A DNA stretch of 12,288 nt, taken from Fibrobacterota bacterium. Lineage in GTDB: Bacteria > Fibrobacterota > Fibrobacteria > UBA11236. Location: contig JAYUVP010000142.1 in assembly GCA_043753995.1 (NCBI GenBank), positions 1-12,288 on the forward strand, written 5' to 3'. The notes below the pieces were generated by a model, which worked only from the letters and a program-made list of their open reading frames with translations, ran no database searches and had not been told where the DNA came from. Made by a program: the position numbers and the translations under genes. Below are positions 1 to 12,288 of the stretch, in pieces. Each line of letters begins with the position of its first letter. Position 1 is the first letter of the stretch.

Positions 1-98
1 TGGCTCAAGCGCTGAGCCAAGGTCGTCAATGCCACGACAAGATTGACTCTGTCAAGTCGCGTTTGGAACGACTGCTGGCGCAATTACCTGAAGAATAA
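1..98 (+). CDS. 5'-partial short coiled-coil protein upstream of zapA (ZapB-like positional equivalent)
   Basis: Manual translation from base 3 gives AQALSQGRQCHDKIDSVKSRLERLLAQLPEE*, with TAA at 96-98, 2 nt before the zapA ATG. The sequence is amphipathic with a heptad-like pattern. Proteobacterial zapA is typically preceded by such a gene. Not in the ORF track. Confidence 0.65.
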   Translation, partial: AQALSQGRQCHDKIDSVKSRLERLLAQLPEE

Positions 99-100
99 AC

Positions 101-415
101 ATGAGTAGCGAGAGTGCGAGTACGCTTGATGTCACAATCCTCGACCGGGAATTCCGCGTCGTCTGCTCGGAAGTGGAGCGCCCAGAATTGCTTGATGCGG
201 TCGCTTATCTTGATGAGAAAATGCACGAGATTCGCGATATCGGCAAGGTCATCACGATCGAGCGCATCGCAATCATGTCTGCCTTAAATATTGCTCATGA
301 ACTACTAACCACACGTCTCGGCACTGGTTTTGACATGAGTGAATTTAAGCGTAGAATAGATTTTATGGAGGCAACCATCGACGCATTACTTGCGGAACAA
401 GATGAGTTGTTTTAG
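101..415 (+). CDS. zapA: cell division protein ZapA
   Basis: 104 aa with ZapA hallmarks: LDVTILDREFRVVC, ELLDAVAYLDEKMHEIR, ERIAIMSALNIAHELL, and a C-terminal coiled coil ending EQDELF (betaproteobacteria-like). Confidence 0.93.
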   Translation: MSSESASTLDVTILDREFRVVCSEVERPELLDAVAYLDEKMHEIRDIGKVITIERIAIMSALNIAHELLTTRLGTGFDMSEFKRRIDFMEATIDALLAEQDELF

Positions 416-501
416 GTTTCCCCTACCACCCAGGGAACCCCCAAGAACCTCCAACCTTACGCCCCCAGCGCTTGTTATCTTCCCTCTCTAAGGACACTCT
501 C

Positions 502-1212
502 ATGCGGGACCCAGGTTTACGTGAGCAGGTCGCCCTGCTTCGCCACCGAATCCATGACGGCCAGCTCCCAGGAGTGGCCTCGCCGGCTTTAAATGAGCTG
601 ACGGATTTGCTGTTCAAGGCGGGCAAGATTTCGGCGGCCATGAATTTGGTCGAGAAGTATTTGGCCGAAGCCCAGGATTTGGAAGAGGATTCGGCCCCCG
701 ACGCGGATTTAGGCCGCAAGCTCTTTGAGCGTGGCCTCGAATTCGCCGATGCCTTTCTCTATGAAGAGGCCGCCGAAGTTCTGGATGCGGCCCTTAAGTT
801 GGGGCATTCGCCCTTTGAAACCCATTATTGCCTGGCCGGGGTTTGTAAAAGCCTGAGTCAATACGAAGAGGCCGAAAAGCATATTCGTAAAAGCTTGGCC
901 CTCAATCCGGCATTTGCGCCCGCCCATGTCCTGCTGGGGGAAATCATCAAGGCCCAGGGTCGTCTGGATGAAAGCATTACGGCTTGCAAGCGGGCTTTAT
1001 TGCTCGACCCGGAATGTTCGGCCGCCTATTATGACCTCGCCTGCTATTACAGCTTGGTGAATGAAGACGATAAGGCCTTGGCTGCCTTGGAGATGGCGCT
1101 TTGTAAAGGCTTCACCGATCAAGACTGGCTCAAGCAAGATCCCGACTTGATTTCGCTGCGGGCTCGTCCCGAATTCAGCTATTTATTGCAAAAGTATCGC
1201 CCCGGCGCCTGA
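502..1212 (+). CDS. tetratricopeptide repeat protein with C-terminal capping TPR
   Basis: Tandem TPR units (THYCLAGVCKSLSQYEEAEKHIRKSLALNP; AHVLLGEIIKAQGRLDESITACKRALLLDP) and a terminal YYDLACYYSL...ALEMALCKGF...LKQDPDLISLR motif. Start moved from TTG 472 to ATG 502, which follows AAGGA at 490-494. Confidence 0.85.
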   Translation: MRDPGLREQVALLRHRIHDGQLPGVASPALNELTDLLFKAGKISAAMNLVEKYLAEAQDLEEDSAPDADLGRKLFERGLEFADAFLYEEAAEVLDAALKLGHSPFETHYCLAGVCKSLSQYEEAEKHIRKSLALNPAFAPAHVLLGEIIKAQGRLDESITACKRALLLDPECSAAYYDLACYYSLVNEDDKALAALEMALCKGFTDQDWLKQDPDLISLRARPEFSYLLQKYRPGA

Positions 1213-1328
1213 AGGCCAGGCTGAGGTCGGTGTGTTTCGCCAACACGGATTCTTGTTCTAAGTCTTGGCGAGTTATCCTGTTACTACCTTTCCTCCCCTC
1301 TTTTCCGAACCCGGCTTGGTGAAGGCTT

Positions 1329-1456
1329 GGCGGTGCTTTGTAGCCGCCTTTCTCTAGTCTTTCGGGTCACGGCCAATTTTTATGTCCTGGCATCGCGTGA
1401 TGTCGATCAAGTTCAGAGGGCTGCCCGCTTCGGCGGAGCATGGCTCCTGGGAGTAA
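1329..1456 (+). promoter_or_regulatory. structured 5' leader and RBS of secDF
   Basis: Hairpins GGCGG..CCGCC (1329-1348), GGCATC-gcgt-GATGTC (1389-1404), CCGC-TTCG-GCGG tetraloop (1425-1436) and GGAGC-atg-GCTCC (1435-1447). SD-like GGGAG at 1449-1453. Function not established. Confidence 0.3.
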
Positions 1457-1457
1457 C

Positions 1458-4133
1458 ATGAAACGGGAAACTGGTTTTCGAACTTTCATTCTGGGCCTTG
1501 TCGGGCTCCTCTGCGTCGCTTGTTTGGTGCCCACCTTACTGGTGTTCTCCAAAAGCAATGACGCGGCCCTACCCCTAGAAAGCCGGCCTCGCGAGATATT
1601 TAAGCGCGAGCATCCCACTCTTTCGGCCCAAAGCCTGAATTTGGGTTTGGATTTGGCCGGTGGTACCCATATCATCGTCGAAATCGACAAGAGCAAGCTA
1701 GAGCCCGAAGCGCGTAAAGACGTGCTCGAGCGCTGCCTCGAAATCATTCGCAATCGCGTCGATCAATACGGTCTTTCCGAACCGGTGATCACCGCTTCGG
1801 GCGACAATCGCATCGTCGCTGACTTGGCCGGCATGGGTGCCGAAGACGCCCGGCGTCTCATCGGCGCCACCGCCATCTTGGAATTCAAGCTGGTTCCTGA
1901 ACCTATCGAGTTGCGCCCGGTCCTAGATCGCGTTGATGCCTTCCTCAATCGCCGAGGCGGCAATAAGACCGTGGCGACTCCGGGTAAGAGCGATACCGCC
2001 CGGGCCTTGGAAAGCATGTTTGGCCGCGTCTCCCAAGATTCGACCCACGGTAATGACAGCCTCAAAGCCGCGACTGCCGACACCTCGAAGGGTGCCTTAG
2101 CCGAAGCCCCAAGCGCCGCGGATAGCGCCGCCTCGGATTCGGCCGACATTGCCGCTTCGGTGGCGGGAGCTCGTCCTTTCTCCTCTTTACTGATTAGCAT
2201 GGGCCGTGACATCGGCGTCAAATTCGAGAATATCGAAAAAGTGCGCGCCCTCCTCGATGACCCCGAAGTGCAGCAAATCATTCCTTCCCGTTTTCAATTC
2301 TTGTGGAGCCGCGAAGTCGAAACCCTGGATGGCGGCGAGCGCGTGCGTCGTCTTTATTTCCTGAAGCATCGTCCCGAAATGACCGGCAATACCATAGCCG
2401 ACGCCCAATTCAATCGCGTGAGCGGAGGTATGACGGCTGGCGAAATGGAAGTCGAGCTGACTTTCAAAGGCATAGGTCCCAAGGAATTCGGTCGTATCAC
2501 AGGCGCCAATGTGGGACGCCAATTGGCTATTGTGCTCGACTCCGTGGTTTACAGCGCTCCTGTGATTCAAGGCCGCATTCCCAATGGCCGCGCCAGCATT
2601 ACCGGCGTGGGCAGTCCTTCGGAAGCCAAGCAATTGGCCGTAACCTTGCGTGCAGGTTCTTTGCCAGCTCCCATGAATATCGTGGAATTGCGTTCGGTGG
2701 GTCCGACCTTGGGCGAGGACAATATCCGCAAGGGCATCTATTCGGCCTTGGTTGCCATGGCCTTGGTCATGGGCTTCATGCTCTATTACTACCGCGTCGG
2801 CGGTCTCATCGCCAGCATCGCGGTTTTCTTTAATCTCTTCATCATCATTTCGGTTTTGTCGGCCTTTCATGCCACCTTAACCTTGCCGGGCATTGCAGGT
2901 ATGGTTTTGACCATCGGCATGGCCGTCGACGCCAACGTGCTGATTTTCGAGCGTATACGTGAAGAATTGCGGGCGGGCCGCAGCCTGCGGGCGGCAATCG
3001 ATGCGGGTTATAAGAAAGCTTTCAGCGCCATTCTCGATTCGAATATCACCACCCTCGGTACCGCTGCCATTCTCTATTATATCGGCATTGGTCCTATCAA
3101 GGGCTTCGGTCTCACCCTGATGATTGGTCTTTGCGCTTCGATGTATACCGCCATCGGCGTCACCCGCTTGGTTCTCGACTATATGCTCGACAAGTGGGAA
3201 TTCAAGAATATCGATATCGGCAAAGGCGTGGAATGGTTTCACAAGGTGGACCTCAAGGTCATTCCCCGCTCACGCATTTTCGTGAGCATCTCGGTGGCCT
3301 TATTCCTGGCATCCTTGGCCTTCGTCGCCATCAAGGGCATGAATCTCGGCATTGACTTCAAAGGGGGGCATGTCTACCGCGTGGCTTTCAACGAAGCACC
3401 CAATGTTGAATCCGTACGCTCTTCCATAGAAGCCCAGGGCCTCGCTGACCCGCAAGTGCAAACCCTCGGTACCAAGGGCGAAAACCGCCTGCTGATTGCC
3501 TTGCCTAAAGGTGAGAATGATTCGAGCACCAAGTTCCTTGTGCAAAAGGCCATAGGATCGGCGACCATTGAGGGCGAAGACACCGTGGGCCCTTCGGTTT
3601 CCAAAGACTTGAGCTGGGCCGCCATCCTCTCGATTGCGCTGGCCTGCCTACTTATCGTGCTCTATGTCTGGTTCCGTTTCGGTCGCAATGGTCTTGGTTT
3701 CGGCTTGGGCGGCGTCATCGCCATCCTTCACGACATTGTCATCACCATGGGTGTCTTTGCCCTTTTGGGCCGAGAACTCTCGCTCGATTTCGTGGCGGCC
3801 ATTCTGACCATTATCGGTTATTCCTTGAATGACTCGATTATCATCTTCGACCGTATTCGCGAGCTCGGCACCAATGCTTCCGCCAAGGAAAGCTTTGCCA
3901 CGCGCGTGAACAATGCCAATAATCAGTGCTTGTCGCGCTCCATCATCACTCACTTAACCGTGCTTTTCACCGTGGTGGTCTTGGCCAGCATGGGTGGCAG
4001 CAGCGTTCGGGACTTCAATATTGCCATGACCATTGGCGTGGTCGTCGGAACTTTCTCGACCATAGCCGTCGCCTGCCCCTTCGTGGTGTGGTGGGATCGC
4101 CGTCGCATCGCGCCTCCGGTGAAGGCCGCTTAA
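1458..4133 (+). CDS. secDF: fused protein translocase subunit SecDF
   Basis: SecD motifs LNLGLDLAGG, IIRNRVDQYGLSEP, LAIVLD..VYSAP, LRAGSLPAP, VGPTLG, GMAVDANVLIFERIREE. SecF motifs LGIDFKGG, VGPSVSKDL, GYSLNDSIIIFDRIRE. ATG 1458 follows GGGAG and is preferred over 1440. Confidence 0.97.
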   Translation: MKRETGFRTFILGLVGLLCVACLVPTLLVFSKSNDAALPLESRPREIFKREHPTLSAQSLNLGLDLAGGTHIIVEIDKSKLEPEARKDVLERCLEIIRNRVDQYGLSEPVITASGDNRIVADLAGMGAEDARRLIGATAILEFKLVPEPIELRPVLDRVDAFLNRRGGNKTVATPGKSDTARALESMFGRVSQDSTHGNDSLKAATADTSKGALAEAPSAADSAASDSADIAASVAGARPFSSLLISMGRDIGVKFENIEKVRALLDDPEVQQIIPSRFQFLWSREVETLDGGERVRRLYFLKHRPEMTGNTIADAQFNRVSGGMTAGEMEVELTFKGIGPKEFGRITGANVGRQLAIVLDSVVYSAPVIQGRIPNGRASITGVGSPSEAKQLAVTLRAGSLPAPMNIVELRSVGPTLGEDNIRKGIYSALVAMALVMGFMLYYYRVGGLIASIAVFFNLFIIISVLSAFHATLTLPGIAGMVLTIGMAVDANVLIFERIREELRAGRSLRAAIDAGYKKAFSAILDSNITTLGTAAILYYIGIGPIKGFGLTLMIGLCASMYTAIGVTRLVLDYMLDKWEFKNIDIGKGVEWFHKVDLKVIPRSRIFVSISVALFLASLAFVAIKGMNLGIDFKGGHVYRVAFNEAPNVESVRSSIEAQGLADPQVQTLGTKGENRLLIALPKGENDSSTKFLVQKAIGSATIEGEDTVGPSVSKDLSWAAILSIALACLLIVLYVWFRFGRNGLGFGLGGVIAILHDIVITMGVFALLGRELSLDFVAAILTIIGYSLNDSIIIFDRIRELGTNASAKESFATRVNNANNQCLSRSIITHLTVLFTVVVLASMGGSSVRDFNIAMTIGVVVGTFSTIAVACPFVVWWDRRRIAPPVKAA

Positions 4134-4159
4134 CTCAAGCGTTAAGCCTCAGAAAAATC

Positions 4160-4191
4160 AAAAGCCGGCGGTTCGCACTGCCGGCTTTTTT
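4160..4191 (+). terminator. rho-independent terminator, probably bidirectional
   Basis: AAAA-GCCGGCGGT-tcgc-ACTGCCGGC-TTTTTT: a 9-bp stem with one G-U pair, a T6 tail and an A-run on the other side. It lies 26 nt after the secDF stop, between convergent genes. Confidence 0.9.
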
Positions 4192-4291
4192 ATTGGGGAA
4201 GATGGAGGTCGCAGCGGCTGAAAGTCCCTTGGCCGTGCTGCGGGGCGGCCAATCGTCTGAGCAAATAGAACGCTTTGCGCGTCTAAAGCCC

Positions 4292-4888
4292 TTAGCGGTC
4301 CCTGCCTAGAATGCGGAATAGACGGACAGTCAATTCGGTGATGCGGGCTTCGCGCTCGGAGCCGAAGCGATTGCGCTTGATGACGTCGAGAGCCTCTTGG
4401 GCAAACATGGTGCTGCTTTCGTCATTGCCGCGCGAGGCTTGCAATTCGGCCAGAGTCCGGTCGATTTCAATCCAGGCCATGATGTATTCGGACTCACCCT
4501 GGATTTCGACGAGGTTTTGCGCGACTTGACGGGCGCGGCAATACCAAATCACCGCTTCTTCCGTATCGTTTTGGGCGCGAGCAAGACGCAGGGTATCGAG
4601 CAAAAGCGAAGGCCCGAATTCTCGCTCACCGTGGTGAAAGAAAAGCCGATGGCGCAAATCGCGCATGACTTCGAGCTGCTGAGCCTCTTCGACGGTGTTT
4701 ACGGCTTCGCTTTCGAAAAGCTCAGGAGTGGAGGCCCAACCGGCGGTGGGAATGAAGTCATAGGGTAAATCCTGACCTGGATTTTCCTCGCTCTTGCTTT
4801 CGGGAGATTCGACTAAGCTCAGCCAAGTGGCTCGCAGCGAAAAGTAAGACATCGGTATTTGGGGTCTCCTTACCCAAGAGTCTACCAT
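4292..4888 (-). CDS. hypothetical alpha-helical protein (possibly degenerate TPR-like)
   Basis: 198-aa ORF filling the gap, with protein-like composition and helical segments (TEEAVIWYCRARQVAQNL, LAELQASRGN..FAQEALDVIKR). Alternative start ATG 4852 has AAGGAG upstream. No family recognised. Confidence 0.65.
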   Translation of the reverse strand: MVDSWVRRPQIPMSYFSLRATWLSLVESPESKSEENPGQDLPYDFIPTAGWASTPELFESEAVNTVEEAQQLEVMRDLRHRLFFHHGEREFGPSLLLDTLRLARAQNDTEEAVIWYCRARQVAQNLVEIQGESEYIMAWIEIDRTLAELQASRGNDESSTMFAQEALDVIKRNRFGSEREARITELTVRLFRILGRDR

Positions 4889-4906
4889 ATCTTGGGTCAG
4901 GATGCC

Positions 4907-5004
4907 AGTTTTACCAAGGTCTGACTAAAACTCGTATTTCTCTAATTGATAAGGATTTAGGGGCATTTTGAGATGCTTGTGAGCTTTGGGGCAAGCTCTC
5001 AAAA
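4907..5004. repeat. cluster of intergenic inverted repeats
   Basis: AGTTTTA/TAAAACT (4907-4913/4926-4932). TTTTGAGA-t-GCTTG (4966-4979) pairs with CAAGC-TCTCAAAA (4992-5004) around a 12-nt loop. Confidence 0.5.
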
Positions 5005-5074
5005 CTCAAGCTAAAGCTGGGCTTTTTGAGCTTTTGCAAGTAAAAGTTGGAGTGAGCATTGAGCCTTAGAGCCA

Positions 5075-5827
5075 CTAAAACGGTAGGGTATCGAGATAAG
5101 CCTTGCTGACTTGAACGGCTTCCCAAATATCAGTAGCGCATTCATCCAGTTCTATGAGAACCCATTCGAGGGGAGCTTTGGCTTGCAGGGCCGCCGAGAT
5201 TGCTCCATGAATGTCCACCACGCCTTGGCCAAGCGCCGTCATGGGTAGGCCATGCTTGGCCGGGCCATCCTTGGCATGCAAGAGACGAACGCGCGAAGCA
5301 TAGTTGCGCACCATGGCGACCGGATCGAGTCCGCCGGTTTTCAGCCAATAGAGATCGAATTCCACCTCGGCTGAAGAACAAAGATCCAAGTAGCGACGGC
5401 CGCGGTCCACGGAAGCGAATTCCCAATCGTGATGATGCAAGCACATGCGCAAGCCTTGCCCCGCCAGCGATTGGGCTTGAGCTTGCGCCGATTGCGCCAG
5501 GGAAAGCATGTCGGCATCGTTGGTGAAAGGCGAGGCAGGAAAGCTCCACACCAAATTCGCATGGCCCAATTGCTGGGCCTCAAGTATTCGGCGAGGCAAG
5601 TCTATAGCCAAGCTATCGCCCATATGCGCGGCAGCGACCTTGAGATGAAAGGTGGTGAGGGCTTGGATGAGATCGGAAATAGGTAGGGGCAAGTCGCCAT
5701 AAAGCTCAACGCCTTGCAGGCCGAGATCGGCGCAACGGCGTAAGGTGCCAATGGGATCGCGCTGCCAATCGTCGCGCACGGTCCAAAGCTGTATGCCGAC
5801 GGAGAATGGATGGCGAGGGTCGGGCAA
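5075..5827 (-). CDS. sugar phosphate isomerase/epimerase (xylose isomerase-like / AP endonuclease 2 TIM barrel)
   Basis: GIQLWTVRD, GLQGVELYG, LHHHDWEF, EFDLYW, LLHAKDG, GQGVVD and WVLIELD match the metal-ligand pattern of this family. TTG start lies 3 nt after the upstream stop. Confidence 0.88.
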   Translation of the reverse strand: MPDPRHPFSVGIQLWTVRDDWQRDPIGTLRRCADLGLQGVELYGDLPLPISDLIQALTTFHLKVAAAHMGDSLAIDLPRRILEAQQLGHANLVWSFPASPFTNDADMLSLAQSAQAQAQSLAGQGLRMCLHHHDWEFASVDRGRRYLDLCSSAEVEFDLYWLKTGGLDPVAMVRNYASRVRLLHAKDGPAKHGLPMTALGQGVVDIHGAISAALQAKAPLEWVLIELDECATDIWEAVQVSKAYLDTLPF

Positions 5828-5830
5828 GGC

Positions 5831-6373
5831 TTATTTCTCGGTGAGAGCCTTAAGGTTGGCGAAACCTTTCTCGAAATCTTTGCCGACCATTTTGTCCATG
5901 CTGACGAAAAGAGTCATCACCTTATGCATATAAAGACTAGGCCCATACATGGCCCAGGTGACTTCGGAGGATTGGCCTTCATTCACGGGAGCCACCGTGA
6001 ATTCGGTCATGTTATGGCCTTCCATGGGCGTGATAAAGTCGAGTTTGAGCAGGACCTTACTGGGTGAAGCGGACTCGGTGATTTCCATGCGGCCAGAGCC
6101 CACTTTATTATTGCCGCTCCATTCGTAAATGGCTCCGACGCCAGATTCTGAGCCGCTAAAGGTTTTCTTCATTTCGGGATCGAGCTTGGACCAAGGTGAC
6201 CAATTATCCCAATGATGGAAATCATTCAGTACCGTGAAAACTTTTTCCGGAGGAGCTTGAATCACGGTCTTGCGTTCCATGCGGAAGCTATCGGGCTGGG
6301 TGGTGGCGTAAAGAAGAATGCCGCCGATGATTCCGGCGACGACGATGAGGGCGGTGAGGAGTTTTCGTTTCAT
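5831..6373 (-). CDS. SRPBCC (START-like, polyketide cyclase/dehydrase) family protein with N-terminal membrane anchor
   Basis: Hydrophobic N-terminus, then FRMERKTVIQAPPEKVF..LNDFHHWDNWSPW, GVGAIYEWSGN..VGSGRMEI and GKDFEKGFANLKALTE. ATGA overlap with the upstream gene at 6370-6373. Confidence 0.9.
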   Translation of the reverse strand: MKRKLLTALIVVAGIIGGILLYATTQPDSFRMERKTVIQAPPEKVFTVLNDFHHWDNWSPWSKLDPEMKKTFSGSESGVGAIYEWSGNNKVGSGRMEITESASPSKVLLKLDFITPMEGHNMTEFTVAPVNEGQSSEVTWAMYGPSLYMHKVMTLFVSMDKMVGKDFEKGFANLKALTEK

Positions 6374-7245
6374 GGCAAATCCTTGGCCAGGCGTTTAATG
6401 AGGGTTTCATGCACAAGACTATTGCTGGCGATGAGGCCGCATCGCAAGATGGGCTCGACTTGTCGCCAGTCTATGGGCATGCCAGCGAGATCGGTGAGTT
6501 GCCCGCCGGCTTCAGTCAAGATAAGACTGGGAGCGGCAATGTCCCATAAGCCCATGGGATTTTCCGCCGGGGAAATGAAGGCGGTATATTCGCCACGCGC
6601 GACTTCATTGATTTTGAGCGATCCGCTCATGCGTTGCGAGGGCGGTTGGCCGAGGCGATGGAGCAAGTCTTGCAAGCCAGGGGTGACGCGGCCATGCGAA
6701 GTCACCAGGGAAATGCTTTGGCTTTTGGCGACGTGCACGCGCAGCCAGGCTTGAGGCGTATCGGCTTTGTCATGAGTATCGGCAAAGGTGCGCCAGGCGC
6801 CTTGTCCACGTGCGGCGACATAGAGCTCACCTAACTCGGGCTTATAAGTCACTCCAGCCACGGGCTCGCCGCCTTCGCAGAGGGCCACGATGACGCCATA
6901 GTGCGGATGCCCGCGCAAAAAGCTGCTGGTCGAATCCAAGGGATCGATGACGAAACAGCGATGGGCGAGCCGCCAATCAACCGAGGCGCGATGCTGCAAA
7001 TAGGTTTCTTCATTGAGCAAAGCGGCGTCTGGGAAAGCGCTGTGCAGGGCGGCATCGATTAAGGTAGCGGCGGCATGATCAGCTTCGCTGACCCAGCTCT
7101 GATCTTCTTTTCGCCATGCTGAGGTCGCGGTTTGGGGGCGATGACGCATGTGAAGCAAAAGGCTGCCAGCTGCTAAAACGGCTTCTTGCATGGCCGCCAA
7201 TTCGGCTTGATAGGGCTTGGGCCCGGAACTCGCGTCGAAAAACAT
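6370..7245 (-). CDS. inositol monophosphatase family protein, CysQ-like 3'(2'),5'-bisphosphate nucleotidase
   Basis: FIG/IMPase motifs KEDQSWVSEAD, LLNEE, FVIDPLDST (canonical DPLDGT), YVAARGQGAW, SGSLK and WDIAAPSLILTEAGGQLTD. Confidence 0.88.
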   Translation of the reverse strand: MFFDASSGPKPYQAELAAMQEAVLAAGSLLLHMRHRPQTATSAWRKEDQSWVSEADHAAATLIDAALHSAFPDAALLNEETYLQHRASVDWRLAHRCFVIDPLDSTSSFLRGHPHYGVIVALCEGGEPVAGVTYKPELGELYVAARGQGAWRTFADTHDKADTPQAWLRVHVAKSQSISLVTSHGRVTPGLQDLLHRLGQPPSQRMSGSLKINEVARGEYTAFISPAENPMGLWDIAAPSLILTEAGGQLTDLAGMPIDWRQVEPILRCGLIASNSLVHETLIKRLAKDLP

Positions 7246-7247
7246 CG

Positions 7248-7260
7248 ACGCTAAGATTAA
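7248..7260. repeat. left copy of imperfect 13-bp direct repeat (ACGCTAAGATTAA)
   Basis: Matches 11996-12008 (ACGCTTAGGTTAA) at 11/13 positions. Lies in the 16-nt gap between the MNIO partner stop and the IMPase start. Confidence 0.45.
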
Positions 7261-7261
7261 G

Positions 7262-7525
7262 TCAGGGGACGCGCTTCCCCAACCACCTCATGATTCGGGC
7301 AATGCGGCTTTGAGGTTTGCGCGCGGCATATCCCTCTCGCTTCGCTCGGAATGAGCGGGCTGCCATCACCAGTCCAGCCTTGTCCACGCCTTCCAAGGCC
7401 ATGCGCTCACTTGGAGACAAATCCGCTCCATCGAGAATCGTCGCGGGGTGGGCTAAAAAGGCGGTTAGGTCATTGGGGTCCGCATAGAGGCGGGCTAGGG
7501 TTGTTTCCAATCCTTGTGCGCTCAT
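7262..7525 (-). CDS. small helical protein, putative MNIO partner
   Basis: 87 aa from ATG 7525, which overlaps the MNIO stop as ATGA with AGGAAG upstream. Sequence LETTLARLYADPNDLTAFLAHP...LSPSERMALEGVDKAGLVMAARSFRAKR. The partner role is inferred from translational coupling to DUF692. Confidence 0.75.
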   Translation of the reverse strand: MSAQGLETTLARLYADPNDLTAFLAHPATILDGADLSPSERMALEGVDKAGLVMAARSFRAKREGYAARKPQSRIARIMRWLGKRVP

Positions 7526-8403
7526 GTCTTCCTGGCCTTGCATTCTTGTTCTACGCGCGCACTGCGCAAAATTTCTCGCGCCCGGCGCAATTGCCCCAGC
7601 AGGATTTCCACCGGAGGATAGGCCCCGTCGCGTTCCAGAATCACGGTGAGAGGGCGATCGACGAGGCGCGCCAAGGTTCCCAGTAATCGAAAGACTGCAT
7701 CCGGGGGATCGTGAATGTGATCGTCTAATAGCCGTTTGCGGCCGGGTTCGGCGGCAAAGCGAGGGGGCTCAGGAATCCAATGGCCGCCACTCAAGTGAAC
7801 CTGGGTCACGCATTCCAGAGGAAATCCCAGCATAAAGGTTTCCGGATCGAGACCCGAGTTGAGGGCATTGGCATAAAGATTATGCAAATCAAGCAGCATG
7901 CCCGAACCAGATTCCCTCATGATGGCGCTAGTCCATTCGGGCTCTTCCATTTCTGAGCCAGGAGGCTGAATGAGGGTGGCAATATTCTCAAGGGTGGGTG
8001 CCAATCCGGTGACGGCGCGGATGTGATCCAGATTACGCATGGTTCCTTCTACCGTGGATGGGGTGCGCGGCGGTGCGGCCAAATGGCCGATTTCATAGCC
8101 TCCCGCGCGCACAAAGGAAAGATGCTCGGACCAGGCTTCGGCACCCAGAGCTTCCAGCGTGCGCGCAATGCGCTCTACGCGGGGTTTGCTCACGGGGTGA
8201 GAGCTCGCCATCCCCAAGCCGACGCCGTGATAAGTCACGGGAATTTGGCTGGCCAAGGTCCGTAACGCGCGCGTTTCCTTCGCGGGAGCTCCCACATAGC
8301 CATCCAAAAGCACCTCGACGACATCGATTTCGTCTCGATGGGAAAGAATGGCTGAGGCCAGCTCCGGGCGCCAGCCTAAGCCGACTTTGTCGGTTCTAAT
8401 CAC
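7522..8403 (-). CDS. DUF692 family multinuclear non-heme iron-dependent oxidative enzyme (MNIO)
   Basis: VGLGWRPEL, YHGVGLG, WSEHLSF, LENIA, LLDLHNLYANALN, QVHLSGG, LLDDHIH and VILERD give the His/Asp/Glu iron-ligand set of DUF692. Likely start GTG 8403 (293 aa) overlaps the upstream gene end. The ORF-track extension to 8439 is an alternative reading of the upstream Gly-rich tail. Confidence 0.93.
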   Translation of the reverse strand: MIRTDKVGLGWRPELASAILSHRDEIDVVEVLLDGYVGAPAKETRALRTLASQIPVTYHGVGLGMASSHPVSKPRVERIARTLEALGAEAWSEHLSFVRAGGYEIGHLAAPPRTPSTVEGTMRNLDHIRAVTGLAPTLENIATLIQPPGSEMEEPEWTSAIMRESGSGMLLDLHNLYANALNSGLDPETFMLGFPLECVTQVHLSGGHWIPEPPRFAAEPGRKRLLDDHIHDPPDAVFRLLGTLARLVDRPLTVILERDGAYPPVEILLGQLRRAREILRSARVEQECKARKT

Positions 8404-9316
8404 CGCCGCCACCCCCACAGCCTCCGCAGCCCCCACCACCGCCGCAGCTGCTACTGCTGCCGCTGCTACAACTGCCCCCGCTCACGCTGGAGCATCCAGA
8501 CGATCCACATCCTACCGACGACCCATTCCCTGACGCAGCCTGTGGGAAAAGCTTTTTTGCAAATGCAAACTTCGGCATGTTCAAAGCTTGGATGCCGAAT
8601 ACAGCAGCCAATAACACCACCTCATTGGTCATGCCGCCGGGTTCTAGCATATGGGCTCGTCGCCGGAGCCCCGAGAACAACGTTTGCAGATCTTCAATGA
8701 CACGATCTCCCATGCCGGTCCGTTTGCGAAACAGCATGTAAGTGAGAATGAATGCGACCACCCCAGCCAAAAGCATTAGGAAAACAAAATTGTGTCGACC
8801 ATTCGAAATAGCCACGGTGATTTTGAACCCTGCCAGCCCTAATAGAAGGCTCATGGCTATGGAAAAAGGTCCGGCGCGTTCTCGGATGGTTCGGTCATCG
8901 GCAAATAGGCGCCGCTTTTGGAGGCTGTCACGATAAGCCTCGGCAGCCCTGGATACGGCTAGATTGTCGAACATTTTCCAAGCCAAATCCGCTGAAACAA
9001 ATCGCTCCAAGATGGCCTTTTCCAAAGGGCGTCGCACCTGATCTTTGGACGTGTCACTTTGGGTTTTCAAGGTATCCTTATTCGCTTTGAGCAGGCCCCT
9101 ATCTACCAGGGAAATGACGGCAATGCGTATGGCCTCATGCGGGCCGCCGCGCAGAAAAGCGATTTCAAAAGGGTCGGTGAGCGCTAAGGTGGAAATCTCA
9201 CCCTCTGATTCACGAGAGTATACCCAGTAACGGTAAGCCCATAGGACGGCAGAACCCGTCACCAAATAAAAAAGCAAAAATGCTGGCCCAGCAAATTCAA
9301 AGGGATTCAGGCCCAT
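8396..9316 (-). CDS. TIGR04222 domain-like integral membrane protein with C-terminal Gly/Ser/Cys-rich tail
   Basis: N-terminal NPFEFAGPAFLLFY, DPFEIAFLRGGPHEAIRIAVISLVDRGLL, about 3 TM helices, and the tail SGNGSSVGCGSSGCSSVSGGSCSSGSSSSCGGGGGCGGCGGGGGD. This architecture matches the TIGR04222 description as I recall it. Confidence 0.88.
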   Translation of the reverse strand: MGLNPFEFAGPAFLLFYLVTGSAVLWAYRYWVYSRESEGEISTLALTDPFEIAFLRGGPHEAIRIAVISLVDRGLLKANKDTLKTQSDTSKDQVRRPLEKAILERFVSADLAWKMFDNLAVSRAAEAYRDSLQKRRLFADDRTIRERAGPFSIAMSLLLGLAGFKITVAISNGRHNFVFLMLLAGVVAFILTYMLFRKRTGMGDRVIEDLQTLFSGLRRRAHMLEPGGMTNEVVLLAAVFGIQALNMPKFAFAKKLFPQAASGNGSSVGCGSSGCSSVSGGSCSSGSSSSCGGGGGCGGCGGGGGD

Positions 9317-9320
9317 GGGC

Positions 9321-10070
9321 TTACCGTAACGCCTGGGATCGAGTGCGCAAGGCTCCGGCTAGGTCCAATAATTCAGCGAAGCATTGAGCGGCCCGACCCG
9401 GTGGCAAGTCTCGGTCTTCGCGAGCCAAGGACATGTCCTCCAATGCCTTGGCCCATGGGCCGCCAGGCGAGCTCATAGCCAAAGCCACCAGGGCTTCTTT
9501 GGGACGAGTTTCGGTGGCCCCTTCCAGTTGAGCAAGAGAGGAAGCGCATCCCCGCAGCGGTCCGGCCATTTCGGCGATCACGGCGGTGAGCTGTTCTTCC
9601 CGAAGGCTGATTAAGGCATAGCGTTCGCGCATGCGCAAAATCAAGTTCAAGAGGGACTGCCGCAATCGGCTGATGGTCGCTTCTCGCGAAATCTTTAAAT
9701 CCACTAAGGGATCGAGGCCCCATAGGACGCGATACCGGTGGAGAATGTCCGAAAACTTCACGGCAAAGGCTTCCGCCGCATCGCCTATTTCCGCTTCGAG
9801 TAGGAACATCACATTCAGCTTCACGGCAGCATGAGCCAGGCGAAAAGCCTCGCGGAGGCCGTCGATGCGAGTGGGATGGAAAGCCTTTAAAACCACTATC
9901 AAATTGACATCCGATGTCGGACGCAAACGCCCCTCTGCCGCGGAACCGAATAGGAGGATGGAAACGAGATCGTGGCCACAGGCCTCAATGGCTGCCGTGG
10001 TAAATCCGGTAACCCCGGCCCGCACGGGGGCGGGAAGATCGGCCAATTCTTTTTCCAACACTTTTTCCAT
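9321..10070 (-). CDS. Pol-beta superfamily nucleotidyltransferase domain protein with helical C-terminal domain
   Basis: LVSILLFGSAAEGRLRPTSDVNLIVVL is an hGS..DxD-type motif, here DxN. Start ATG 10070 (249 aa, AAAGG upstream) avoids overlap with the divergent gene. The stop is 4 nt before the TIGR04222-like ATG. Confidence 0.82.
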   Translation of the reverse strand: MEKVLEKELADLPAPVRAGVTGFTTAAIEACGHDLVSILLFGSAAEGRLRPTSDVNLIVVLKAFHPTRIDGLREAFRLAHAAVKLNVMFLLEAEIGDAAEAFAVKFSDILHRYRVLWGLDPLVDLKISREATISRLRQSLLNLILRMRERYALISLREEQLTAVIAEMAGPLRGCASSLAQLEGATETRPKEALVALAMSSPGGPWAKALEDMSLAREDRDLPPGRAAQCFAELLDLAGALRTRSQALR

Positions 10071-10155
10071 CGGATCGCCTTTGTTTTCAAGGAAGCATAC
10101 GGGCACGGATAATTCCGCAGTAACGTAGCAGGAGAGGTTAGCATTGGAAGACACT

Positions 10156-11991
10156 ATGACGCTCACAGAAAAAGAAAACAACCTAGATCCAGCGGCTTTC
10201 TACGCGTCGCGCAGAAAGCACTATTCCGATTCCCTCGCCAAGGCGCGCCGGGCCTCGGCCTTGCACAGCAATGCGCGTTTTCTCATTTTTATTGGCTGCC
10301 TTATTGTTGTGCTGGTATTGGGGTATCTGGGCCTTTATCTGCTTACCGCTGGCGCCTTGGTGCTCGGTATCATTTCGTTCACGGTCCTGGTGCTGCGGCA
10401 TGAGCGTATCGAAAGCGCTATTCTCGTCGAAGACTATTTGCATTCCATACAAGTCGCCGGTGAGGCTCGTCTCACGGGTAAGTGGAAAGATTTTGCGGAT
10501 CGGGGCGATGAATTCGCCGACGAGAAGCATCCCTATGCCAATGATTTAGACCTATTCGGGCGCGCCTCTTTTTTCCAATGGACAAACGCCGCGGAGACCT
10601 GCCTTGGCCGTCAAAAATTAGCGGAGTACTTGAAGGTAGGCTCCCCGGTGCGGCTGGAAATAGAGAAGCGCCAAAGCATGGTGAAGGAGTTGGCGAACCA
10701 AGCCATTTGGCGACAGGATTTTCAAGCGGCTGGCAAGGGGGTTGTGAGGGCGAAGGAGAAGCCAGAAGACTTGATGGGTTGGGCGGAAGGTGAGACTGGA
10801 ATCAAGTTCGCTCCCGTGGCCATTCTAGCGATTCGTACCTGGGGGCTCATCGTACCCGCATGCGCCTTGATCTTTGGCTTCTTCACTCCCATACCTGCCT
10901 TAGCGGCATTGCCTGCCTTTCTGAATGCCATGGTGATTTACTGGTTCAGCGCTCGTAGCAAACCCGTCATTGCCTCCCTCTGCCTGCAGCGAACAAATCT
11001 TCAGGCTTATCAGAATATGCTTCGCCTCATAGAAGAAGCGAAATTCAATGGGCCTGGATTGGTGGCCTTGGCTGCCACGGTAAAGGACGGCAAGGTTACG
11101 GGATCAAGGCAAGCGCAGGAGCTAGTCACCATCGCGGAATGGCTCGATGTCCGTGCCAATCCTCTGGTTCATTTTGTCTTGAATTTCCTATTCCTCTGGG
11201 ACTTGCAATGGCTGATCGGTTTTCAGGGCTGGAAGTTGAGGAGCGGAAAGGCATTGCGGATGTGGCTTGAGTGCATCGCCACCTTGGAAGCGCTGTCTAG
11301 TCTTGCTGCCATTCGCTTCGAGAATCCCGATTGGTGTTTCCCATCCTTCTCGGAAGGCGGGCAAGCCTCTGTGCGGGCCGAGAGTCTTGGGCATCCCCTC
11401 CTCTTATCGAGAGATAGAGTCCGCAACGATTTTACCCTGGGTGATCCCGGTTGCGGCTTGATACTTACGGGTTCGAATATGACGGGGAAAAGCACGTGGC
11501 TACGTACGGTGGGTATCAACTTGGCCATGGCCTATACAGGGGCACCGGTCTGCGCGCGCGAATTGTCTACCCACCTATTCCACCTTCATACTTCGATGCG
11601 CCTGCATGACGATTTGGACCAAGGCATTTCTTCTTTTTATGCGGAATTGCTTCGCCTACGGGGCCTACTGGATGCCGCCCGTAGCGGAGGCCAAGTACTA
11701 TTTCTCGTTGACGAAATATTTCGGGGTACCAACTCCGTCGATCGGGTGGCAGGTGCGATAGAGGTACTTCTGCAATTGGCACGCCTGGGCTGTACGGGCA
11801 TAGTTTCCACCCATGATCTTGAATTGGGACGGCTCGCCGAAAGCCATCCCAACCTATTTCGCAATGGCCATTTCAGCGAGCATTTCGAAGATGGGAAAAT
11901 ACGCTTCGATTTTCGACTTCAGTCGGGAATTTCCACCACGCGCAATGCCATTCACCTGATGCGCTTGGCGGGAGTGACGCCGCCGGAGTAG
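10156..11991 (+). CDS. membrane-anchored MutS-related ATPase (MutS domain V, no mismatch-binding domain)
   Basis: N-terminal TM hairpin, HPYANDLDLFGRASFFQW, LGHPLL, Walker A LTGSNMTGKSTWLRT, SSFYAEL, Walker B FLVDEIFRGTNS, STHDLEL and TRNAIHLMR. ATG 10156 follows GGAAG. Not MutS1 or MutS2. Confidence 0.9.
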   Translation: MTLTEKENNLDPAAFYASRRKHYSDSLAKARRASALHSNARFLIFIGCLIVVLVLGYLGLYLLTAGALVLGIISFTVLVLRHERIESAILVEDYLHSIQVAGEARLTGKWKDFADRGDEFADEKHPYANDLDLFGRASFFQWTNAAETCLGRQKLAEYLKVGSPVRLEIEKRQSMVKELANQAIWRQDFQAAGKGVVRAKEKPEDLMGWAEGETGIKFAPVAILAIRTWGLIVPACALIFGFFTPIPALAALPAFLNAMVIYWFSARSKPVIASLCLQRTNLQAYQNMLRLIEEAKFNGPGLVALAATVKDGKVTGSRQAQELVTIAEWLDVRANPLVHFVLNFLFLWDLQWLIGFQGWKLRSGKALRMWLECIATLEALSSLAAIRFENPDWCFPSFSEGGQASVRAESLGHPLLLSRDRVRNDFTLGDPGCGLILTGSNMTGKSTWLRTVGINLAMAYTGAPVCARELSTHLFHLHTSMRLHDDLDQGISSFYAELLRLRGLLDAARSGGQVLFLVDEIFRGTNSVDRVAGAIEVLLQLARLGCTGIVSTHDLELGRLAESHPNLFRNGHFSEHFEDGKIRFDFRLQSGISTTRNAIHLMRLAGVTPPE

Positions 11992-11995
11992 GGTA

Positions 11996-12008
11996 ACGCT
12001 TAGGTTAA
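11996..12008. repeat. right copy of imperfect 13-bp direct repeat (ACGCTTAGGTTAA)
   Basis: 11/13 identical to 7248-7260. It includes the stop codon of the minus-strand gene ending at 12005. Confidence 0.45.
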
Positions 12009-12288
12009 CGTACCGTCAGAGCAGCGGATCCCTGAAAGCCCATGCGGCCCTGTAATTGCCCAGAGGCATTCCACTCCAAGACATAGCCCTGGCGTTGGCC
12101 GCGATTTCGGACTTCCAGGCTGAGGCGTGACCCATCGGGGCGCCAGCGCACTTGCAAGCCATGAGGCAAACGCTGGCCATCCGGCAAGACAAGTAGAGCC
12201 TTTTCTTCGGCCAATTGCCCATTCGGATGATACTGACGCTCGACTTCCACGCGATCGCAAGCTGTGAAAAAAAGGCCTAGCGAAAAAC
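12005..12288 (-). CDS. 5'-partial MORN-variant repeat (YwqK-like) probable lipoprotein
   Basis: Repeats QYHPNGQLAEE, HGLQVRWRPDGS and QGYVLEWNASGQL. The frame stays open upstream of GTG 12250 to the window edge and reads FSLGLFFTACDRVEV, a hydrophobic stretch with lipobox-like FTAC. Confidence 0.7.
   Translation of the reverse strand, partial: FSLGLFFTACDRVEVERQYHPNGQLAEEKALLVLPDGQRLPHGLQVRWRPDGSRLSLEVRNRGQRQGYVLEWNASGQLQGRMGFQGSAALTVR

Follow-up and report, generated by a model that had tools for sequence, protein, structure and literature searches.

The MNIO family of peptide maturases is growing fast. In the bufferin system, BufB acts with BufC to convert Cys residues to 5-thiooxazoles, with copper binding, a modification whose one other known source is a radical SAM enzyme (Leprevost et al., PNAS 2024, PMC11626156). 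Thiooxazoles are diagnosed by a loss of 4 Da per Cys, absorbance at ~305 nm, and an NMR signature (PMC11626156, PMC12668002). The linkage of DUF692 enzymes to TIGR04222 membrane proteins, which the original prediction for the locus described here mentioned as noticed bioinformatically, is in print as a hypothesis in a recent survey (Antoine, Leprevost ... Jacob-Dubuisson, Microb Genom 2025, PMC12452194). Both the TIGR04222-MNIO pairing and the hypothesis that the TIGR04222 tail is the substrate are already published there. The survey places the tail in the periplasm and finds that one third of TIGR04222-bearing genomes are without any MNIO (Antoine et al., PMC12452194).

The locus lies within a stretch of 12,288 nucleotides from a Fibrobacterota bacterium, referred to as the window. 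Four genes, all on the minus strand, encode a nucleotidyltransferase (NTase)-like protein, a TIGR04222 membrane protein, an MNIO, and an 87-aa protein (Table 1). They are as tightly coupled as the original prediction stated. The first two are separated by a 4-nt gap, the membrane protein and MNIO genes overlap by 8 nt when translation of the latter begins at the GTG at 8403 (GTGATTAG), and the MNIO stop codon and the ATG of the small protein overlap as ATGA, an arrangement also found in 15 of 25 genome loci. An alternative MNIO start at 8439 gives a longer open reading frame. The only non-coding gaps are the 4 nt inside the operon and the 73 nt upstream of it, which leaves no room for a hidden precursor; the original prediction likewise saw no short precursor. 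No other candidate substrate was found in or around the operon, and no further Cys-bearing ORF occurs within it. A scan for promoters and terminators returned no more sites than chance, and the sole sigma-70-like match in the upstream region lies on the plus strand (10084-10113).

Table 1. Features of the four-gene cassette and its upstream region in the window.
Feature	Position	Strand	Remarks
NTase-like protein, 249 aa	9321..10070	-	ATG at 10070, stop 9321-9323
TIGR04222 membrane protein, 306 aa	8396..9316	-	ATG at 9316, stop 8396-8398
Gly/Ser/Cys tail, residues 263-306 of TIGR04222 protein	8399..8530	-	Putative substrate; pLDDT <50
MNIO (DUF692), 293 aa	7522..8403	-	GTG at 8403, stop 7522-7524; PF05114
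Small 87-aa protein, putative partner	7262..7525	-	ATG at 7525; NHLP/LigA-clan leader-like helical domain and variable basic tail
Intergenic, operon vs divergent MutS-domain gene	10071..10143	.	73 nt; presumed promoter region

The genes co-occur widely and in the same order. A search with the small protein gave 25 genome loci, all of the same gene order and with the MNIO directly upstream of the small protein. The TIGR04222 gene lies upstream of the MNIO in 24 of them, the 25th ending at a contig edge. Upstream sequence is readable in 22, of which 17 carry the NTase. Retrieval with the NTase gave 80 metagenome loci. The 63 that leave 300 nt or more of room all have TIGR04222 after the NTase. 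Of the 35 that leave 1300 nt or more, 26 continue with the MNIO, and the small protein is found in 18/18 metagenome MNIO loci with room. The cassette loci span several phyla, including Proteobacteria, Acidobacteriota, and Verrucomicrobiota, and this recurrence is not chance. Genes flanking the 25 genome loci (141 ORFs) bear no relation to one another between loci and include no common protease, exporter, or regulator. Five Acidobacteriota loci have a three-gene form without the NTase, which is therefore not essential everywhere. Whole-genome searches of four of these Acidobacteriota genomes, which are incomplete MAGs, gave weak NTase matches in two (93 and 55 bits) and none in the other two. 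The NTase was found in none of 40 relatives searched, including one genome flagged as unpublished (G025).

In seven of nine MNIO-less loci, a radical SAM/SPASM enzyme adjoins the NTase-TIGR04222 pair. Three of the seven enzymes match the SbtM model TIGR04082 at 476-504 bits (cut-off 350), covering model positions 195-516 of 516, and a fourth (L034) is a partial SbtM-like enzyme at a contig end, found by tblastn only. SbtM is reportedly a radical SAM thio(seleno)oxazole maturase. The tails at the radical SAM loci keep 5-7 Cys, and the small protein is absent from these loci; additional small ORFs beside the radical SAM genes belong to no family and bear no likeness to the small partner. Across 105 loci, an MNIO occurs in 51, a radical SAM enzyme in 15, and both in none. 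That radical SAM maturases stand in for the MNIO and small protein, next to the same pair of genes, points to the tail Cys residues as the substrate. Two further MNIO-less loci (L056 and L099) have no maturase next door, and their tails are still Cys-rich. Cys tails can therefore exist without an MNIO, as the MNIO-less genomes of the published survey also indicate.

The membrane protein belongs to the TIGR04222 family, as proposed, matching at 112 bits (cut-off 43) over model positions 2-228 of 229. Its AF2 model has a pLDDT of 85.5, falling below 50 in the tail. The layout predicted from the model's secondary structure, with hydropathy and K/R counts, comprises TM1 (residues 11-37), a soluble helix/hairpin domain (49-134), TM2 (141-172), TM3 (178-195), short helices (201-256), and a disordered tail. 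The Cys-rich tail noted originally is rich in Gly, Ser, and Cys and holds 8 Cys. Each of 59 unique family tails contains 3-7 Cys, and the residue after a Cys is Gly in 295 of 326 cases. Counted from the first Cys onwards, Gly, Ser, and Cys make up 96% of residues in these 59 tails, Ser being 22% of the tail. A segment, ...AAVFG..ALP...FP...LFP, is conserved ahead of every tail, and the anchor domains are as strongly conserved as the tail itself. K/R counts and the predicted fold, with its 11-residue helix, place the tail somewhat more probably on the cytoplasmic side. This placement contradicts the periplasmic one of PMC12452194. DUF2207_C homology gave no guide to topology: the match to PF20990 is weak (23 bits vs a cut-off of 33), and a search of 61 genomes of the class at E up to 1e-10 turned up no bona fide DUF2207_C protein. 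In the PDB, Foldseek identified no match to the fold of the membrane protein at E up to 0.001. A wide VIA-align search was rejected as a guide to function, since it returned generic long three-helix-bundle matches, the best being ribosome recycling factor at Z 11.1, in a range common for helical bundles.

The enzyme assigned to DUF692 scores 202.2 bits against PF05114, far over the cut-off of 25, and spans model positions 2-262 of 263. The iron ligands of TglH are H71, H107, E151, D184, N187, H216, D229, H231, and E258 (PMC10880893). The claim that these ligands are intact stands, with all nine equivalents (H59, H94, E139, D172, N175, H203, D227, H229, and E257) present and invariant in 23/23 cassette MNIOs. 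They align with the motifs of 3BWW, TglH, and MbnB. The nearest NCBIfam model is BufB (NF050167), at 156.8 bits. This is under the equivalog cut-off of 310, so the chemistry may differ. A second MNIO elsewhere in the genome is a canonical BufB (320.2 bits). Pfam identified no DUF2063 domain in the window, and neither a BufC-type DUF2063-RRE partner nor a Sec-signal precursor is encoded next door.

The small protein resembles, by sequence homology, the leader domains of NHLP/PflA-type RiPPs. All 34 members of its family match NF038399 at E <=1 (best E 2.8e-12), the window's own protein scoring 26 bits against a cut-off of 40. TIGR04509 is matched by 18 of the 34 members, and the LigA-type models PRK13379 and PRK13367 by 8-11 members. 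The best PDB profile match is the SonA/LigA domain (E 0.012), and no Pfam match appeared even at E up to 10. After a ...K-R motif, the protein has no conserved column and no Cys; the remaining length varies from ~4 to ~40 residues, and several family members stop right after the motif. A DUF2063-type partner (PME-type 1) was considered and rejected, as hhalign against 19 DUF2063 domains gave a probability of 0.06%. As to PME-type 2, the profile search of PDB sequences at E up to 10 listed neither 3DEE (NGO1945) nor 8HI7 (TglI). The suggestion that the MNIO has a partner protein is supported by a confident predicted complex, although this partner differs from the common DUF2063 kind. The predicted MNIO-small protein complex has an ipSAE of 0.93 (best of three controls 0.00), a mark reached by 116 of 157 solved complexes vs 2 of 215 mismatched pairs, with self-built alignments and a model that may lean on the solved MbnBC/TglHI complexes. 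Runs agree in at least 90% of contacts, with partner pLDDT of at least 78. The predicted interface consists of loops beside the MNIO's ligand-bearing strands, and the confident contacts come from the small protein's folded helices. Being homologous to an NHLP-type leader domain and having no core peptide, the small protein is therefore read as an enzyme subunit rather than a substrate.

The label NTase holds for the fold but not for the canonical active site. The protein matches PF01909 at 22.5 bits (cut-off 21), and its AF2 model (pLDDT 95.3) has an NTase fold with a C-terminal helical domain. Its best Foldseek matches are the two-domain enzymes AAD(9), AadA, and ANT-3,9 (TM 0.60-0.65, E ~1e-6, ~270 columns). 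The G-S, the first Asp, and an invariant Glu94 are retained. However, the catalytic G-S...D-x-D/E metal-binding motif appears here as G-S...S-D-V-N, the second metal-binding Asp being replaced by Asn (N56), which is invariant in 17/17 aligned sequences. Among the best 150 family representatives, this position is Asn in 139, Ser in one, His in one, and Asp or Glu in none, with nine not parsed by the pattern. Given an ANT fold with Asn for the second catalytic Asp, the protein more probably serves the tail or the cytoplasmic domain as an adaptor or chaperone, or is an atypical enzyme; a standard adenylyltransferase is less likely. NCBIfam scores are far under the cut-offs, ESM Atlas returned only clusters annotated as hypothetical protein or NTP_transf_2, and a literature search for work joining MNIOs and nucleotidyltransferases found nothing relevant.

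Comparative and predicted evidence makes it fairly probable that the cassette is a self-contained system in which the MNIO and the small protein modify the TIGR04222 tail post-translationally. The action of the MNIO and its partner on the Cys tail, as first proposed, is supported by linkage across phyla, the predicted complex, the lack of another candidate substrate, and the radical SAM replacement. The substrate would be the unstructured Gly/Ser/Cys C-terminal tail. The MNIO and the 87-aa protein are predicted to form a heterodimer with the small protein on the catalytic face of the barrel, and the pair would oxidise the tail Cys residues, most likely to 5-thiooxazoles as related bufferin maturases do. 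The radical SAM maturases that replace the iron oxidase name the likely chemistry independently. The NTase-like protein, which accompanies the membrane protein with either kind of maturase, is a putative adaptor, chaperone, or atypical enzyme. The product may be a membrane-anchored, sulfur- and nitrogen-rich metal-binding tail.

Other readings distribute the roles differently. The 87-aa protein could itself be the precursor of a RiPP, its NHLP-type leader carrying a short basic core for the MNIO to modify, leaving TIGR04222 as an exporter, immunity, or anchoring factor. Its uniform match to NF038399, the PflA/PosA precursor family of an MNIO-containing cluster (bioRxiv 10.1101/2025.10.30.685615), invites this view, together with the TIGR04509 matches, the precursor SonA as best PDB match, and the predicted MNIO binding. 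It becomes very unlikely given that the post-domain sequence is unconserved, at times missing, and devoid of Cys or any C-terminal motif, that the protein is missing from radical SAM cassettes in which the Cys tail is kept, and that the folded helices make the confident predicted contacts. Alternatively, the modified tail might be cleaved off to yield a free peptide metallophore derived from the Gly/Ser/Cys sequence, with the membrane protein serving as a giant leader. General RiPP logic and the conserved segment before every tail, a potential recognition or cleavage region, are compatible with such release, which the original prediction had entertained through proteolysis. This part of the prediction found no support: with neither a protease nor an exporter conserved near any of the 25 genome loci, and anchor domains conserved as strongly as the tail, release is unlikely.

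An active NTase-like protein, nucleotidylating Ser hydroxyls or new thiols of the tail, or a small molecule, as a second step, would account for the full two-domain ANT fold, the retained G-S, Asp, and Glu94, the 63/63 linkage to TIGR04222, and the Ser content of the tail. The Asn at the second carboxylate, present throughout the 17-sequence alignment and in no fewer than 139 of the best 150, together with the existence of NTase-free three-gene cassettes, renders this doubtful. It is highly improbable that the linkage reflects merely a shared role in metal or redox stress, with the MNIO acting on an unlinked peptide and the Cys tail binding metal unmodified. Cys tails without an adjacent maturase in L056 and L099, the third of TIGR04222-bearing genomes without an MNIO (PMC12452194), and the canonical BufB elsewhere in the genome agree with it. 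Against it stand the overlapping start and stop codons, the constant order across phyla, the mutually exclusive swap with another class of Cys-modifying peptide maturase in the same place, and the lack of any other Cys-bearing ORF in the operon.

Modification of the tail by the MNIO and its small partner, the favoured reading, makes direct predictions for the 44-residue tail, namely a mass loss of about 4 Da for each Cys, the absorbance of a thiooxazole, and an ability to bind metal. If the tail is cytoplasmic, it would act as a chelator inside the cell, anchored to the membrane, in contrast to bufferins, which are periplasmic. The cassette is also a compact four-gene test case for MNIO action on full-size proteins. 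A fuller scheme, possible although not probable when all of its parts are taken together, is a modular tail-maturation system with a catalytically altered, ANT-fold pseudo-nucleotidyltransferase, dedicated to the membrane protein, for substrate recognition, an NHLP-type RiPP leader that has lost its core as an obligatory in-trans subunit, and interchangeable O2-dependent MNIO and O2-independent radical SAM modules that perform the same thiooxazole chemistry on a cytoplasmic, membrane-anchored Gly/Ser/Cys tail.

LigAB extradiol dioxygenase also combines a non-haem iron enzyme with a small helical protein of the LigA/NHLP clan. However, LigB does not belong to the TIM-barrel MNIOs, the sequences are only weakly similar, and a functional parallel can only be inferred. 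The NTase-like protein shares with AadA, ANT(3'')(9), and AAD(9) an N-terminal NTase domain, a C-terminal helical domain, and an alignable G-S...S-D motif, but identity is 11-16% and the D-I-D of AadA is D-V-N here. Nothing suggests that its substrate is an aminoglycoside. In PflA/PosA (Os1348 family, NF038399), from Pseudomonas MNIO-nitroreductase clusters, a folded helical leader domain is likewise encoded beside an MNIO. Unlike the 87-aa protein, which has no conserved core, PflA carries a modified C-terminal core with a Gln run and an ARMD motif.

SbtM (TIGR04082) takes the place of the MNIO in sister loci and forms the same heterocycle from Cys as bufferin MNIOs, but it is of an unrelated family that needs SAM and Fe-S clusters and is absent from the window. 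The BufA/BufB/BufC system is close in that BufB is the nearest model to the MNIO and the bufferin target is Cys. However, bufferin substrates are small Sec-exported proteins and the bufferin partner is a DUF2063-RRE protein, whereas here the tail of a membrane protein that lacks a signal peptide is the putative substrate, with the 87-aa NHLP-like protein as partner.

The clusters of Antoine et al. (PMC12452194) are the most similar, with an MNIO adjoining a TIGR04222 protein whose Ser/Gly-rich, Cys-bearing C-terminal tail is the MNIO substrate proposed in silico, no DUF2063 gene, and MNIO sequences close to the bufferin and oxazolin groups. They differ in their partners, which where found are DUF2063-like (PME-type 2), whereas the partner here is NHLP/LigA-like and has no DUF2063 signal. 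Their set is mostly from Actinomycetota, in contrast to the Proteobacteria, Acidobacteriota, Verrucomicrobiota, and other phyla represented here, and radical SAM enzymes are not mentioned in this context. Three elements here go beyond that 2025 survey: a pseudo-nucleotidyltransferase that always accompanies the membrane protein, a small subunit resembling a leader with predicted MNIO binding, and an iron oxidase for which radical SAM enzymes substitute in a mutually exclusive manner.

The four-gene coupled cassette of the original prediction is borne out by the ORF list and family scans of the window, which give four minus-strand genes in the same orientation. HMM searches also returned the anticipated families, PF05114 for the MNIO and TIGR04222 for the membrane protein. 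The NTase-like protein is taken to start at ATG 10070, where homologue alignments begin; an upstream TTG at 10181 would add 37 unconserved residues. Its stop lies 4 nt from the ATG of the membrane protein, whose last codons are overlapped by 8 nt when the MNIO is read from GTG 8403. The only non-coding gaps of the operon are these internal 4 nt and 73 nt upstream; therefore, there is no room inside it for an unannotated precursor gene. On the downstream side, a CysQ-like gene on the same strand may be co-transcribed with the cassette. The divergent 615-aa protein upstream looks, from its sequence, to be a MutS-related protein with a membrane anchor. At the left end of the window (101-4133, plus strand) lie ordinary housekeeping genes.

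Genes of the window (nucleotide positions) and segments of the TIGR04222 membrane protein (residues)
Feature	Position	Strand	Remarks
ZapA	101-415	+	
TPR protein	472-1212	+	
Fused SecDF	1440-4133	+	718 bits against the 721 cut-off of the subfamily model
CysQ/inositol monophosphatase family gene	6370-7245	-	16 nt past the small-protein stop
Small protein	ATG 7525	-	87-aa ORF; ATGA overlap with MNIO stop
MNIO	GTG 8403	-	PF05114, 202 bits
TIGR04222 membrane protein	ATG 9316	-	306 aa; TIGR04222, 112 bits against cut-off 43; Gly/Ser/Cys end
NTase-like protein	ATG 10070, stop 9321-9323	-	249 aa; PF01909, 22.5 bits against cut-off 21
Divergent protein	10144-11991	+	615 aa; N-terminal hydrophobic segments; C-terminal MutS domain V ATPase (PF00488, 88.7 bits)
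TM1	residues 11-37		AF2 model
Soluble domain, helices and beta hairpin	residues 49-134		AF2 model
TM2	residues 141-172		AF2 model
TM3	residues 178-195		AF2 model
Short helices	up to residue 256		AF2 model
Disordered tail	residues 263-306		AF2 model

Sequence searches yield few matches to the small protein, 12 at E up to 1e-3. An alignment of these 12 led to 25 loci from species-representative genomes, all MAGs, belonging to Alpha- and Betaproteobacteria, Acidobacteriota, Verrucomicrobiae, and one "Deltaproteobacteria" bin. Gene presence was scored by tblastn with the window's proteins. The MNIO lies directly upstream of the small protein at 25/25 loci (truncated by a contig end at one locus and fragmented at another), and TIGR04222 lies upstream of the MNIO at 24/25, the remaining locus beginning within the MNIO. 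NTase precedes TIGR04222 at 17 of the 22 assessable loci. Among the eight loci without an NTase match, three have no upstream sequence (L010, L015, L026), and five, all Acidobacteriota, carry another gene or none at this position (L012, L014, L016, L020, L024). Gene order and strand are the same at all 25 loci, and the ATGA overlap between MNIO and small protein recurs at 15. Flanking genes differ from locus to locus (dnaA/dnaN, citrate synthase, Lon, DNA polymerase III, etc.); scanning 141 flanking ORFs against Pfam revealed no shared gene, and tblastn found counterparts of the window's CysQ-like phosphatase and MutS-domain neighbours at 0/25 loci. The cassette NTase was not found in the 40 relatives searched, a patchy distribution of the kind expected for a mobile accessory module. 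At two MAG loci (L022, L028), TIGR04222 and/or MNIO are split into shifted frames, which could reflect decay or assembly error; both were excluded from alignments and tail statistics.

The constant gene order at the genome loci extends to metagenome loci, in line with the co-occurrence that had been anticipated. An alignment of 17 NTase-like proteins retrieved 436 relatives in metagenome contigs, of which the best 80 were used. Among these 80, TIGR04222 follows the NTase at 63/63 loci with at least 300 nt downstream, MNIO at 26/35 with at least 1300 nt, and the small protein, by tblastn, at 17/26 with at least 2150 nt. ORF listing added an 18th small protein at locus L090, again with an ATGA overlap, so that every MNIO-bearing locus with room among the best 80 of 436 encodes one (18/18). 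Linkage to the membrane protein is tighter for the NTase-like protein than for the MNIO.

The NCBIfam model that best fits the window MNIO is BufB, the bufferin maturase (157 bits, under the cut-off of 310), followed by HvfB (123 bits). In TglH, the iron ligands are H71, H107, E151, D184, H216, and E258 for Fe1 and Fe2, and D184, N187, D229, and H231 for Fe3 (TglH structure paper). Profile alignment to TglH, 3BWW, and MbnB showed these columns to be invariant in 23/23 cassette MNIOs. The window equivalents, numbered from the start at 8403, are H59, H94, E139, D172, N175, H203, D227, H229, and E257, and the enzyme looks competent by this alignment. The same genome encodes a canonical BufB on another contig (contig C252, locus L001:1459-2340; 320 bits against the cut-off of 310), with small unannotated ORFs upstream. 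Its only DUF2063 match is on a different contig, C322; 26 of 41 relatives have DUF2063, a count that includes one genome flagged as unpublished (G025).

The 87-aa protein has no Pfam match, and a likeness to DUF2063 was rejected (hhalign probability 0.06% against 19 DUF2063 domains from relatives). All 34 family members match NF038399 ("Os1348 family NHLP clan protein"; best E 2.8e-12), 18 of 34 match TIGR04509 (NHLP-related peptide), 8 to 11 match LigA-type dioxygenase alpha subunits, and 5 match Nif11 leaders. The best PDB profile matches, the LigA-domain RiPP precursor SonA and its relatives, are weak (E 0.012). The Os17 family corresponds to PflA/PosA, the precursor encoded in a Pseudomonas cluster whose MNIO is fused to a nitroreductase, and its N-terminal part is a folded NHLP-type leader (bioRxiv 10.1101/2025.10.30.685615). 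The small protein appears to carry a folded leader domain of this kind, with an invariant helix (E-A-F-L-A-R-L-Y) and a conserved stretch (A-A-R-S-F-x-x-K-R). The basic tail beyond them is not conserved and differs greatly in length. The family alignment contains no Cys and no conserved C-terminal motif.

Structure prediction returned a complex of the enzyme and its partner, two of the three components (enzyme, partner, tail) that the original prediction had proposed to model. The MNIO-small protein interface scored an ipSAE of 0.93, against 0.00 for the best of three controls. This mark is met by 116/157 solved complexes and 2/215 mismatched pairs, counts that hold roughly here because our own alignments were used, and the score could in part reflect similarity to the solved complexes MbnBC and TglHI. 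At least 90% of contacts are shared among the three runs, with partner pLDDT of at least 78. The small-protein helices (1-16, 39-66) contact MNIO loops 67-69, 97-117, 143-149, and 210-226. Because these loops come after the ligand-bearing strands, the model would place the partner at the catalytic face. In our reading, the small protein is not a substrate but a subunit of the enzyme that originated from a leader domain.

The AF2 model of the NTase-like protein (pLDDT 95.3) matches AAD(9), AadA, and ANT-3,9 over its whole length (TM 0.60-0.65, E ~1e-6), with kanamycin nucleotidyltransferase and HalB next. In a profile alignment, S-D-I-D of ANT-3,9 and AadA is replaced by S-D-V-N, and Asn occupies the second metal-binding position in 17/17 sequences. 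An exhaustive profile search gave 348 representatives at E up to 1e-30. The best 150 have N in 139 cases, S in one, and H in one, with nine unparsed by the pattern; none of the parsed sequences has D or E. Four of the nine were inspected: two carry S-D-V-N, and two have long N-terminal extensions. Thus, the family forms a separate clade of the ANT fold in which the active site is altered. This alteration, the 63/63 linkage to the membrane protein, and persistence with either of two maturase classes (see below) suggest a substrate adaptor or chaperone, or an atypical enzyme acting on the substrate. A peptide-recognition domain of their own appears to be lacking both in the MNIO partner and in the SbtM-like, truncated enzymes described below, which would fit the adaptor idea.

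The tail of the membrane protein is the proposed substrate region. The 59 unique tails have 3-7 Cys each; in 295 of 326 cases the residue after a Cys is Gly, and Cys residues are most often spaced by 4. Between the first Cys and the C-terminus, 96% of residues are G, S, or C. The side of the membrane on which the tail lies was judged from charge counts and the AF2 model (pLDDT 85.5). The TM2-TM3 loop has six residues, and the region from TM3 to the short helix averages 6.95 K+R against 2.19 D+E in 21 homologues; given this excess, the positive-inside rule places the region after TM3 in the cytoplasm. In the model, the conserved hydrophobic L-L-A-A-V-F-G segment makes up this short helix, just 11 residues long (230-240). 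If this helix does not span the membrane, the soluble domain and tail would be cytoplasmic, together with the three partner proteins, which lack signal peptides, and we consider this arrangement somewhat more probable than not. Alternatively, the segment may form a kinked fourth span. Antoine et al. (PMC12452194) place the tail in the periplasm.

Nine loci with enough downstream sequence among the best 80 of 436 lack MNIO, and those with a complete tail all retain 5-7 Cys in the last 60 residues. A radical SAM/SPASM gene adjoins the NTase-TIGR04222 pair at seven of the nine; neither enzyme adjoins it at L056 and L099. Three of these radical SAM enzymes match TIGR04082, the SbtM thio(seleno)oxazole maturase, with 476-504 bits against a cut-off of 350 (L038:6671-7699, L064:6664-7692, L096:1820-2842). 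They have 341-343 aa and match only model positions 195-516 of 516; therefore, the content of the model's N-terminal third is missing. L034 has a partial copy of this type at a contig end. A second radical SAM/SPASM type lies directly upstream of the NTase (L054:748-1920, L072:1181-2254, L074:3790-4962) and recurs there in eight more metagenome loci whose downstream side is cut off. Its best NCBIfam models are TIGR04053, SbtM, and ACGX system, each under cut-off, and it appears to be an undescribed maturase family for the same tails. Across 105 loci (25 genome and the best 80 of 436 metagenome), 51 have MNIO, 15 have radical SAM, and none has both. The small protein was not found at the radical SAM loci.

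Bufferin MNIOs convert Cys to 5-thiooxazole, a group reported only once before, as the product of a radical SAM enzyme (PMC11626156). A further study cites Lewis et al. 2021 for that enzyme and adds other MNIO clusters to those that form 5-thiooxazole (PMC12668002). Two unrelated enzyme classes associated with Cys-to-thiooxazole conversion therefore alternate beside the same Cys-tailed protein. We infer from this alternation, the strongest argument for the tail as substrate, that thiooxazole is the likely product. The proposal that the MNIO and its partner act on the tail Cys is supported by evidence that is comparative throughout.

Frequent TIGR04222-MNIO gene pairing, Cys-bearing tails as probable substrates, and the absence of DUF2063 from these clusters were described by Antoine et al. 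(PMC12452194), who also reported that 10% or more of the clusters have PME-type 2 partners and described an unexplained group of very small proteins, "adjamnio-V." In the text of that paper searched here, two supplementary files included, the terms nucleotidyltransferase, NTP_transf, NHLP, and SPASM do not occur; radical SAM is mentioned just in a footnote to an introductory table (as "SAM radical") and in the title of a reference. Literature on MNIO with nucleotidyltransferase or with NHLP yielded nothing on this cassette. The TIGR04222-MNIO cassette is of a kind already published and biochemically uncharacterised. Useful additions to that picture are a pseudo-nucleotidyltransferase companion of the membrane protein, an MNIO subunit that resembles a leader and whose interface is predicted with confidence, the probable placement of the tail in the cytoplasm, and the mutual exclusivity of MNIO and radical SAM enzymes, which points to thiooxazole chemistry.
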